From IMG/VR virus record IMGVR_UViG_3300045988_154248: a stretch of DNA of 64,000 nucleotides; one strand, written 5' to 3'. A model generated the notes under the pieces. It was not told the origin of the DNA, made no database searches, and saw nothing but the letters and a program-made list of their open reading frames with translations. Below are positions 1-64,000 of the stretch, piece after piece (positions within the stretch are counted from its first letter, which is position 1; the number at the start of each line of letters is the position of its first letter). The stretch is from a virus. A program made the translations under genes and the position numbers.

Positions 1-129
1 ATCCGGAATATCTACAATTACATGATCTGAGTGTGTTTCTTTTATTTCTCCATTATGCCATTTACCTGTGTCTGGATCATGATACTTAACTTTTTGTTTT
101 ACCTTGAATAAATGTGTTAAATTTGCCAT
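1..129 (-). CDS. hypothetical protein, N-terminal part only (runs off window edge)
   Basis: ATG at 129-127 with GGAG upstream. The frame stays open to base 1 (MANLTHLFKVKQKVKYHDPDTGKW...). Overlaps the stop of 117..350. Confidence 0.4.
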   Translation of the reverse strand, partial: MANLTHLFKVKQKVKYHDPDTGKWHNGEIKETHSDHVIVDIPD

Positions 130-350
130 AATTTCTCATCTCCGTTTCTTGGGTCAATATAATCATCGCCATATTCTTCTTGATCTTCTTTATTGTAGAT
201 AATGCTTACATCACATTTTGGAATGTTATATTTATTATCATGTTTCCATTCTGAGAATAGTTTTCTTGCTTCATTTTCACTTGATGCGCAAAATTGAATC
301 GACCCATAGCCATCTACATTTTCATCATAACAAAATTGATATGTATACAT
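117..350 (-). CDS. hypothetical small acidic protein
   Basis: 77-aa ORF. GGAGG (plus cctcc 360-364) lies 9 nt upstream of the start. Confidence 0.55.
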   Translation of the reverse strand: MYTYQFCYDENVDGYGSIQFCASSENEARKLFSEWKHDNKYNIPKCDVSIIYNKEDQEEYGDDYIDPRNGDEKLWQI

Positions 351-379
351 ACATTTAGACCTCCGTTATAAAAATAATT

Positions 380-775
380 CTATAATATAAAGTGCAATTT
401 TGTTCCAGTAATTTTTCCATTTTTATATGATGAATCAAGTAATCTATATAATCCTGTTTCTTTTTCTTTTCCATTGTAGCTTTCTAGAAAATCTTTATAA
501 TTACCTTCATACATCTCATTATAAATTTCATCAAAATCACGATTATCCACATCTCCAGTTACCTCAACATAACCGCCTTTCTCTTTGTAAGACACATTAT
601 GTAACAATACAACTTCATCACTGTTAATTGTATTTTGAATATCGGCATATGCTTTAAGTAACATGCCTTTCTTACCACAAACATCAAAATCAAAATAATA
701 TGCATCTAGTTCTAATGTTCCTTGTATATAATCCTCGTATACTTGCTCTTTAATTTCGCTTTTTGTATATAGCAT
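380..775 (-). CDS. hypothetical protein
   Basis: 131-aa ORF. GGAGG lies 7 nt upstream. Tiles the minus-strand operon. Confidence 0.6.
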   Translation of the reverse strand: MLYTKSEIKEQVYEDYIQGTLELDAYYFDFDVCGKKGMLLKAYADIQNTINSDEVVLLHNVSYKEKGGYVEVTGDVDNRDFDEIYNEMYEGNYKDFLESYNGKEKETGLYRLLDSSYKNGKITGTKLHFIL

Positions 776-847
776 ATAATAACCTCCACTTTTTCATATT
801 TGGTTTTATCTGTGTTATAATACTATTTAAATCTCCGTTTTTATGTA

Positions 848-1042
848 TTATCTTTGTTTTATATATACGTTCTCCATATTTTCAATCCGTCCACATAGTA
901 AGTTCAATACCAATTTCAATTTTTCCATATCATTATATTCGAATGCCAATATAAGACCTTGAAGTGTTTTATTTCTATATTCTTCATCATCATATACATC
1001 TGACAAACATGAGCAAATTCTTTTTGCTAACTTTTTCGTCAT
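848..1042 (-). CDS. hypothetical protein
   Basis: ORF track gives 848..1087. An internal ATG at 1042 (MTKKLAKRIC...) reduces the overlap with 990..1325. Confidence 0.4.
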   Translation of the reverse strand: MTKKLAKRICSCLSDVYDDEEYRNKTLQGLILAFEYNDMEKLKLVLNLLCGRIENMENVYIKQR

Positions 1043-1325
1043 TCGCTTCTTTTTCCCAGTCATACACCGGAATGTCATCAATAACATCTGCGTCTCTATC
1101 CATTCGGATCAAGTCAATTCCATTTATCCATGCATACTGAAGTAAGATCCGTAAATCTTTTGGCATATCACTGATATTGGTTTCGTTTTTATCTGGAACA
1201 CTCATAAAAATACCTTCTTCATATTCATAGGTATATGGTGGTTCCATGGCACTGAGTCCTTCAAGTGTTTTCTGTTTTAAATGTGCTGTACTAATTTCTA
1301 GATATTTTCTTTCATTTGTTTTCAT
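990..1325 (-). CDS. hypothetical protein
   Basis: 111-aa ORF. GGGAG lies upstream, preceded by a TGAAA-N6-TTTCA element. Confidence 0.6.
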   Translation of the reverse strand: MKTNERKYLEISTAHLKQKTLEGLSAMEPPYTYEYEEGIFMSVPDKNETNISDMPKDLRILLQYAWINGIDLIRMDRDADVIDDIPVYDWEKEANDEKVSKKNLLMFVRCI

Positions 1326-1342
1326 ATTTTGATTCTCCCTTC

Positions 1343-1358
1343 TGAAATCCTTGTTTCA
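1343..1358 (-). promoter_or_regulatory. intercistronic element TGAAA-N6-TTTCA (copy 1)
   Basis: The mRNA strand reads AATGAAACAAGGATTTCAGAAGGGAG. It sits immediately 5' of the SD of 990..1325. Confidence 0.5.
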
Positions 1359-1372
1359 TTTTTCTATTATTC

Positions 1373-1412
1373 TCCAACAAAAAGGAACCATACACTATTT
1401 TGTATGATTCCT
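1373..1412 (-). terminator. intrinsic terminator-like hairpin
   Basis: AGGAA/TTCCT and CATAC/GTATG stems are followed on the minus strand by TTTTTGTT. Lies downstream of 1438..1668. Confidence 0.5.
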
Positions 1413-1437
1413 TCGTTAATTTTATTCTGGCAATATT

Positions 1438-1668
1438 TTATAAGTTAATTGGTTCATCATTCTCATCATATTCAATCGGATAAATCTTCGCTGCATAACC
1501 AATATTTTTTAATTTATCATAAATTTCCATTGTAATTGTTTCGCCACCTACTGACCATTCAAGCGAAAATCTACTATCATTGTTTTCAATGATTTCAATC
1601 AAATGATCTAATAATTCTTCTGTATTACTTGCTCTTTCCATCTGTTCTTTAATATTATTCATAATCAT
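1438..1668 (-). CDS. hypothetical protein
   Basis: ORF track gives 1438..1677 with a GTG start. ATG at 1668 lies 8 nt after GGAGG. Confidence 0.6.
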   Translation of the reverse strand: MIMNNIKEQMERASNTEELLDHLIEIIENNDSRFSLEWSVGGETITMEIYDKLKNIGYAAKIYPIEYDENDEPINL

Positions 1669-1682
1669 AAATAGCACCTCCT

Positions 1683-1698
1683 TGAAATGCGGTTTTCA
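1683..1698 (-). promoter_or_regulatory. intercistronic element TGAAA-N6-TTTCA (copy 2)
   Basis: Sequence TGAAATGCGGTTTTCA. Its TGA is the stop codon of 1696..1989 and its 3' half abuts the next SD. Confidence 0.5.
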
Positions 1699-1989
1699 TT
1701 TACTCAATACTTTCCATTTATCAATATTTTCAGTATCAAAAAACGAATGTAATTCCTCTTCTGATAATGGTGTAATTCCATAAACACCATCATATCCAAA
1801 TTTTTTCAAATCATCTTTTATAAACTCTTCTGCTTCTTCAAAAGTTGGATAATGATCTGCTTTGATTGCTATACTATACTCCGTATCAATAAGACCTCTA
1901 TTGATTTCACATCCATTTTCTGCTCCATTTTTAATTTCTTCTTCTGTTGCCTTTACTCCGCAATTTAATTCGTAATATTTAATCTTCAT
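1696..1989 (-). CDS. hypothetical protein
   Basis: ORF track gives 1696..2013. ATG at 1989 (MKIKYYELN) lies 7 nt after GGGAGG. Confidence 0.6.
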   Translation of the reverse strand: MKIKYYELNCGVKATEEEIKNGAENGCEINRGLIDTEYSIAIKADHYPTFEEAEEFIKDDLKKFGYDGVYGITPLSEEELHSFFDTENIDKWKVLSK

Positions 1990-2362
1990 AATATTCCTCC
2001 CAATCTTCTTCACTTAACGATTTCCATAATTCAAGACTCATTTCCTCGCACGCTTCCATATCCTCATAAACATCTTTCATATCATATGGTGCGCCATTTG
2101 TTCCATGCCCTGTATTGTCTAGCCACAAATAAGCCTCATAGCTGCAATCATAATTATCATAATAATCTTTAATGTTATTTAATAGTGCGTATACATTATT
2201 ATCTTCCATCTCTGCCTCAAAATTGAAATCTTGACCTGCCGGACTATATTTAGAAAATTCATAAGAAAAATTATCTCCGTCATTTGATTCAACATCAACT
2301 TCCCATCCGTTTTCTTCTGCAATTTCTACAATTCTATCTCTCATGGCTTGTAATTTATTCAT
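1979..2362 (-). CDS. hypothetical highly acidic protein
   Basis: 127-aa D/E-rich ORF. GGAGG lies 8 nt upstream. Confidence 0.65.
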   Translation of the reverse strand: MNKLQAMRDRIVEIAEENGWEVDVESNDGDNFSYEFSKYSPAGQDFNFEAEMEDNNVYALLNNIKDYYDNYDCSYEAYLWLDNTGHGTNGAPYDMKDVYEDMEACEEMSLELWKSLSEEDWEEYYED

Positions 2363-2389
2363 ACCATCTACCTCCGATCAAATATATTG

Positions 2390-2551
2390 TTATTCACATT
2401 CTATACAATTATTTTCAATTTCTTCTTCTGTTTTCCATTCTTCAAGTCCAACGCATCTGCATTCACAACTATCTTTTTCATCACAGTAAAAGCAACATTT
2501 AGAGCATTTACTATCTTCTGGAACAGAAACATCAATTAAACATTTCAACAT
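2390..2551 (-). CDS. small Cys-rich protein (53 aa)
   Basis: Hand-translated as MLKCLIDVSVPEDSKCSKCCFYCDEKDSCECRCVGLEEW... GGTGAGGTG lies upstream. Below the ORF-track length cutoff. Confidence 0.4.
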   Translation of the reverse strand: MLKCLIDVSVPEDSKCSKCCFYCDEKDSCECRCVGLEEWKTEEEIENNCIECE

Positions 2552-2581
2552 ATTATCACCTCACCAAAATAATTAATCTTC

Positions 2582-3905
2582 TATAAATGAGCAAATCCAA
2601 AATATTGCACAAAAGAAAGACACCCTCTGTAGAAGGATGTATAATTGAAGTACCAACAAACAACATACTCACTCAAACAAGGGGGTGTCCGTTGCAAACA
2701 GTATACATCATTCCAAACATATTTACAATTACCTGAAAGCATTAAATCTCGGATTATTTTTATCCGATGTGTATCTGAACCACTTATTGACCATCATCCT
2801 GTCTGTTTTTCTCCGGGGATACCGGGGAAAAACAGTTGATTTCCAAGAAGTCAGCCATTGCCACAGGACAACGACCGCTTATTTCCTGAATCACGGAAAA
2901 TGGAAGGACGATGCATTGCAGGATGTTTTAAAAAGCAGCATCCTCCAAGCCATTTATAGGGAAGCACAGCGTTCCGGACAACCGATTTACTGTATTGTGG
3001 ATGATACGATTGCTTCACATACCCGGCCTTCGTCACAGGCGGTTCATCCAATCGAAGCTGCGTATTTTCATCAATCACATTTAAAAGGCTGTCAGGATTA
3101 TGGGCATCAGGTTGTCTCCGTTATGCTTTCCTGCAACGGGATTACCCTGAATTATGCAGTCATCCTGTACGATAAATCAAGATCAAAGATCCAGATTGTA
3201 CAGGAGATCGCGGAAGAACTTCCCGCTGCGCCGGTCATTTCCTACTTTCTTTGTGACAGCTGGTATACTACTGCAAAAGTGATGGACCGTTTTATTCGGA
3301 AAGGATTCTATACGGTTGGGGCATTAAAGACCAACCGAATCCTTTATCCATGCGGGATCCGTCAAAAAGCCAGTGCATTTGCCCTTCATTTGCGGAAAAC
3401 AGACCCGGATGTCAGCCTCGTGACCGTTGGCAGCCGTGAATTCTATGTATACCGCTATGAAGGGGAGTTGAATGGCATTCCAAATGCAGCGGTGATCCTC
3501 AGCTATCCGAAGGATGGATTTGGGAATCCCAAAGCATTGCGTGTATTTCTCTCTACAAATGCAGAGTTATCCACGCAGGAGATCCTGGACACCTATACGA
3601 AACGGTGGCCGATTGAATTATTTTTCCGGCAGAGCAAAAGTAAACTTGCGCTGGATAGTTATCAAATCCGATCCCGTCAGGGAATCCAAAGGTATTGGCT
3701 GATCATGTCGTTGGTCCACTATTTGTGCTGTATGCATTCTGGAAACTACTGCACATTCGAAGAGGGATACGCATCCTTGAAGCAGCAGCTAAAGCAGGAA
3801 CAGTTTGCAAACCTGTACCGCCTCATAAAAAGCAGCGCCTCATTCGAAGAAGCTTTTAAGTTTGTGGGATAAGTTTGTGCAAAATTCGATATTTGCTCAT
3901 TTATA
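2582..3905 (+). mobile_element. IS4-family insertion sequence
   Basis: Terminal inverted repeats TATAAATGAGCAAAT...TTGCACAAA at both ends. 8-bp direct target duplication TAATCTTC at 2574-2581 and 3907-3914. Visibly higher GC than the flanks. Confidence 0.8.
2685..3872 (+). CDS. DDE transposase, IS4 family
   Basis: 395-aa ORF on the strand opposite its neighbours. Carries DDT...CDSWY...YTKRWPIELFFRQSK, the Y-x2-R-x3-E-x6-K signature. Confidence 0.85.
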   Translation: MSVANSIHHSKHIYNYLKALNLGLFLSDVYLNHLLTIILSVFLRGYRGKTVDFQEVSHCHRTTTAYFLNHGKWKDDALQDVLKSSILQAIYREAQRSGQPIYCIVDDTIASHTRPSSQAVHPIEAAYFHQSHLKGCQDYGHQVVSVMLSCNGITLNYAVILYDKSRSKIQIVQEIAEELPAAPVISYFLCDSWYTTAKVMDRFIRKGFYTVGALKTNRILYPCGIRQKASAFALHLRKTDPDVSLVTVGSREFYVYRYEGELNGIPNAAVILSYPKDGFGNPKALRVFLSTNAELSTQEILDTYTKRWPIELFFRQSKSKLALDSYQIRSRQGIQRYWLIMSLVHYLCCMHSGNYCTFEEGYASLKQQLKQEQFANLYRLIKSSASFEEAFKFVG

Positions 3906-4223
3906 GTAATCTTCATAAACTCTATACATTTCCTCATATTCTTCCGACAAACTTCTCAATACATCTTTATAGATGTAAAGTTGATTATTTTCTAAATAGT
4001 TACGCAATCCTGTTTCCGTATCAAAGAATTCCTCAACTGCTGTCGAATTCGCCCATCTGTCAAAAGATACCAACGCAGCTACTCTTAACATCCATTTTCC
4101 ATTTGTTCCGCTATGTGGTTCTACAACCAGGAATAAAATTGTATCTGTTTTCGCTTGTAGTATGGCTTCGTATTCATCGACTTCATAACCGTTATCTTTG
4201 AACCAATTCTTTATAATATCCAT
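3897..4223 (-). CDS. hypothetical protein, C-terminus altered by IS insertion
   Basis: 108-aa ORF. The last codons (YYK-stop) come from the IS end. Without the IS the frame would stop at GAAGATTAA. Confidence 0.6.
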   Translation of the reverse strand: MDIIKNWFKDNGYEVDEYEAILQAKTDTILFLVVEPHSGTNGKWMLRVAALVSFDRWANSTAVEEFFDTETGLRNYLENNQLYIYKDVLRSLSEEYEEMYRVYEDYYK

Positions 4224-4237
4224 GATTTTTTCCTCAT

Positions 4238-4253
4238 TGAAATGTGCTTTTCA
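4238..4253 (-). promoter_or_regulatory. intercistronic element TGAAA-N6-TTTCA (copy 3)
   Basis: Sequence TGAAATGTGCTTTTCA. Its TGA is the stop of 4251..4514 and it sits just 5' of the SD of 3897..4223. Confidence 0.5.
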
Positions 4254-4514
4254 TTGTGTTATTCTCGCATATTTTAATGGATATTTCGAAAAATCCAAAT
4301 ATTCAGAATTATATACACTAGGAATAAATTTTCTAAAATCATCATAGTACCATGCTTTCCATAATTCTGTTCCGGTCTTTGCAAATTCCCTAGTGGCTTC
4401 TTGAAATGCGTCATATAACGTCATGTTATATACTTCCATATTTTCTTTTGTTCTTTCTTTTACCTTTTTAGGAACTCTACCAATTATCAAATCATCGTCA
4501 TAAAACATATTCAT
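4251..4514 (-). CDS. hypothetical protein
   Basis: ORF track gives 4251..4541. AGGAG followed by ATGAATATG favours a start at 4514 or 4508. Confidence 0.55.
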   Translation of the reverse strand: MNMFYDDDLIIGRVPKKVKERTKENMEVYNMTLYDAFQEATREFAKTGTELWKAWYYDDFRKFIPSVYNSEYLDFSKYPLKYARITQ

Positions 4515-4543
4515 ACTCCTTTTTTTATGAGAAGTTTTCATTG

Positions 4544-4747
4544 CTATTTTACTTTGTCCAATCCAAATAAAGCATCAGGAAAACTTCTCTTTATTTCTTC
4601 AAAATTTTCAAAGCAATCTGCATATCTATCTGTGCCATCTTCTATGTTCAATACGAGAAAACTTCTATCTCCATCATTCCATAATGTTCTTGCATCATGT
4701 TCTGAAATAATATCAAACCATTTTGAAAAATATTCTTCTGTAAACAT
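4544..4747 (-). CDS. hypothetical protein
   Basis: 67-aa ORF that tiles the operon. Confidence 0.55.
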   Translation of the reverse strand: MFTEEYFSKWFDIISEHDARTLWNDGDRSFLVLNIEDGTDRYADCFENFEEIKRSFPDALFGLDKVK

Positions 4748-4816
4748 TTCAATTCCTCCAATCTTTTAATTTATTAGTTTATCAAACCCTATCTTATTAT
4801 TCTCTGTCTTGTTGTA

Positions 4817-4850
4817 CTAAAAAAGCAGATAACTTTTTCGTCACCTGCTT
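4817..4850 (-). terminator. intrinsic terminator-like hairpin
   Basis: AAGCAG/CTGCTT stem followed by a U-run on the minus strand. Confidence 0.45.
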
Positions 4851-5002
4851 TCCTTAAATATTACGAAACTGCATCTCCGTATCATTTCATAATCTCTACA
4901 TCCTTTATAATTATCACACATCCAATTATAAATCTCTGTATCAGACATATTATGAAATTTTAGAATATGTTTTCTGCATTCATCTAAGATATATTCTTCC
5001 AT
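4841..5002 (-). CDS. small protein (53 aa)
   Basis: Hand-translated as MEEYILDECRKHILKFHNMSDTEIYNWMCDNYKGCRDYEMIRRC... AGGAG lies upstream. Confidence 0.4.
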   Translation of the reverse strand: MEEYILDECRKHILKFHNMSDTEIYNWMCDNYKGCRDYEMIRRCSFVIFKESR

Positions 5003-5005
5003 ATT

Positions 5006-5173
5006 TTACTCCTCAATTTCTTCAACATCACTTTCATCATAATGAGTATCTGCTATTGGAATACATCTATCAGATTCCAATTTTCCTTCCGCTATTCTAA
5101 GTGCTTCAGTTTCATTTTCTGCCTCTACTTCATATTCTTCATATGTTGTAAATGTCACACTATACTTCTTCAT
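5006..5173 (-). CDS. small acidic protein (55 aa)
   Basis: Hand-translated as MKKYSVTFTTYEEYEVEAENETEALRIAEGKLESDRC... GGAGG lies upstream. Confidence 0.45.
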   Translation of the reverse strand: MKKYSVTFTTYEEYEVEAENETEALRIAEGKLESDRCIPIADTHYDESDVEEIEE

Positions 5174-5175
5174 AA

Positions 5176-5382
5176 TCATTCCTCCATCATTTCATTAAAT
5201 TCTATCCAACTTTCAAAAGACTCTTCCAATCCTCTCGATCGAATGGTTTCCATTTCGTCTTCTGTCATTTCATAATTTTTATCTTCACAATATTGTTGGA
5301 CTGTATCATGCTCTGCTTCTAACCACTTATCATCGTCTTCAATTTTATCGACTTCTACTAATAATTTATCAAGTTCATTCAT
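5176..5382 (-). CDS. hypothetical acidic protein
   Basis: ORF track gives 5176..5415. ATG at 5382 (MNELDKLL) follows GGAGG. Confidence 0.55.
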   Translation of the reverse strand: MNELDKLLVEVDKIEDDDKWLEAEHDTVQQYCEDKNYEMTEDEMETIRSRGLEESFESWIEFNEMMEE

Positions 5383-5459
5383 AGTAGTCAACCTCCAATT
5401 CATGTCAACAATCAATAAAGAAAATCGTTCCGTTAAATATTTATTCTCTCTTTTTTTAA

Positions 5460-5475
5460 TGAAATTTCCGTTTCA
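5460..5475 (-). promoter_or_regulatory. intercistronic element TGAAA-N6-TTTCA (copy 4)
   Basis: Sequence TGAAATTTCCGTTTCA, directly after the stop of 5477..5629. Confidence 0.4.
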
Positions 5476-5476
5476 A

Positions 5477-5629
5477 TTATATTCCAAACGCCATAAATAC
5501 AATCGCACACAGCAACATACCAAATGCTGTAATCGCTAAAGCTCCTTTAATTGTCAAGTTAACTCTTGACATATGACTTCTCATATACCAACATGTCAAA
5601 CTAATTAATGCACATGTAATTCCTCTCAT
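5477..5629 (-). CDS. small hydrophobic membrane peptide (50 aa)
   Basis: Hand-translated as MRGITCALISLTCWYMRSHMSRVNLTIKGALAITAFGMLLCAIVFMAFGI. ATGA overlap with the upstream stop. Confidence 0.4.
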   Translation of the reverse strand: MRGITCALISLTCWYMRSHMSRVNLTIKGALAITAFGMLLCAIVFMAFGI

Positions 5630-5808
5630 TTTTTATCTCCTTTGTTCTCAAAACCTTTCTCTTTATAAGCATATTCTCTGTCATAAACTTCTTTATAGAA
5701 TTGAATATCCTGTGCTGTTGCTCTTTTTGCTTTCTCTATACAATTTTGTAAAAAAGCCAAACTTTCTTCCTTATTCAAATGTTTTCCTCCTGATACTTTC
5801 CGTTTCAT
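5626..5808 (-). CDS. hypothetical basic protein
   Basis: 60-aa ORF that tiles the operon. Confidence 0.5.
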   Translation of the reverse strand: MKRKVSGGKHLNKEESLAFLQNCIEKAKRATAQDIQFYKEVYDREYAYKEKGFENKGDKK

Positions 5809-6113
5809 TACAACTCATAATCTCTGCATAAATCCAACACTGTATCAATAATATTCTGTACGGAATCAATTCCATACCCGCTTAACATATCGAACGAAAC
5901 GTTGTCAGATGCGTATACTAAATCACAATAATGACACCATCCATCTTCTTCGTTATTAACAAATGTAATCTCAAGATTCACTTCGTTTGTTAATGGATAT
6001 TGCCAAGCTCTGTCATCAAATGATATTGGTCTATTTCCATTTCCGCTCCACATTTCAGGGTTCATCTGATTAAAAAAATTTTTTACAATTTTTTCTGCCG
6101 TTTCTCTTTTCAT
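5808..6113 (-). CDS. hypothetical protein
   Basis: ORF track gives 5808..6122. ATG at 6113 lies 8 nt after GGAG. Confidence 0.6.
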   Translation of the reverse strand: MKRETAEKIVKNFFNQMNPEMWSGNGNRPISFDDRAWQYPLTNEVNLEITFVNNEEDGWCHYCDLVYASDNVSFDMLSGYGIDSVQNIIDTVLDLCRDYEL

Positions 6114-6149
6114 TATCATCACTCCTAATTTTGAATTTTCTATTTCATT

Positions 6150-6344
6150 CTAATAAAAACATAAGACACCATCATATAAGTCCGGTGTAAATTCCTCAAT
6201 TCCCCATCGTGTAATATCTAATGGCAATCCTAAAGTTTCTAATAATTTTTTTCTTTGACATTTCATTTTTTCAAATGCATCGTTTTCATTATCTGCATAG
6301 ACAACACATCCGAAATTCTCTTGTGCTAAATAAAATACTTTCAT
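6150..6344 (-). CDS. hypothetical protein
   Basis: ORF track gives 6150..6359. ATG at 6344 (MKVFYLAQ) follows GGAGG. Confidence 0.55.
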   Translation of the reverse strand: MKVFYLAQENFGCVVYADNENDAFEKMKCQRKKLLETLGLPLDITRWGIEEFTPDLYDGVLCFY

Positions 6345-6371
6345 ATTGCTTTCCTCCACATAAATTTGTTT

Positions 6372-6710
6372 TCATAGATTTATTTTATCCTTGCATAAGT
6401 TATAAATAATTCCTCGTAGATCTTCAATTTCTGTTTCCGAAAGATATTCGCTTCTGTTAGTCTCCGGAATGTCATAAATATTACAACTATCATTTTCAAA
6501 CCATATTTCAAAAATATAATACCATATTCCATTATCACAATTGTATTCACAGTGGATAAAATATGAATTTCCATCTTTATCAATCAACTCTCCATCACCA
6601 ATGTCCAATGCAAAAGAAGTATCATCATTCCAATATGAATTGCATTTGAATTTTCTTCCATTTCCCCAATCTATTTCATAAAGGAGATTTTCGGTTTCTA
6701 TATATTTCAT
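6372..6710 (-). CDS. hypothetical protein
   Basis: ORF track gives 6372..6719. ATG at 6710 follows AGGAG. Confidence 0.6.
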   Translation of the reverse strand: MKYIETENLLYEIDWGNGRKFKCNSYWNDDTSFALDIGDGELIDKDGNSYFIHCEYNCDNGIWYYIFEIWFENDSCNIYDIPETNRSEYLSETEIEDLRGIIYNLCKDKINL

Positions 6711-6728
6711 TTCTATCACTCCTAATTT

Positions 6729-6744
6729 TGAAATCTACGTTTCA
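6729..6744 (-). promoter_or_regulatory. intercistronic element TGAAA-N6-TTTCA (copy 5)
   Basis: Sequence TGAAATCTACGTTTCA. Its TGA is the stop of 6742..6960 and it sits 5' of the SD of 6372..6710. Confidence 0.5.
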
Positions 6745-6960
6745 TTTAGCTGCTTCTATTACAATGGTAGAATCTTGTGTTGTGATAGACTTTATTTTCA
6801 TATCAAGAATACGATCCAATGGTTTATTAAAACCGTCTCTTTGTGTGCAAAAAACCAATTCTGCTCCATCACCATATTGCTTTCCGTCTGAGCAATCATA
6901 AATATCATAATTACAATTACAATCAAAATCATCATTATAAACTAAATCGCCAACAACCAT
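6742..6960 (-). CDS. hypothetical protein
   Basis: 72-aa ORF that tiles the operon. Confidence 0.55.
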   Translation of the reverse strand: MVVGDLVYNDDFDCNCNYDIYDCSDGKQYGDGAELVFCTQRDGFNKPLDRILDMKIKSITTQDSTIVIEAAK

Positions 6961-7166
6961 TCTTGTATCCTCCGATCATCAATTTCTTGTTTCTCTTTTT
7001 CGTGGATCTGTTCAAGCTCTTCATAAGTTACAGTTCGAGAATTATAACCTATACTTCTATAATATTTGGTATAATGATTTGCATTCTCTCTATCACAGCT
7101 TGTACATGTTTTTATAAATCCAGTATGCTTTTCTGTTGCAATCACGCAGACAACATTATCTTCCAT
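6942..7166 (-). CDS. hypothetical Cys-containing protein
   Basis: 74-aa ORF that overlaps its neighbour by 19 nt. Confidence 0.55.
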   Translation of the reverse strand: MEDNVVCVIATEKHTGFIKTCTSCDRENANHYTKYYRSIGYNSRTVTYEELEQIHEKEKQEIDDRRIQEWLLAI

Positions 7167-7224
7167 AATTGTTTCCTCTCTTTTCTCTTTCCGTTTTCGT
7201 TTCTGAAATCATCGTTTCTTATGG

Positions 7225-7512
7225 CTAAATAAATTCTTCAACATATCCCATCGCTAACACATCTTGCATATAATTATAAAAATTTCTAGTTACAATTATT
7301 TTTTCAGGCGAATAAATAATATGTCTTTCATCGTATAATCTGTTTAGAATTTCAATTTCTTCTTCATCCATTTTTGAATAGCTCCATCCTTGACATGCAT
7401 TTTTTATTGAATAGTCTATATACGGATATAATCTAAGTTCCTTTTGTGAAATTGTTCTATTCAAGAATGCCACCGCTTTTTCTTGAATGCTATCTGTTAG
7501 TATTCCTCTCAT
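7225..7512 (-). CDS. hypothetical protein
   Basis: 95-aa ORF. Confidence 0.6.
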   Translation of the reverse strand: MRGILTDSIQEKAVAFLNRTISQKELRLYPYIDYSIKNACQGWSYSKMDEEEIEILNRLYDERHIIYSPEKIIVTRNFYNYMQDVLAMGYVEEFI

Positions 7513-7540
7513 ATAAAAACCTCTCTTTCCTAGTAAATCC

Positions 7541-8398
7541 TCATTTCATTGTCTCAATTTTTATTAATGGTTTTATTCTTCTCCTACCAACATTTTTCCC
7601 TTGTCGTTTAAGTAACGATAAAGTTTTATTATATGTTTCAACATCTATAATTGGCTCAAAATTTCCTTTATAAGTTTCTCCACAAAAAATATTGTACCCA
7701 CAATATTGTGTTCGTGTAAGAATTTTTTGAACACTATAAGCTGTTGGGACTTTGCCTCTCTTACCTTTAAATCCTCTTTCTCTTGCTTCTTTCGCAACTT
7801 CTGATAAATTTTTTCTTAACGAATACTCAGAAAAACAAAAACGCACATATTCTGCTTCTTTTTTATTGATTTTAAATGAATCCTTTCCATCTAAATCATA
7901 TCCTAATATTTCAGAACAAGTACGTTTTCCTTGTGCGGCTCTCTCTGCCATAGCTGCACTAACTCTTTCACTTGTTAATTCTCTTTCTAGCTGTGCGAAT
8001 ACACCAACAATGCCAATCATTGCTCTACCCATTGGAGTAGATGTATCAAAAGCTTCAGTATATGAAACCATAGATATATTCCATTGTTGGAATTTTTCCA
8101 TTGTCGAATATAAATCCGATACACTTCTTGTAAATCTACTAAGTGCCCAAAATAAAACTAAATCAAATTTCCCATTTTTTGCATCATATAATAATCTATT
8201 TATATCTGGTCTATGTTCAATATCCTTTCCTGAAATTCCTTTGTCTGCATACAAATCATAAACATTATATTTCCGTTCCTCACACCATTTCCTAAGCGTT
8301 TTTTCTTGTGCATCTAAAGAATATCCTTCACGGACTTGATCGAGTGTGCTTACACGTATGTATATTGCTACTTGTTTTTTATTCTCCACATACAACAC
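7541..8398 (-). CDS. serine recombinase (resolvase/invertase catalytic domain plus recombinase domain; short form)
   Basis: N-terminal VAIYIRVSTLDQ...GYSLDAQ...DKGISG motif set. 285 aa, with no long C-terminal zinc-ribbon or coiled-coil region. Confidence 0.85.
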   Translation of the reverse strand: MLYVENKKQVAIYIRVSTLDQVREGYSLDAQEKTLRKWCEERKYNVYDLYADKGISGKDIEHRPDINRLLYDAKNGKFDLVLFWALSRFTRSVSDLYSTMEKFQQWNISMVSYTEAFDTSTPMGRAMIGIVGVFAQLERELTSERVSAAMAERAAQGKRTCSEILGYDLDGKDSFKINKKEAEYVRFCFSEYSLRKNLSEVAKEARERGFKGKRGKVPTAYSVQKILTRTQYCGYNIFCGETYKGNFEPIIDVETYNKTLSLLKRQGKNVGRRRIKPLIKIETMK

Positions 8399-8400
8399 CT

Positions 8401-8718
8401 CTATTCCTTTTTTATTCCAAATTCAAAACAAGCAGCACATCCCATTTTATCAGGGTACATGCCATCATTGTCAGCCACAATTTCCCATCCATATTCAAAA
8501 GATACTATGTTATCATATACTGCTTGTGGATTATCTTCATTACCATCCCAATCCGTAACTGGATTATCTCCATTTTTTAATGCTTCTAAATCACATATTA
8601 ACCTTCCATGTTTCCCATATTCATATCCGCTATGTAAATAATCGACTTTACCATTTTTATTAAAAACAACTAAAGTTAACCCACCGCCATTATCCTCAAT
8701 AACTTCATATTTCCTCAT
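8401..8718 (-). CDS. hypothetical protein
   Basis: ORF track gives 8401..8736 with a TTG start. ATG at 8718 lies 9 nt after GGAGGGG. Confidence 0.6.
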   Translation of the reverse strand: MRKYEVIEDNGGGLTLVVFNKNGKVDYLHSGYEYGKHGRLICDLEALKNGDNPVTDWDGNEDNPQAVYDNIVSFEYGWEIVADNDGMYPDKMGCAACFEFGIKKE

Positions 8719-8744
8719 AATATTTTTCCCCTCCAATCTTCAAA

Positions 8745-8760
8745 TGAAAATCTTGTTTCA
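8745..8760 (-). promoter_or_regulatory. intercistronic element TGAAA-N6-TTTCA (copy 6)
   Basis: Sequence TGAAAATCTTGTTTCA, between the stop of 8761..9012 and the SD of 8401..8718. Confidence 0.5.
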
Positions 8761-9012
8761 TTAATTTTCACAAATAATCTGATAACATTCTGCCTGATCT
8801 TCTGTCAATTCATACATTCCGTTCTTATCTGCATATTCACTTGGATATGTATTACACTCTGCATCTTCATCAAGCAAGATAATTGTGCAATCTTCAACAG
8901 CAGCATCTACTATTTCTTCTGCCTGTTCAATATTTTCTACTTCTTCAATTGGGACTAATATCGTTTTCTTAAAAACCATTTCCGTTGTAATTGCGTAATA
9001 TTTCTTTTTCAT
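8761..9012 (-). CDS. hypothetical acidic protein
   Basis: 83-aa ORF. Confidence 0.55.
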   Translation of the reverse strand: MKKKYYAITTEMVFKKTILVPIEEVENIEQAEEIVDAAVEDCTIILLDEDAECNTYPSEYADKNGMYELTEDQAECYQIICEN

Positions 9013-9200
9013 AAAAACTATCTCCTTTCCTGAAATTCATATACAGAAAATACTTTTCTCTTCTTTTCAGTTACAAGGATTTTCCGCAATTTTCACTGCC
9101 TGTTCCTTTGTTTTTGCGTCTACAGATATACCTAATTCTTCATTTTCAAAACCAACACACCATGTTTTCATATTATTTTCTCCTTTGAAATTGCTATCTC

Positions 9201-9545
9201 TTAACAATAAAGCTCCCATCCTTTTCTTTGACTTCCAAGTTTCCGTTCAATTACAATACTTTCACCTTCACCTATTAAATATCCTTCTCTGCAAATTTCT
9301 GTATCTCCTAAACGAATCCATGGATAAATATAAAACTGCGTGATCTCTTTATAATTTGATAGATCATCTTTAAATCCATTTTCTCTGTTTTCTTTCAAGC
9401 ATTCCTTCCAGATCTTTTCAAATTCAGTTCTACATTTCCGCTTAGACATTCGATTTGACTTAGTAACCTCATTTCCAGCATAATAATAACCACCTTCTGC
9501 TGGTTCATAAATCGGATATTCTGAATAAAATGTTAGATATCTCAT
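9201..9545 (-). CDS. hypothetical protein
   Basis: 114-aa ORF. Confidence 0.6.
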   Translation of the reverse strand: MRYLTFYSEYPIYEPAEGGYYYAGNEVTKSNRMSKRKCRTEFEKIWKECLKENRENGFKDDLSNYKEITQFYIYPWIRLGDTEICREGYLIGEGESIVIERKLGSQRKGWELYC

Positions 9546-9645
9546 ATTATTTTCCTTCTCTCACACAATCATCCTGCTTCTATTCCCTGATATGATAAGA
9601 TTTTGTCTTCATAATCATTTTCCCAATGTTCCATTTCCGTTCCTC

Positions 9646-9885
9646 CTAAATCCCGAGTAAATCTTCTAATTCTCTCATCCGATCATGCTTAAAACCAATA
9701 CATACAAGTGTCTGAAGAATACCTTCTGCATATCCTCTGTGATTTTCAGCTTTCATCCGTAAAGTTTCAAAATGCACTCTGTTATCGGTTTCATTTGCTT
9801 CTGTAAATTCTTTAATCGCCTGATTTGCATTTCGAATTCCTTCTTCCATAACTCTTTTACAATTTTCACATTCTGTTTTATTCAT
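9646..9885 (-). CDS. hypothetical protein
   Basis: 79-aa ORF. Confidence 0.55.
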   Translation of the reverse strand: MNKTECENCKRVMEEGIRNANQAIKEFTEANETDNRVHFETLRMKAENHRGYAEGILQTLVCIGFKHDRMRELEDLLGI

Positions 9886-10085
9886 TTACATCGCTCTCAC
9901 TTTCTGTTATAATAACTACTCAAGGAGTTGGGGACTTACATGGAATTTCCATTGCCCCATTTGTTATTCATTGATATATTCCCAGGCTTCTCGTTCTGTT
10001 GGAAAAGCAATGCTGCATCCTGGGATATACCAGTTTCCGTATTTCATGTACGGCATAGCTACACACCTCCTTGTATGTATTTATA

Positions 10086-10116
10086 GAAAAAGCAGAGATG
10101 GCGTTCTCTGCTTTTA
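10086..10116. terminator. bidirectional terminator-like hairpin
   Basis: AAAAGCAGAG...CTCTGCTTTT is a perfect stem with an A-run and a T-run on either side. Confidence 0.55.
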
Positions 10117-10156
10117 TCTATCTCGTTATGTTATTCTCTCTTTTGGAATTGCTATT

Positions 10157-10327
10157 TCATCGCCATGACAAAACCGGTTCATAAACCGTATCAATCCATT
10201 TACATAAATCATCGAATTCTCTTTCCGTGATAGACCCATCATCATAGCAATCATGAACATAATCCTCAATATCTCCCTTATGTTTTCCGCGCATATTGTT
10301 TATGATATAGTTCATAATTTCTCTCAT
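10157..10327 (-). CDS. hypothetical acidic protein
   Basis: ORF track gives 10157..10372. ATG at 10327 (MREIMNYII) follows GGAGG and overlaps the upstream stop as ATGA. Confidence 0.5.
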   Translation of the reverse strand: MREIMNYIINNMRGKHKGDIEDYVHDCYDDGSITEREFDDLCKWIDTVYEPVLSWR

Positions 10328-10707
10328 AAAATCGCCTCCTGTTTTATCATCTTTCCATCTTCCCAATGACAAATTGGCGTACTTGAAGAAATTTCAAGAC
10401 TATCGTCGTTATTCAAATACACCTTTTCTCTCCGTAACGTAACTACTTCAAATTTATTTTCGCTTAAAGCTTTTCTGATTGCGTTTAATGCACCAGACTT
10501 CGATTTATAACTTCTATTAAATGTTGCATTTTTATTTTTATCATCAAACCCAACCACCAAATAAGAGATTTTGTAGGTTGCCTTCCAAAAATTCTTTGCG
10601 AGTGGTTCAAGAACATAATGCTCTTTCATCCATTTGAAGCTTTTTTCTGTTTTACAAATATACGGGTTGCTTCCATCAATAAAAGTAATATGCTGATATA
10701 CATTCAT
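10324..10707 (-). CDS. hypothetical protein
   Basis: 127-aa ORF. Confidence 0.6.
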   Translation of the reverse strand: MNVYQHITFIDGSNPYICKTEKSFKWMKEHYVLEPLAKNFWKATYKISYLVVGFDDKNKNATFNRSYKSKSGALNAIRKALSENKFEVVTLRREKVYLNNDDSLEISSSTPICHWEDGKMIKQEAIL

Positions 10708-10719
10708 ATTTCTCTCCTT

Positions 10720-11118
10720 TCACACATCAACCGAAATGCAATGGTAAGCCCACCATCTTCCGTTTCTTTCAACAAGCTTGTACCAACTCGTAAATCTCTG
10801 TCCTGTGCAATCAAATGCAGAAGGAACATATTCCATATATTTATTATATTGAAACCATTCATCCGCTGTTTCCCTTGTAGTGATTTCTTCTGGAAGTTGA
10901 AGTAATTCAATATACCCGTCAATTCCATTATCATGCACAATATGTCTTTCTGGTTTTTCGTTTTCTTGTTTATAGATATCACGGATTTTTCTTTTCTTTT
11001 TGATAATTTCATCTTTAGCTATTTCATTCACGTCATATCCATAAAGCTCACACATTTCTTTACAAATTTGAAGCCAATCGTAAAGCTCATGTAATCGTTG
11101 TCTTATTATATGATCCAT
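10720..11118 (-). CDS. hypothetical protein
   Basis: 132-aa ORF, preferred over the alternative-frame ORF 10704..11012. Confidence 0.6.
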   Translation of the reverse strand: MDHIIRQRLHELYDWLQICKEMCELYGYDVNEIAKDEIIKKKRKIRDIYKQENEKPERHIVHDNGIDGYIELLQLPEEITTRETADEWFQYNKYMEYVPSAFDCTGQRFTSWYKLVERNGRWWAYHCISVDV

Positions 11119-11146
11119 ACTCTACACCTCCATTTTATCTATTGTC

Positions 11147-11332
11147 TTAATCTACCAGATCCGCATAGCCGCCATCATAATTCTGTTTCCACGACCTATA
11201 AACTCCGTTTGTATCAAGAAACTCTAAATAATATGCCTCTCTCCATTCCCACGGCTCCTGCCATACAATCTCTTTAATTGTACATACAATTCCTTGGCAA
11301 TGAACTACATCACCTGGTCTTAAATCTCTCAT
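11147..11332 (-). CDS. hypothetical protein
   Basis: 61-aa ORF. Confidence 0.55.
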   Translation of the reverse strand: MRDLRPGDVVHCQGIVCTIKEIVWQEPWEWREAYYLEFLDTNGVYRSWKQNYDGGYADLVD

Positions 11333-11363
11333 TTTCTTTACTCCTTTTAAAATCTTAGTTTCT

Positions 11364-11678
11364 TCAATTTTCTACTTCCACGAGAACAGTGTATTCAATT
11401 CCATTATGTTCAAAGTTCCATTCACCGTCATATGTACAATCTGGTTCTGTGCATGTCAGTTCAAATCCATTATGGAATAATACACCTTCTGTATATGGAG
11501 CTTCTTCACAAAGTACTAACTTAATATCTGCTTCAATTCCGTTTGGAAATTTTGCGGTGTGCGTAATTGTTTCATCTCTCTTATATCCATATTTCTGATA
11601 AATTTCATCTCCTGTAAGATTGAGTAAATCATTAATTAAATTCATTTCCTCGCTTGATATTTTTATTGTTTGTACCAT
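11364..11678 (-). CDS. hypothetical protein
   Basis: 104-aa ORF. Confidence 0.6.
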   Translation of the reverse strand: MVQTIKISSEEMNLINDLLNLTGDEIYQKYGYKRDETITHTAKFPNGIEADIKLVLCEEAPYTEGVLFHNGFELTCTEPDCTYDGEWNFEHNGIEYTVLVEVEN

Positions 11679-11724
11679 AAAATTTCCTCCAATCTACTTT
11701 TGAAATGCGAATTTCTTACTTATG

Positions 11725-12291
11725 TCACTCTTTTTCAAATTTAGTTCCCTTCCAATCTAACCCATCAATCAGATAATTGGATAACTCGTCAAGTACATCG
11801 TCGGGTGTTTCATTGATGAATCTATTCATATTTACTGTAGTTCTGTCGTGTGTATATTCATCAATAAAGTCCATGATTTCCTTTACTGTAATATCCGTTC
11901 TCTGAATTTTATAAAAATCAGGATACCATCTATCAGAAAATCTGCCGTTAAAGTAGTCTGTTGCATACTGACCTGTTTTCATAGGAACTTTAATCCCGTG
12001 ACTGTAAAAAATTTCTTCTACTGCCTTTTCTTTCTCATTTTCCTTAAATGTATCTGTATTGATTACTTTATCTTCGTATGAAGAAAAATCTGCCGAATAC
12101 ATTTCATAACAATCTTTTGATGGATCGTCCCAATCAGGCGAAATATCTGCACCAATCAGAGTTGCATTTCCACATGCTGCACAAATAAGAAGGAAGTTTT
12201 TATCAGCATCTAATGCCTTTTCAATCCTCTCATTTGGGATAGCATGAATCCGTCCACATTTACAAATTCTAATATCATACTTTCTACTCAT
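11725..12291 (-). CDS. hypothetical protein with N-terminal CxC...CxxC metal-binding pattern
   Basis: 188-aa ORF containing ICKCGRIH...ICAACGN. Confidence 0.6.
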   Translation of the reverse strand: MSRKYDIRICKCGRIHAIPNERIEKALDADKNFLLICAACGNATLIGADISPDWDDPSKDCYEMYSADFSSYEDKVINTDTFKENEKEKAVEEIFYSHGIKVPMKTGQYATDYFNGRFSDRWYPDFYKIQRTDITVKEIMDFIDEYTHDRTTVNMNRFINETPDDVLDELSNYLIDGLDWKGTKFEKE

Positions 12292-12360
12292 ATCTTACCT
12301 TTCCTTTCCAATGAAACACGCATTTTTTATATTATATGTCCATTGTATTATTTGAAATAA

Positions 12361-12666
12361 TTATGTCGCCTTATCTAGCAAAATGTTACCGACTTCTTCC
12401 TCTGTAAGTTCTCTGATTATCTTCATTTTCTGTGTAAGAATCCAACTTCCGCCCTGGCTTTCTGGTCTGTTATAGCTTGTCCAATCTTCTACTTCACATT
12501 CGACCCATACACGCTGCTCTCCGTTTGCAAGCTTCTTGCGCCCCAAAGATTTTTGTCTAAATCTAATTTTTCTCCATACCGTAACATCACAAGTCCTCCT
12601 TTTTATAAAAACAAAGGAACAAGATTTCTCTTGTCCATTTATCATTCTCCTTTTAAATTCGGACAT
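12361..12666 (-). CDS. hypothetical protein (start uncertain)
   Basis: 101-aa ORF. The strongest SD (AAGGAGG, about 12600) serves a different frame, so the 5' end is unclear. Confidence 0.45.
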   Translation of the reverse strand: MSEFKRRMINGQEKSCSFVFIKRRTCDVTVWRKIRFRQKSLGRKKLANGEQRVWVECEVEDWTSYNRPESQGGSWILTQKMKIIRELTEEEVGNILLDKAT

Positions 12667-12815
12667 AAGTTAAGTCCACCATCAATTTCAGGAACTCTTC
12701 TATATGCATCTCTGTGAATACATTTTTCTCTTTCACATTCTGTGCAATCACATTTCTGATACTCTTCATAAGTCATTTTCCAATTTGTTTCTGCAAATCT
12801 TTCTCTTGTCATCAT
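12642..12815 (-). CDS. small Cys-rich protein (57 aa)
   Basis: Hand-translated as MMTRERFAETNWKMTYEEYQKCDCTECEREKCIHRDAYRRVPEIDGG... AAGGAG lies upstream. Confidence 0.4.
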   Translation of the reverse strand: MMTRERFAETNWKMTYEEYQKCDCTECEREKCIHRDAYRRVPEIDGGLNLCPNLKGE

Positions 12816-12830
12816 ATTGTTCGCTCTCCT

Positions 12831-13271
12831 TTAAACAAAATCTTTTGCAATATCTTCTCGACTCCCACAACTTGAACAACCTTCTGTGCCATGCTTTTCA
12901 AGTATCTTCCATATTGCATTTTCCTCTTCTTCTAAAAGATTAAAACCTTCCCAATATTCTACAGTTCCGTTCTTATGTGTTTGAAGAATTCCGCTAATCC
13001 ATGTATCATTTGTCATTTTTCTTACATAATCTTCAGGATTTTTGAGTGCAATATAATCTGGTTTAATCATCACAACTGCACCATATCCATTTACACACAA
13101 GCCAAAAGCAATATCTTCTGCATAAGATTTACTATCAAACACCTTTGCTTCCTTGTTTGATTCCCACTTTGCAACATTTGTATTTGTATCAATGCTTGTT
13201 ACATATTTAATCGTATTTACGTTATCATTACCGCCAATAACTCCTATTACATATTTAATTTTCTTTGCCAT
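12831..13271 (-). CDS. hypothetical protein
   Basis: ORF track gives 12831..13280. ATG at 13271 begins MAKKIKYVIG. Confidence 0.6.
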   Translation of the reverse strand: MAKKIKYVIGVIGGNDNVNTIKYVTSIDTNTNVAKWESNKEAKVFDSKSYAEDIAFGLCVNGYGAVVMIKPDYIALKNPEDYVRKMTNDTWISGILQTHKNGTVEYWEGFNLLEEEENAIWKILEKHGTEGCSSCGSREDIAKDFV

Positions 13272-13324
13272 ATTTATCATCCTTTCTCTTTAAGAAATCG
13301 TTCTTTCATTAGGTATCATGCAAT

Positions 13325-13594
13325 CTATAATTCCAAAATATTTATCATTGAATCCTTATAAATCTGTGTTCCGTCTGTTCTTATTTCTTTTACAAATTCT
13401 ACAAGTGGAATTCTTTTATTTCTTTCCATTTGCCATGAGTACATTTGTATCCAATCGCTTAACAGATTAAACATTGAATAATCATAAAATGGACAGCCCT
13501 TTGGTTTTACACTTTCCAAAAATTCTTTGGTCTTTGTCAATATTAATACATGAGTTGTGCCATTAAAATCAACTATAATATAATTACCTTCCAT
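13325..13594 (-). CDS. hypothetical protein
   Basis: 89-aa ORF. Confidence 0.55.
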   Translation of the reverse strand: MEGNYIIVDFNGTTHVLILTKTKEFLESVKPKGCPFYDYSMFNLLSDWIQMYSWQMERNKRIPLVEFVKEIRTDGTQIYKDSMINILEL

Positions 13595-13607
13595 TTACAT
13601 CGCTTCC

Positions 13608-13886
13608 TTATGTTGTCACAAATACTTCATTTCCATTTGTATCAAAATATCTTTCATGAAATTTTCCATCCACATAATCAATATCCATTCTAACGTCTTC
13701 GCAACCTGTAATAAGTTCCGCATATCTCTGATCTGCCAAAGCTTGCCAGCTTTTAATTCCGTGGTCACTCTTTACATTCTTAACAAGTTTACGAACTTCA
13801 TCATAAAATGTTTCTGCATTTGTAAGTTTATTCAGTTTATCAATTCTTGTACAATCTCTCTTTTCAAAAGCAAATTTGTATGTCAT
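13608..13886 (-). CDS. hypothetical protein
   Basis: ORF track gives 13608..13892 with a GTG start. ATG at 13886 lies 9 nt after GGAG. Confidence 0.55.
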   Translation of the reverse strand: MTYKFAFEKRDCTRIDKLNKLTNAETFYDEVRKLVKNVKSDHGIKSWQALADQRYAELITGCEDVRMDIDYVDGKFHERYFDTNGNEVFVTT

Positions 13887-13888
13887 AT

Positions 13889-14135
13889 TCACTCGCTCCT
13901 TTTAAACCACTCAAATTCATTTGTCACATAATTCCATCTAATAAATCCATTTTTATCTTCTCTTATATTTTCACGATTTTCTAATATACATTTGAGCAAT
14001 TCTTTTGCCAACTTGTCATTCAGTCGTTTTTTATGACATTTCAAATCATTGTTAACATAGTCAAACACTTCGGAAATATCTGAATTGCCTTTGTGTATCC
14101 TCTAATAAATTCACCAGATAATTTTTCAATTTTCA
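13889..14135 (-). pseudogene. small gene split across two frames (frameshift or two mini-ORFs)
   Basis: ATG at 14135 opens a 31-codon frame. A 59-codon frame (VFDYVNNDLKCHKKRLNDKLAKELL...) continues in another phase to the TGA at 13889-13891. Confidence 0.3.
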
Positions 14136-14138
14136 TAA

Positions 14139-14501
14139 CTATCCCTCCATTGTGTAATACAGATATTTGTATCTTGTATCATCCACATTTCCATTCCAAT
14201 CAATATCAAGCCATTTCAGTTCTACAACCAGGATATTGTCATCTGTTGCATAGCACTTTATAAAGGTATGTGGTCTTACATCTTTGAGTTCCAAATGACT
14301 ATCTCCATCAAATACTAAATGATTATTTGATTTTGCCACACATGTTCTTGCATGTGATTTATAATTTTCAAGCCTTCTTTGTCTTACAGCACCAATTTCT
14401 CCATCATCCATAGCAGGGCTAATCCCAATCAATAATGACTTACCACTTGTAATTCTTCTAACAAATTCTGCCTTACTAATCTCTTTAATGTTATCTCTCA
14501 T
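14139..14501 (-). CDS. hypothetical protein
   Basis: ORF track gives 14139..14510. ATG at 14501 follows GAGGGTG. Confidence 0.6.
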   Translation of the reverse strand: MRDNIKEISKAEFVRRITSGKSLLIGISPAMDDGEIGAVRQRRLENYKSHARTCVAKSNNHLVFDGDSHLELKDVRPHTFIKCYATDDNILVVELKWLDIDWNGNVDDTRYKYLYYTMEG

Positions 14502-14519
14502 ATCAATCACCCTCGCTTT

Positions 14520-15158
14520 CTACGCTATCTGCTTTGCTATATCTTCAATGTTTCCATTCATTACAATTACCGCATCTTTGTTGTCAGGATACTCATTCAT
14601 AAAATCTCTCAATCCCTCAAACTGCTTATTATCTGCATTTTCAATCATCTGCCTTACATTTTCGTTATGCAACTTAATCAAATAAGCTTTTTTATAATAC
14701 TGTTTGAATAAAAGATTTTCCTTTTCGCAATACTGCTTAATCACGTCAATCTGTCTCTGTTCCTCTTTCTTGATTACTTCGACTCTTGCCTTCTCATTAG
14801 CTTCTGCCTGTTCTTTTCGTTTGCGATTTCCAATTAGATAATTGAATAATGAATCTGATGCACATAAACTTTTATAAACCGCCTTTTCAATGTCGTATTC
14901 ATCTGGTTTGTCTTTTTCAATCCACCACAAGAAATTATCAATTGTTCTGTTGAAATTCTCTTCAAAGATGCACCTATTGCCAAGCTTGATATCTAAAATA
15001 TTCTTTCCATCTTTTTCGATCCGTAATGATGTATATACGTTTTCATCCGGTTTATCTGGATAAATACTCCATGTATACCTATCTTGTGTTCCATATACAA
15101 TCATTCCATATGCTTCATAAATCCGTTTCTCTTCATTTTTCAAATATACAAGTCCCAT
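14520..15158 (-). CDS. hypothetical protein
   Basis: 212-aa ORF. Confidence 0.65.
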   Translation of the reverse strand: MGLVYLKNEEKRIYEAYGMIVYGTQDRYTWSIYPDKPDENVYTSLRIEKDGKNILDIKLGNRCIFEENFNRTIDNFLWWIEKDKPDEYDIEKAVYKSLCASDSLFNYLIGNRKRKEQAEANEKARVEVIKKEEQRQIDVIKQYCEKENLLFKQYYKKAYLIKLHNENVRQMIENADNKQFEGLRDFMNEYPDNKDAVIVMNGNIEDIAKQIA

Positions 15159-15177
15159 TTTTTACTTGCCTCCTACA

Positions 15178-15456
15178 TCATTCTAAATTTGCATTTGTAT
15201 ATTTCAACCATTTTCCTGTATAAGTTCCGTTTAATCTCTCTTCGAAAGTTCTTTTTCTCATTCCGTAGATTTCTGTAGCAACTTTATACATGTCATATAC
15301 AAGATCCTTTTTCATATCTACAATCATAAAATCTTTTGGGTTATCCATACTATCCAATACATACTGCATGAAGTCTCTAAAAGTAACCAATCTATTTGTC
15401 GTACACCAAACAATTACTTCATCTTTTTCCTTCGTTACAAATTTTACTATCTGCAT
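15178..15456 (-). CDS. hypothetical protein
   Basis: ORF track gives 15178..15492. ATG at 15456 (MQIVKF) follows GGAAGGAG. Confidence 0.55.
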   Translation of the reverse strand: MQIVKFVTKEKDEVIVWCTTNRLVTFRDFMQYVLDSMDNPKDFMIVDMKKDLVYDMYKVATEIYGMRKRTFEERLNGTYTGKWLKYTNANLE

Positions 15457-15476
15457 AATATTCACTCCTTCCATTA

Positions 15477-15504
15477 CAAAAAGCAGACACAATTCTGCAT
15501 CTGC
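15477..15504 (-). terminator. intrinsic terminator-like hairpin
   Basis: GCAGA/TCTGC stem followed by UUUUUG on the minus strand. Confidence 0.45.
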
Positions 15505-15542
15505 CTTATTATTCTCCGCTCATGAAACTAATATTTTATGTA

Positions 15543-15887
15543 CTACCACTCAGGTTCTTTATCTGTTAAACCCAAGTAAAACGCATCCTTTTCGCTGTTC
15601 CAAAAATGTTCTTGCAAATCAGCAAACGATTTAGTTCCATTTTTCAACGCCTCATAATCTGCAAGTACCATATCATCTGTGTAATTTGCATATTCATTTC
15701 TGGCAATAGCAAGTCTGAACGTTTCACCCTTTCTTATCCAACCAAATCTACTTGTATTTTTCGCTATCGGATAAGCACTAATTGTATACCCATGCAAATC
15801 TGGATATTCTTCTGAATTTTCACTATGCCAATCTTCAAGCTGTATTTTTGTTCCATCTGCCATTACTGCTCTATCAATAGTCTGCAT
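15543..15887 (-). CDS. hypothetical protein
   Basis: ORF track gives 15543..15896. The second in-frame ATG is at 15887. Confidence 0.6.
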   Translation of the reverse strand: MQTIDRAVMADGTKIQLEDWHSENSEEYPDLHGYTISAYPIAKNTSRFGWIRKGETFRLAIARNEYANYTDDMVLADYEALKNGTKSFADLQEHFWNSEKDAFYLGLTDKEPEW

Positions 15888-15888
15888 A

Positions 15889-16074
15889 TCAATCACTAAT
15901 CCTTTCTCTCCACTTTTTAATTCGCACAGGGTAAATTACGTTTTCTCTGTATGTTTTCAATTGTGCTTTTGCATCTGCTCTATCTTCACAATTGCACTCA
16001 ATATCCCATCCATAACCACAATTTCCTTCGATTGCATAACAATCTTTCGTCTTTCTTTTATATGCCATAATCAA
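15889..16074 (-). CDS. hypothetical protein
   Basis: 61-aa ORF. Confidence 0.5.
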   Translation of the reverse strand: MIMAYKRKTKDCYAIEGNCGYGWDIECNCEDRADAKAQLKTYRENVIYPVRIKKWRERISD

Positions 16075-16475
16075 TATACCTCTTCATAAAATTTAATTGT
16101 TCTTTCCTTTTCAGCTTTATATTTCGCTTTATCAGTAAATAATGTGAGATAAATATCTCCCTCACAATATGTAAATACCGCCATCTGTTCATCTGAATAA
16201 GCATAAGAGCTATAACCATTTACCTGCACTAAATCGAATTTGCATTTCTTTGCGAACTGATAGCTCAAATCAGACATCCAATGTCCACTCAACATATAGT
16301 TTCCATTTCTATCTTCTGTCTCTTCCATGAAGTTTACGTTCGCAATCCGTTTTGTATCTTCGTTCAATGGATACACTGACAAATCTAAATCGGCAATGTC
16401 ATATTCTTCTTTATCTGGGATTCTTCCAGTTTCTCTAATCATCTGATAGTATTTGTTTCTTGGTATATATTTCAT
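16071..16475 (-). CDS. hypothetical protein
   Basis: ORF track gives 16071..16565. ATG at 16475 (MKYIPRNKYY) follows GAGGA and overlaps the upstream stop as TAATG. Confidence 0.55.
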   Translation of the reverse strand: MKYIPRNKYYQMIRETGRIPDKEEYDIADLDLSVYPLNEDTKRIANVNFMEETEDRNGNYMLSGHWMSDLSYQFAKKCKFDLVQVNGYSSYAYSDEQMAVFTYCEGDIYLTLFTDKAKYKAEKERTIKFYEEVY

Positions 16476-16918
16476 TATTTCATCCTCACTTTCATCATTT
16501 CTTTTCTGTATTCTTTTATCTGTTCCAAAGTCAACCATTCCGGTTTCTCTTCCAGTGATTTCCAAATCCGTTCCATTTCGTCACAGATTGCTTCTACACT
16601 GCCACCCCACAGATGACCTTCATAACCGTTTCCATTTCCGAGGAAATAGTTACAATCACTTCTCATTCTGTCTAATAACATGTAATCCTTTTCTCTTGGA
16701 TGCCGAATAAAAGGATCATCGCACTCAACTGGTTCTGTTACTCTATTACATGGCTCACCACAGATTTCATCCCATTCGGTTCTATAAGCACCTGTGTAGA
16801 GATTAAGTCCGTTTTCTCCATTGTTCTCGTCAAAATACAACTTCCCATTTTCATCTTCGTAGCATGGAACTTCCATGTATCCACCAAACCCAACATATTT
16901 TACTTTCATACTTTTCAA
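16475..16918 (-). CDS. hypothetical protein
   Basis: 147-aa ORF. Confidence 0.6.
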   Translation of the reverse strand: MKSMKVKYVGFGGYMEVPCYEDENGKLYFDENNGENGLNLYTGAYRTEWDEICGEPCNRVTEPVECDDPFIRHPREKDYMLLDRMRSDCNYFLGNGNGYEGHLWGGSVEAICDEMERIWKSLEEKPEWLTLEQIKEYRKEMMKVRMK

Positions 16919-16927
16919 CCTGCCTTT

Positions 16928-17137
16928 CTATCCGATCCACTGTTTTGTTACTGTGTTATAAATCGCCCCGTTTGCATCCTGATATTCTTTGTATCTGGAA
17001 TATGTAAACCGTAAACATTTATGACCGTTCGCATAAACAATGGTCTTATTTCCATTATCAATGGCAAATCTTTCACGCCACCCAGCAGCTTCCCATGCTT
17101 CTTTCATTTCACCTCTGAATCTTCTTGCCTTCTCCAT
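16928..17137 (-). CDS. hypothetical protein
   Basis: ORF track gives 16928..17200. ATG at 17137 (MEKARRFRGE) follows GGAGGAG. Confidence 0.5.
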   Translation of the reverse strand: MEKARRFRGEMKEAWEAAGWRERFAIDNGNKTIVYANGHKCLRFTYSRYKEYQDANGAIYNTVTKQWIG

Positions 17138-17139
17138 TT

Positions 17140-17379
17140 TTACTCCTCCTGTTTTCTCTTCATAATTCCATTTGCTGCCTGTACACATCCGTATAACCAA
17201 CCATTCAGGTAATCAATGTTGTAGCAATACTGCGTCCAATCTCCGTTTTTTGCCCTTTCTTCACTGGTAAAAACATAAAATCCATTACCATAATCAGCAT
17301 CTTCAATTTTAATAAAGTCGAAGTTTGCCTTATAAGACCGCAAGTTATCTTTAATAATTTCTTCCTGACGTTTTGTCAT
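17140..17379 (-). CDS. hypothetical protein
   Basis: ORF track gives 17140..17394. ATG at 17379 lies 9 nt after GGAG. Confidence 0.55.
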   Translation of the reverse strand: MTKRQEEIIKDNLRSYKANFDFIKIEDADYGNGFYVFTSEERAKNGDWTQYCYNIDYLNGWLYGCVQAANGIMKRKQEE

Positions 17380-17400
17380 CTTCTTTTTCTCCAATTAAAT

Positions 17401-17434
17401 AAGGCAGCTAGGTATTTATTCTCCTAACTGCCTT
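17401..17434 (-). terminator. conserved-loop intergenic hairpin (family copy 1)
   Basis: The minus RNA reads AAGGCAGTTAGG-AGAATAAATA-CCTAGCTGCCTT. Homologous to 17697..17728. Confidence 0.5.
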
Positions 17435-17441
17435 GCTGCGT

Positions 17442-17663
17442 TTAATTACTATGAATCGAATAGCGAGCATTCACTTCTTTCAAACATTCCATCATCAAAC
17501 CGAAATCATTAAATCTGTCAATATCTTTAATAACAGCTGTACTACCACATACATTAATAAAAATGCATTTTGCGTTTTCACAATAATCTACGGTCACTCT
17601 CTTATCATCCGTATACTCATTCGCTTCGAACATCTCATTCATTTTCTTAATCCAGTCATTCAT
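17442..17663 (-). CDS. hypothetical protein
   Basis: 73-aa ORF. Confidence 0.55.
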   Translation of the reverse strand: MNDWIKKMNEMFEANEYTDDKRVTVDYCENAKCIFINVCGSTAVIKDIDRFNDFGLMMECLKEVNARYSIHSN

Positions 17664-17696
17664 GATATTTTCCTCATTACTTTCTTGTAATAAAAC

Positions 17697-17728
17697 AGAT
17701 AGTTAGGTTTTTATTCTCCTGACTACCT
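17697..17728 (-). terminator. conserved-loop intergenic hairpin (family copy 2)
   Basis: The minus RNA reads AGGTAGTCAGG-AGAATAAAAA-CCTAACTATCT followed by GUUUUAUU. The stem differs from copy 1 by paired changes. Confidence 0.5.
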
Positions 17729-17761
17729 TTGTTTTGCGTTGTTTTGTTTAGTTGCTAGAGC

Positions 17762-18046
17762 TTACAGACACTCTGCAAAAATCTGAAGGTTAAATTTGTT
17801 GCTTAACTTTTCAATGGTCATATCTTTGAGTTTCTTTGCAAGAGATAATTCATTTGCATCGTAAGTCCATTCCATTTCGTATCCATTTGGTGTCGCAGGG
17901 AATTTCACTTCTACACAAATTCCATTTCCATAATCCGTAACTTCTGTTACAGTTCCAAAGAAACTTTTATGATACCGTACACCATATTCTTCTTCATACT
18001 TCGTATCTGGGTTAGATACATATACTAAATCACCAACTTTAAACAT
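17762..18046 (-). CDS. hypothetical protein
   Basis: 94-aa ORF. Confidence 0.6.
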   Translation of the reverse strand: MFKVGDLVYVSNPDTKYEEEYGVRYHKSFFGTVTEVTDYGNGICVEVKFPATPNGYEMEWTYDANELSLAKKLKDMTIEKLSNKFNLQIFAECL

Positions 18047-18065
18047 TTGCCTTCACTCCTTTTCT

Positions 18066-18081
18066 TGAAATCTTAATTTCA
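18066..18081 (-). promoter_or_regulatory. intercistronic element TGAAA-N6-TTTCA (copy 7)
   Basis: Sequence TGAAATCTTAATTTCA. Its TGA is the stop of 18079..18384 and it sits 5' of the AAGGAG of 17762..18046. Confidence 0.5.
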
Positions 18082-18384
18082 TTGGGTTATGTTATCAAAA
18101 AAATCTAATATCTTCGTTTTTTCATAATACTGTTTCCAGTTACCGCTTAAAGTTACGCCTATACAAGTACACGGATCTGTATTATGACTTTTCGGTATCT
18201 GAAAAACGGCAATACATTCATCGTCAGTAACAGTCATATCCGAAAATATCAACTTTTCTAAGCTACATTTTGTTGCGCAGTTTTCTTTTACACCTGTACA
18301 AATTCTGTCATACTCCGACTTACACTCATCAAAAGATTTTCCTTTAATCACAACAGAATGATTTAAAACTTTAATTTCTGTCAT
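18079..18384 (-). CDS. hypothetical Cys-rich protein
   Basis: 101-aa ORF. Confidence 0.6.
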   Translation of the reverse strand: MTEIKVLNHSVVIKGKSFDECKSEYDRICTGVKENCATKCSLEKLIFSDMTVTDDECIAVFQIPKSHNTDPCTCIGVTLSGNWKQYYEKTKILDFFDNITQ

Positions 18385-18420
18385 ACAATTATACCTTTCC
18401 TATGAAACACGTATTTCTAA

Positions 18421-18951
18421 CTACTTGCTAATATAAATTCTTACTGAGTTTTCGTCATCAAATGCCTTTATGACATCATCTTCCGTTTCTAAGAATGTAT
18501 AATTGATTCTGTATCTAATTCTTGCATTACTATAAAGTTTCTTGTAGAAATAATCGTCAAACTCCTTCATTGTCATTTCCGTTGGCTTGTCATTTTCAAA
18601 TACTGTCACACCATCAATTCTATTGAATGACACATATTTTCCAGAATGAATTAACTCATCGTAAGTAACTGACTTTTTCAGCATTCTCAACAAGTGCATT
18701 CCATAATCATAATAATTACAATATCTACTTCCGATTTTCAAGTCAAAGCCCTCTGATTCTTTGGATGGTTTACTATCATTTTTGAATCCTTCTGCAAACT
18801 TGATAAAATCTTCTTTTGTATAAATTTTCCCTTGCCAATCATCGTTTTTTCTGCCTTCATTGTCATTGTTACAACCTTGTAAACTCAGATGTAAAATTCT
18901 CCCATCTGATAAGTTCACAATTTTTGTTTTAAAGATAATACCATATCCCAT
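18421..18951 (-). CDS. hypothetical protein
   Basis: 176-aa ORF. Confidence 0.65.
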   Translation of the reverse strand: MGYGIIFKTKIVNLSDGRILHLSLQGCNNDNEGRKNDDWQGKIYTKEDFIKFAEGFKNDSKPSKESEGFDLKIGSRYCNYYDYGMHLLRMLKKSVTYDELIHSGKYVSFNRIDGVTVFENDKPTEMTMKEFDDYFYKKLYSNARIRYRINYTFLETEDDVIKAFDDENSVRIYISK

Positions 18952-19015
18952 ATAATCACCATTTGTCTTTCTGATCTTCCTATGAAATGTTGCTTTCTTA
19001 CACTAAGCTATAATT

Positions 19016-19243
19016 TTAGTAACTTTTAATTGAGCCATCTGCGTTTACATGCCATTTTTCAGATGGTCTAAAGTTCTTTCCGTTGTTGATATGCAAAATC
19101 CATATGTCACCCTTCGGACAAAACCAATTAGCATGTTCCATCCGATGCTCCATACATTCTTCAAAAGAAGAAAATATATCTACAACTTCACCGCTTCTTT
19201 CGCTTGTTTCAACATATATTGCATAAAAATCAAACTTAACCAT
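19016..19243 (-). CDS. hypothetical protein
   Basis: ORF track gives 19016..19297. ATG at 19243 (MVKFDFYA) follows GGGAG. Confidence 0.55.
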   Translation of the reverse strand: MVKFDFYAIYVETSERSGEVVDIFSSFEECMEHRMEHANWFCPKGDIWILHINNGKNFRPSEKWHVNADGSIKSY

Positions 19244-19255
19244 TATTCTCCCTTC

Positions 19256-19271
19256 TGAAATTTCTCTTTCA
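19256..19271 (-). promoter_or_regulatory. intercistronic element TGAAA-N6-TTTCA (copy 8)
   Basis: Sequence TGAAATTTCTCTTTCA, immediately 5' of the SD of 19016..19243. Confidence 0.5.
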
Positions 19272-19334
19272 TCCGATGAATCCATAGAAATAACCAAAAA
19301 CTTTTTCTGGTTTATGAATAGTTACTGTGCTACA

Positions 19335-19517
19335 TTAACCATGTTTTATTACCTCAGTTTCAATTTCATTCCCATCATCATCTTCCAGCCAATATTTCAA
19401 ACCGAGATAATCTGTATCCTGTAAATTTTTCACTAACATTTTCGCTTTCGGTAAGGAAACAGTTGGCTTTAATTTTCTGGCTTGTGTTTCTACACCATTA
19501 CTTGCTACAATGTACAC
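19335..19517 (-). CDS. hypothetical protein
   Basis: 60-aa ORF with a GTG start after GGAGG. Confidence 0.45.
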   Translation of the reverse strand: MYIVASNGVETQARKLKPTVSLPKAKMLVKNLQDTDYLGLKYWLEDDDGNEIETEVIKHG

Positions 19518-19699
19518 ATTCCCTTGCCTCCTTCTCTTACAGATTTTCTTGTTGCAAATAATCGACCGTCAAGACTCATATATACATCAACCATTGTATT
19601 TTTTGTTCTTACATACAAGACGGTCATATGCCGCAAAGCGTCTTTCTGTACATATAGTACGGGTTCGTACCGATCAAAGATTTTTATCCAAATCACCAT
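19505..19699 (-). CDS. hypothetical protein
   Basis: 64-aa ORF. Confidence 0.45.
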   Translation of the reverse strand: MVIWIKIFDRYEPVLYVQKDALRHMTVLYVRTKNTMVDVYMSLDGRLFATRKSVREGGKGMCTL

Positions 19700-19995
19700 A
19701 AAATCGCTTTCCTTTCTGTGATTACTAACAGCCCAAATAAAATGAACGTTACCCCTAACGGCCAGGTATCGCTTGCATATCTAATAAGTAGATACCCAAC
19801 GCCCATAAGCATCACGCAAAAGATTTTTTGTGCTATAAGTTTTTTACGCTGCCGTTCTCTTTTGCGTTTGGCTTTCGCTTTCTGGATTTCCATTTGCCGT
19901 TGTTCTTCAATATGCTGACGGTATTTTTCGTAGTTGGTAATATCAATTATGTTGTAATGATCTGGATCAAATACAGCACATTGTTGCGTTCTCAA
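19693..19995 (-). CDS. membrane protein with charged KR-rich helix and two C-terminal hydrophobic segments
   Basis: 100-aa ORF containing ...AKAKRKRERQRKKLIAQKIFCVMLMGVGYLLI...LGVTFILFGLLVI. Confidence 0.55.
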   Translation of the reverse strand: MRTQQCAVFDPDHYNIIDITNYEKYRQHIEEQRQMEIQKAKAKRKRERQRKKLIAQKIFCVMLMGVGYLLIRYASDTWPLGVTFILFGLLVITERKAILW

Positions 19996-20236
19996 TTCTT
20001 TTCGCTCCTTTCACTTTTTTATTCGACATAAGGTTATTCTCTTTAATCAGTCTTGCTTTTACTTCTCTGTTCAGCCGTGTGTTTACTTCAATTCTCTTGT
20101 GAGTTACACGGTTTAAATAATGTAAGTGTGATCCAGTACCATCTCTTCCGTTTACTCTTGTTTCTCTGAATCCATTAGGAAATAAATATTCCCTTTCAAA
20201 ATCCAGAACTTCCTTTGGCTTTCGTCGTCTCGACAT
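19967..20236 (-). CDS. HicA-like (YcfA family-like) small basic protein, tentative
   Basis: GTGSHLHYLNRVTHKRIEVNTRLNREVKARLIKE resembles the HicA GSH...K..IL core. The similarity was judged by eye only. Confidence 0.4.
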   Translation of the reverse strand: MSRRRKPKEVLDFEREYLFPNGFRETRVNGRDGTGSHLHYLNRVTHKRIEVNTRLNREVKARLIKENNLMSNKKVKGAKRIENATMCCI

Positions 20237-20637
20237 TATTCATCACCTCTTTTTAATAATCCGAAAAATTCTAATTCTGCATCATCCATAGCACATTCAT
20301 TCATGAAATATTCATACTGTTCTTCGTCTGTCATATTACATTCTTCCAGAAGAGTATCTTTCCATTGCGTTGCAAGTTCTTCCAGGCGTGAACGTGGAAT
20401 GTATGTAATTTCCGTTCTAGCACGAAATGAATCAATCGCATTCTGCATAACCAGATATTCTTCTCTACCATATTTTCCATACATCCATGAGCAGACAGTG
20501 TAAGCCCAACTTCCATCAGCACAGATGTCAGATACGATCTTGTACTCTTCTGTACTTTCCATTTTGATGAGTGCGTACTCTTTCTTTTGGGCAATGATTT
20601 CATAATCAAAGCCAGCTGGATTATGTCGTTTTTCCAT
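20236..20637 (-). CDS. hypothetical protein
   Basis: 133-aa ORF with a 1-nt overlap with the next gene. Confidence 0.6.
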   Translation of the reverse strand: MEKRHNPAGFDYEIIAQKKEYALIKMESTEEYKIVSDICADGSWAYTVCSWMYGKYGREEYLVMQNAIDSFRARTEITYIPRSRLEELATQWKDTLLEECNMTDEEQYEYFMNECAMDDAELEFFGLLKRGDE

Positions 20638-20715
20638 TTTATTTTCCTCTCTTTCTTGTGATTTAAGTAATCACATTGGAACGGACAAGTTTCCTTATCC
20701 GCTCTGTCTAACTAC

Positions 20716-20805
20716 TTAATTTTCACTTTCGCTTTCGGACAGATATTCTTCTAATCCTGCATATTCATCATCCGAAAGCAGATTCCGTAAATCATCCATT
20801 GACAT
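20716..20805 (-). CDS. very small acidic peptide (29 aa)
   Basis: MSMDDLRNLLSDDEYAGLEEYLSESESEN. GGAGAATAA lies 5 nt upstream. Confidence 0.3.
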   Translation of the reverse strand: MSMDDLRNLLSDDEYAGLEEYLSESESEN

Positions 20806-20839
20806 AATCGTTATTCTCCTTTCTCGTTTGCGTTTTTGA

Positions 20840-20881
20840 GTGAAAGAAAACACCATCAGTTAGCTAGGCTGACGGTGTTTC
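20840..20881 (-). terminator. intrinsic terminator
   Basis: Long stem AAACACCGTCAG...CTGATGGTGTTT followed by UCUUUC on the minus strand. Lies downstream of 20985..22100. Confidence 0.55.
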
Positions 20882-20933
20882 TTCCTATATATATGTGGAG
20901 GGATAAGGTGGTGCTTTCTTATTCCGAACTCCC

Positions 20934-20984
20934 TATGTAAAATATGTATATGTATTGCTTGCTATGTATTATGTAAGATATGTA
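20934..20984. repeat. array of six TATGTA hexamers
   Basis: TATGTA at 20934, 20943, 20949, 20963, 20970 and 20979, abutting the stop codon of the HTH-ParB gene. Confidence 0.6.
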
Positions 20985-22100
20985 TTATTTATTGACTTCG
21001 CTTTCCAGAATGTCAAACAACTGTGCATTACTCTTAACAGGAAATACCTTACTTTCGTAGAAAGCTGCTCCGCTACAATGTTTCTTCAAAAGATTTAATG
21101 TTTCCGTTCCGTGAATGCTTTCCATCTTCAGAAGAACATTGATATTTCGCTGTGTGAATGCATTCTTTTCTGTAGATCCGCACCAATTCAATTCTTTAAT
21201 CATAACGATTGCATGTTTAAGCGATTCAGGTCTGCGCTTTGCCATTCTTAACAGATTCATGGTTGGTGTAACTTTCCCAATAGGATTTTCTTTCCGATTC
21301 AGGTCAGCCGAGATCTGGATGTTGTATGCATCGAAAATCATTTTGAAATTAATATAATCTTCTTCGTTCGCTTCAATACCAGCTCTATACATATCACTAA
21401 CCGACATAGGTTTCCTTCCTGCCTGCTGTCCTAAGAAAACTAATACGGCCTCACACATTGTTTTACAATCAATAATCTCAACCAGAATTTTTAATTTTTC
21501 TGCTTTTCCTAACAGATTGTTTTTCATAATGAATGCAGCTAATCTATGTGCGCCATCGGCTACATATAATTTTCCATCAATAAGGAACACTTTGATCGGA
21601 TCGAATTTCGATTCATTGAAATTTTCTTCAATCTCTTTTGCCTTTACCATGTCCGTACTTCTCTGCCAGTCTGGAATATGTACAAACAGTGGGTTGATTG
21701 TTATATATTTTTTATTTCCTACTGTCAAAGGATACCGTAATGCATTGCTTACTTCCGATGTTTCCATTTCTGCATCAAAATCCCTCTGTTCATTAATCCA
21801 ATTTTCGAAATCGACTGATGTCATATAATGCCGAAATCCTTTTGCTCTTCTATATTTTTCATATGTCTTTCCCATCGAATCTGAAAAGCTGTATCCTACA
21901 TCATGAATTTCGATGTCATCTTTATTAATTTTCAGGATAAAGCACAGCTTTTTCACTTTTCCTTCCGATGGGTTACTTTTGCCTGTTTCATAATTGGAAA
22001 TTGTGTTTTCAGTCACACCGAGTTCTTTTGCAAGTGCTTTCTGTGACATGCCGGCTTTCTCTCTCATCTCTGTTAATTTTACTCCATTGATTTTACACAT
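20985..22100 (-). CDS. XRE-type HTH fused to ParB/Srx-like (ParB N-terminal nuclease/NTPase) domain
   Basis: N-terminal MSQKALAKELGVTENTISNYETGKSNP is an HTH. The central region IKVFLIDGKLYVADGAHRLAAF carries the DGxHR ParB-fold motif. Confidence 0.8.
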   Translation of the reverse strand: MCKINGVKLTEMREKAGMSQKALAKELGVTENTISNYETGKSNPSEGKVKKLCFILKINKDDIEIHDVGYSFSDSMGKTYEKYRRAKGFRHYMTSVDFENWINEQRDFDAEMETSEVSNALRYPLTVGNKKYITINPLFVHIPDWQRSTDMVKAKEIEENFNESKFDPIKVFLIDGKLYVADGAHRLAAFIMKNNLLGKAEKLKILVEIIDCKTMCEAVLVFLGQQAGRKPMSVSDMYRAGIEANEEDYINFKMIFDAYNIQISADLNRKENPIGKVTPTMNLLRMAKRRPESLKHAIVMIKELNWCGSTEKNAFTQRNINVLLKMESIHGTETLNLLKKHCSGAAFYESKVFPVKSNAQLFDILESEVNK

Positions 22101-22203
22101 AATTTTTATCTCCTTTTTCTATGTTTTATTATTTTGAATTTCCCTTTGATTTTGAGCATAAAAATAACAGGTATATTTCAACCTGCTTTTCTATGCTCTG
22201 TGT

Positions 22204-22521
22204 TCAGTTTTCGAAACCACATAATGTATATGGTTCTAGCGTACATACCATATAACAATATATAGCATTATCATATAGTATGTCATCTTCGGCAATTCGC
22301 TTCCAATTTTCAAGCGTTGCCTTTTCATTTTCTCTTAGTCCTCCTCCGTATTCTTTCCAGATCGTATCACGACTTGCAATGTTTAGTTCTGCTAATCTAC
22401 GATCCATTTGCCTTAAAGATTCTATACGACGGTTTAGTGACCATGATTCTATTTTGCGTTGCGGAATGTAATCACCTTCTTTCTGTGGTTTTGCCTTACC
22501 GAATTTTGTAAAGAATTTCAT
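22204..22521 (-). CDS. hypothetical protein
   Basis: 105-aa ORF. Confidence 0.55.
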   Translation of the reverse strand: MKFFTKFGKAKPQKEGDYIPQRKIESWSLNRRIESLRQMDRRLAELNIASRDTIWKEYGGGLRENEKATLENWKRIAEDDILYDNAIYCYMVCTLEPYTLCGFEN

Positions 22522-22990
22522 CCCAACCAGGAAGAAGAAATTCTGTCAGCCGATTATTGTTCATCATCGCATCGAATCCGATTTTTGTTACAATATCAAC
22601 AATTTCTTTTTTAGTAAGGATAAATTCTGGCGTTGTCTTTTTAATAGTTCTTACACAGATTTCCGCAAGTTCCCTTCCTGCTTCTTTCTGTTCATAAAAT
22701 GCATGACGGCTGATGTCATGAAACAGATCGTCTAATATTTCCTTTACCTTCTGAAGAGTAATATATTCTTCATGCAGTTTTTTGTATTTTCGTACAGACT
22801 CGTTGAATTTCCGTTCTTCCGCCAGCTTGTTGCAATACTGGACTGCTGCCGCGAACTCTGCGTCTGTCATATCACAGGTAAAGATGATAACTTCCGGTTT
22901 CTCTTTTGCTTCAAAGTCGATTCCTGACAATGCAAGATAAGAATAAAAGCTTGCACTATTTGCCACTTTGATTTCAAATACTTTTCTCAT
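22496..22990 (-). CDS. hypothetical protein
   Basis: 164-aa ORF. Confidence 0.6.
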   Translation of the reverse strand: MRKVFEIKVANSASFYSYLALSGIDFEAKEKPEVIIFTCDMTDAEFAAAVQYCNKLAEERKFNESVRKYKKLHEEYITLQKVKEILDDLFHDISRHAFYEQKEAGRELAEICVRTIKKTTPEFILTKKEIVDIVTKIGFDAMMNNNRLTEFLLPGWDEILYKIR

Positions 22991-23073
22991 GATTTTTAAT
23001 TTCCTTTCTTAATTAATTTGATTATGTATATATTATGCATAATTATAAGTGCATAACTTATAATTCATAGTTC

Positions 23074-23247
23074 TTAGTGCGGCGAAATGATCCAGTTTCC
23101 GTTGTTCGCTTCGCCAAAAGCTACGACATAAGTAAGACATAAAGCTCCCGGAACTAGATACCAAAGACTGCTTTCTGAACTGAGCAAGAACCAGATTGCT
23201 CCGATCCATGCCAGGATATAACTTACTTTTAATAATTTGTCTCTCAT
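23074..23247 (-). CDS. small two-helix membrane protein (57 aa)
   Basis: Hand-translated as MRDKLLKVSYILAWIGAIWFLLSSESSLWYLVPGALCLTYVVAFGEANNGNWIISPH. AAGGAG lies upstream and there is an ATGA overlap. Preferred over the Arg-rich ORF 23033..23293. Confidence 0.45.
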   Translation of the reverse strand: MRDKLLKVSYILAWIGAIWFLLSSESSLWYLVPGALCLTYVVAFGEANNGNWIISPH

Positions 23248-23624
23248 TCCTTTTTCTCCTTTGCCTTTTTGTTTTTTCTCTGGAAATAATCAAGCGGAAG
23301 CGGAATATCTTCTTTACCTTCTTCTTGAAAGAATTTAAATTCTCTTCCTTTCCATCTTCCGGTGATAGAAAGAATCAGTCTTTCCGTTCCGTCAAGCCAA
23401 TGACCTGCACCCAGGCTATAATAGTTCTTATCATTCGGAAGCATGAACAGAATGACTACTTCATCATCCCAGTCAAGCGGGATTTCATAGATTTCTGCAT
23501 TCTGTGGAATGTTTACGAGATTCATAAGTTCCCTTGCAAGTTTCGATTTATTTAAGGATCTGCAATCAGTTGCTTCTATGTTACAAATTTCCTTTACAAG
23601 TGGCATAAACTTTTCTGGTTTCAT
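23244..23624 (-). CDS. hypothetical protein
   Basis: 126-aa ORF. Confidence 0.6.
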   Translation of the reverse strand: MKPEKFMPLVKEICNIEATDCRSLNKSKLARELMNLVNIPQNAEIYEIPLDWDDEVVILFMLPNDKNYYSLGAGHWLDGTERLILSITGRWKGREFKFFQEEGKEDIPLPLDYFQRKNKKAKEKKE

Positions 23625-23659
23625 TTTTTGGTTTCCTTTCTGTGTAGTTTCTTTTTTCT

Positions 23660-24052
23660 TTATTCTCCGAACACCTGATAGATTGTTCCATCTTTGGTGT
23701 AAATCCGAATTTTGCCTTCTGCCTTTTCTACGTCGGTGATGTCGTCCAACGCAACGTATGCCTTGTTAAAATCGTACTCGTCGGCTGATTTATAAGAGTA
23801 GAACTCATAACCGTCGGAAGTCATAAGAGACAGTTCTTCTCCGTTTGTATTCCAGTCTACAATGTCACAGACGAACGCATCGGCGTAGCTGTAGTCCTGT
23901 TCCTGGCTGTAATCGAGCTTCTGAGTTTCGCTTGTGATTTCCGTTGCGGAGTTCTGCCGTGATTCTGATGCTGTTTTGGTGGTTTTGTAAGCAGAGATTC
24001 CGGAAAAGATGGTGGTAAGGGTGAGAAGTGTTACTGTTATTTTTTTGAACAT
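23660..24052 (-). CDS. secreted or membrane-anchored protein with N-terminal signal peptide
   Basis: MFKKITVTLLTLTTIFSGISAYK has the pattern of a hydrophobic h-region. Lies within the GC-enriched block. Confidence 0.6.
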   Translation of the reverse strand: MFKKITVTLLTLTTIFSGISAYKTTKTASESRQNSATEITSETQKLDYSQEQDYSYADAFVCDIVDWNTNGEELSLMTSDGYEFYSYKSADEYDFNKAYVALDDITDVEKAEGKIRIYTKDGTIYQVFGE

Positions 24053-24165
24053 AGTAGTTCCTCCTTATTTTGAGTTTGCCTTGTGAAATTGAAAACTTTT
24101 GCATCAAAAAAAGACATTCTTGCTTTGCATTGCAAAAACGCCTTTTTCGGTTCTGTTATTTTGTT

Positions 24166-24402
24166 TTACAAATAGAATGTAACTTCTACTTGTGTAGGAA
24201 TCCCGAATGCAATTACATTACATACACGAGTTTCCATTGTGTTATCTTCCAGATATTTCCGTTGTTGGATTCTGGAATCATACATTCCTGTCAGTTTCCG
24301 CAAAGTATCTTCTACGTTTTCCGGTATGAACTGTTCCGCAATTTCTCTGTGACGCCGTGAAAATTTTGTCATCGGAATACAAGTAATATCATTTCTTTTC
24401 AT
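24166..24402 (-). CDS. hypothetical protein
   Basis: 78-aa ORF. Confidence 0.5.
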   Translation of the reverse strand: MKRNDITCIPMTKFSRRHREIAEQFIPENVEDTLRKLTGMYDSRIQQRKYLEDNTMETRVCNVIAFGIPTQVEVTFYL

Positions 24403-24631
24403 TTGTGTTTCCTCCTAAGATCATTCTTGATGCTTTCAGCGCATTGTTTGCCTTGAAATTTCCAGTTTTGATAAACACAGATAATAAAGCAGGTGCTAAT
24501 TCTTCTACTAATTCTGTAGTATATAACATATTACAGATAGCATTGAAAATACCCATGGTTGCCTTGTCATTTTCTAAATGATTGCTTTTAATTGTAACCA
24601 TCATTGCGTTTTCTGCCTGGATTGCGTTCAT
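24389..24631 (-). CDS. hypothetical protein
   Basis: 80-aa ORF. Confidence 0.5.
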   Translation of the reverse strand: MNAIQAENAMMVTIKSNHLENDKATMGIFNAICNMLYTTELVEELAPALLSVFIKTGNFKANNALKASRMILGGNTNEKK

Positions 24632-24670
24632 GTTATTCTACCTCCTGTTTTACCTTTTTACATTCTCTGC

Positions 24671-25204
24671 TTAATAGTCATAACCACAAGATAATGAAAT
24701 CATTGATGCATTACCAGAAAATTCCCAATGAGCATAAGTTGTGTGTTCTTTCCATTCCGGTTCTGACCGTCCAAAATCTCGTGCTTCCATTCCAGGAATT
24801 AATCGCTGCCCAGATCCACCGCCTTTCTTTCTTGTAACCGCGCTTTTCATCATTTTATCGAAATTTTCCGGTTTGCATTCTCTGATTGGGTGAACTGATT
24901 TCGCTTTACTTTCTTTATGAGCTTTCCAGATGCTGCACGCAAGTTTCCGTTCGAACTCATTCTTGCTATAGGTGGCGATTATATCTCGTTCCCATTCGTT
25001 ATAAACCGAATTGAAAGCCCACACATACAAATAAACGCGGTTTCCTTTATAGTTTGGGAACGAGTCACACACGTACCGAACGCCGTCATATTGAGTATAT
25101 ACGGCATTTACTGGGAAAAGTTTTCCCGCCATTCTGAATTGTTTTCTTGCAATGAGATAACGCGTATCTGAGCATTTTTTAAACACTTCTGAAATTTTAC
25201 ACAT
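24671..25204 (-). CDS. hypothetical protein
   Basis: ORF track gives 24671..25234. ATG at 25204 (MCKISEVF) follows GAGGG. Confidence 0.6.
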   Translation of the reverse strand: MCKISEVFKKCSDTRYLIARKQFRMAGKLFPVNAVYTQYDGVRYVCDSFPNYKGNRVYLYVWAFNSVYNEWERDIIATYSKNEFERKLACSIWKAHKESKAKSVHPIRECKPENFDKMMKSAVTRKKGGGSGQRLIPGMEARDFGRSEPEWKEHTTYAHWEFSGNASMISLSCGYDY

Positions 25205-25258
25205 GGTTTTCCCTCTTTTCTTTCTTATTTTCATTGCAAAGCTGGAAATTTAAGTACG

Positions 25259-25285
25259 CAAAAAAGACGTTGCACACACAACGCC
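25259..25285 (-). terminator. intrinsic terminator
   Basis: The minus RNA reads GCGUUG-UGUGUG-CAACGUC followed by UUUUUU. Confidence 0.6.
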
Positions 25286-25323
25286 CATTTTCGGGTATCA
25301 AAAAGCACTTAAAAAAATAAGTG

Positions 25324-25359
25324 TTGAAAATCGCCCGTAACTTTTGACGGTCACGGGCG
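25324..25359 (-). terminator. intrinsic terminator-like hairpin
   Basis: CGCCCGT...ACGGGCG forms a 7-bp stem followed by AUUUUC on the minus strand, just after the stop of 25380..26342. Confidence 0.5.
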
Positions 25360-25379
25360 ATTATATTGCGATTGCGTGG

Positions 25380-26342
25380 TTATTTCTGTTTCTTCTGTTC
25401 AAAAGTCAGATTGCCCTTAATTTCGAACTTTCCACCCTGTTTTTTCAGGACGATTGCTTTTACAAGAACTCGTTCAAATTTCTTGTAGTTCACTGTCTTG
25501 AACAGGAATTTTCCGTTTCCGTCCTGTTCAATGTTGAAACCAGAAACAAGGGTCGCCAGGTTATTTAATTCCGTTGGGGTCATTCTGATGGAACGAGACG
25601 CAAGTACCTTATTCCCGTCCGATTTTGTGACAGAAAACCGCGAAAACAGGTTTTCCATCTCAGCGCGGAATGACAGATAAAGTTTTTTTGTATCTTCCGT
25701 TGTTTCACCTCCTGTTCGTCCTAATTCGTGACGGTAAAGCTGGGCACTCTGTAAAGGTTTTTCAAAAACCTTTTTCCAGTCCGAAACGTTGCCGGACGCA
25801 AGCGAACAGAACAGTTCAAAATGGAGCAGCTGTTTTCCAGTTCCTTTTACCTGGGCAACGTATACCGGAGAAATAATACCGGAAATTTTTTCGCACGCGT
25901 CACGCAACGCGTCACGGCGGTTAGTGAGATCCATTCTCACATCTTCTGCCGTCAGAAGAAACGCGCGGAGCTTTAAATATTCCGTACTTTCTTCCGTATC
26001 CAATTCGAATACATCACGCTTGTTTTCAAGCTCTTTTGCGCGCGCTTCAGACTTTTCAACCGTTTTCAGAAAACTTTCTAACTTGTTTTCTGAAGCGGTT
26101 TTTTCCTGTTCCATACAAGCCGCGAAAACGGCGTTTTTGTAAAGAACCGGAGTGAGAACTACACCGACAAGTGAAAGTTCATTAAAATCGGTATAAGACC
26201 GTGAGATAATCCCGTCCGAAACGAGATCGAAAACAACGCGGTTATAGACAAGCGCGGTTTCATCTACTACAAGACGAGTTCCGGAAACAAGGTTGATAGA
26301 AGCAAGTTCGTTGCGGGTTACTTTCAGAATGTTATACATCAT
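25380..26342 (-). CDS. orphan 320-aa protein, first gene of the leftward arm
   Basis: ORF track gives 25380..26426. ATGATG at 26342 follows AAGGAGG. GC-enriched. No motif recognised. Confidence 0.7.
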   Translation of the reverse strand: MMYNILKVTRNELASINLVSGTRLVVDETALVYNRVVFDLVSDGIISRSYTDFNELSLVGVVLTPVLYKNAVFAACMEQEKTASENKLESFLKTVEKSEARAKELENKRDVFELDTEESTEYLKLRAFLLTAEDVRMDLTNRRDALRDACEKISGIISPVYVAQVKGTGKQLLHFELFCSLASGNVSDWKKVFEKPLQSAQLYRHELGRTGGETTEDTKKLYLSFRAEMENLFSRFSVTKSDGNKVLASRSIRMTPTELNNLATLVSGFNIEQDGNGKFLFKTVNYKKFERVLVKAIVLKKQGGKFEIKGNLTFEQKKQK

Positions 26343-26343
26343 G

Positions 26344-27010
26344 GTTTTTTCCTCCTTAAATGCCGTGTACTTGACACGGCGAAACAAAATTGATAAGATA
26401 TGTATTGAAACAATTTCGGCGCTCATAAACTCACGTTTTCGTCAATATTTCAAGCGGGCGACTTGAGCGCCACGACTTACGGGAAACGTCCCGCGACGTA
26501 TTTTAATGGAACACGTAAACCGAAAAGGGAGCGACTTGAGCGCCACCACTTTTTTTATTGCAATTTGTAGGGAGCGACTTGAGCGCCACCGCTACGAAAA
26601 GGTGTTTCGTTCGAATGTAGTCTGTATATCCCGTGTACAGGTGGGAAAACGCATATCATCACACGCGCCCACTTTGTTTACCACTCAAGTGCTGCTGATT
26701 TTAAGCAGATATTTGAAGACGGTTACTCGTGTTACCCGTTCGCGTACATCTCACGACGTTCGCGCGCTCAACTGGGAATAGTCCTATTCGGTATGGACTT
26801 TGTACCGGGCAAATTAGTTTGCCGAACTCATGCAAGAATAGAATGCAGATGGATTTTCCGCCATCCGCGGAGCGGTTACACGTCCGCGTAATAGATACTG
26901 AGACTAAGGTTGACAGTTACAATCCCGGGCGGTGTCCGGTATACAGAAGAAGAAACACCGCGAACGAAACGACCGTTCGCGTACCGTTTAGGCTATCACC
27001 CTTTCGGTAA
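26344..27010 (-). ncRNA. long GC-rich structured leader or ncRNA candidate
   Basis: No credible ORF on either strand. Much higher GC than surroundings. Many 5-7 bp GC stems, for example 26362-26380, 26866-26888 and 26960-26980. A G-U versus A-C asymmetry favours the minus strand. Confidence 0.4.
26453..26593. repeat. three direct copies of GCGACTTGAGCGCCAC (about 20-24 nt)
   Basis: Cores start at 26458, 26531 and 26574, so the spacing is 73 and 43 nt. Confidence 0.8.
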
Positions 27011-27022
27011 TTGTATTATCTC

Positions 27023-27087
27023 ATAAACATGCATAGATTGCAAGTGTTTTTTAGTGAAATTATACACAAATTATAAACATGCATAGA
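27023..27087. repeat. direct repeat ATAAACATGCATAGA x2
   Basis: Copies at 27023-27037 and 27073-27087 in the divergent control region. Each contains the ATGCAT palindrome. Confidence 0.7.
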
Positions 27088-27136
27088 ACTATTTTTAGTG
27101 CATATTGCTAGTTGATTAATTGTCGTTGTGTAATAT

Positions 27137-27208
27137 ACACAATAGATGCGGTATAAGTAATAGTATTATGCAGCATATTGGCAAATAGTAATATTACACA
27201 ATAGATGC
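27137..27208. repeat. direct repeat ACACAATAGATGC x2
   Basis: Copies at 27137-27149 and 27196-27208, upstream of the RHH gene. Confidence 0.7.
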
Positions 27209-27244
27209 AATAGTTTATTGTGCAAAGTGCTGAAAATAAAATAA

Positions 27245-27460
27245 TTGAAAGAAGGTATCATATTGTCAGAAACTAACGAGTCACAATTAAAAGCTGTCAG
27301 AAAATATAACTCGCAATGTAAAAGTGTCGCAATACGCTACACTCCAAAAGAATTATCAGAATTTGAAAGGTTAGAAAGATATATTTCAGAAAATAATGTA
27401 AATAAAGCCGAATATATTAAAAATTTAATAAAAGCAGATCTGGACAAAAAGGGCTATTGA
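27245..27460 (+). CDS. ribbon-helix-helix (CopG/Arc-like) DNA-binding protein
   Basis: VAIRYTPKELSEFERLERYISENNVNKAEYIKNLIKADL fits a beta-strand plus two-helix RHH pattern. It is the first rightward gene. Confidence 0.55.
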   Translation: MKEGIILSETNESQLKAVRKYNSQCKSVAIRYTPKELSEFERLERYISENNVNKAEYIKNLIKADLDKKGY

Positions 27461-27486
27461 CTGCAAAGTGTACCAGAATAGAAGGT

Positions 27487-27524
27487 TGACTATTGGTCAG
27501 TTTAGAATGACTATTGGTCAGTTT
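27487..27524. promoter_or_regulatory. tandem operator-like repeat TGACTATTGGTCAGTTT x2
   Basis: Copies at 27487-27503 and 27508-27524, a 21-nt period. Each contains the TGAC...GTCA dyad. Confidence 0.6.
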
Positions 27525-27530
27525 GTAAAT

Positions 27531-27670
27531 TAGGAATGATTACTATTATTGATTTTATGGAAATGTGAGGTTTAGTACTGGTAAACTTTTTGTTTAGTAT
27601 TTGTATATGTGGAAATTGTGGATAATGTGGAAAACTTATGTAGATAACTTGATAATAGTAATCATTCCTA
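27531..27670. repeat. 19-bp perfect inverted repeat bracketing the DnaA-box cluster
   Basis: TAGGAATGATTACTATTAT at 27531-27549 and its reverse complement at 27652-27670. Confidence 0.8.
27608..27634. promoter_or_regulatory. three tandem DnaA boxes (origin-like)
   Basis: TGTGGAAAT TGTGGATAA TGTGGAAAA. The middle 9-mer is the exact complement of the TTATCCACA consensus and the others have one mismatch each. AT-rich DNA follows. Confidence 0.65.
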
Positions 27671-27967
27671 TTTTCGATATATAAAATTTTTACATATGAC
27701 CTTACGTCACACTTTACCACCCTTTTTCAACTTGCCACCGGAACAGCGCGCGCCATGGTCAAAAATTTTTATTTTACCAAACAATAGAAAAAATTTTATC
27801 TATTGTCAAAATATTTTAAATTGTACTGAAATTGTGTTATGCCATGTAAAATACCTGTTTTTCGGGGTAAAATGACGTTGTGATCTGTTTATTGTCTGAG
27901 TAGTCAGACGGGGGGTAGTTAAAATCAGCAAATTGTCTGAATTTTCTGAAATCTCACATAGCTGGTT

Positions 27968-28429
27968 CATCTACACACTAACTCCAAAATCCATCACTCC
28001 ACCCAATCTCCCTATCTCACCACCCTCCCATTCCACCCATCCAAAAACAATCCACATTTTACCTAATAATCAAGCCCAAAACCCCATCATATCACCATAA
28101 AACCCCATATCGTACCCCTTATCGTAAACCTCAGTAATCAAGCCTTAAAATCACTCTGCCCTTCAAATTTTACTCTCCACTTTTTCACCCTCAATCAAAA
28201 ATACCCCATATAAATTCTGGCCTCAAACGATAAACATTTTACGGATTAAAAATTGCACTCTTCCTCTCTCCTTCACTATTTCAACACTCACCTATCTAAA
28301 CCATATCATATCATCACAAATCATCCTTACTATTGATCTAAGGACAAAACAGTATTATAATCAACCTAGAATCCATTCAAACACATACACCCTATAAACT
28401 GTCCACCAATACAAGAAAAGAGGAAAATC
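27968..28429 (+). other. G-depleted, C/A-rich untranslated tract
   Basis: About 460 nt with only about 20 G, and none at 27968-28073. CCC runs occur at 28002-28038. No ORF. Ends at the SD of 28430..28948. Confidence 0.7.
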
Positions 28430-28948
28430 ATGTCATTTCGTGATGAATTGTCCAGCCTTACACCAACGCAAGAACAGTTCCAGACTAAAGCAACATCTGA
28501 AGCACAAACAAATGCCAGACTTGATTATTCTGGTGTAAAAGATCTTTTACGCTCCAAAGCACAGCATAATGAGTACACAACTATAGGCAATCATAAATAT
28601 ATCTCTTGCTATTATCCGGATTCCTATTCGGGCGAACCAGAAGCTGCAGAATATGTCAGACGAGTCTGTGAAACAAGAACAACCATGCATAGAAGAGGAT
28701 TATTTTCTGGACAAGTACAAGAAACATCATGCATAATCTCTTATGTTATTACAAACCAATCTGCATATGATGAATATTTAAAAGAATTACAAAGACTTGC
28801 TGCAGAAGATGATATTCGTATATCTGTAGTAGGATATAATAAATTAGAAAAACGCACCGAAATATCAATTCCCTGTTGTCTCGGATCAACTTTACTGGCA
28901 AACAATTATATGTACAGAATCAAACTTAGTGTCAGCATCACATTTTAA
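28430..28948 (+). CDS. hypothetical protein
   Basis: 172-aa ORF with AAGAGGAAAATC directly before the ATG. Confidence 0.6.
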   Translation: MSFRDELSSLTPTQEQFQTKATSEAQTNARLDYSGVKDLLRSKAQHNEYTTIGNHKYISCYYPDSYSGEPEAAEYVRRVCETRTTMHRRGLFSGQVQETSCIISYVITNQSAYDEYLKELQRLAAEDDIRISVVGYNKLEKRTEISIPCCLGSTLLANNYMYRIKLSVSITF

Positions 28949-29303
28949 ATAGGAAATAACTCAAATAAAATAAGGGTAGATGACCATAAAAATCACCTAC
29001 CCTATACAAAAAGATACTTCTACAGATTTTAAATCAATTTTATATCCATACCCTAACAACTATCCACTAAGCACATTAAAATTTGTTCTAAACAAATAAT
29101 CTCACATACTCTCCTACGATCATACCCAAGAAATGATCTGTATCCTCTTATACCAGACACACCATGGGGGCTACTTTTAAACTCCAGCATAAAAAGATCT
29201 TCTATTTCATATATACCTATATAATATACAGAATTTACCATTTGAATGTTTGTTCGAATTATGCTAAAATTATTAATATCAAAAATATAAAGGACTGTTG
29301 GGC

Positions 29304-30074
29304 ATGAATGATTTATATAGCTTTTTCTATTGGGGAGATTACAATGCTCAGATGGCGGAATTAGCAAAAAGAGCACAGTCAGAGCCGTGGTCTTTTGGAA
29401 ATATAAACGATTATTCAATTTTAAAAAATTATATGAAACATACTTTCCAAAAACTGCAGAGTGAAGGGAAAATCGTTACAGCAAAATATTATTGTATTTT
29501 TAATACAGGCCTATATGATAATTATAACGAACCAATTTATGTATATGCAGAACCTAATAATAGATTAGGCTATTCAAGTTGGATATTTAAAGGATTCAAA
29601 GATTGTTATGAGCTAGGCGATTTAAAAATCATTGATTTACCAGAAAGAGCTGATTACTTTTTTGATCCAGGCAAACTCATATTCAACTGGCATTATCCCG
29701 TTAATGTTCATTATGAACACATCTTAGATGACCTTAATACAGCGCAGCGTTTACCAGAACGTATTCGGACAAGTGATCTTGCATTGGAAACACTAAAAGG
29801 AGTAATCGATTCTTCAATTCAAAAGGTTACTGCGAATTATAAGCTTGCTATTCCTCATTACTACAATAACAGGATTCAGCTAATGATTCCATTATATTTC
29901 AACAAAAATAATATTCCTGACGTTGCATTGGTGCTTAATGAAATAGATGGAAAGTGTTACCAAGCAAGAACATGTCTTTCCATGAAGATGGCATACATTG
30001 ATGCAAGGATTATTTCTAAGCCTGATGTGTTCTGGTTATCCTTTGATACAATTAATGCAAGAGAAGAAGAATAA
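29304..30074 (+). CDS. hypothetical protein (DUF3825-like by recollection)
   Basis: ORF track gives 29298..30074. ATG at 29304. The N-terminal MNDLYSFFYWGDYNAQMAELAKRAQSEPWSF...ILKNYMKHTFQKLQSEGKI pattern gives the tentative family assignment. Confidence 0.5.
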   Translation: MNDLYSFFYWGDYNAQMAELAKRAQSEPWSFGNINDYSILKNYMKHTFQKLQSEGKIVTAKYYCIFNTGLYDNYNEPIYVYAEPNNRLGYSSWIFKGFKDCYELGDLKIIDLPERADYFFDPGKLIFNWHYPVNVHYEHILDDLNTAQRLPERIRTSDLALETLKGVIDSSIQKVTANYKLAIPHYYNNRIQLMIPLYFNKNNIPDVALVLNEIDGKCYQARTCLSMKMAYIDARIISKPDVFWLSFDTINAREEE

Positions 30075-30100
30075 AATAATATATGAAAATACATTCCTAT

Positions 30101-30135
30101 AGCAGATGAGAGAAATCTTGTCTGCTATTTTTTTA
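30101..30135 (+). terminator. intrinsic terminator
   Basis: AGCAGA...TCTGCT stem followed by ATTTTTTT. Confidence 0.6.
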
Positions 30136-30346
30136 TGCTCAAAATCAAAAATTGACAAATCATAAAACACAAAAACGATTCAAATCGTATGGAGAATAAG
30201 TGAATACCAAAGCAAATCATAAATAAAAAAGGAGATATTTACTATAAATAATAATTTGAAACTGATTACAACAGAAAAATTTGTTACAGAACAGAGAATG
30301 AACAGATAGACGAACTTGGACTCCGAAAGGAGTGCAATTAATCTCA

Positions 30347-30461
30347 TATAATAATTATATATTTATATAATAATTAATTAAGTGCAAAAAGTGGTCAAAA
30401 TCTACCCACTTAGTGGGAGTGTTTTGGAGTGTAGTGGTCAAAATCGATACACTTTTTGCAC
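30347..30461. promoter_or_regulatory. AT-rich direct repeats plus GTGGTCAAAATC x2 inside a 12-13 bp inverted repeat (iteron/DUE-like)
   Basis: TATAATAATTA at 30347 and 30366. GTGGTCAAAATC at 30391 and 30434. AGTGCAAAAAGTG at 30381-30393 pairs with CACTTTTTGCAC at 30450-30461. Confidence 0.5.
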
Positions 30462-31451
30462 CATGTAAAAAATGGAGGTAAAATTATTAACGATCAAAAT
30501 TTAAAATCAATTCAAATTTCTATACCAAAAGATATACTTCACTCTTCTGCTTTTTCAAATTATGAAATTGCAGCGTACTGTTTTTTAAAAACTGTAGTGA
30601 CTGTCACATACACAACAGAACATTGTATATCTTATTCTCAGGCCAGCTATTATCTAACTGGATCTACAAAATATTCTAAACGATTCCCTGTATATATAAA
30701 AAACGGAATAGATAGACTTATTCAAAAAGGAATTATTATCCAAAAAGGAGTCGCTCAAAAAGAATATATTTTAGACTGTTCTTGCTTATGGGATGATACA
30801 AAAGATGCTCCGTTTGTTATTATTGATTTTTTTGAAATAAGAAAAATATTTCAAATAACAGACTGTAATAATTTTCAATTGCTTAGATATTTTTCAATTC
30901 TTATTGGTACGATCAGCTCTTCTATCGATGTGTGGCTCGATTCATTAGAACACAAAAGTCGTGTCGTTGGCAATATGACGATCGAATATCTGTCCGATTT
31001 ATCTGGAATTTCCATAAGAAGTATAAAAGAATATAATCGCGTTTTGGAGAAAAATCAGTTGATCTATATTTTTCGCCAAGATGATTTTTTACTATCACCT
31101 GATGAAAAAAATATTTCTCGTATGACAAACGTGTATGGTCGGCCTGCAGATAAATTATACATTGATTCTTATGCTGGATCACAGAAAAAAGAAAAGAAAT
31201 CTTACAAATGGATTAATAGTGAAGTTGAAAATGCGAATCGTAAACGTAAGCTGGCCCAAATGTATAACCAGATTGCAAAGGGTAAGGGTCAAAAATACTC
31301 TTTGGAAGAAATTCAGCAGGTATATGATTATATTCATTCTGAAAATAGCAAATATAAAGCTATGTATAAAGAGAATAAATACGAGGAGTACTTAACAAAA
31401 CAAAGAGATGAAACTGTTTTTGAAAAATTGAATTTAAAGAAAGAAGGATAA
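30456..31451 (+). CDS. putative replication initiation/organizer-type protein (function tentative)
   Basis: 331-aa ORF directly after the iteron-like repeats. The TTG at 30456 lacks an SD, whereas GGAGG at 30474 is followed 7 nt later by in-frame ATT at 30486. Confidence 0.5.
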   Translation: MHHVKNGGKIINDQNLKSIQISIPKDILHSSAFSNYEIAAYCFLKTVVTVTYTTEHCISYSQASYYLTGSTKYSKRFPVYIKNGIDRLIQKGIIIQKGVAQKEYILDCSCLWDDTKDAPFVIIDFFEIRKIFQITDCNNFQLLRYFSILIGTISSSIDVWLDSLEHKSRVVGNMTIEYLSDLSGISIRSIKEYNRVLEKNQLIYIFRQDDFLLSPDEKNISRMTNVYGRPADKLYIDSYAGSQKKEKKSYKWINSEVENANRKRKLAQMYNQIAKGKGQKYSLEEIQQVYDYIHSENSKYKAMYKENKYEEYLTKQRDETVFEKLNLKKEG

Positions 31452-31452
31452 A

Positions 31453-32610
31453 ATGTCAGATACTAAACATTATTTAAAATTACTACTCACGAATATTCAT
31501 AAAAAATATTCACTAAAAGATACCATTGATAAAAACGAATATTCTTTTACTATGATGAAACTAAGTCAAAACAACATAACTCCGCAAGAGGCTTTAATGT
31601 GTTATTTAGATCAAGAATCGTCAATTCTCGACCCATCGAATGAAGTGTTGGACAATACAATTTCTTTATTGAATTATCTTTTATCTTATATTACTGCAAA
31701 TTTTAATATAAAAACCATTGCAGGTTGTTACAAAATTACGAATAGAGAAACTGGTGAAATATACATTGGAGAAACAGTCAATATGTTTGCAAGGTTCTCG
31801 CAACATATCAGTATGTTGTATAACGGTACACATCATTGCATAGCTCTTCAAGAATCATTTAATAAAAACAAAGACATTGACCGTTTTTCTTTTAAGCCTA
31901 TTTTCTTTTTTGAAACATCCTATTACAAAGGCAGAGCAGTAACAAAAACAAGAACACTATATTTAGAAGCTGCATATTATTTAACTTATCGTTATAAAAA
32001 ATATGTTCTTTATAATACGAAAAATCCATTTTTAGAACTTAAAAATAATGAAAAGAAAACTTTTGATAATTACGAAGTCATCTATAAAGATGTTTTACAG
32101 ATGATATATGACGATCCTGACAAAATTTTATCAGAAAATTTAAAAGAAAAAGTTAGAAAAAATTTGAATGAAAAGGGAATTCATGAAACGCCTGAGACAA
32201 AACAAAAAAAGAAACATAGTCATTCAAAAAGCAGAGAATATATTGGTGTTGATACGGAAAATGGAACATATGAATATAACAATAAAACATATCCACTGTG
32301 TCCTGGTGAAAAATATAGTTTTACGAGTTTGACTGAATCACTTTGTGATAATGGAATTCTACTTTCAAGAGAAGAACATGATTATTTGTTATTCAAAAAG
32401 ACATTGGTGTACGAAAATCTATTAAATGTGGATAACAGCAATAGGTTTTTTGCCAGGGAATCTTCTTTAACTGACGGATATTTAGAATTAAAGCATTTTA
32501 AAACATGCAATTCTGATTTATATAGATATCAAATAACAGAAAAAGGTAAAGATAGAATTTTAGAAATTATCAATCAGTATGGAAAAGATTACTTTAAAAG
32601 ACAAGATTAG
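31453..32610 (+). CDS. GIY-YIG homing endonuclease-like protein
   Basis: [28 protein letters not shown]...LQESF...R..YLEAAY is the GIY-YIG motif set. Confidence 0.75.
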
Positions 32611-32612
32611 CA

Positions 32613-32885
32613 ATGGAGAATAATGATAAAGTACATCTCTCAACAATTCATAGAGCAAAAGGGTTGGAATATCCAATCGTGTTCATTGTTGGATTGAATG
32701 ATGGACTGCTCCCACATGCAAAAAGTGACAATCTCGATGATGAACGCAGGTTATTATATGTCGGAATTACAAGAGCAGAGAATGAATTATATCTCTCTTC
32801 TACTGCATCATACAATGATAATCTTATGACTCCTAGCCCGTTCATTGATGAACTTGGAGATAGCGTTAAAAAGATGAAGTGTTAA
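32613..32885 (+). CDS. stand-alone SF1 (UvrD/PcrA-type) helicase C-terminal fragment
   Basis: [19 protein letters not shown]...[18 protein letters not shown] matches helicase motifs V-VI. No upstream helicase core is present in the window. Confidence 0.7.
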
Positions 32886-32989
32886 TGAATGTTTAGAGAA
32901 TATAAAATTAGGAACTATTAATCATCCCTATAGTCAAGGAGTGATAAAAATGTATTTAAAAATTATGAAAATCAAAGGAGATACTAATT

Positions 32990-33235
32990 ATGAAAGAGAA
33001 CACAAGATTTTGCACCAGAAGTTTAAGAGATAATACAAGATTTGGAGGAGTAATTCAGTTTACAGAACTTTCTCCATATCCGAATTCTACTACCCTATCA
33101 CATGGATCGCACTTCGCAGAAAAGATTATTGCAGACAGAAAGTTTGATGAACAGTGTCATCGAAATATTATTCAAACACAAAAATTAAAAGCAAAACAGT
33201 CCACAGTAAAGGAAGTGGATGAGTTTGTTTACTAA
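32990..33235 (+). CDS. hypothetical protein
   Basis: 81-aa ORF with AAAGGAG 9 nt upstream. Confidence 0.45.
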   Translation: MKENTRFCTRSLRDNTRFGGVIQFTELSPYPNSTTLSHGSHFAEKIIADRKFDEQCHRNIIQTQKLKAKQSTVKEVDEFVY

Positions 33236-33659
33236 AACTGATCGTAGATATTTATCTAAAGCGAGACAGGCTGCAGATATTTCTGATTATAAAAACGTAC
33301 ATATCGGTTGTGTGGCAGTATACAAAGGAAATATTGTTGGTATTGGTTGTAATACTAATAAAACTCATCCAGTACAGAAATATTATAACAAATATAGAAA
33401 TACTGACGTTGATCAGGAAACACTTCTTCCTAAAATACATGCGGAAATTAGCTGTATCAATTCCATCCGACATCTGGATATAGATTTTTCCAAAGTAAAA
33501 TTATATATATATCGAAAACGAAATGATAAACCTTATGGTATGTCTAGGCCATGTCCGTCATGTATGGCTGCCATCAAGGATTTAGGCATAAAACACATTT
33601 ATTATACTACAAATGAAGGCTTTGCTTATGAATGTGTAACACAGGAGGATTTAGTATGA
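33219..33659 (+). CDS. dCMP/CMP-type zinc deaminase
   Basis: HAEISCI...PCPSCMAAI is the H-A-E ... PCxxC zinc-deaminase signature. Confidence 0.8.
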   Translation: MSLFTKTDRRYLSKARQAADISDYKNVHIGCVAVYKGNIVGIGCNTNKTHPVQKYYNKYRNTDVDQETLLPKIHAEISCINSIRHLDIDFSKVKLYIYRKRNDKPYGMSRPCPSCMAAIKDLGIKHIYYTTNEGFAYECVTQEDLV

Positions 33660-34060
33660 ATATTAATACAAATATTATAGATTTTGTATGGAATTTTAAA
33701 AATTTTAAACTTAATGATTTTGGATTAGATCCTGAATATAACATGTTATGTGCGCCAGTTTGTGAATGCGGATGTGGTGAGAAGATGAATGTTTTACTTG
33801 AAAGTGATGATGACATCTATGATTTTTGTTATGAGCTTGTAGATACTCAAGATTGCAATTATTGTGTTGCTTTTGCAATCAATGAAAAGAATGAAATGCT
33901 TGGTGCAATTAAATATGATGGTGAAATTCATTGTATTAAATTGAAAAACATTTCTGAAGACTATCTTCAAGTTGGTGGCATGTTTAATGATTTAGAGCTA
34001 CATCAGTATGGAATTATTGTCTGTGTTGGCGATGGAGAATATAAGATTTTGGAGGAATAA
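33656..34060 (+). CDS. hypothetical Cys-rich protein
   Basis: ORF track gives 33632..34060. ATG at 33656 follows GGAGG. Confidence 0.55.
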   Translation: MNINTNIIDFVWNFKNFKLNDFGLDPEYNMLCAPVCECGCGEKMNVLLESDDDIYDFCYELVDTQDCNYCVAFAINEKNEMLGAIKYDGEIHCIKLKNISEDYLQVGGMFNDLELHQYGIIVCVGDGEYKILEE

Positions 34061-34067
34061 AAAATAT

Positions 34068-36581
34068 ATGGCAGGTATTAATGTACCTCAGTATGAGATT
34101 TTTAAAATTGGAACAGATAAATTAAAATATTCTAAATGGAATTTGAATATTGATAAAAAAGAAGCATTTAAATACCAAGAATCTGTTTCATTATTTGAAG
34201 GTCAGCAATTTCGAATTATGGCAAAGAAAATCATGAAGAAAGCAAAATGGAAATGTGATTTTTCGAAACTTTTTATGCAAGTCGTTATTGATCAGAAAAC
34301 AGATTTTGCAAGAGCGACAAACAGAAAAGGTGTTACTGTAAATGGTATAAATTATAGACGTTTTGTTGGAACAACAGGTGGTTTGAAGAATAATACTCTT
34401 CTATTTTGTAATTCGGAATACATAGATAAACTAAATGAATTATGTGAGTGTAGGCGAAACAAAGAAGTGCCATTAGTTCCAGCAAAATATGAAGCATATA
34501 AAGCGTTAACTTGCTCTGCATCGCAGCCAATTTGCGAACCACATGGAATTTTAGTTGTAAAAGATTGCATTACTCAATACGAAGATGATGTAATTTCTCT
34601 CGATAGTGGAGTTGGAGACGGTGAGCCAATTCGTGAAAAAAAACATAAAGTAATGGAAAATACAGTGTCTGATGGGTTTAATTTATGTACTATTGGATAC
34701 ATGCAAAGAGTTGCTGAATCTCTTGGATTAGATTATACTCCTGCAGGTGTATGTTTGCGAAATGCCTGGTTAAAAGGTATGCTCTATCCTTTCCCAATTA
34801 TAGAGTTTATTGAAAAATATAATGGTGGGAATTATTTTATCAAGGATATTTGGGGTAATGTGCAGGACATTCGAGAGTGTGAAATGATTCTCACGGAATC
34901 TTCATTGAAATTATGGTCGGCATATGAAAGTATTGACGAATATATTGCAGCATATAGAGAGTGTGGATATGAATTTGCAGTTACGAAAATTTCTCCTCAT
35001 ATCTTAGATGAAGAACGTGAATTAAATTATCAATATTTACAGTCTTATGAATTCACTGATGATGATATTAAAGAATTGTGTAATCCTACCATTCAGCATT
35101 TAAAAGATGCGATGTGTGGAAACTACGAATCCACTATTAAATTTCTTGGAATTAATGAAAATACAGACGTGAATTCATGGCAACGTGCATTATATACAAG
35201 CCAATATATGCTTGGCGATCCGTATATTATCGATTCAACTCATAGGTATATTAAGAAGAAAATAAATGATGCAAAAATTGGTAAATTAATTGTAAATGGT
35301 AATTATCAAATTGCTAGTGGTGATCCGTTTGCGTTAATGCAATCAATTTGTGGCCTAGAAATAACTGGCTTATTAAAAGCTGATCAATGCTACTCAAAAT
35401 TCTGGATTGACAAATCTGTAGATTCTGTAGTTATCTTTCGAAGTCCAATGACTTCTCACAATAATATTCGAAAATGCAATGTAATTTCAAATGAAGAGTG
35501 TTTGTATTGGTATCAGTATATGGATACTATTATGATTATCAATGCATGGGATTCTTTTTGTGTGGCGGAAAACGGTTGTGATTGGGATGGCGATCTTTTA
35601 TATTCAACCAATAATAAAGTCTTACTTCGTTGTTTTAGAAAACTATTAGCAATTGAATGTGTTCAAAGAAAAGCCAATAAGATTATTATTAATGAAAAAG
35701 AAGTCAAAAAAACAAATAAAAACGGCATGGGAAATCAGGTTGGACAGATTACAAACCGTGTTACTTCGATGATCGAAGTTTTGTCACGATTTGAAGAGGG
35801 GTCTAATGAATATAATGATTTATTATATCGTATTGAATGTGGACAGCTTCACCAACAGGATGAATTGGATAAAATCAAAGGAATTATTGCAAAGCCAATG
35901 GCAAAATATTGGTATAATCTTGGTGCTTGTAAAGATAATCATTATTTACAATCAATTTGTGCTTATCGAAAACCGTATTTTATGATCTATATTTATGATG
36001 AGATTAAACGTAAGTATAAGAACTATATCAAGGAAAGCGAGATAAAATGCGCTGCATTATATGATTGCAGTATTCAAGATTTATATAGTAAAAAGGATAA
36101 TTTAACTGACGAACAAAAAGATTTTTTATTTTGGTATGAGTATAAAATGCCGGTTGGCATTGGAGCTTGTGCAATGAATAAAATCTGCTGGTATGTTGAA
36201 AGTCAATTAGACGGATATAAATCACAATTACATCATGATTCTACTTTTGATTACAATCGTTTAAAAGTTAAACGTCGATGTACAGAAGAACATCGGAAAG
36301 CTTTACATGATCTTGAACAAGAGTATCGTGAATGTATTAAGGAGTATAAAGCAAACAGGTCTTCCGACAAAGAACAATCAAATAATAACAGAAAATATTT
36401 ATGCGAAAAATTTAGGCAAGCGGCTATTGAACTTTGCCCAAATGATGAAGAGCGCATGAATATTATCCTTGATATCACCTATGGTTATAAGGGAAATCGA
36501 CAGTTTTGTTGGGACTGTATTGGTGACTTGCTTATTAAACGTTTGGAAGAAATGGAGAATGAAAATGTATATACTGAATGA
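34068..36581 (+). CDS. YonO/RdRP-like single-subunit RNA polymerase (double-psi beta-barrel, DxDGD)
   Basis: 837 aa. FRSPMTSHNNIRKC...AENGCDWDGDLLYS matches the R-x-P ... DxDGD catalytic arrangement of YonO and eukaryotic-type RdRPs. ATG at 34068 follows GGAGG. Confidence 0.65.
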   Translation: MAGINVPQYEIFKIGTDKLKYSKWNLNIDKKEAFKYQESVSLFEGQQFRIMAKKIMKKAKWKCDFSKLFMQVVIDQKTDFARATNRKGVTVNGINYRRFVGTTGGLKNNTLLFCNSEYIDKLNELCECRRNKEVPLVPAKYEAYKALTCSASQPICEPHGILVVKDCITQYEDDVISLDSGVGDGEPIREKKHKVMENTVSDGFNLCTIGYMQRVAESLGLDYTPAGVCLRNAWLKGMLYPFPIIEFIEKYNGGNYFIKDIWGNVQDIRECEMILTESSLKLWSAYESIDEYIAAYRECGYEFAVTKISPHILDEERELNYQYLQSYEFTDDDIKELCNPTIQHLKDAMCGNYESTIKFLGINENTDVNSWQRALYTSQYMLGDPYIIDSTHRYIKKKINDAKIGKLIVNGNYQIASGDPFALMQSICGLEITGLLKADQCYSKFWIDKSVDSVVIFRSPMTSHNNIRKCNVISNEECLYWYQYMDTIMIINAWDSFCVAENGCDWDGDLLYSTNNKVLLRCFRKLLAIECVQRKANKIIINEKEVKKTNKNGMGNQVGQITNRVTSMIEVLSRFEEGSNEYNDLLYRIECGQLHQQDELDKIKGIIAKPMAKYWYNLGACKDNHYLQSICAYRKPYFMIYIYDEIKRKYKNYIKESEIKCAALYDCSIQDLYSKKDNLTDEQKDFLFWYEYKMPVGIGACAMNKICWYVESQLDGYKSQLHHDSTFDYNRLKVKRRCTEEHRKALHDLEQEYRECIKEYKANRSSDKEQSNNNRKYLCEKFRQAAIELCPNDEERMNIILDITYGYKGNRQFCWDCIGDLLIKRLEEMENENVYTE

Positions 36582-37410
36582 GAAGGATTATATTAGATCT
36601 GTTCTGGCTTCAAAAAAGAAGCCAGAAGATCTATCTATTGGCTATTTGATTGTTTTAACAGCAAAATATTATTATATTAACAATGAAAATATAGAAAAAG
36701 AACAGTTAGTTGAAATCGTTACAAATAAGATTTCTGATATGATGATTTATGGCTATCAGGAATATAAATGGATTCGCAAAATTGAGAAAGTATGTGATAT
36801 TTTTTATGATAACGAGAAAGATAAAAAGTCAAATAAAAAGGAAGAAATTAACGAAAAGGACAAACAACTCAGAGAATTAAAATATGTTCCAATTTATCAA
36901 GAAGAAATTGATCTTATTAACTCACTTCCTAATGACAGACAAAAGAAATTTATGTTTACTTTATATGCCGTAGCTCGTTATATGGATTCTGATGGATGGA
37001 TTAATAAAAAGGATCTTAGAGGATTGTCTGAAATTTTTAAATTGGCAAATATTACTCTTACGTCGGATAAAAAAAACGAACTGCTTCATGAGTTATATAA
37101 AAATGGTTATATTTATTTTGGTAAACAAATAGATAACCTGAATATTAGAGTTAATTTAGCTGAATCTGATAATGTGGTATATAAGATAAAAGAATTTTCT
37201 AATTTAGGGAATCAATATATCGGTAACTTTAAAAAAGGATATAGACAATGTGCAAATCCATCATGTGGAAAAAGAGTTAAAATGACTGCACCAAATAGGA
37301 TTTATTGTAGTAAGTGTGCCGAAGAAATTGATCGAGAAAAAGCAAAAGATCGTATGAAGAAATTGAGAAACCATAAAATGTTCGAAGCTGACAGTATGAA
37401 AAATGCCTAA
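36565..37410 (+). CDS. hypothetical protein with C-terminal zinc ribbon
   Basis: ORF track gives 36469..37410. ATG at 36565. Contains CANPSCGKRVKMTAPNRIYCSKC. Start overlaps the RNAP stop. Confidence 0.6.
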   Translation: MYILNEKDYIRSVLASKKKPEDLSIGYLIVLTAKYYYINNENIEKEQLVEIVTNKISDMMIYGYQEYKWIRKIEKVCDIFYDNEKDKKSNKKEEINEKDKQLRELKYVPIYQEEIDLINSLPNDRQKKFMFTLYAVARYMDSDGWINKKDLRGLSEIFKLANITLTSDKKNELLHELYKNGYIYFGKQIDNLNIRVNLAESDNVVYKIKEFSNLGNQYIGNFKKGYRQCANPSCGKRVKMTAPNRIYCSKCAEEIDREKAKDRMKKLRNHKMFEADSMKNA

Positions 37411-37526
37411 TTTTGTTGGGATTTTTGTTTCTTTTTCAAAAAAAATTGTTTTTCTTTGAAGGGAATAAATAATCATTTTTTATTTCTGACTATACCGGAA
37501 GAAACAAAACCTGTAGTCTATTCAAC

Positions 37527-37552
37527 GGGCGGTTACTCTCTGCCGCCCTTTC
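37527..37552 (+). terminator. terminator-like hairpin
   Basis: GGGCGG...CCGCCC stem followed by TTTC. Confidence 0.45.
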
Positions 37553-37616
37553 AAAAGGTTAATTCTTTATGTTAATTTCATAATTATCTCCTCTTTCTTT
37601 TATGTTTTATTTTTTA

Positions 37617-38585
37617 CTGGCAGATATAATAGTTTGCCAGTATTATCGCGGGATATGCTGGATCGGTTCCACGAGAGATTCATGTTCTCTAAAGCTACGT
37701 TCGACTCGTAGTCCCGCAACTCGTGGCATAGCACAGATAGATGCGTGTGAGCGTATTAAAGGCGAATTTACAACTCGTCGCCATGAAAATTGGTCAATCT
37801 ATGCAAAACTAACATCCCAGGCACTCAAAAAGTGCTGTTTCATACCGGTAAAACGAGTAAGTCCTGTGTGGAAATAGTGTCAGGAAATAGGGAGTAACAA
37901 GGTGATTCAGGGGCAACCGCTGAGAATCATTTTTCTGCGCAACAGAATAGCTCACGCGAACCTATGAAGATATGATGGGGAATTAGGAGGATATATAGTG
38001 CGAGTCCTTATTAGACAAGTGCGATGTCCATTTGGGTAAGTGAATTGGTAGAGATGCCAAATTAGCTTATGCAGGATGCGAGTAGGGATTATAACCGAAA
38101 GCTACGAAGGCGTGATGGATTTTGTTATCCAAAAGATAACGAAACATCTGGTGCAGCGCGTCTTCTGTATTCAATTTCGTTTCTATTAATTAGTATATTC
38201 AGGAAGAATGTAAAAATTGGTTTGATGCAAAAGGTAAACAAATTATAAAGCGAAAGTCTGTACCTCTGTATGGTGTAAGCAGCCAAAATGTGTAATCTCT
38301 TTTGAGGTAATACACACACTGAAAGATACGCAATATCTGGATGTGTTAAGCGGATTCTGCACAGTTCTCTTAGCGGAGATTTATAGCACGGCAGTGTTAA
38401 TGGAACGATGAAACTTGAGTAGTCATACAGCAAAGAAGATAAGCCTCTTCTCAAAAGGCGGTTGTGGAAGATACTATATGTGTGCGCAAGCAACATATAG
38501 TGGATAACCGAAGAAAAAATAATGTCGGTAAAGGTTTCTGAAAATACGTATAATCTCAGCGTATTTATTTTGCTACTTCTGTAGC
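37617..38585 (+). ncRNA. candidate giant structured ncRNA (GOLLD/ROOL-class context)
   Basis: About 1 kb without credible ORFs and GC-enriched. Hairpins at 37617-37640, 37695-37711 (T-loop-like TTCGACT), 38124-38140 and 38474-38500 (with an internal GCAA tetraloop). Directly abuts a tRNA in a phage. Confidence 0.4.
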
Positions 38586-38590
38586 ATTAT

Positions 38591-38664
38591 TGCGGTGTAG
38601 CTCAGTTGGTGAGAGCATTCGGCTTATATCCGAACGGTCGTGGGTTCGAGTCCTACCACCCCAA
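38591..38664 (+). tRNA. tRNA-Ile (anticodon TAT)
   Basis: Cloverleaf read by hand. D arm GCTC/GAGC, anticodon arm TTCGG-CTTATAT-CCGAA, T arm GTGGG-TTCGAGT-CCTAC. One C-C mismatch in the acceptor stem. No encoded CCA. Confidence 0.7.
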
Positions 38665-38705
38665 CTATTTATCTTTGTTGTATACAAAGAAATTTAAAAC
38701 GAAAG

Positions 38706-38894
38706 GTGTGTATTAATATAGTACTCATTACTAAACAAGAGAAAGAATATTTAGTAAAGCATGGAGTTCCTTATGCGGAAGGCGGCGTATCCCATTCGGA
38801 ATCATGTCATAAACGTAAAAAATTCTATTTGTGTGAGACTTCTCATAATATGAGACTACTCGAAAATTATAGAAAAAAATTATATCATCGCTAA
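38706..38894 (+). CDS. small basic protein (start uncertain)
   Basis: Frame ...VLITKQEKEYLVKHGVPYAEGG...KRKKFYLCE... GAAAGGTG at 38701 is followed 7 nt later by in-frame ATA at 38718. GTG at 38706 overlaps the SD. Confidence 0.45.
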   Translation: MCINIVLITKQEKEYLVKHGVPYAEGGVSHSESCHKRKKFYLCETSHNMRLLENYRKKLYHR

Positions 38895-38927
38895 TGCGAA
38901 ATTTAATGAGAAAGGTGGTTTGGAGCC

Positions 38928-40139
38928 ATCAAAACTAAATTTTATGATACTAACGCTCTTCTATTACTACAGGATAAAATTTTAGAAGACAGTTTTTACA
39001 TTAGTTCTACTACTCTAGAAGAACTAGAAAACATTAAAACAAGTTCTCGAAAAGATGAAGAGACAAAATACAAAGCAAGAAAATTATTACATATTTTAGA
39101 TGAAAATGATGATAAATATAAAGTTGTTATTACCACCAAAGATATTATCTCAATTATAGATGCTTTTGGATTAGAAAACACTCCTGATAATCAGATTTGT
39201 GCATGTGCATATTCTACTCCTGATATTTTATTTATTACAAACGATATTTCTTGTAAAACCATTGCAAAATGGATTTTTGGATTAGATGTTTCCAGTATTT
39301 CTACTATTCAAGAAGATCTATATAAAGGATATAGAGATATTACATTGTCTGAAAATGATATGGCATATTTCTATGAACATTTAAATGAAAATGTTTTCAA
39401 TTTATTAACAAATGAATATGTTATTATTCGAAATGCAGACAATGAAGTTGTAGATAAATTAAAATGGGATGGCGGAATGTATCAGACTATTAGAAATAAA
39501 CCATTTAAATCTAATATGTTTGGTACATTAAAACCATTAGACGACATTCAATCATTCGCTATGGATTCGATTAATACAAATGACATTACCGTATTGTATG
39601 GTAAAGCTGGTAGTGGTAAAACTACTCTTCCGCTTAATTATATCATGCAAGAAATCGAAAAAGGAAAATATAAAAAATGCTATATGGTTTACTCTTATGA
39701 ACCATTAAAAGGAGCAAAAACTCTCGGCTACGAAAAGGGTGATCATGTCACAAAATTGATCTATTCTGCATCTATCGGAAATATTTTAGCATCAAAATTT
39801 GGCGATCTACAGCAAGTTGAATACATGCTTGATCGTGGAATGCTAGATATTATTCCAACTGCAAATATTCGAGGTGTCGAATTTGAATCTGATAGCATCT
39901 GTATGGTTACAGAAAGTCAGAATTTGGATGTTTATACTCTAAAAACAATTATTCAACGTTGTAAATCTGGATGTAAACAAATATATGAGGGTGACATTAT
40001 TGAACAAAAGGATACAAACGTCCAAAATGTTGGTATTAATAGACTGATTGACGTATTCAAAGGACATAAAAGCTTTGGGTGTGTCAAACTTAAAAATAAT
40101 TACAGATCTGAATTGAGCGAATTAGCAGATTTGATGTAA
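38928..40139 (+). CDS. PIN-domain plus PhoH-like ATPase (PhoH2 architecture)
   Basis: PhoH Walker A is LYGKAGSGKTT. The upstream 139 codons encode a PIN-like domain (KFYDTNALL...EELE...TNDIS) with no ATG, GTG or TTG. ATC at 38928 sits 9 nt after GAAAGGTGG. Confidence 0.7.
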   Translation: MKTKFYDTNALLLLQDKILEDSFYISSTTLEELENIKTSSRKDEETKYKARKLLHILDENDDKYKVVITTKDIISIIDAFGLENTPDNQICACAYSTPDILFITNDISCKTIAKWIFGLDVSSISTIQEDLYKGYRDITLSENDMAYFYEHLNENVFNLLTNEYVIIRNADNEVVDKLKWDGGMYQTIRNKPFKSNMFGTLKPLDDIQSFAMDSINTNDITVLYGKAGSGKTTLPLNYIMQEIEKGKYKKCYMVYSYEPLKGAKTLGYEKGDHVTKLIYSASIGNILASKFGDLQQVEYMLDRGMLDIIPTANIRGVEFESDSICMVTESQNLDVYTLKTIIQRCKSGCKQIYEGDIIEQKDTNVQNVGINRLIDVFKGHKSFGCVKLKNNYRSELSELADLM

Positions 40140-40157
40140 GAAAGGATTTATATATTA

Positions 40158-40337
40158 GTGATTAAAAAATTTGATAAAGAATACAGTACTCAATACGTAC
40201 CTGAGATGAAATATCTTCAATCAAAAGGTATTGAATATTCTTTTGTAAAAGATATTCAAGGAGTGACGACATATAAATATACGAAGACACCAGAGTTATT
40301 TTTGGCTTTGGTGTCTTTTTATATGGAAAATAAATAA
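40158..40337 (+). CDS. small protein (59 aa)
   Basis: GTG start. VIKKFDKEYSTQYVPEMKYLQSKGIEYSFVKDIQGVTTYKYTKTPELFLAL... Pattern resembles 58169..58345. Confidence 0.4.
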   Translation: MIKKFDKEYSTQYVPEMKYLQSKGIEYSFVKDIQGVTTYKYTKTPELFLALVSFYMENK

Positions 40338-40370
40338 AAATACGAAAGGATAAATAATAGGTGATAAATA

Positions 40371-41360
40371 ATGAGCCAAAAAAGAATTTATTCAAAAGAT
40401 GAAACTGAATTAATGCTTGAAATGTACAAAGATGGAGAAACATATTCGGACATAGGGAAAGCTTTACATACTAAAGCACAAAAAGTTTCAAAATATTTAA
40501 AAGAACTGGGGTATGGCGTCAGGCCACATAACCAATTAAAAAATCATGAATATTTATCTGCATCACGAAAAAACTCTTTAAATGAAAATTTCTTTAAAAC
40601 TATTGATACAGAATCAAAGGCCTATTGGCTTGGATTTTTATATGCAGATGGATATATATGTAAAAAGTATGATAAATCGGGGCATGAAAAAGGTGGATCA
40701 GTAGAGTTAACTTTAAAATCAGATGATAAATATCATATTCAAAATTTTTTAAGTGATATACAATCTACTGCGCCGATTGCAGATAGGAAAATAAAATTAA
40801 ATGGTAAAGAATATTTTGCAAACAGAGCTTGTATAACGTCTATTAAAATGGTGAATGATTTAATTAGTCATGGATGCGTAGAAAATAAATCTTTGATTTT
40901 AGAACCACCTACCTCTGTTCCTGATGGTTTAATTTCGCACTTTATACGCGGATACTTTGATGGCGATGGATGTGTATGTTTTTATCCTGAAAACTATTCA
41001 TATACGTATAGTATATTGGGTACTAAAGCATTTCTTGAGTTTGTTGCAACCAAAGCACAATTACCGTCTTTTAATATTATCTCTTTTGAACACAAAAAAT
41101 GTTATGAATTAAGAACTCATTCCAAAAAATCAGCAGAATTATTTCATAATTACATTTATAAAGACAAAACAATTTATCTCGAAAGAAAATATCAAAAATC
41201 TCTTGCGATGATGAAGTGGTGTTTTATGGAAGATAATAGAACTGAAACACAGAAAATAGCAGATTTATTAGACGATATGTTATTTTTTGATGATAGTAAT
41301 ATAGAAAATTTTATAAAGTATGTCAAGAACACCCGTGACTTTAGTCATGGGATGAATTGA
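40371..41360 (+). CDS. LAGLIDADG homing endonuclease (double-motif)
   Basis: WLGFLYADGYI and FIRGYFDGDGCV motifs. Confidence 0.85.
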   Translation: MSQKRIYSKDETELMLEMYKDGETYSDIGKALHTKAQKVSKYLKELGYGVRPHNQLKNHEYLSASRKNSLNENFFKTIDTESKAYWLGFLYADGYICKKYDKSGHEKGGSVELTLKSDDKYHIQNFLSDIQSTAPIADRKIKLNGKEYFANRACITSIKMVNDLISHGCVENKSLILEPPTSVPDGLISHFIRGYFDGDGCVCFYPENYSYTYSILGTKAFLEFVATKAQLPSFNIISFEHKKCYELRTHSKKSAELFHNYIYKDKTIYLERKYQKSLAMMKWCFMEDNRTETQKIADLLDDMLFFDDSNIENFIKYVKNTRDFSHGMN

Positions 41361-41453
41361 CATACATATGTTAAACAGAAATACGCTGTAATATATTGAA
41401 AACACTAGATTTTGTAATATACATATGTTATCATAGTCATGAGGTGATAATAT

Positions 41454-41855
41454 ATGGAAGTGACTCATGGTCGTGGATATGTATATTCGATACAATATCA
41501 TATTGTTTGGTGTGTTAAATACAGACACAAAATAATTACAGAAAAAATAGAGAATAGATTAATAGAGATACTTAATAAAATAGCTGATGATAATGGATTT
41601 CAAATATTAGAATGTAATACAGATAAAGACCATATTCATCTTCTCGTTAATTGTTCTCCGCAACATTATATCCCAGACATGATAAAAGCATTAAAAGGCG
41701 TGTCAGCAAGGTTACTTATGAAAGAATTTGGAGAAGAATTAAAAAGAAAATTATGGGGTGGTCACTTGTGGAATCCATCATATTTCGTGGCAACCGTATC
41801 AGAAAATACAGAAGAACAAATTAGAAAATATATTCAAAATCAGAAAAGAAAGTGA
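41454..41855 (+). CDS. tnpA: IS200/IS605 Y1 (HUH) transposase TnpA
   Basis: [10 protein letters not shown]...HIHLLV...Y motif pattern. 133 aa. Confidence 0.85.
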
Positions 41856-41865
41856 GGTGAAGTCA

Positions 41866-42969
41866 GTGGAAAAAGCTTATAAGTACAGGATTTATCCAAA
41901 TAAAAAGCAGAAAGAAATAATTGCAAAGACTTTTGGGTGTTGCAGATTTATATATAATAAGTATCTTGCAAAGCGAATTGAAATGTATGAACAGAATAAA
42001 GAAACATTTTCATATGTTCAATGTGCAAATGATATGAAGAAACTAAAATCAGAGTTAGAATGGCTTAAAGAAGTCGATTCTACTGCTCTTCAATCTTCAC
42101 TTAAAGATTTAGATTCAGCTTATCAAAAATTCTTTAAAGAACACACAGGATATCCTAAGTTCAAATCAAAGAAAACACATAGATTTTCTTATAAATCAAA
42201 GTGTGTAAATGGCAATATTCAGTATTGTGATAAATATATTAAGTTACCTAAACTTGGAATGGTAAAAACGAAAAACAAGTTAGTACCAAAAGGAATGATT
42301 CTTAATGCTACTGTGTCACAAGAACCAAGTGGCAAATATTATGTGTCAATTTGTTGTACTGATATTGATATTCAACCACTAAATAAAACTGGTAATAACA
42401 TTGGTATTGATTTAGGCATTAAAGAATTTTGTATTACAAGTGATGGAGAATTAATTCCAAATCCACATTACTTAAAGAAGTCTTTAGATAAACTTGCTAA
42501 GTTACAAAGAGAATTATCTCGAAAATCAAAAGGTAGTTCTAATCGTAATAAAGCAAGAATAAAGGTTGCAAGACTTCAGGAACATATTGCAAATCAGAGA
42601 AAAGATTTCTTGCATAAGTTATCTACTGAAACAATCAGAAGTAATGATATTGTATGTATCGAAGACCTTCAAGTAAAGAATATGATTAAAAATCATAAAC
42701 TTGCACAGTCTATCGCAGATGTATCATGGTCTGAATTTGTAAGACAACTTGAATATAAAGCAAATTGGTATGGTAAACAAGTTGTGAAAGTAGATAAATT
42801 CTATGCAAGTTCTCAAACTTGTAATGTATGTGGGTATATAAATAAGGATACAAAAAATCTTTCAGTAAGAGAATGGGAATGTCCTTGTTGTCATACACAT
42901 CATGACAGAGATATGAACGCAGCCATCAATATTCTTAATGAAGGATTGAGAATATTAGAAGTGGCATAG
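41866..42969 (+). CDS. tnpB: TnpB (OrfB) RNA-guided nuclease family protein
   Basis: GTG start giving [15 protein letters not shown]. RuvC-like IGIDLG...IEDL. Zinc finger CNVCGY...CPCCH. The ORF-track start at 41758 overlaps tnpA. Confidence 0.85.
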
Positions 42970-43071
42970 ACGAATAAAGAACGGTAGGAACTATCGGGAT
43001 AGCTTGGTAAATATCTTTTCAGTAGAAATGAGTTCCCAAGAATCTCGTGGCTTTAGCCATGAGAGGTTCAA
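42930..43071 (+). ncRNA. putative omega/reRNA of TnpB (3' end of tnpB through right end)
   Basis: Assignment rests on position, relative to known TnpB systems, and on the terminal hairpin. The 5' boundary is not determinable by eye. Confidence 0.35.
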
Positions 43072-43150
43072 ATGTGATTCATATAAAACAGAACGAAGTG
43101 AAACTGCAGCTATGGCAGATTTATTAGATTAATCCTTTTATGGAAATATT

Positions 43151-43828
43151 ATGAAAGCACGAGGCATATTGCCAATGGAGAAAAAGGAACTCAAGCAAAA
43201 ATTAGAAACAACATATTTAGACATTGCAATTCCAAGTAATGTAGAAAATTTACAGTTGCCAGATCCTACGCTATTACAATTTTATAAAAATTACGATGAT
43301 AGAATTATTTGGATTGATGATGAAATTACAACCATGACTTTGGAATATGCAAAGATGATTATGCAGTGGAATTCAGAAGATAAGAAAAATAATATTCCAG
43401 CAGAAGAACGTAAGCCAATTAAAGTAATCTTCTTTAGTCCTGGTGGCGATTTAGAGGTAAATAACTGTTTGGTTGATACAATTCAACTAAGTCAAACAAA
43501 AGTTATTGGAATCAATGTTGGTATGGCTGCATCAAGTGGATGCTTTATTTATTTAGCATGTCATGAGCGTTTTACATTTCCAACGGCAGAATTCCTCATC
43601 CATAAGGGAGCTGGTCAATTTGCTGGGACATACAATGATGTAGTTGCAGCAATTTTAAATTATCAACGACAAATCGAAGAACTTGGTGACTTTGTTTTAT
43701 CTAGAACAAAGATTCCAGAAGATGTATTTAATGAAAACTTTGAAAATGACTGGTATTTATCTGCGAAAGAAGCTATTAAATATGGTGTTGCAGATAAAAT
43801 TATTACAAGTTTAGACGAAATCATTTAA
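43151..43828 (+). CDS. ClpP-family serine protease
   Basis: FFSPGGDL...GMAASSGCFIYLA...FLIHKGAG resembles the ClpP Ser and His motifs. An alternative ATG start lies at 43175. Confidence 0.75.
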   Translation: MKARGILPMEKKELKQKLETTYLDIAIPSNVENLQLPDPTLLQFYKNYDDRIIWIDDEITTMTLEYAKMIMQWNSEDKKNNIPAEERKPIKVIFFSPGGDLEVNNCLVDTIQLSQTKVIGINVGMAASSGCFIYLACHERFTFPTAEFLIHKGAGQFAGTYNDVVAAILNYQRQIEELGDFVLSRTKIPEDVFNENFENDWYLSAKEAIKYGVADKIITSLDEII

Positions 43829-43855
43829 GGAAGAGTTCAATACTCTTCTATTTTT
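43829..43855 (+). terminator. intrinsic terminator
   Basis: GAAGAGT-TCAAT-ACTCTTC followed by TATTTTTA. Confidence 0.6.
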
Positions 43856-43892
43856 ATACAAATTTTTAGGATTAAAAGGAGAATTATACGAT

Positions 43893-44096
43893 ATGGCAGC
43901 ATTTACTTATAAGAAAACATCGACAACTTCAATGAAAGTTACTGGTATTTTAAATCCACAAACTATGGTAATCAATGTTGACGGTGAAGATAAGCAACTT
44001 TCTACTCTTCTACGTGACTTCGCAGACCTACCAGTAGAAATTAATATTAAGGTCAAGGACGAGGAAGAACTGGATGAACCAGTTGATGTTGAGTAA
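43893..44096 (+). CDS. hypothetical acidic protein
   Basis: 67-aa ORF with AAAGGAG upstream. Confidence 0.5.
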   Translation: MAAFTYKKTSTTSMKVTGILNPQTMVINVDGEDKQLSTLLRDFADLPVEINIKVKDEEELDEPVDVE

Positions 44097-44131
44097 GAAG
44101 GGAGTGATCTACTATTACTTCCTATACAAGA

Positions 44132-45316
44132 TTGCCTGGTGAAACAGATGATCAACTTATATATAGAGTTACTAAAGATAAGGATATAATCGGTTCATGG
44201 AATGATGTAGCTGATGTACTCAATCAGTTACTTGGAACTCATTATGGAGAATCAAAATTTCGGAAGGATAAAGCGACATTTGATCGAATGCTGAATGCAA
44301 ATCGTGATATGTTTGTTGATTCTGATAAACAGTTGCAGGATATCCGGATCGCGCAAAGAGAATTAGAAAAAACTCGTAAGAAAATCCAAACAGAAAAACT
44401 AGAATATTCAAAATGGCTACGCGAAGATGCGAGAGCTGAAATGGTTACAGAAAAAATTTGCAATGCAGTTCGTGAATTAAAAACATTGGATATTCCGGAA
44501 TACATTCCACCTATACATGATCATAAATCATATCTTCTGTGTTTAGCTGATGCTCATTATGGGATTGAATTTGAGATTAAAGATTTGTTTGGAAATATTA
44601 TCAATGAATATAGTCCAGAGATCTTCGAAACACGTATGTGGGATCTTTTAAATAAAGTTGTTCAGATTGTGAATAAAGAACATATTACAGAATTAAATGT
44701 TTGGGAGTTAGGCGATGGACTGCAGGGTGTCTTGCGTTTAAATTCCCAACTTATGAAGCTTAGATATGGTATTATCGACTCTTCTATTCTGTATGCCAAT
44801 TTCCTTGCAAATTGGTTAAATGAACTTAGTAAATATGTACGAATTAAATTTCAAATGGTGATTGATTCAAATCATAATCAGCTTAGAATTTGCGGTGCGC
44901 CGAAAAATGCATTCGTAGATGAAAATATGAGTAAATCAATGCTTGTATTAATTAAAGCACGGCTTAAAGACAATAAGAATATTGTAATTCTTGAAAATCC
45001 AACTGGAATGGATTATTCCGTACTAAGCACATATGCAGTATTAGGTATTCATGGCGAAGTTCCGAACATTAAAACCGCAATTGATGAATATGCGCGAGCT
45101 TATCAAACACATTTTGATTATTTGATTGGCGCTCATTGCCATCATAAAACAAATGTGGAAGTTGGAATTGATGCAGAATGTCTTACTGTCAGATCTATTA
45201 TTGGCGTCGATCCATATGGGATGTCTCTAAGGAAAACATCTAACCCTGGCGCGAGTTTATTTGAGTTCGAGCTTGGACAAGGGCTTACAACACAACATTC
45301 AATTAAGCTTAATTAA
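44132..45316 (+). CDS. calcineurin-like metallophosphoesterase (Mre11/SbcD-like)
   Basis: ADAHYG, GDGLQG, DSNHNQ, GIHGE and GAHCHH motif series. The TTG at 44132 lacks an SD. In-frame ATT at 44114 sits 9 nt after GGAG. Confidence 0.7.
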   Translation: MPGETDDQLIYRVTKDKDIIGSWNDVADVLNQLLGTHYGESKFRKDKATFDRMLNANRDMFVDSDKQLQDIRIAQRELEKTRKKIQTEKLEYSKWLREDARAEMVTEKICNAVRELKTLDIPEYIPPIHDHKSYLLCLADAHYGIEFEIKDLFGNIINEYSPEIFETRMWDLLNKVVQIVNKEHITELNVWELGDGLQGVLRLNSQLMKLRYGIIDSSILYANFLANWLNELSKYVRIKFQMVIDSNHNQLRICGAPKNAFVDENMSKSMLVLIKARLKDNKNIVILENPTGMDYSVLSTYAVLGIHGEVPNIKTAIDEYARAYQTHFDYLIGAHCHHKTNVEVGIDAECLTVRSIIGVDPYGMSLRKTSNPGASLFEFELGQGLTTQHSIKLN

Positions 45317-45504
45317 TGGAGAATACAATTATGGGAGAAATTGACGAAAATCCAGTGTTGGATTATGACGAACTTAATTCATACATTCAAGGTCGAACTG
45401 GTTTAGATTATGACACGGTAGCTAATGTACTGGATCTTGAAACAGAATACATGATCAAAGTAGGAATTATTGAATCACAAAATCCTGCTGAAGTAGAAAA
45501 ATAA
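45316..45504 (+). CDS. hypothetical acidic protein
   Basis: 62-aa ORF with a TAATG overlap with the upstream gene. Confidence 0.5.
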   Translation: MENTIMGEIDENPVLDYDELNSYIQGRTGLDYDTVANVLDLETEYMIKVGIIESQNPAEVEK

Positions 45505-45984
45505 GTACAGATACATCTGTACTTACATATAAAGAAGGCCATCGGCTACCTAAAATTTCTTTCTTTATGTTGCTATACAACAAATGTACAAACTCGTGGA
45601 AGCCGATGATCAAAAATACAGAAGAAGGACTGACGGCTATCTCGATTTCTAGAAGTGAACTTTATCAGAGAATTCAATCCTGTCATCAGGATGCAGGTAT
45701 CATAACCTAACGGTTACGTTCGTGCCGCCAATACTGTCTCACTCGTTCCCATTTATTATAACGGAAACGTGAGTAGCTATTGACATACACTGGTGTTTCT
45801 GGTGAATAAAACATCGCCATACTAAATCACCTGCCTTCCGTTGATAAACTTTCTATCATTGGAAAAACCGGCAGTCCAAGAATACGGAAGATGCTCCGTA
45901 CTTATAAAGAATAACATATTATAAAAAATTAGACAAGCACTTCATAAGTGCAAAATTTATTTGAACAAAAAGGAGAATATTAAA

Positions 45985-46260
45985 ATGATGAACAAACAAG
46001 ATATTTTTAAAACCGTAGCAGCAAACCTAGAAGTAACCCAGAAAGATGCAGCAAAATATGTAGATGCTGTTTTCGTTACCATCAAAGATGCAATGGCTGA
46101 TGGAGAATCTGTAAATATCGCAGGATTTGGAAAATTCGAGGTTGTAGAAAAGGCAGAATCTAAGAGACGTAATCCTCAGACTGGTGAAACAATTATGGTT
46201 GCTGCTCATAAAGCACCGAAATTCAAGGCAGCTACTGCTCTTAAAGAGGCTGTTCTCTAA
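45985..46260 (+). CDS. HU/IHF-family DNA-binding protein
   Basis: MNKQDI...GFGKFEVVEKAESKRRNPQTGETIMVAAHKAPKFKA is classic HU. AGGAG lies upstream of the ATG at 45985. Confidence 0.85.
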   Translation: MMNKQDIFKTVAANLEVTQKDAAKYVDAVFVTIKDAMADGESVNIAGFGKFEVVEKAESKRRNPQTGETIMVAAHKAPKFKAATALKEAVL

Positions 46261-46278
46261 TAGATCGGTGGTGATTAT

Positions 46279-46845
46279 ATGCATACACTGAAATGCAAAA
46301 GTATTGAAGAATTAGTCGAAGTAGTTGTCGAGACTTATGAGCTACTACATGATTGTGATCGAAACGTAAGTTTTGTTGCTAAGTATGATCATGCAAAAGA
46401 AATTTTGAGAGAATTGGTATTTTACGATTATGATCTAAAATTTGTTGAGTTAGCAGATCCTGAGTGGGATAACTATGAAGACGAATATGTTATCAGTATT
46501 GTGTGTGATGAAATATTTTGCGAGAAGCTAAAATTGGACGGAAGATATTGTATACTATCTCCAAAATTTGTATTTTTTGATGAAAATGCAAATTCTAAAT
46601 GCGTTAAATATTTTGAGTCGGATATGAAATATGAATTTGAAATCACGGAAGAAGAATCTAGTGGTGACTCTGATCAGGAGTTGAATTGTCATGACGATTC
46701 TATGGATGTAGATTTCTCTGATGATGGACATGGATTTACATGTAGCAAGCATGATAAGAATGGATATAGTTCTATTTCATATTGGTCATCTGAACAGGTT
46801 GATAAGGATCGTTTATCTGAGATTTTGAAAAGTTTTTATTTATAA
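46279..46845 (+). CDS. hypothetical acidic protein
   Basis: 188-aa ORF. Confidence 0.6.
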   Translation: MHTLKCKSIEELVEVVVETYELLHDCDRNVSFVAKYDHAKEILRELVFYDYDLKFVELADPEWDNYEDEYVISIVCDEIFCEKLKLDGRYCILSPKFVFFDENANSKCVKYFESDMKYEFEITEEESSGDSDQELNCHDDSMDVDFSDDGHGFTCSKHDKNGYSSISYWSSEQVDKDRLSEILKSFYL

Positions 46846-46887
46846 TTTTGTTGAGTGTGTAAGACTGCAGCTTACGCACTCAACTAC

Positions 46888-46959
46888 AGGTCGTTAGTGT
46901 AATTGGCAACACGGCAGTCTCCAAAACTGTTAATCAGGGTTCGAATCCCTGGCTTCCTG
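46888..46959 (+). tRNA. tRNA-Trp-like (anticodon CCA), weak acceptor stem
   Basis: D arm GTGT/ACAC, anticodon arm GCAGT-CTCCAAA-ACTGT, T arm CAGGG-TTCGAAT-CCCTG. The acceptor stem pairs at only 5 of 7 positions. Confidence 0.5.
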
Positions 46960-47222
46960 TTTGCAATTTTCTGCAAACGAGCGCAGAGAATAAATGATTA
47001 GAGACGGGTGGATAACCTGGTTTCTATCTTTCATACCAATATTTATGATTCGTTATTTTATGTGAGGTGATTACACCTCTCATTCATGAGATCTTTCTCG
47101 CTTTACGAGATGATTGTTGCCGCAGTCATCTCACATAAGATAACGACGGAAGTTATCGGCAAATAACTATAAATATTAAAAATGGCGAACGCTGCCATAG
47201 TGCGAGAAAGTGGAAAAAGTAT

Positions 47223-47939
47223 ATGAGTGATATTATTAAATTTGACTATGATAAACAAACAGTATCTGCAAGAGATTTGTTCGATGCAGTAAACGAAGGA
47301 AAAGAAAGATTTAGTAAGTGGTTTGCGAGGCAGTTACAATTTGGGTTTGAAATTGGAATTGATTATTCCAACCCGTACCAAAAAGTACGGGTTCAAAAAG
47401 AAGGCAAACGTACTGTTGAACGTGAAGTTGAAGATTATGACCTTTCTATAGATATGGCAAAACATATCTGTATGGTTCAGAAGACGGAAAAAGCAAAACA
47501 AGTTCGTCAGCGTTTAATTGAATTAGAAAATGCATGGAACACACCAGAGCAGGTAATGGCTCGTGCTTTAAAGTTTGCTGATAAAACCATTTCTGACTTA
47601 AAGCATCAAATCGAGGAACAACAGCCAAAAGTAGAATATCATGATGCGGTCCTTAATAAGAAAGGATTGATTACTACTACAGTTGTAGCAAAGGATCTTG
47701 GTTATAGAAGTGCTCAAAAACTTAATGAGATTATGAATCTTAATCATATTATTTTTAAGAATCAATCTGGAACATGGTGTCCATATGCTGAATATGAATG
47801 GCTAATTATAGAAGGATATGCAGATTATCAGAGTTATACTGCAAAGAATGCTGCTCCATGTCTGAAATGGACTGAAAAAGGTAGAAAATGGATCATCGAA
47901 AATTATGATCAGTGGGTAAAGAATATTACTGCAGCATAA
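47223..47939 (+). CDS. phage antirepressor (KilAC-domain type)
   Basis: N-terminal SARDLFDAV...ERFSKWFARQLQFGF. C-terminal YHDAVLNKKGLITTTVVAKDLGYRSAQKLN. Confidence 0.7.
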   Translation: MSDIIKFDYDKQTVSARDLFDAVNEGKERFSKWFARQLQFGFEIGIDYSNPYQKVRVQKEGKRTVEREVEDYDLSIDMAKHICMVQKTEKAKQVRQRLIELENAWNTPEQVMARALKFADKTISDLKHQIEEQQPKVEYHDAVLNKKGLITTTVVAKDLGYRSAQKLNEIMNLNHIIFKNQSGTWCPYAEYEWLIIEGYADYQSYTAKNAAPCLKWTEKGRKWIIENYDQWVKNITAA

Positions 47940-47957
47940 TAATGTGCTATTTGTAAC

Positions 47958-48081
47958 GGAGAATAAAATATAGAGATCTCTCGATCTGTGTCATAGCTGG
48001 TCGAGAGAATTAATGGAATGGGACTATTGGAAGTCATGAGCCAATAGAGTAGAGTCACCTACCTCTCTCCCATTCTATTTT
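47958..48081 (+). promoter_or_regulatory. three-way-junction RNA motif, copy A
   Basis: GGAGAATAA, hairpin 47977-48008, ATTAAT. P1 is GAATGGGA/TCCCATTC, P2 is CTATTGG-AAGTCATGAG-CCAATAG, P3 is GTAG/CTAC, then a U-run. Lies upstream of the integrase. Confidence 0.55.
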
Positions 48082-48106
48082 ACGCAGACAAGAAAGGAGA
48101 GAAATA

Positions 48107-49159
48107 TTGTCAAAAGAAAAAATTACAAGAGTGAAATATTTCACTCCTGACAAAGAGAAATATATTTATGAAGAAAATTGGAAGAAATATAAAAAATATT
48201 TACAGTCCAATATTATTAAAAATAAAGATGTAAAAGATACGACATACAAGAGATATGAAGCCTTATTCCGACATTTTCTTATATGGCTTGGTGAAAGTTA
48301 TGGTGAACTTGATTTATATTCTGATGAATTTATGGAAAATGCCGTAGATATAATGGAAGGATACATGCTATTTTGTCAAGAAGTATTACAAAACCATAAA
48401 AAAATTATTAATATGAAAGTATCTGCAGTAAGTTCTTTTTATATTTGGTCAATGAAACGTGGTTTTGTTAAATATCACCCATTTGATGGAAAACTTGATC
48501 GCATGAAAAAGGCAAACGAGGAACAGATTTTAAATCATTATTTTCTTTCTGATGAGCAAATCAATCAGATCAGAAATGATTTATACCAAACGGAGAATAA
48601 TAAATGGAGCATACAAGATCAATTATTATTTGAAGTTTCTTTATTTTCCGCTAACCGGTTAGGAGCATTGGAGAGATTAACAATTTCTTCTCTTGATCTT
48701 GACAATATGGTATTTGAAGGAATTAGAGAAAAGGAAGGTTATAGAGTCGAAGTGTCATTTGATGATACATGTCGAGATATGATCGAAACATGGTTGTCTA
48801 TGCGAAAGGACGATTATGATCATCTTGAATGTGATGCCTTATTTATACATAAATATAAGGATGAATGGAAGCCATGGACAAGAAGTATGATTACTGATCG
48901 AATGCATAAATTCGGAGAAATTATTGGAATAGAAGATTTTCATCCTCACTGCATGAGAAAAACAGCGATTAATAAAATATATGAAGATACTGGCGATCTT
49001 AATCTTGCATCACAATGGGCTAATCACAAGTCAAGCGCAACCACTCAAGCTGCATATCTGAAACCAGTTTCTAAATCAGAACTTAGAGACAAACTAAAAT
49101 TATTAAAATTCAAGCAGCAGGAAATCGAAAAAGAAGTAAAAATGCAAGAAAATAATTAG
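48107..49159 (+). CDS. tyrosine recombinase / phage integrase
   Basis: ...SANRLGAL..., HPHCMRKTAIN, WANHKSSATTQAAYL form the R...HxxR...H...Y pattern. TTG start lies 7 nt after AAAGGAG. Confidence 0.85.
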   Translation: MSKEKITRVKYFTPDKEKYIYEENWKKYKKYLQSNIIKNKDVKDTTYKRYEALFRHFLIWLGESYGELDLYSDEFMENAVDIMEGYMLFCQEVLQNHKKIINMKVSAVSSFYIWSMKRGFVKYHPFDGKLDRMKKANEEQILNHYFLSDEQINQIRNDLYQTENNKWSIQDQLLFEVSLFSANRLGALERLTISSLDLDNMVFEGIREKEGYRVEVSFDDTCRDMIETWLSMRKDDYDHLECDALFIHKYKDEWKPWTRSMITDRMHKFGEIIGIEDFHPHCMRKTAINKIYEDTGDLNLASQWANHKSSATTQAAYLKPVSKSELRDKLKLLKFKQQEIEKEVKMQENN

Positions 49160-49221
49160 ATGTTGCTTGTATTAGCAACTGTGTTATTTTACTACAAATT
49201 TGTCATTTGTCAAGACTTAAC

Positions 49222-49250
49222 TTGACATTCCTCAAAAATTAAGGTATATT
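49222..49250 (+). promoter_or_regulatory. near-consensus sigma-70/sigA-type promoter
   Basis: TTGACA, 17 nt, then TATATT. The -35 lies inside the TTGTCAAG...CTTGACA dyad. Confidence 0.6.
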
Positions 49251-49270
49251 ACATTTGTAAGTAAGACAAA

Positions 49271-49308
49271 GTAGACCTGAGTAGAACGATGTAGAGTGAT
49301 ATAGTAGT
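49271..49308. repeat. helically phased GTAGA repeats
   Basis: GTAGA at 49271, 49281 and 49291 with an exact 10-bp period, plus GTAGT at 49304. Lies just downstream of the integrase. Confidence 0.6.
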
Positions 49309-49333
49309 CTATATAATTATTTAAATAAAATAA

Positions 49334-49352
49334 CCACTTGCTAATCAAGTGG
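49334..49352 (+). terminator. hairpin CCACTTG-CTAAT-CAAGTGG (weak U tract)
   Basis: A second CAAGTGG copy at 49394-49400 could pair alternatively with the 5' arm. Confidence 0.4.
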
Positions 49353-49444
49353 CTTTCAATAAATCGAATATATAGAATTGGGATATTCACCCAAGTGGAT
49401 TTCTCAGAGCCGAAGGGGTATCGGCTGATTTCAACTTACGAAAA

Positions 49445-49471
49445 GGATCGCTTATTTAGCGGTCTTTTTTC
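49445..49471 (+). terminator. intrinsic terminator
   Basis: GGATCGC...GCGGTC stem followed by TTTTTT. The same stem sequence occurs in the terminator at 60097. Confidence 0.55.
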
Positions 49472-49907
49472 GTTGGGACAATATTCTGTAAAAACATTAG
49501 AATTGTCCCGGCAACAATAGTAGATAGTAAATTACTATCATTCACAATTGTGTATGTATCTTTAAAAAATCTTAGAAACGTATCTATGTCGCATCACCCT
49601 CCTTTCTTAGCAAGGGTATCTATATAACGAAGCATCGCTGCTTCGATGCGACTCTGAAAAATCCTTGACATTGCATCCAGCCGTAAATGAACGCCTGGGT
49701 GAATTCCTACATATAGATTATATGTCAACAGGAAAAATCTGTCAACCATAACATATGGACAATCTATAGATAGATCGTGTAGCAACACGTAAACTGCAAT
49801 CTCCGACCGACGTCTAGGAATCGGTATTGGCACAAACCTGAGAAAATGTGCGACGTCAAAAAATACAAAAAATCGCAAAAATATTTATAAAAAGGACGTG
49901 CTGTACC

Positions 49908-49936
49908 TTTACAAAATTTTCCTATTGTGATAATGT
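49908..49936 (+). promoter_or_regulatory. promoter-like element upstream of the DUF262 gene
   Basis: TTTACA, 17 nt, then TAATGT, with TG two bases upstream of the -10. Confidence 0.45.
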
Positions 49937-49966
49937 GAAATTATCAAATACAGGAGGTAATTTTGT

Positions 49967-50944
49967 ATGGACTATGTAGTAAAAAGCCAGAGTGCAAAGA
50001 ACTTTACTAAAGATATCGTAAAAGGAAAATACAGTATGAAACACAAGTTTCAACGCCAGGAAAATCAGTGGGGCAATCGTCAGAAAAGTTTACTGATTGA
50101 CTCTATGCTTCGTCCGTATCCAATCGATCCAATTAGATGCGAAGTCGGATCTGACGATGTAAGAAGAATTTTTGATGGCGTTCAGCGCGCTACCACAGTA
50201 AGAGACTTTTTTAAGAAAGATGGTTTTAGATTGGCTAAAAATTTAAAACCAGTTACAGTTGATGGCGAGGTATATGAAATTGCTGGTAAAAAATATGCAC
50301 AGCTCGATGAAGCCGTACAAGATAAGCTGAATGATTATGAGATGACAATCTATGTGTTTACTGATTGTACTGGAGAAGATATTCGAGAAATGTTTACTCG
50401 TCAGAACAATGGTAAACCATTGAACAATACTCAAAAACGTACAGCAATCGAGAGTGAAAAAGTAAGTGATGTTATCTTTAATTTTGCAGATCATGAGTTC
50501 TTTGAGAAAGTCCTTACTGATGCACAATATAAGAAAGATGTTCAGCGTGATCTGATCCGCGAAACCCTTATGCTGATTAATACAAATGAAGAAAATGATT
50601 TTACATCATTTAGAGCGAAAGATATCGACAGTTTTGTTGTTTGGTATGATGAAAATATCAATGCTACTGATATCAGTATATTAACAGATGTATTAGATAC
50701 TTTCAATACAGGAGATGAAGTAATCAAGGTAAAATCTACTTCTATTCCAATGATCCTGTATGGCGGTTATAAATGTATTAAAGACGGAAAAGATTTTAGA
50801 AAATTCGAAGCTGCAGTAAATGAGTTTGTTGAGAATTATGATTCTAACGAAGCATATAAACAACTTGTACAATCTGGTACTACTGCTTCTGCTGGTGTTA
50901 AAGCTCGTCTACAGTATTGGAATAACGTCGTAGATAATTTATAA
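49967..50944 (+). CDS. DUF262 (ParB-like/GmrSD N-terminal type) domain protein
   Basis: FQRQENQW...QKSLLIDSMLRPYPIDPI...FDGVQRATT fits the DUF262 motif order. No DUF1524/HNH half is present. Confidence 0.7.
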   Translation: MDYVVKSQSAKNFTKDIVKGKYSMKHKFQRQENQWGNRQKSLLIDSMLRPYPIDPIRCEVGSDDVRRIFDGVQRATTVRDFFKKDGFRLAKNLKPVTVDGEVYEIAGKKYAQLDEAVQDKLNDYEMTIYVFTDCTGEDIREMFTRQNNGKPLNNTQKRTAIESEKVSDVIFNFADHEFFEKVLTDAQYKKDVQRDLIRETLMLINTNEENDFTSFRAKDIDSFVVWYDENINATDISILTDVLDTFNTGDEVIKVKSTSIPMILYGGYKCIKDGKDFRKFEAAVNEFVENYDSNEAYKQLVQSGTTASAGVKARLQYWNNVVDNL

Positions 50945-51013
50945 TTTTTTGTGAAATAATTTGATATGATTTTTATTATGGAGAGTGGAGCAATCTACTC
51001 TCCATTTTTGTAT

Positions 51014-51097
51014 GGGCAGATGTGCTTAGTGGCGATAGCAGTGGGCCGTAACCCCACCACATTAGAAACACCGTAGGTTCGACTCCTACTCTGCTCA
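51014..51097 (+). tRNA. tRNA, long-variable-region type, anticodon GTA (Tyr)
   Basis: Acceptor GGGCAGA/TCTGCTC, anticodon arm GTGGG-CCGTAAC-CCCAC, T arm GTAGG-TTCGACT-CCTAC. C at position 33. The variable region shows no obvious stem. Confidence 0.55.
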
Positions 51098-51107
51098 TTT
51101 TTGTTTT

Positions 51108-51197
51108 GGAGCTTTACTCAAGTTGGATGAAGAGATCAGTCCTGAAAACTGACAGGCCGTTAACAACGGCGCGTGGGTTCGAATCCTACAGGCTCCG
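51108..51197 (+). tRNA. tRNA-Ser (anticodon TGA)
   Basis: Acceptor GGAGCTT/AGGCTCC, anticodon arm TCAGT-CCTGAAA-ACTGA, long variable arm GGCCGTTAACAACGGC, T arm GTGGG-TTCGAAT-CCTAC. C at position 33. Confidence 0.7.
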
Positions 51198-51232
51198 TAT
51201 ATAATTAGTGAATGGAGGCAGTGCCTCCGTAT

Positions 51233-51315
51233 GCCGGTATGGTGGAATTGGTAGACACATCTGGTTTAAGCCCAGATTGCTATGAGCAGTGCGAGTTCGA
51301 GTCTCGCTGCCGGTA
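51233..51315 (+). tRNA. tRNA-Leu (anticodon TAA)
   Basis: Acceptor GCCGGTA/TGCCGGT with two G-U pairs, anticodon arm TCTGG-TTTAAGC-CCAGA, long variable arm, T arm GCGAG-TTCGAGT-CTCGC. Confidence 0.7.
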
Positions 51316-51343
51316 TTATTTTTTGTAAAAAGGAGACATACAT

Positions 51344-51442
51344 ATGAAAGGTATGACCGGAATTTACAGGATCAATCCTGCATTGTTTGGTGGAATTCTT
51401 GGTGGATGCACTGGTATTCTACTTCGGATTCTATTGTTTTAA
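51344..51442 (+). CDS. small hydrophobic peptide (32 aa)
   Basis: MKGMTGIYRINPALFGGILGGCTGILLRILLF. AGGAG lies 9 nt upstream. The 3' end overlaps the convergent gene by 4 nt. Confidence 0.4.
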   Translation: MKGMTGIYRINPALFGGILGGCTGILLRILLF

Positions 51443-51921
51443 GGCGTTATGAATCCTAATAAATAAAATATTAAAGCAACTACAAATGAAACAATTGCGG
51501 TATTTCTCCAATAGTGTCTATTACTATTTTCAAGGTTTTTATTCACCGCTTTTAATTCTGCATTTACATTTCTTAAAGTATTCAATTCTTCTAAATTTGA
51601 ATCAATCGTTTTGTTTTGTATTTCAATTTGTGCATTCAATTTCATGTTTTCGTACTGAATTTTTCTCATAGCTTCTGTCTGACTTTCAAGCTCAGATTGC
51701 ATAGAATCCATTTTGTCAGTAAGGAATTTTAAACGTTCTTCTGGAGATTGGAATTTTGGCATGTAATCAAATATATTCATGCTGGCATTATTGTTCAGCA
51801 TTTGCTGATAGCTTGCATCTGATATTAGTTTTTCAGAAAATTCCTGTAGTTTTTGGAGATTTTTAGATAGAGCTACTGGTTCCAATATTTTTCCATCTGG
51901 TGTGGTTATAGTTTTACACAT
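51439..51921 (-). CDS. tail-anchored coiled-coil membrane protein
   Basis: 160-aa ORF and the only minus-strand gene in the right arm. Heptad-like Q/E/N/L-rich centre with a C-terminal TM segment AIVSFVVALIFYLLGFI. Confidence 0.6.
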   Translation of the reverse strand: MCKTITTPDGKILEPVALSKNLQKLQEFSEKLISDASYQQMLNNNASMNIFDYMPKFQSPEERLKFLTDKMDSMQSELESQTEAMRKIQYENMKLNAQIEIQNKTIDSNLEELNTLRNVNAELKAVNKNLENSNRHYWRNTAIVSFVVALIFYLLGFITP

Positions 51922-51981
51922 TTAAATCACCTTTCTTTATTTTGTTTCATGTTTTATATTTTTATTCTCTTTAAATTCATT

Positions 51982-52118
51982 GGAGAATAAGTAATCATAA
52001 GCAGTTTGGTGCTTATTGCTCTGTCAGTGGAGCGTGATTAATTTTTTGGAGTAGGAAACCAGAGAAGTCATGAGCTTTGGCATAGTAGACACTCGCACTA
52101 CTCTCCTACTCTTTTTTA
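51982..52118 (+). promoter_or_regulatory. three-way-junction RNA motif, copy B
   Basis: GGAGAATAA, hairpins, ATTAAT. P1 is GAGTAGGA/TCCTACTC, P2 is CCAGAG-AAGTCATGAG-CTTTGG, P3 is AGTAG/CTACT, then TTTTTT. Lies upstream of the HNH gene and late operon. Confidence 0.55.
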
Positions 52119-52150
52119 ATTGTTATGCGAGTGGAAAGCGAGAAATAAAA

Positions 52151-53407
52151 ATGGGATATACTCATGGAACAAGTATTGAATCAAAAACAAGAATTTGTAC
52201 AAAATGTGGAAAAGAATTCCCGAATACAAATAAATTCTTTTCTTATGCAAATAAAAAACTTGGACGATTAAATGCTTTATGTAAAGAATGTCAAAAAATA
52301 ATTAGTAAAGAAAAGCGCCTGAAGATTATTGAGAAAAATAAAAATAAAGATTTATTTTATTCAGGGACACGACATTGTAAAAAATGCAATAGAGATTTAC
52401 CAAATAATAAATTATATTTTCCTATCGATCTATCTTGTATTGATGGTTTAAGAAATGTATGTAGAGAATGCAGCAAAAAGGAATCTGGTTTTCTTGATCC
52501 CAATTATACAGTTTCCGAAAAATGGACGGATGAAGAAAATAATGTATTGTTAGAAAAATATAAAGATTTTACTGGCGAAGAATTGCATAATTTATTTTTG
52601 CCAAATAGAACCGTTAGATCTATAGAATGTCATGCAGCGCTTCTTGGTCTGCAAGGCAAGAATTACGATGCACAAGTTAGAGCTAATTTGTCTAGAAGTA
52701 TAAAAAATAGTGAAAAGTTGAAAGGGCGAGCATTATCTGAAGAATCCAGAAAGAAAATTTCTGAAACAAAAAGAGAATATTTTAAGACTCATAATGGATG
52801 GTGGAAAGGTAAAAGACGTAGCCCAGAACAATGCAAAATGATAAGCGAAAGGCAAAAGGGAAAATGGGCTGGAGATAAAAATCCAAGACATTTAAATCCA
52901 TTAGTTGGCGAAGAAAATGGTCGTTGGAAAGGTGGAATTAATTCTACTTATGTCGAGTTAAGATCTGATACAAAAAGTTGGTTCAATGATTCAATGGGAT
53001 TTTGTAATTATAAATGTGTTATAACTGGCGGTGAATTTGATAATGTACATCATACAACAGCATTTAGAGATATCGTTGATGAAGTTTTTAAAATAACAGG
53101 AATAGAAGTAAAACAGCAAGTATGTGATTATAACAAAGAAGATTTCGATGAATTAAGATTAACATTAAAAGATTTGCATATGTTATATGGGTATGGAGCA
53201 TGTATAAACAAAGAGGTACATAAATTATTCCATGACAATTATGGATATACAAAATTCTCTCCATTTGACTTTTTGGATTTTTTATACAGAATCGATACTG
53301 GAGAATTTGATACTTGGTTCACGGAAAATAATTTGAAAATAAATATAAATTATGAATATGTAGAATATTTAGAAAGCACTTTGTCAGTTCTTGCGGAAAG
53401 TGCTTAA
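52151..53407 (+). CDS. HNH-type homing endonuclease with zinc ribbons and NUMOD3-like repeats
   Basis: CTKCGKEF...CKECQK and CKKCNRDL...CRECSKK. Repeated KGRxLSEESRKKISE and GDKNPRH units. C-terminal CVITGGEFDNVHHTTAF...HKLFH. ATG at 52151. Confidence 0.7.
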   Translation: MGYTHGTSIESKTRICTKCGKEFPNTNKFFSYANKKLGRLNALCKECQKIISKEKRLKIIEKNKNKDLFYSGTRHCKKCNRDLPNNKLYFPIDLSCIDGLRNVCRECSKKESGFLDPNYTVSEKWTDEENNVLLEKYKDFTGEELHNLFLPNRTVRSIECHAALLGLQGKNYDAQVRANLSRSIKNSEKLKGRALSEESRKKISETKREYFKTHNGWWKGKRRSPEQCKMISERQKGKWAGDKNPRHLNPLVGEENGRWKGGINSTYVELRSDTKSWFNDSMGFCNYKCVITGGEFDNVHHTTAFRDIVDEVFKITGIEVKQQVCDYNKEDFDELRLTLKDLHMLYGYGACINKEVHKLFHDNYGYTKFSPFDFLDFLYRIDTGEFDTWFTENNLKININYEYVEYLESTLSVLAESA

Positions 53408-53437
53408 TTTATTGAAATAAAAGGAGGTGGCTGTTAA

Positions 53438-54646
53438 TTGGCTACAAAAGCAACTGCACCGAAATTAACGGCTGCTCAAGCAAGAGAAAAAGTTGTTGAA
53501 TTACAAAATAAATTAGATAACTATAACAAAACAGCACAATGTCCGATGTGTAGGAAGCATAAGGATGTAAAAATCGGATTTTATATGGACACAGACCCAA
53601 TTCTTGGCGGGGATAGTTTTAGTAGAATATGCCGTGACTGTGCAAGGAAAATTGCATTGCGTGTGGATAAAAATGGAATTGAGCATGACCCAACTAAAGA
53701 ATCCGCACAAAAAGCACTATATTATTTAAATAAACCTTTTATTGAGTCATTGTGGAATTCAAGTATACAAGAGTCTGAAAATTTAGTAACAGGAAAAGGG
53801 AAAAGCAACGCCTGGAATGCTTATATTAAAAATATAAGTATGGTTAACTATAACGGGCAAGGTTATATGGATTCTGATATGTTTAAAGAAAAAATTGTTT
53901 ATGCTGACGAAGAGAAAAAGCAAAATACAAAAGAGGAATTGTCTGAAGATGTTGTTGAAATGTACAAAATAAACAAACGTACAGTTCTTCGTTTTTTAGG
54001 TTATGATCCATTTGAAAATGAACCAGAAGAAGAAAAACCTCTTTTATATTCCAAACTTGTAGGATATTTTGATGAATCAGTAAAAGATGATGGGTTAAAA
54101 CTTGAAGCAGTTATAGAGATAGTGCAAAGTTTTAAAGATGTCAAGACAATTAACGATGCAATTTCACAATATAAAAAGCAGCTAGGTAGCAATCCAGGCG
54201 TTATTTCCACAATTAAATCTCTTGCTGACACAAAACAAAAAATGATTAATTCTGCACTTGCTCTAGCAAAAGATAATGGGATCTCAGAGAATAATAATAA
54301 CAGAAAAAGTAAAGGTGCTGGAACATTGACAGGTATTATAAAGGAACTTCAGGAAATGAATCTAAATGGTTCAGAAGTTAATACTTTTGATTATGAAACA
54401 AATTTGGCGATCGAAGATATTATGACTAGAAATCATCAGAACCAATTAAGACAATTGAATCCAGACGAGAATGATTGGGAAAAAGAAGTAGTTCATCAAA
54501 AAGAACTACTTTTTAATTTGCAAAAAGAACGGGATAACGCCGTTGAATTTAGTAGGTTATTAAAAAAAGAAAATAAAGATTTAAAAGATTTTCTTTTAGA
54601 AAAAGGATTAATTAATGAAAAGGGACAAGTAATCGAAGATGAATGA
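53438..54646 (+). CDS. putative small terminase / DNA-recognition subunit (assigned by position)
   Basis: 402-aa ORF with a zinc ribbon CPMCRK...CRDCARK. Overlaps the start of the large terminase. TTG start after GGAGG. Confidence 0.4.
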   Translation: MATKATAPKLTAAQAREKVVELQNKLDNYNKTAQCPMCRKHKDVKIGFYMDTDPILGGDSFSRICRDCARKIALRVDKNGIEHDPTKESAQKALYYLNKPFIESLWNSSIQESENLVTGKGKSNAWNAYIKNISMVNYNGQGYMDSDMFKEKIVYADEEKKQNTKEELSEDVVEMYKINKRTVLRFLGYDPFENEPEEEKPLLYSKLVGYFDESVKDDGLKLEAVIEIVQSFKDVKTINDAISQYKKQLGSNPGVISTIKSLADTKQKMINSALALAKDNGISENNNNRKSKGAGTLTGIIKELQEMNLNGSEVNTFDYETNLAIEDIMTRNHQNQLRQLNPDENDWEKEVVHQKELLFNLQKERDNAVEFSRLLKKENKDLKDFLLEKGLINEKGQVIEDE

Positions 54647-56573
54647 AAATAAAAATATTGTCCTAATGGGGGATAAAATTAACGAATTTACCCCAAAGAA
54701 TTTTACTTTTTTTACAAAACCTACGTATTATGATATGTCTGAACTGAAATTGGAAGGATTAAAGAAATTTGCTGAAATCATTCAATGGGGGAGGCGCAAT
54801 CCCGTCAAATTCTGCGAAAGATTCTTTGGGATAGAATTTCTTGATTATCAAAAATACGTATTTATGATGTCGTGGATAACCCCAAACGTTGTATGGTGTA
54901 TGAGTCGTAATGCTGGAAAAACAACATTAGGTAGCCCATTTCTTATGGCAAAGACAATGTTATTGCCTAAATTTGAAGCATATATTTTAAGTTCAACTGG
55001 TTCACAAAGTATTGGTATGATGAAAAAGATTGAATCAATTGCCAAAAAAGAAATTGCTTCATTTACGGGTTTAACAGATGTTTTTCTTAATGAACTTGTT
55101 AAAAGTGCAAATTCTGAAGGGTTCCGGCATGATCCAGCATCTTATTCATTTAAGCTTTATTCAGGATCAAGTTTGGCTACAGTAAATTCAAATTTTGATG
55201 GATCTCGTGGACGTCGAAGTAGACTAAATTTTTATGATGAAGCATCCTATGTGTCAGAAGATATGTTTGCTGCTACTCTTCCATTTGTCACACAAAATAG
55301 TGATTTTGCCCTTGGAGGAGATGTTGACGTAACTTTACTTCCTCCAAATTTCCCGAATCAAGTTATTTGTGCTAGTTCTGCAGGTTCGATGGATGACGTT
55401 TTTTATAAAAGATATAAAGAAGCAGCTATGCATTCCATGGCGGGAGACAAAAATTATTTTTGTGCAGATATTGATTGCGAAGTTATTCTTCATGCTACAT
55501 ATAATGGAAAAATTTACCCTGTACCACTTCTTACTCAAGCAAAAATTGATTCTGAGATGAAAATGAATCCAACAAAAGCAACAAGAGAATACATGAATAA
55601 GTTCGATTCCGATCTTGGCGATGATATTGCAGTCAAGAAATCACAGGTATTAAGGAACAGTGTAGTAAGACCACCTATGTTGGTTAATGAAGATAATTCA
55701 TATATGGTAATTTGCTTCGATCCAGCCAAAAAACGCGATAATAGTTTTGTATTAATTGGTAAATTACATAGGGATGATCGGCGCGGATGGTTATTGGATG
55801 TTGTAAACGGAATAAACCTCATTGATAAAGAAACGAAAAAACCATTGACAACTCCAGAACAGATAAAAATGTTACAAGATATTATTGTTCGATACAACGG
55901 ATATGGCGTTCCCGATTATAAAAATATACATGGTATATATATAGACGCTGGTTCTGGTGGAGGAGCTACCCAAATGTGCGATCTTCTTTTTGATAATTTT
56001 TATGAATCAGGACATAAAGGAGAAAAAGATTATGAACATCATGGTTTAATAGATGCAAATTATGATTATGCAGCTCCATATGTGAAAAGATATCCTGATG
56101 CTATAGATATCATTCGAATGAGAGAACCGTCAAAATATAAAACAATTATGTATTCACAATTATGTGAGATGATTGATCAAGATTTAATAAGTTTTACCGC
56201 AGAATATGATTATCATGGCAATCTTACAATACTATCAGAAGAAAATGGCGAAGTCAAAGAGCAAGTTTATAACCTTACATTGGAAGAGGAAGTCGGATTA
56301 AAACAATTGGATGCAATGAAAGAAGAAGTTACCCATATGTATAAATACAAAGCTTCGAATGGCAATGTAAGATATGACTTAGCTCCTGGATTTGAAAGTA
56401 TTTTGCATGATGATAGAAGTTACTGTCTCGCTCTTATGGCTCATAGTCTCTTCGAGTTAAGAAGTAAGGACAAGGTAAGGCAAAAACGCCCACAAGAGTC
56501 CACTCAATCTCTCCTCTCTAAACTTTCAATCAATCAACCAAAACGTATCTCTTCGTTTTCCAAAACAATCTAA
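54639..56573 (+). CDS. terL: terminase large subunit
   Basis: Walker A-like MSRNAGKTT and Walker B-like RLNFYDEASYV. C-terminal nuclease-like FDPAKKRDNS...IYIDAGSGGG. Confidence 0.8.
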   Translation: MNENKNIVLMGDKINEFTPKNFTFFTKPTYYDMSELKLEGLKKFAEIIQWGRRNPVKFCERFFGIEFLDYQKYVFMMSWITPNVVWCMSRNAGKTTLGSPFLMAKTMLLPKFEAYILSSTGSQSIGMMKKIESIAKKEIASFTGLTDVFLNELVKSANSEGFRHDPASYSFKLYSGSSLATVNSNFDGSRGRRSRLNFYDEASYVSEDMFAATLPFVTQNSDFALGGDVDVTLLPPNFPNQVICASSAGSMDDVFYKRYKEAAMHSMAGDKNYFCADIDCEVILHATYNGKIYPVPLLTQAKIDSEMKMNPTKATREYMNKFDSDLGDDIAVKKSQVLRNSVVRPPMLVNEDNSYMVICFDPAKKRDNSFVLIGKLHRDDRRGWLLDVVNGINLIDKETKKPLTTPEQIKMLQDIIVRYNGYGVPDYKNIHGIYIDAGSGGGATQMCDLLFDNFYESGHKGEKDYEHHGLIDANYDYAAPYVKRYPDAIDIIRMREPSKYKTIMYSQLCEMIDQDLISFTAEYDYHGNLTILSEENGEVKEQVYNLTLEEEVGLKQLDAMKEEVTHMYKYKASNGNVRYDLAPGFESILHDDRSYCLALMAHSLFELRSKDKVRQKRPQESTQSLLSKLSINQPKRISSFSKTI

Positions 56574-56608
56574 ATAAAAATCCAAAACACAACTAAATAG
56601 AAAAGGAG

Positions 56609-58156
56609 GTGTTCTCGTCAAAAATGACACAATCCAAAAAAGAGATGGCAGAAACATCTCCAACACGTAAAAAACAACCAACAGCTGCAGAACGAAAATT
56701 GTATATGCAAAGTCTTGAACGTCAGCAAAAGAGATTTGCAGAAACGCAGAATGCATTTAAACAAGTTCGTGATGTTACAAAAACGACAAGACAAATTCCT
56801 ATAAGTTCATATAACAAGGGAAATGTAATTAAATATCTTCAAAATATAGACAGTTATGAAGATGAATTGCGTGGTTTATCTCGTTACTTATTTTATCGTT
56901 GTCAGATATATTTTAGATTAATTATGTATAATGCAACTATGTTTGACCTAAATGCAAGGTACGTAGTTCCTACATATGATCCAACTGGTGACAACGACAA
57001 GGAAAGTATATTAAAAGATTATTATGACACTTTGGTATGGCTAGATAGAATGTCTTTACAAGGGAACTTCTTACAGGTATTAATTAATAACTTTATAGAA
57101 GATGTATTCTATGGATGCTGTTGGCTGGACGAAACCGGAATGTTTATTTTAAAAATTCCACCAGATTATTGCAGAATTTCTGGTAAATATTTTACTGGCG
57201 ATTATTCTTTCTCTGTAGATATGAGTAAATATAAAAAATTCGAAGACGTGCTTGAATACCTTGGTGATCCATTATTATCAATGTATAAAAAATACGGTGG
57301 CAATAATCAAAATAAATGGCAACCTATGCCTGATGAATATGCTTTGTGTACAAAGTCAAGAGTTGAGACATGGGAAACTATTGTTCCAATTTACAGTGGA
57401 TTATTTATTGATTTAATTGGTCTTTTAAATCTTGGTGATGTACAAGCTGTTGCGGATGAACAACAAATTTATAAATTAATTACAGCTACTATACCGACAT
57501 TATCTGGTGCTGATGAACCAGATCAATGGGCTGTAAACATTGATTTTGCCGTAGATTATTATAATAAATTGGTTGATAGCCTTCCACCTTATATTGGTTC
57601 TGTGATAAGTCCATTGCCACTTAATACAATATCTTTTTCTGATGATCAAACAACAGACACGACGAAGGTACAAAAAGCCACAAAAGAAGTGTTGAATACT
57701 TCTGGTGGAGCGCAAATACTTAATTCTTCTAGTATTTCTGGTGCTGAAGCATTTCGAGCTGCTACAAAGGCAGATACTGAATTAGCAATTTCTGCACTTT
57801 TAGGTCAGATTCAAGGATGGGTAAATAGAATGCTATCATACCAAGTCAAAAATGCGGCGAAGGTTAAATTTTTTGAAGTGTCTTCTTATACAAAAGATAC
57901 TCTTAGAGAAGCCATGCAAAAAGATCTGCAATATGATAGTTCTAAAATGATATTAATAAATGCATTAAATGGGATTAGTGAACTTGATACCCTTTCGATG
58001 ACTTTCTTAGCCAATGATGTATTAGATTTAAAGAATAAATTTGTTCCACTCGTATCAGCAAATACAGTATCCAACGCAAGTGACGAAGGTGGCAGACCAG
58101 AGGTTTCTGATTCAGAAATAAGTGACGATGGAGCTAAAACGAGAGACAGAAAATAA
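56609..58156 (+). CDS. portal protein (by position and size)
   Basis: 515-aa ORF immediately after terL. Start is either GTG at 56609 or ATG at 56624. Confidence 0.6.
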   Translation: MFSSKMTQSKKEMAETSPTRKKQPTAAERKLYMQSLERQQKRFAETQNAFKQVRDVTKTTRQIPISSYNKGNVIKYLQNIDSYEDELRGLSRYLFYRCQIYFRLIMYNATMFDLNARYVVPTYDPTGDNDKESILKDYYDTLVWLDRMSLQGNFLQVLINNFIEDVFYGCCWLDETGMFILKIPPDYCRISGKYFTGDYSFSVDMSKYKKFEDVLEYLGDPLLSMYKKYGGNNQNKWQPMPDEYALCTKSRVETWETIVPIYSGLFIDLIGLLNLGDVQAVADEQQIYKLITATIPTLSGADEPDQWAVNIDFAVDYYNKLVDSLPPYIGSVISPLPLNTISFSDDQTTDTTKVQKATKEVLNTSGGAQILNSSSISGAEAFRAATKADTELAISALLGQIQGWVNRMLSYQVKNAAKVKFFEVSSYTKDTLREAMQKDLQYDSSKMILINALNGISELDTLSMTFLANDVLDLKNKFVPLVSANTVSNASDEGGRPEVSDSEISDDGAKTRDRK

Positions 58157-58168
58157 TGAGGTGGTTAT

Positions 58169-58345
58169 ATGAAAGAAAAGTTTTTAAAAACAACAGACAC
58201 TACTACCTCTGAAAACTTAAAGAAACTTGGATTTCAAGTAGTAAGTGAATTGAATGGAATGTATATATTTTTGAATACTGACAAACTTCAGTTTTCAAAT
58301 ATAGATAAATCAAAAATACAGTATAGCAATATACTTACTTTTTAG
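58169..58345 (+). CDS. small protein (58 aa)
   Basis: MKEKFLKTTDTTTSENLKKLGFQVVSELNGMYIFLNTDKLQF... TGAGGTGG lies upstream. Confidence 0.4.
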   Translation: MKEKFLKTTDTTTSENLKKLGFQVVSELNGMYIFLNTDKLQFSNIDKSKIQYSNILTF

Positions 58346-58376
58346 CCACTCTTCTATTTCTTGAGTGGTATTTTTT
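58346..58376 (+). terminator. intrinsic terminator
   Basis: CCACTC...GAGTGG stem followed by TATTTTTT. Confidence 0.6.
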
Positions 58377-58415
58377 ATACCTAATATTTAAGGAAAGGAG
58401 GAATCGCTAAATATC

Positions 58416-60071
58416 ATGTCAAAAAAAAGACTTCTTTTTATAGAAGATTTATATGATTTTTATTTAAACAAATATAAAAGATCTACACATTTTAGTAGCG
58501 AAAAAAATGGAGAACCTTTGGTTGTTCAAGTACATGGCAAAGTTAATTTTGATCAGTCTGACAAAAATAAAGATGGACTACTTCCAGTTCACCTCCAATC
58601 TTGTCACACAGATTTAAATGTAAATGGATCAAATATTAACAAAACTGTTATGGAAGCAGCATTGCCATCATTCAGCAATCGTCCGATTCTTGGTTATATC
58701 CATAAGGTAGTTACAGATGAAAATCCGGATGGTCAGTGGGAGTTTTACAGTCACAATATGCATGAAAATGAAAATGGAGAGCTTGTTTATGACGAATATC
58801 CGATTGGAATCATTCCGGAGAGCTGTAATGCACAACTTGTTTACGATGAAGAAAAAGAAAAAACCTATTGTGAAGTTGATGGATATATCTTTGAAGAGTA
58901 TTCAAAAGCTGCTGAGATTTTAGAGCGTGAAGGTGAATGCTTTGTATCGGTTGAACTTTCAATTCGAGAATTAAGCTATGATGCAAAATCAAAGTATTTA
59001 AACATCGAAGACTTTTTCTTTAGTGGAGTAACAATTTTGGGAAAAACTCCACAGGGAGAAACCGTAAAGCCTGGAATGTCCGGATCAAATATTAAACTTA
59101 CTGATTTTAAAGCAAAAAATAACAGTTTATTTGAAAATTATGAATCAAAAATGGATGAGTTGCAAGAACGACTAAATAAATTAGAGTCTACTTGCTTCAG
59201 TATTAAGGAGCAAACTTCTGCTCTACTATTACAAAAGGAAGGAGGAAATGAAAGTAAAATGAATAAATTTGAAGAGTTATTAGAGAAATACAATAAAACT
59301 GTAGAAGACATTACATTTGAATATTCTAATTTATCAGATGAAGAATTAGAAGTTAAATTTAAAGAAGTTTTCGAAGATAGTTCTATTGGCAAAGGGGAGG
59401 CATCTAGTGACGGTGAAAATAACAAAGGACAGGGATTTGAAAAACTTGTTCGTACATATGAAATTTCACATGAAGATGTTCGATACGCATTGTATAATTT
59501 ATTAACTCCATACGAGGAACTAGACGATGATTATTATTACATCTCAAATGTTTATGATTCTTATTTTGTATATGAAGGATGGTGTACAGATAAGATTTAT
59601 CGTCAGGGTTATGTAAAAGATGGTGACAATGTTTCATTTGATGGAGAACGTACAGAATTATTCCGTGAACTTTTAACAGCAAGTGAAAAAGCAGAATTAG
59701 AAGAAATGCGTTCAAACTATGCAGAATTAAAAGTGTTCAAAGAAGAAATTGAATTAAATGAACTTCGTGAAAAAAAGAAAGAAATTCTTGATTCTGAGAA
59801 ATATGAAATTCTTGCACAGAAAGATGAAGAAGGAAAATTCGTAAATAAAGATTATGAGAAACTTGTTTCTGAAATGGATAACTACTCTCTCGCTGATCTT
59901 GAGACAGAAATTAAAGTTCTTCATTCTGATTATGTTTCTGAGCATGGTAACTTTGCACTTTCTAATAACAAAGAAAAGACAGCTACATCAAAGAAACAAT
60001 TTGTAAATGTAAATAAAAAAGCTTCGAAACCTAGCAGATATGGAAAACTGTTTGCTGAAGAAGAAAAATAA
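58416..60071 (+). CDS. head-assembly protein (scaffold and/or prohead protease-like; assignment tentative)
   Basis: 551-aa ORF between portal and capsid genes. The C-terminal half is acidic and coiled-coil-like. Confidence 0.45.
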   Translation: MSKKRLLFIEDLYDFYLNKYKRSTHFSSEKNGEPLVVQVHGKVNFDQSDKNKDGLLPVHLQSCHTDLNVNGSNINKTVMEAALPSFSNRPILGYIHKVVTDENPDGQWEFYSHNMHENENGELVYDEYPIGIIPESCNAQLVYDEEKEKTYCEVDGYIFEEYSKAAEILEREGECFVSVELSIRELSYDAKSKYLNIEDFFFSGVTILGKTPQGETVKPGMSGSNIKLTDFKAKNNSLFENYESKMDELQERLNKLESTCFSIKEQTSALLLQKEGGNESKMNKFEELLEKYNKTVEDITFEYSNLSDEELEVKFKEVFEDSSIGKGEASSDGENNKGQGFEKLVRTYEISHEDVRYALYNLLTPYEELDDDYYYISNVYDSYFVYEGWCTDKIYRQGYVKDGDNVSFDGERTELFRELLTASEKAELEEMRSNYAELKVFKEEIELNELREKKKEILDSEKYEILAQKDEEGKFVNKDYEKLVSEMDNYSLADLETEIKVLHSDYVSEHGNFALSNNKEKTATSKKQFVNVNKKASKPSRYGKLFAEEEK

Positions 60072-60096
60072 ATAAACAAAATAACTTTTAATTTTA

Positions 60097-60126
60097 AAGA
60101 TCGCAACAAGCGGTCTTTTTATTTTG
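60097..60126 (+). terminator. intrinsic terminator
   Basis: AAGATCGC-AACAA-GCGGTCTT followed by TTTATTTT. Confidence 0.6.
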
Positions 60127-60153
60127 TAAAAAAACAAAAGGAGGAAAAATCAA

Positions 60154-60648
60154 ATGGCTATTAAATATAAAATTGATCAGCATCATGTATGCTTCCCAAC
60201 CAAAGTCCTTTCTGACAAAGTTGGTCGTGTATTAAACATGGTTATCAAAGAAGATACGGATAACGGTACAGTTTGCGGCAAAGGAAAATATGTAAGCTTT
60301 GACCAATATGAGGTTGCAGATGCACCAGCTGGTTTTGAAGGAGAAATTCTTGAGCAAGCTGCTGACGGAAACTGGTATGTAGAGGTTAAGAAAGTCGATC
60401 CAAATGCACCAGCAATTCTTATTTATGAAGTTCCTGAAATTGCAGAAACCTATAATAGTGAATTTACCAAAACTTCTAACTTCTTCAACGCAGCAACAGC
60501 CGAAAGAACAAAAACAGTTAGAGGACTTGTGCTTACAGTAACAGACGTTTATGAGCTTAGTGAAGATACATTTGACGGAACACCTGTAGCTGGTAAGAAA
60601 GTAACTGTTGAAGCTGGAAGTCAGAAACACAAAGTTTCAGAACTATAA
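60154..60648 (+). CDS. hypothetical head-associated protein
   Basis: 164-aa ORF with AAGGAGG upstream, directly before the capsid gene. Confidence 0.5.
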   Translation: MAIKYKIDQHHVCFPTKVLSDKVGRVLNMVIKEDTDNGTVCGKGKYVSFDQYEVADAPAGFEGEILEQAADGNWYVEVKKVDPNAPAILIYEVPEIAETYNSEFTKTSNFFNAATAERTKTVRGLVLTVTDVYELSEDTFDGTPVAGKKVTVEAGSQKHKVSEL

Positions 60649-60666
60649 AGAAGGGAGGAATAAGCA

Positions 60667-61776
60667 ATGAATAAGATGAATTTTAGCGCACATGTGCTTA
60701 ATGTATTCGATGAAATGAAAACTTCTTATGAAGAAGTAAAAAATCTGATGTTCGATTTATATAAAAATGAACTCGACGATGGAATTTCTAAGAGAGAGGC
60801 TGAAGATAAACTTAGAGAAGTATCTCTAAAAATTTTCGGTCTTACCAAAGACTCTTCTCGTAGAGAAAGAGAACGTGCTTACAGAGATCATGCTCGTCAG
60901 TATTTCGATGTAATTGAAGAAGTAACTGATTGGACAGTTTCTACAGGACTTAAAGAAAATGAGTGGTTCAACGCACTTGTTAATTACAGAAACCTTAAAG
61001 AGGGAGATACTAATCTTTTCGTTAATGAGCATGAGGAAGTAATTCTTTCTATAGCAAGAATGGGTAAGAGACATCACGATACAATGCTTCAGAGATTACC
61101 AGAGAACACAACATATTCTGTAGAGACGGATGTTTATGGTGCTGCTGTTGGTGCTGATATTGATAGATATCTTATTGGACAAGAGGATTGGACAAAACTT
61201 GTAGACGCTATCACTAAAGCATTTGTTGTAAAGATTCAAGAGCTTATCTTTGCTGAGATTCTTGAAGCACCAAAGAAACTTCCGGCACAGTCCGAGTTCG
61301 TACAAACAGGTGCGCTCAACACAACAAATAGAAAGAAATTCAATAAAGTTCTTCAAAATGTATCTGTTGCAAATGATAATGCAGATGTAGTTATCATGGG
61401 AACAATGGTTGCACTTCAGGAGCTTGAAAACCTTATCGATGTTAAATGGGTTGCTGATTCTCAGAAAGAAGATATTGCAAAGATGGGTCGCCTTGGAAAT
61501 TACGGACGTTACACGCTTGTTGAAATTCCACAGAGATTTGCAAGAAACGATGTAACTAAGTCCATGTACAAGGATGACACTCTTTTCGTATTTGCAACTG
61601 GTGACAACAAACTTGTTGATATGGTTGATGTTGGTGAGACTCTTATCGAGGAAATCACAGAGCGTGGAACAGCTAATAGTAACATCGCTGATATCATGAA
61701 ATACGAAGTTCAGAGAGAGCTTGGAGTATCTACAAGAATTGGTCGTTACTTTGGTTCATGGACCATTACTGACTAA
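60667..61776 (+). CDS. major capsid protein (by position, size and flanking strong terminator)
   Basis: 369-aa ORF with GGGAGG upstream, followed by a strong terminator. Confidence 0.55.
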   Translation: MNKMNFSAHVLNVFDEMKTSYEEVKNLMFDLYKNELDDGISKREAEDKLREVSLKIFGLTKDSSRRERERAYRDHARQYFDVIEEVTDWTVSTGLKENEWFNALVNYRNLKEGDTNLFVNEHEEVILSIARMGKRHHDTMLQRLPENTTYSVETDVYGAAVGADIDRYLIGQEDWTKLVDAITKAFVVKIQELIFAEILEAPKKLPAQSEFVQTGALNTTNRKKFNKVLQNVSVANDNADVVIMGTMVALQELENLIDVKWVADSQKEDIAKMGRLGNYGRYTLVEIPQRFARNDVTKSMYKDDTLFVFATGDNKLVDMVDVGETLIEEITERGTANSNIADIMKYEVQRELGVSTRIGRYFGSWTITD

Positions 61777-61797
61777 TCTAAGTAATAAAAATATATT

Positions 61798-61832
61798 AGA
61801 GGAGTAGTTTAACCGCTACTCTTCTATTTTTT
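61798..61832 (+). terminator. intrinsic terminator
   Basis: AGAGGAGTAG...CTACTCTTCT is a 10-bp stem followed by ATTTTTT. Confidence 0.65.
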
Positions 61833-61847
61833 AATGGAGGGAAAGCC

Positions 61848-64000: not shown

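Follow-up and report, generated by a model that had tools for sequence, protein, structure and literature searches.

Two intergenic segments in a 64,000-nucleotide stretch of viral DNA (IMG/VR record IMGVR_UViG_3300045988_154248, hereafter the window), copy A and copy B, had been read from the letters as two versions of one RNA architecture. The first question raised by this locus is whether the two segments belong to a single RNA class. The second is what such an RNA does for the gene behind it. The sequence-only reading offered a branched terminator or attenuator and, as an alternative, a DNA recombination site. We find that copies A and B are members of a widespread, barely described phage RNA family, each copy being the core of a 5' leader RNA, and that the family is carried by phages and other mobile elements. 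The reading that we favor, with a probability of roughly 0.55, is an antisense leader resembling c4 and CI that controls translation.

Fold of the two copies

Re-reading of the sequence established that both segments have the same architecture, with the letters as originally described. The three-way junction was the RNAfold minimum free energy (MFE) structure of each copy, with z = -3.6 for copy A and weak significance for copy B (z = -1.1). Two compensated double changes claimed for P1 are correct, one replacing A-T with G-C and the other G-C with A-T. Identity between the copies is restricted to 12 + 9 bases, and the exact 12-mer GAAGTCATGAGC was confined to copies A and B when the window was scanned. 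The features of both sites are collected in Table 1.

Table 1. Coordinates in the window of the two junctions and the elements around them.
Feature	Position	Strand	Sequence or basis
RGAGAATAA-type motif upstream of copy A	47958..47966	+	GGAGAATAA
Copy A P0 hairpin, lineage-specific 5' extension	47977..48008	+	MFE fold, comparison with relatives
Copy A three-way junction	48016..48075	+	MFE fold and model R1 (42.5 bits)
Copy A P1	48016-48023 / 48068-48075	+	GAATGGGA / TCCCATTC
Copy A P2	48024-48030 / 48041-48047	+	CTATTGG / CCAATAG; loop AAGTCATGAG 48031-48040
Copy A P3	48049-48052 / 48059-48062	+	GTAG / CTAC; loop 48053-58
Copy A anti-box	48055-62	+	UCACCUAC; P3 loop + P3 3' strand
Copy A J31	48063-67	+	CUCUC
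Copy A U-rich tract	48076-48081	+	directly 3' of P1
Integrase ribosome-binding region	48096-48102	+	GGAGAGA
Tyrosine integrase gene, 3' of copy A	48107..49159	+	Pfam Phage_integrase E = 1.5e-17; PHROG integrase
Two divergent RGAGAATAA motifs, 11 nt apart	51962..51990	51970-51962 -, 51982-51990 +	
Copy B P0 region, outer stem enclosing two small hairpins	51992..52040	+	centroid and MFE
Copy B three-way junction	52048..52111	+	RNAfold and model R1 (25.6 bits)
Copy B P1	52048-56 / 52104-11	+	GGAGTAGGA / TCCTACTC
Copy B J12, between P1 and P2		+	AA
Copy B P2	52059-52064 / 52075-52080	+	CCAGAG / CTTTGG; loop 52065-52074
Copy B P3	52084-52088 / 52098-52102	+	AGTAG / CTACT; loop 52089-97
Copy B anti-box	52090-97	+	CACUCGCA; within P3 loop
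Copy B U-run	52112-52117	+	
Copy B U-run, boxes and ribosome-binding site region	52112..52150	+	
Copy B box 1	52126-33	+	UGCGAGUG; perfect 8-nt complement to P3 loop
Copy B box 2	52138-42	+	GCGAG; Shine-Dalgarno position, 8 nt before AUG at 52151
Homing-endonuclease-type gene, 3' of copy B	52151..53407	+	weak domain matches only

Identification of the family

A covariance model, R1, was built from 21 distant, higher-GC homologues only, without window-like sequences. In the 64 kb window R1 recovered copy A (42.5 bits, E = 1.7e-13) and copy B (25.6 bits, E = 4.6e-7) and no third site, the next best score being 9.6 bits. All three helices are supported by >170 homologues in viral metagenome contigs. 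Among 101 homologues 99% of cells pair, compared with 35–53% in slid controls, and 13/14 pairs change on both sides; in an independent set picked by protein homology the values were 96% and 33–51%, all of these pair counts coming from alignments that had been fitted to the model. The three proposed helices were right, and their variation is truly compensatory. In both sets G-U pairs fell on the + strand only, which supports the + strand as the RNA strand, as had been proposed. When DUF1376 genes were chosen by protein alone, 77/80 carried a homologue upstream.

The pair is thus not a two-copy device specific to this phage, as had been supposed; members of this large family usually occur as a single copy ahead of a gene. 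The sequence-only reading also called the P2 loop AAGUCAUGAG invariant. It is fixed in the window lineage (28/28 when the scan imposed no requirement for that loop), but relatives that are otherwise near-identical swap P2 tips as modules, with other apical types replacing AAGUCAUGAG. The same loop is identical in Lachnospiraceae-type and proteobacterial-type phages. Neither this identity across distant phages nor the modularity of the tips is accounted for by the antisense-leader model.

Rfam lacks the family, the higher-GC members falling just below the threshold for int-alpA. Rfam ribozyme families (hammerhead and other small self-cleaving RNAs) gave no match to the window copies, and a self-cleaving three-way-junction ribozyme was rejected as a candidate: the junction strands are short and variable, without a conserved core such as CUGANGA / GAAA.

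Sequences upstream of the junction

Several upstream elements had been counted as shared parts of the motif. The motif GGAGAATAA is not a component of the element, since RGAGAATAA occurs genome-wide, with 21 copies found in the window compared with 2.5 expected. It is always co-oriented with the local genes and lies at Shine-Dalgarno distance from a start codon in only 1/21 cases. Its distribution suggests that GGAGAATAA is probably a promoter or transcript-start signal outside the fold. The divergent pair near copy B sits between the divergent genes that flank this copy and would suit a divergent promoter pair. Relatives do not conserve AUUAAU. Neither L028 nor the higher-GC members have the upstream hairpins, which are additions specific to the lineage. 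The P0 loop of copy A, GUGUCAUAGCUG, is common to relatives whose P0 stems differ. In the higher-GC members a -10-like hexamer lies at a fixed 17 nt before P1; therefore the junction is the predicted 5' end of the transcript.

Relationship to int-alpA

We take the family to be related, distantly and in expanded form, to the Rfam motif int-alpA (RF02996), reportedly described by Weinberg et al. in 2017 as a candidate sRNA of unknown function. RF02996 did not match the window copies at E ≤ 10 in scans of 166–186 nt. The higher-GC homologues reach 34.2 bits with the full model (E = 1e-5), for which the gathering threshold is 35.8 bits, and a bona fide E. coli int-alpA RNA scores 64.2 bits. Conversely, our covariance model locates the E. 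coli member correctly (14.8 bits, E = 5e-4).

Both int-alpA and the window copies have a P1/P2/P3 three-way junction followed by a U-rich tract. In int-alpA the same order runs P1, a short junction (UA), P2, a purine-rich junction (GAAAAG), P3, CCU, the P1 3' strand, the U-rich tract and an AAGG-type box. The E. coli RNA has the same arrangement of P3 loop and box before its downstream gene, and it adjoins an integrase gene. For location the picture is mixed: int-alpA RNAs lie near integrase/alpA of proteobacterial mobile elements, and copy A is directly upstream of an integrase, but its phage lineage is tied to a Coprococcus genome and most relatives have endonuclease or DUF1376 genes behind them. 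The differences lie in P2 (4 bp with a loop of ∼5 nt in int-alpA, 6–7 bp with a 10-nt loop in the window copies), in P1, which is AU-rich in the window copies, and in the conserved junctions CUAG, CGAAAAG and CCUG, which are present in the higher-GC relatives but not in the window copies (J12/J23/J31 are none/A/CUCUC in copy A and AA/CAU/C in copy B). The lineages also differ, Proteobacteria for int-alpA and Firmicutes-type hosts for the window copies, and homing endonuclease genes follow the leaders in the window lineage.

The P3 loop is complementary to boxes at the ribosome-binding site

Two tandem boxes lie 9–27 nt after P1 and are complementary to the P3 loop; the second occupies the Shine-Dalgarno position. 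A perfect complement of at least 6 nt to the P3 hairpin/J31 segment was present no more than 30 nt after P1 in 87% of 120 distinct leader/downstream combinations, compared with 14% for non-cognate partners and 9% for shuffles. The median position was 13 nt after P1. There are ∼30 co-varying loop/box types, with 36 distinct best-match strings. Box 1 is the better complement and is fixed 9–14 nt after P1, while box 2, often weaker, sits 4–10 nt before the start codon and repeats the non-Shine-Dalgarno flanks of box 1 (e.g. GGGTAAGG, GAGGTTAG and AAGGTA, each present twice). The anti-box overlaps the P3 3' strand (UCAC + CUAC in the A-type, CUCC + CU in higher-GC members); therefore box pairing and P3 are at least partly exclusive.

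Copy B is a complete unit with anti-box CACUCGCA, boxes UGCGAGUG and GCGAG, and an HNH gene. Its loop/box duplex has an RNAduplex energy of -16.2 kcal/mol, which 0.6% of shuffles reach, and the MFE structure of the full leader switches to the anti-box/box helix. At copy A the cognate GTAGGTGA/GTAGG boxes of sister leaders were not found in 48076..48106, and the sole complement, GGAGAGA/UCUCUCC, was not significant (12% of shuffles equal it). We therefore do not claim an antisense mechanism for copy A. It has kept the junction, lost the boxes and the endonuclease gene of its sister phages, and is now fused to the integrase leader. Copy A is probably a relic, or serves only as a transcript 5' structure or terminator. 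The loop/box pairing, the endonuclease context and the loss of boxes at copy A all go beyond the sequence-only reading.

Genes downstream of the leaders

The elements precede an integrase (copy A) and an HNH gene (copy B), as originally noted. The copy B gene product has zinc-ribbon repeats, NUMOD3-like repeats and a C-terminal HNH-like motif (DNVHH...VHKLFH, read off the translation). Orthologous leaders precede Pfam-confirmed HNH and GIY-YIG genes, and downstream genes in the low-GC group have HNH, GIY-YIG, NUMOD1, HNH_repeat or DUF4379 domains. The genes behind the leaders in the low-GC lineage are thus free-standing homing endonucleases. Most relatives precede endonuclease or DUF1376 genes. 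Near-identical leaders also precede unrelated endonuclease genes, with divergence beginning right after box 2. At one syntenic position the A-type leader is followed by an integrase (window), an endonuclease-like gene (L119) or an endonuclease plus an integrase (L058). The phage lineage is tied to one Coprococcus genome, a Firmicutes-type host.

Function of the leader

The strongest conserved signal, the P3-loop boxes at the ribosome-binding site, lies after the U-run and so points to translational (antisense) control. Transcription of the RNA would proceed from the + strand, with a probable start immediately downstream of the RGAGAATAA motif, and the product would fold as the three-way junction, in which the P3 apical loop and part of the P3 3' strand form the antisense element. 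This element would match the two tandem boxes a few nt after the pyrimidine-rich tract behind P1, the second box coinciding with the Shine-Dalgarno sequence of the downstream gene. Pairing would compete with the P3 stem, hiding or exposing the ribosome-binding site, and would thereby limit translation of the next gene, in the window lineage a free-standing homing endonuclease. The leader thus most likely holds down the translation of homing endonucleases and other selfish genes. Pairing could occur within one transcript in cis. Should the U-run set the junction free as a short RNA, pairing could also occur in trans, which would match c4 RNA of P1/P7 and CI RNA of P4 acting on targets in their own operons. 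Against repression, box 2 is often the weaker complement, and pairing of box 1 alone might free the Shine-Dalgarno sequence, making the leader an activator or a neutral 5' structure.

In a factor-controlled branched terminator or attenuator, which we consider unlikely and at best an incomplete account, P1 and the U-run would stop transcription unless a phage or host factor on the P2 loop prevented it; how much transcription reads through into the integrase and HNH/late genes would depend on that factor. In the window P1 (8–12 bp) does close a branched structure followed by 5–6 U, and almost all members have a pyrimidine or U tract after P1. Rfam lists int-alpA as an sRNA with a consensus GC-rich P1 directly followed by U7, and very distant phages have kept the P2 loop, as expected of a binding site. 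In relatives, however, P1 can be 4 bp and the tract mixed U/C; in higher-GC members P1 has only 4–5 bp, with a gap of 3–4 nt before a tract that can be UUCCUUC. A simple hairpin-based terminator scan, blind to branched stems, calls neither site, and P2 tips are exchangeable among otherwise identical leaders. The boxes, which are the strongest co-varying partner, come after the U-run and hence cannot influence a termination decision already taken. A static pseudoknotted 5' UTR is likewise doubtful. Here the P3 loop would sit permanently on box 1 as a compact cap that stabilizes the mRNA or serves ribosomes as a standby platform, and it would neither switch nor repress. The better match and fixed spacing of box 1 suit such a cap, as does a higher-GC junction that begins at the transcript 5' end, where protective structures are common. 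Against a cap, the overlap of the anti-box with P3 makes the pairings at least partly competing rather than additive, and the repeated flanks in box 2 would be needless for a purely structural element.

Two further explanations place the function in the DNA. The ∼190-nt leader could be mainly a repeated homology block, like the PeSL of T4-like phages (PMC2839356, PMC4122927), through which endonuclease and integrase gene cassettes are exchanged, the fold being secondary. The near-identical leaders before unrelated endonuclease genes and the changing genes at one syntenic position agree with this. The co-variation of helices and loop/box pairs across ∼30 types requires selection on RNA pairing, and copies A and B share too little identity to recombine with each other. 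Such a cassette is improbable as the main explanation, although it is compatible with the antisense leader rather than exclusive of it. The original alternative of a recombination site (attL/attR, or a tyrosine-recombinase site) bracketing a 4 kb accessory segment is scarcely credible. The copies point the same way, lie on either side of a segment with the integrase, a GmrSD_N-like gene and three tRNA genes, and have the palindrome TCATGA in the loop. Yet this palindrome is off-center relative to the stem symmetry, the arms differ between A and B and co-vary as RNA with G-U pairs, and the homologues are mostly single and upstream of unrelated genes in unrelated genomes, including the DUF1376 genes. 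An attachment-site pair with an identical core at phage-host junctions was rejected, since only 12 bases in a row are identical and both copies are inside phage DNA, with phage genes on either side.

Comparison with known phage RNAs

The C4 family (RF01695; c4 of P1/P7 and CI of satellite phage P4) shares with the antisense leader the form of a small three-way-junction antisense RNA. RNase P excises C4 RNAs, which carry a 3'-terminal RCCA, whereas UAUUUU or UUUUUU follows P1 in the window copies and a promoter is directly upstream in the higher-GC members. The P4 CI RNA scores 74.9 bits with the C4 model and has P1, a small hairpin and a hairpin with a 12-nt loop. This model, though it detects P4 CI, did not match the window copies, nor did our covariance model detect P4 CI, and similarity at the sequence level was likewise not detected. 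The c4 RNA uses a hairpin loop as antisense against short targets of its own operon transcript, one of which overlaps a ribosome-binding site (PMC12197685). Copy B and the family as a whole, but not copy A, likewise have a target near the ribosome-binding site of the same transcript. Unlike C4, there is a single antisense loop with two tandem targets immediately downstream, and prophage immunity is, as far as visible, not the function of the window family.

T4-type phages restrain homing endonuclease genes by hiding the ribosome-binding site in RNA structure; upstream of I-TevI, segB and mobE this structure pairs with the Shine-Dalgarno region of the gene (PMC2988022), as proposed here. The T4-type structures are simple local hairpins with no conserved fold, relieved by late promoters inside the hairpin, whereas the window family has a conserved three-way junction, an anti-Shine-Dalgarno sequence in a loop and two boxes. 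PeSL, a repeated cassette before variable accessory genes that is tied to gene shuffling (PMC2839356, PMC4122927), consists of a promoter and a terminator hairpin, with no three-way junction and no antisense match to a downstream ribosome-binding site.

Implications

The loop/box relation, with ∼30 specificities defined by co-variation, provides a mechanistic lead for int-alpA, and the fold is not limited to proteobacterial islands but also occurs in gut Firmicutes-type phages and aquatic phages. Unrelated free-standing endonuclease genes (HNH, GIY-YIG and treble-clef/PD-(D/E)XK-like) share one structured leader, so that how such genes are controlled outside T4 can be put to a direct test. Designable translational regulators could naturally be drawn from the orthogonal loop/box pairs, and a covariance model would label hundreds of intergenic regions in viral metagenomes that are now empty.

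It is distinctly unlikely that the family is a programmable, modular riboregulator with kissing P2 loops and ∼30 P3 address loops, each address matched to tandem boxes at its own gene and P2 acting as an independent, swappable handle. Palindromes in the P2 loops would bring two RNAs together by kissing, whether short RNAs bound next to each other on the tandem boxes or leaders of different genes. Kissing of this kind could make the control of homing-endonuclease and replication genes cooperative and specific to the phage type, and could let co-infecting phages cross-talk. P2 loop-loop kissing is conceivable because two P2 loop types, AAG-UCAUGA-G and GAG-UAAUUA-U, each hold a 6-nt palindrome at an equivalent position, a layout like that of HIV DIS.

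Results

Structure and distribution of the RNA

The window consists of phage DNA with five tRNA genes and one GOLLD RNA; a GOLLD RNA followed by a tRNA is an arrangement typical of phages. The sequences and helices that the sequence-only reading had assigned to two intergenic segments, copy A and copy B, were found in place. The RNAfold minimum free energy (MFE) structure was a three-way junction for both copies (z = -3.6 for A, only -1.1 for B), with a closing helix P1 and two hairpins, P2 and P3. The segments had been taken for a two-copy device, but they belong to a large family: two pattern scans of IMG/VR yielded >100 loci, most of them with a complete homologue. The homologues split into a low-GC group resembling the window copies, with P1 types GGAAUGGGA, GGAGAGA, GGAGUAGGA, GGGGUGAGA and others, and a higher-GC group with P1 = CGGC/GCCG and the junctions UA, GAAAAG and CCU.

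A covariance model, R1, was seeded with 21 sequences taken exclusively from the higher-GC group, and the window was searched with filters off. The search found copy A at 42.5 bits with E = 1.7e-13, and copy B at 25.6 bits with E = 4.6e-7; the rest of the 64 kb held no scoring site, the next match being 9.6 bits. Applied to 100 sources, R1 returned 101 matches, in whose alignment 99% of cells held standard pairs, against 35–53% in slid controls, and 13/14 pairs showed changes on both sides. Since these loci had been picked via the P2 loop, 80 further loci were selected instead by homology to the DUF1376 protein, whose gene follows higher-GC members. The RNA lay immediately upstream of the DUF1376 gene in 77/80, and 96% of cells paired (33–51% when slid). 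G-U pairs were confined to the + strand, which indicates an RNA transcribed in the same sense as the downstream gene. A joint MAFFT alignment of all subgroups (A2) was not structure-consistent, and a model seeded from a single subgroup (A3) was used instead. Pairing in the two homologue sets thus bears out the three proposed helices, and there is strong support for both copies being real structured RNA. Two other proposed elements are not general: AUUAAU is not conserved among relatives, and the upstream hairpins (P0) are restricted to the low-GC lineage.

Features of the window and of related loci
Feature	Position	Remarks
RGAGAATAA	1375-1367 (-); 17719-17711 (-); 30191-30199 (+); 46985-46993 (+)	Example sites
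RGAGAATAA pair	51970-51962 (-); 51982-51990 (+)	Facing across the divergent region holding copy B
GOLLD RNA	38105-38562	Full-length, 193 bits
tRNA-Ile(UAU)	38591-38665	Immediately after GOLLD RNA
Exonuclease gene		Start of the gene order at 44-58 kb
Ant-type anti-repressor gene	47223-47939	Between exonuclease gene and copy A
R1 match, copy A	48016-48083	
Tyrosine integrase gene	48107-49159	Directly after copy A; then GmrSD_N-like gene
Terminator-like hairpin	50978-51005	Strong; 12 bp then TTTTTG; between GmrSD_N-like gene and tRNA cluster
tRNA-Tyr, tRNA-Ser, tRNA-Leu		After GmrSD_N-like gene; then 160-aa gene on minus strand, then copy B
Copy B leader	51982-52160	Includes CACUCGCA, box 1 and box 2
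R1 match, copy B	52050-52118	
AUG in copy B P2 loop	52070-52072	81 nt upstream of the HNH-like gene
Copy B P3 loop (as DNA)	52090-97	CACTCGCA
Copy B boxes (as DNA)	52126-33; 52138-42	TGCGAGTG; GCGAG
Zinc-ribbon/NUMOD3-like/HNH-like gene	52151-53407	418 aa; after copy B
Terminase-small-like, large terminase and portal genes		Beyond the HNH-like gene
Region of a relative with an endonuclease gene between leader and integrase	L058:2650-3900 (-)	Compare window 48060-48130
P2-tip exchange, higher-GC loci L136-L215	about 25-95 nt before DUF1376 start codon	e.g. L144:909-977 vs L148:909-977
Canonical int-alpA RNA	L217:2993-3085	E. coli 2012EL-2448 chromosome 2136147-2136239

The P3 loop and its downstream complements

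In every subgroup the apical loop of P3, often extending into the P3 3' strand, complements a box 9–14 nt after P1. A second box, usually a less perfect complement, follows about 12 nt further on, 4–10 nt before the start codon. Beyond copy B, examples (as DNA) are loop CCTCATTC with GAATGAGG-aga-AATGAGG, TCACCTAC with GTAGGTGA-gaaa-GTAGG, TCCTTACCC with GGGTAAGGA-cgaaa-GGGTAAGG, GTACCTT with AAGGTAC and AAGGTA, and CTCCCT with AGGGAG and AGGCGAG. Among 120 distinct leader/downstream combinations, which include about 30 different box sequences, 87% had a perfect complement of at least 6 nt within 30 nt of P1, against 14% when the partners were non-cognate and 9% in shuffles. Loop and box therefore co-vary. 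In copy B the duplex of box and P3-loop element (the anti-box) was calculated at -16.2 kcal/mol, a value reached by 0.6% of shuffles, and the MFE structure of the whole leader had this helix in place of the junction.

An antisense action of the P3 loop on the ribosome-binding site of the downstream gene is the best-supported reading of this arrangement, and a plausible one. We infer that such pairing would repress the gene, and that it would do so on the same transcript; action in trans would be possible if the U-run after P1 terminated transcription and set the junction free as a short RNA. Precedents for such logic are the antisense RNAs c4 (P1/P7; PMC12197685) and CI (P4), together with the hairpins that occlude the ribosome-binding site in T4 homing endonuclease genes (PMC2988022). 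The observations themselves establish the fold, the existence of a family, the co-variation of loop and box, and the gene associations. What becomes visible here is that the RNA stands in an antisense relation to the ribosome-binding site of the gene it precedes and that it is associated with homing endonuclease genes.

Other readings were weighed against antisense control. The P1 helix followed by a U-run could be a branched terminator governed by a factor, as the sequence-only reading had proposed, and this remains a rival account. The junction could also be a static cap that stabilizes the transcript. Against a cap, the anti-box shares bases with the P3 stem, which puts the box and P3 pairings in competition; in the predicted folds the loop/box relation is built like a switch, not like a static pseudoknot. 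As for DNA-level functions, the suggestion that the copies are att sites was contradicted. A PeSL-like recombination cassette (PMC2839356) is compatible with antisense control.

Downstream genes and the fate of copy A

In the low-GC group the gene starting after box 2 was of homing-endonuclease type in most cases tested, with HNH, GIY-YIG plus NUMOD1, HNH_repeat or DUF4379 treble-clef domains. Unrelated endonuclease genes are preceded by nearly identical leaders whose similarity ends directly after box 2; the B-type leader, for example, is followed by the HNH-like gene in the window and by GIY-YIG genes in the homologous loci L034 and L122. Genes downstream of higher-GC members encode DUF1376 (replication region), a methylase and others. 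These members have a -10-like hexamer fixed 17 nt before P1, which would put the junction right at the transcript's 5' terminus.

Copy A departs from this pattern. Its junction leads directly into the ribosome-binding region of the integrase, without the GTAGGTGA/GTAGG boxes. The order leader, endonuclease, integrase is found in several relatives (L058, L027, L040, L087, L126), and where Ant is followed by an A-type leader, L119 carries an endonuclease-like gene and the window the integrase. Nor was there a convincing target in trans: GTAGGTG occurs elsewhere in the window 4 times against 2.2 expected, never in a leader and once inside a small ORF. The best reading of copy A is therefore a leader whose target and endonuclease gene have been lost. 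After the L058 endonuclease gene, a lookalike of the P1 3' strand and U-run recurs (CTATTCTACTTCTTTTTAT compared with CCATTCTATTTTTAT), which hints that boxes and endonuclease gene insert or delete there as a unit.

The P2 loop

The P2 loop had been called invariant. In the window's lineage it is, AAGUCAUGAG being found in 28/28 cases by a scan that did not require that loop. Among the higher-GC members selected by protein, the tip is swappable: otherwise near-identical leaders carry AAGUCAUGAG, AGUCAUGA, ACUAAUUAC, GAGUAAUUAU, AGUUGCUA, AUUGAUCC, CUUGAUCU or GUUGCU. Eight loop types occur in these loci, independent of P3/box type. Two contain a 6-nt palindrome, UCAUGA or UAAUUA, in the same register, which keeps kissing between P2 loops conceivable. 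Pairing of the P2 loop with CUCAUGA in P0 was rejected; it occurs in some relatives only, is absent from both window copies and is explained by the P0 stem.

The AUG in the copy B loop is in frame with the HNH-like gene, with zero stops between, and the ORF list consequently gives 52070-53407. Since the AUG in the copy A loop does not share the reading frame of the integrase, the copy B frame is probably a coincidence.

Sequences upstream of the copies

GGAGAATAA had been counted as part of the RNA motif. The signal is genome-wide instead: the window holds 21 copies of RGAGAATAA where 2.5 are expected (about 8-fold; reached by 0/100 shuffles), all in the orientation of the local genes and one directly after a terminator-like hairpin. 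A Shine-Dalgarno role for GGAGAATAA was rejected, because a start codon follows at suitable spacing in only 1/21 sites. The window sites showed no clear -35 partner, just a weak AAA some 17 nt upstream, and a sigma-70 promoter scan found nothing convincing before either copy. RGAGAATAA is probably a phage-specific promoter or transcript-start signal. Many low-GC relatives (L002, L008, L040 and others) have a three-codon mini-ORF, Met-Cys/Tyr-Ser-stop, at Shine-Dalgarno distance after GGAGAATAA (e.g. ATGTGCTCATGA), about 45 nt before P1 and overlapping the P0 5' strand; both window copies lack it.

Relation to known RNA families

Rfam searches of the window (gathering thresholds) and of a 4.7 kb region (E <= 10) returned GOLLD and tRNAs only. 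Scanning each copy separately as a short sequence produced no relevant match, and none to int-alpA (RF02996) even in 166–186 nt scans; zero families reached threshold in 12 homologous loci. A literature search for the P2-loop sequence returned unrelated primer matches only. In a short-range scan, int-alpA matched one higher-GC member over its full length (34.2 bits, E = 1e-5; gathering score 35.8). R1 in turn weakly detected (14.8 bits, E = 5e-4) a bona fide int-alpA RNA located in E. coli (64.2 bits). The link is thus transitive, from the window copies through the higher-GC group to int-alpA, and the RNA is an expanded form of the int-alpA kind, itself poorly understood.

The E. coli RNA lies between a tyrosine integrase gene and a gene for a 317-aa hypothetical protein, 24 nt upstream of the latter, in an island with further genes for an HTH regulator and Icd-like proteins. 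Its P3 loop ACCUUACC complements two boxes, UAAGGU and GGUAA, arranged as in the copies' family, and the Rfam type "sRNA" may therefore conceal a cis-acting leader. P4 CI, a member of the Rfam C4 family (74.9 bits), also folds as a three-way junction and has a single long antisense loop. True homology was rejected, since neither the C4 model against the copies' family nor R1 against P4 CI gave any cross-detection.

Hosts

No match was found among 50,697 cultured-phage records (INPHARED) with a 6.5 kb region (megablast) or two leader types (blastn). A scan of genome contigs from GTDB species genomes gave 7 matches, about the chance number. Only one of these, on contig NZ_JAOQJS010000004 of Coprococcus ammoniilyticus H1_22, was a model-confirmed copy, and this single genome suggests Lachnospiraceae hosts for the window's lineage.
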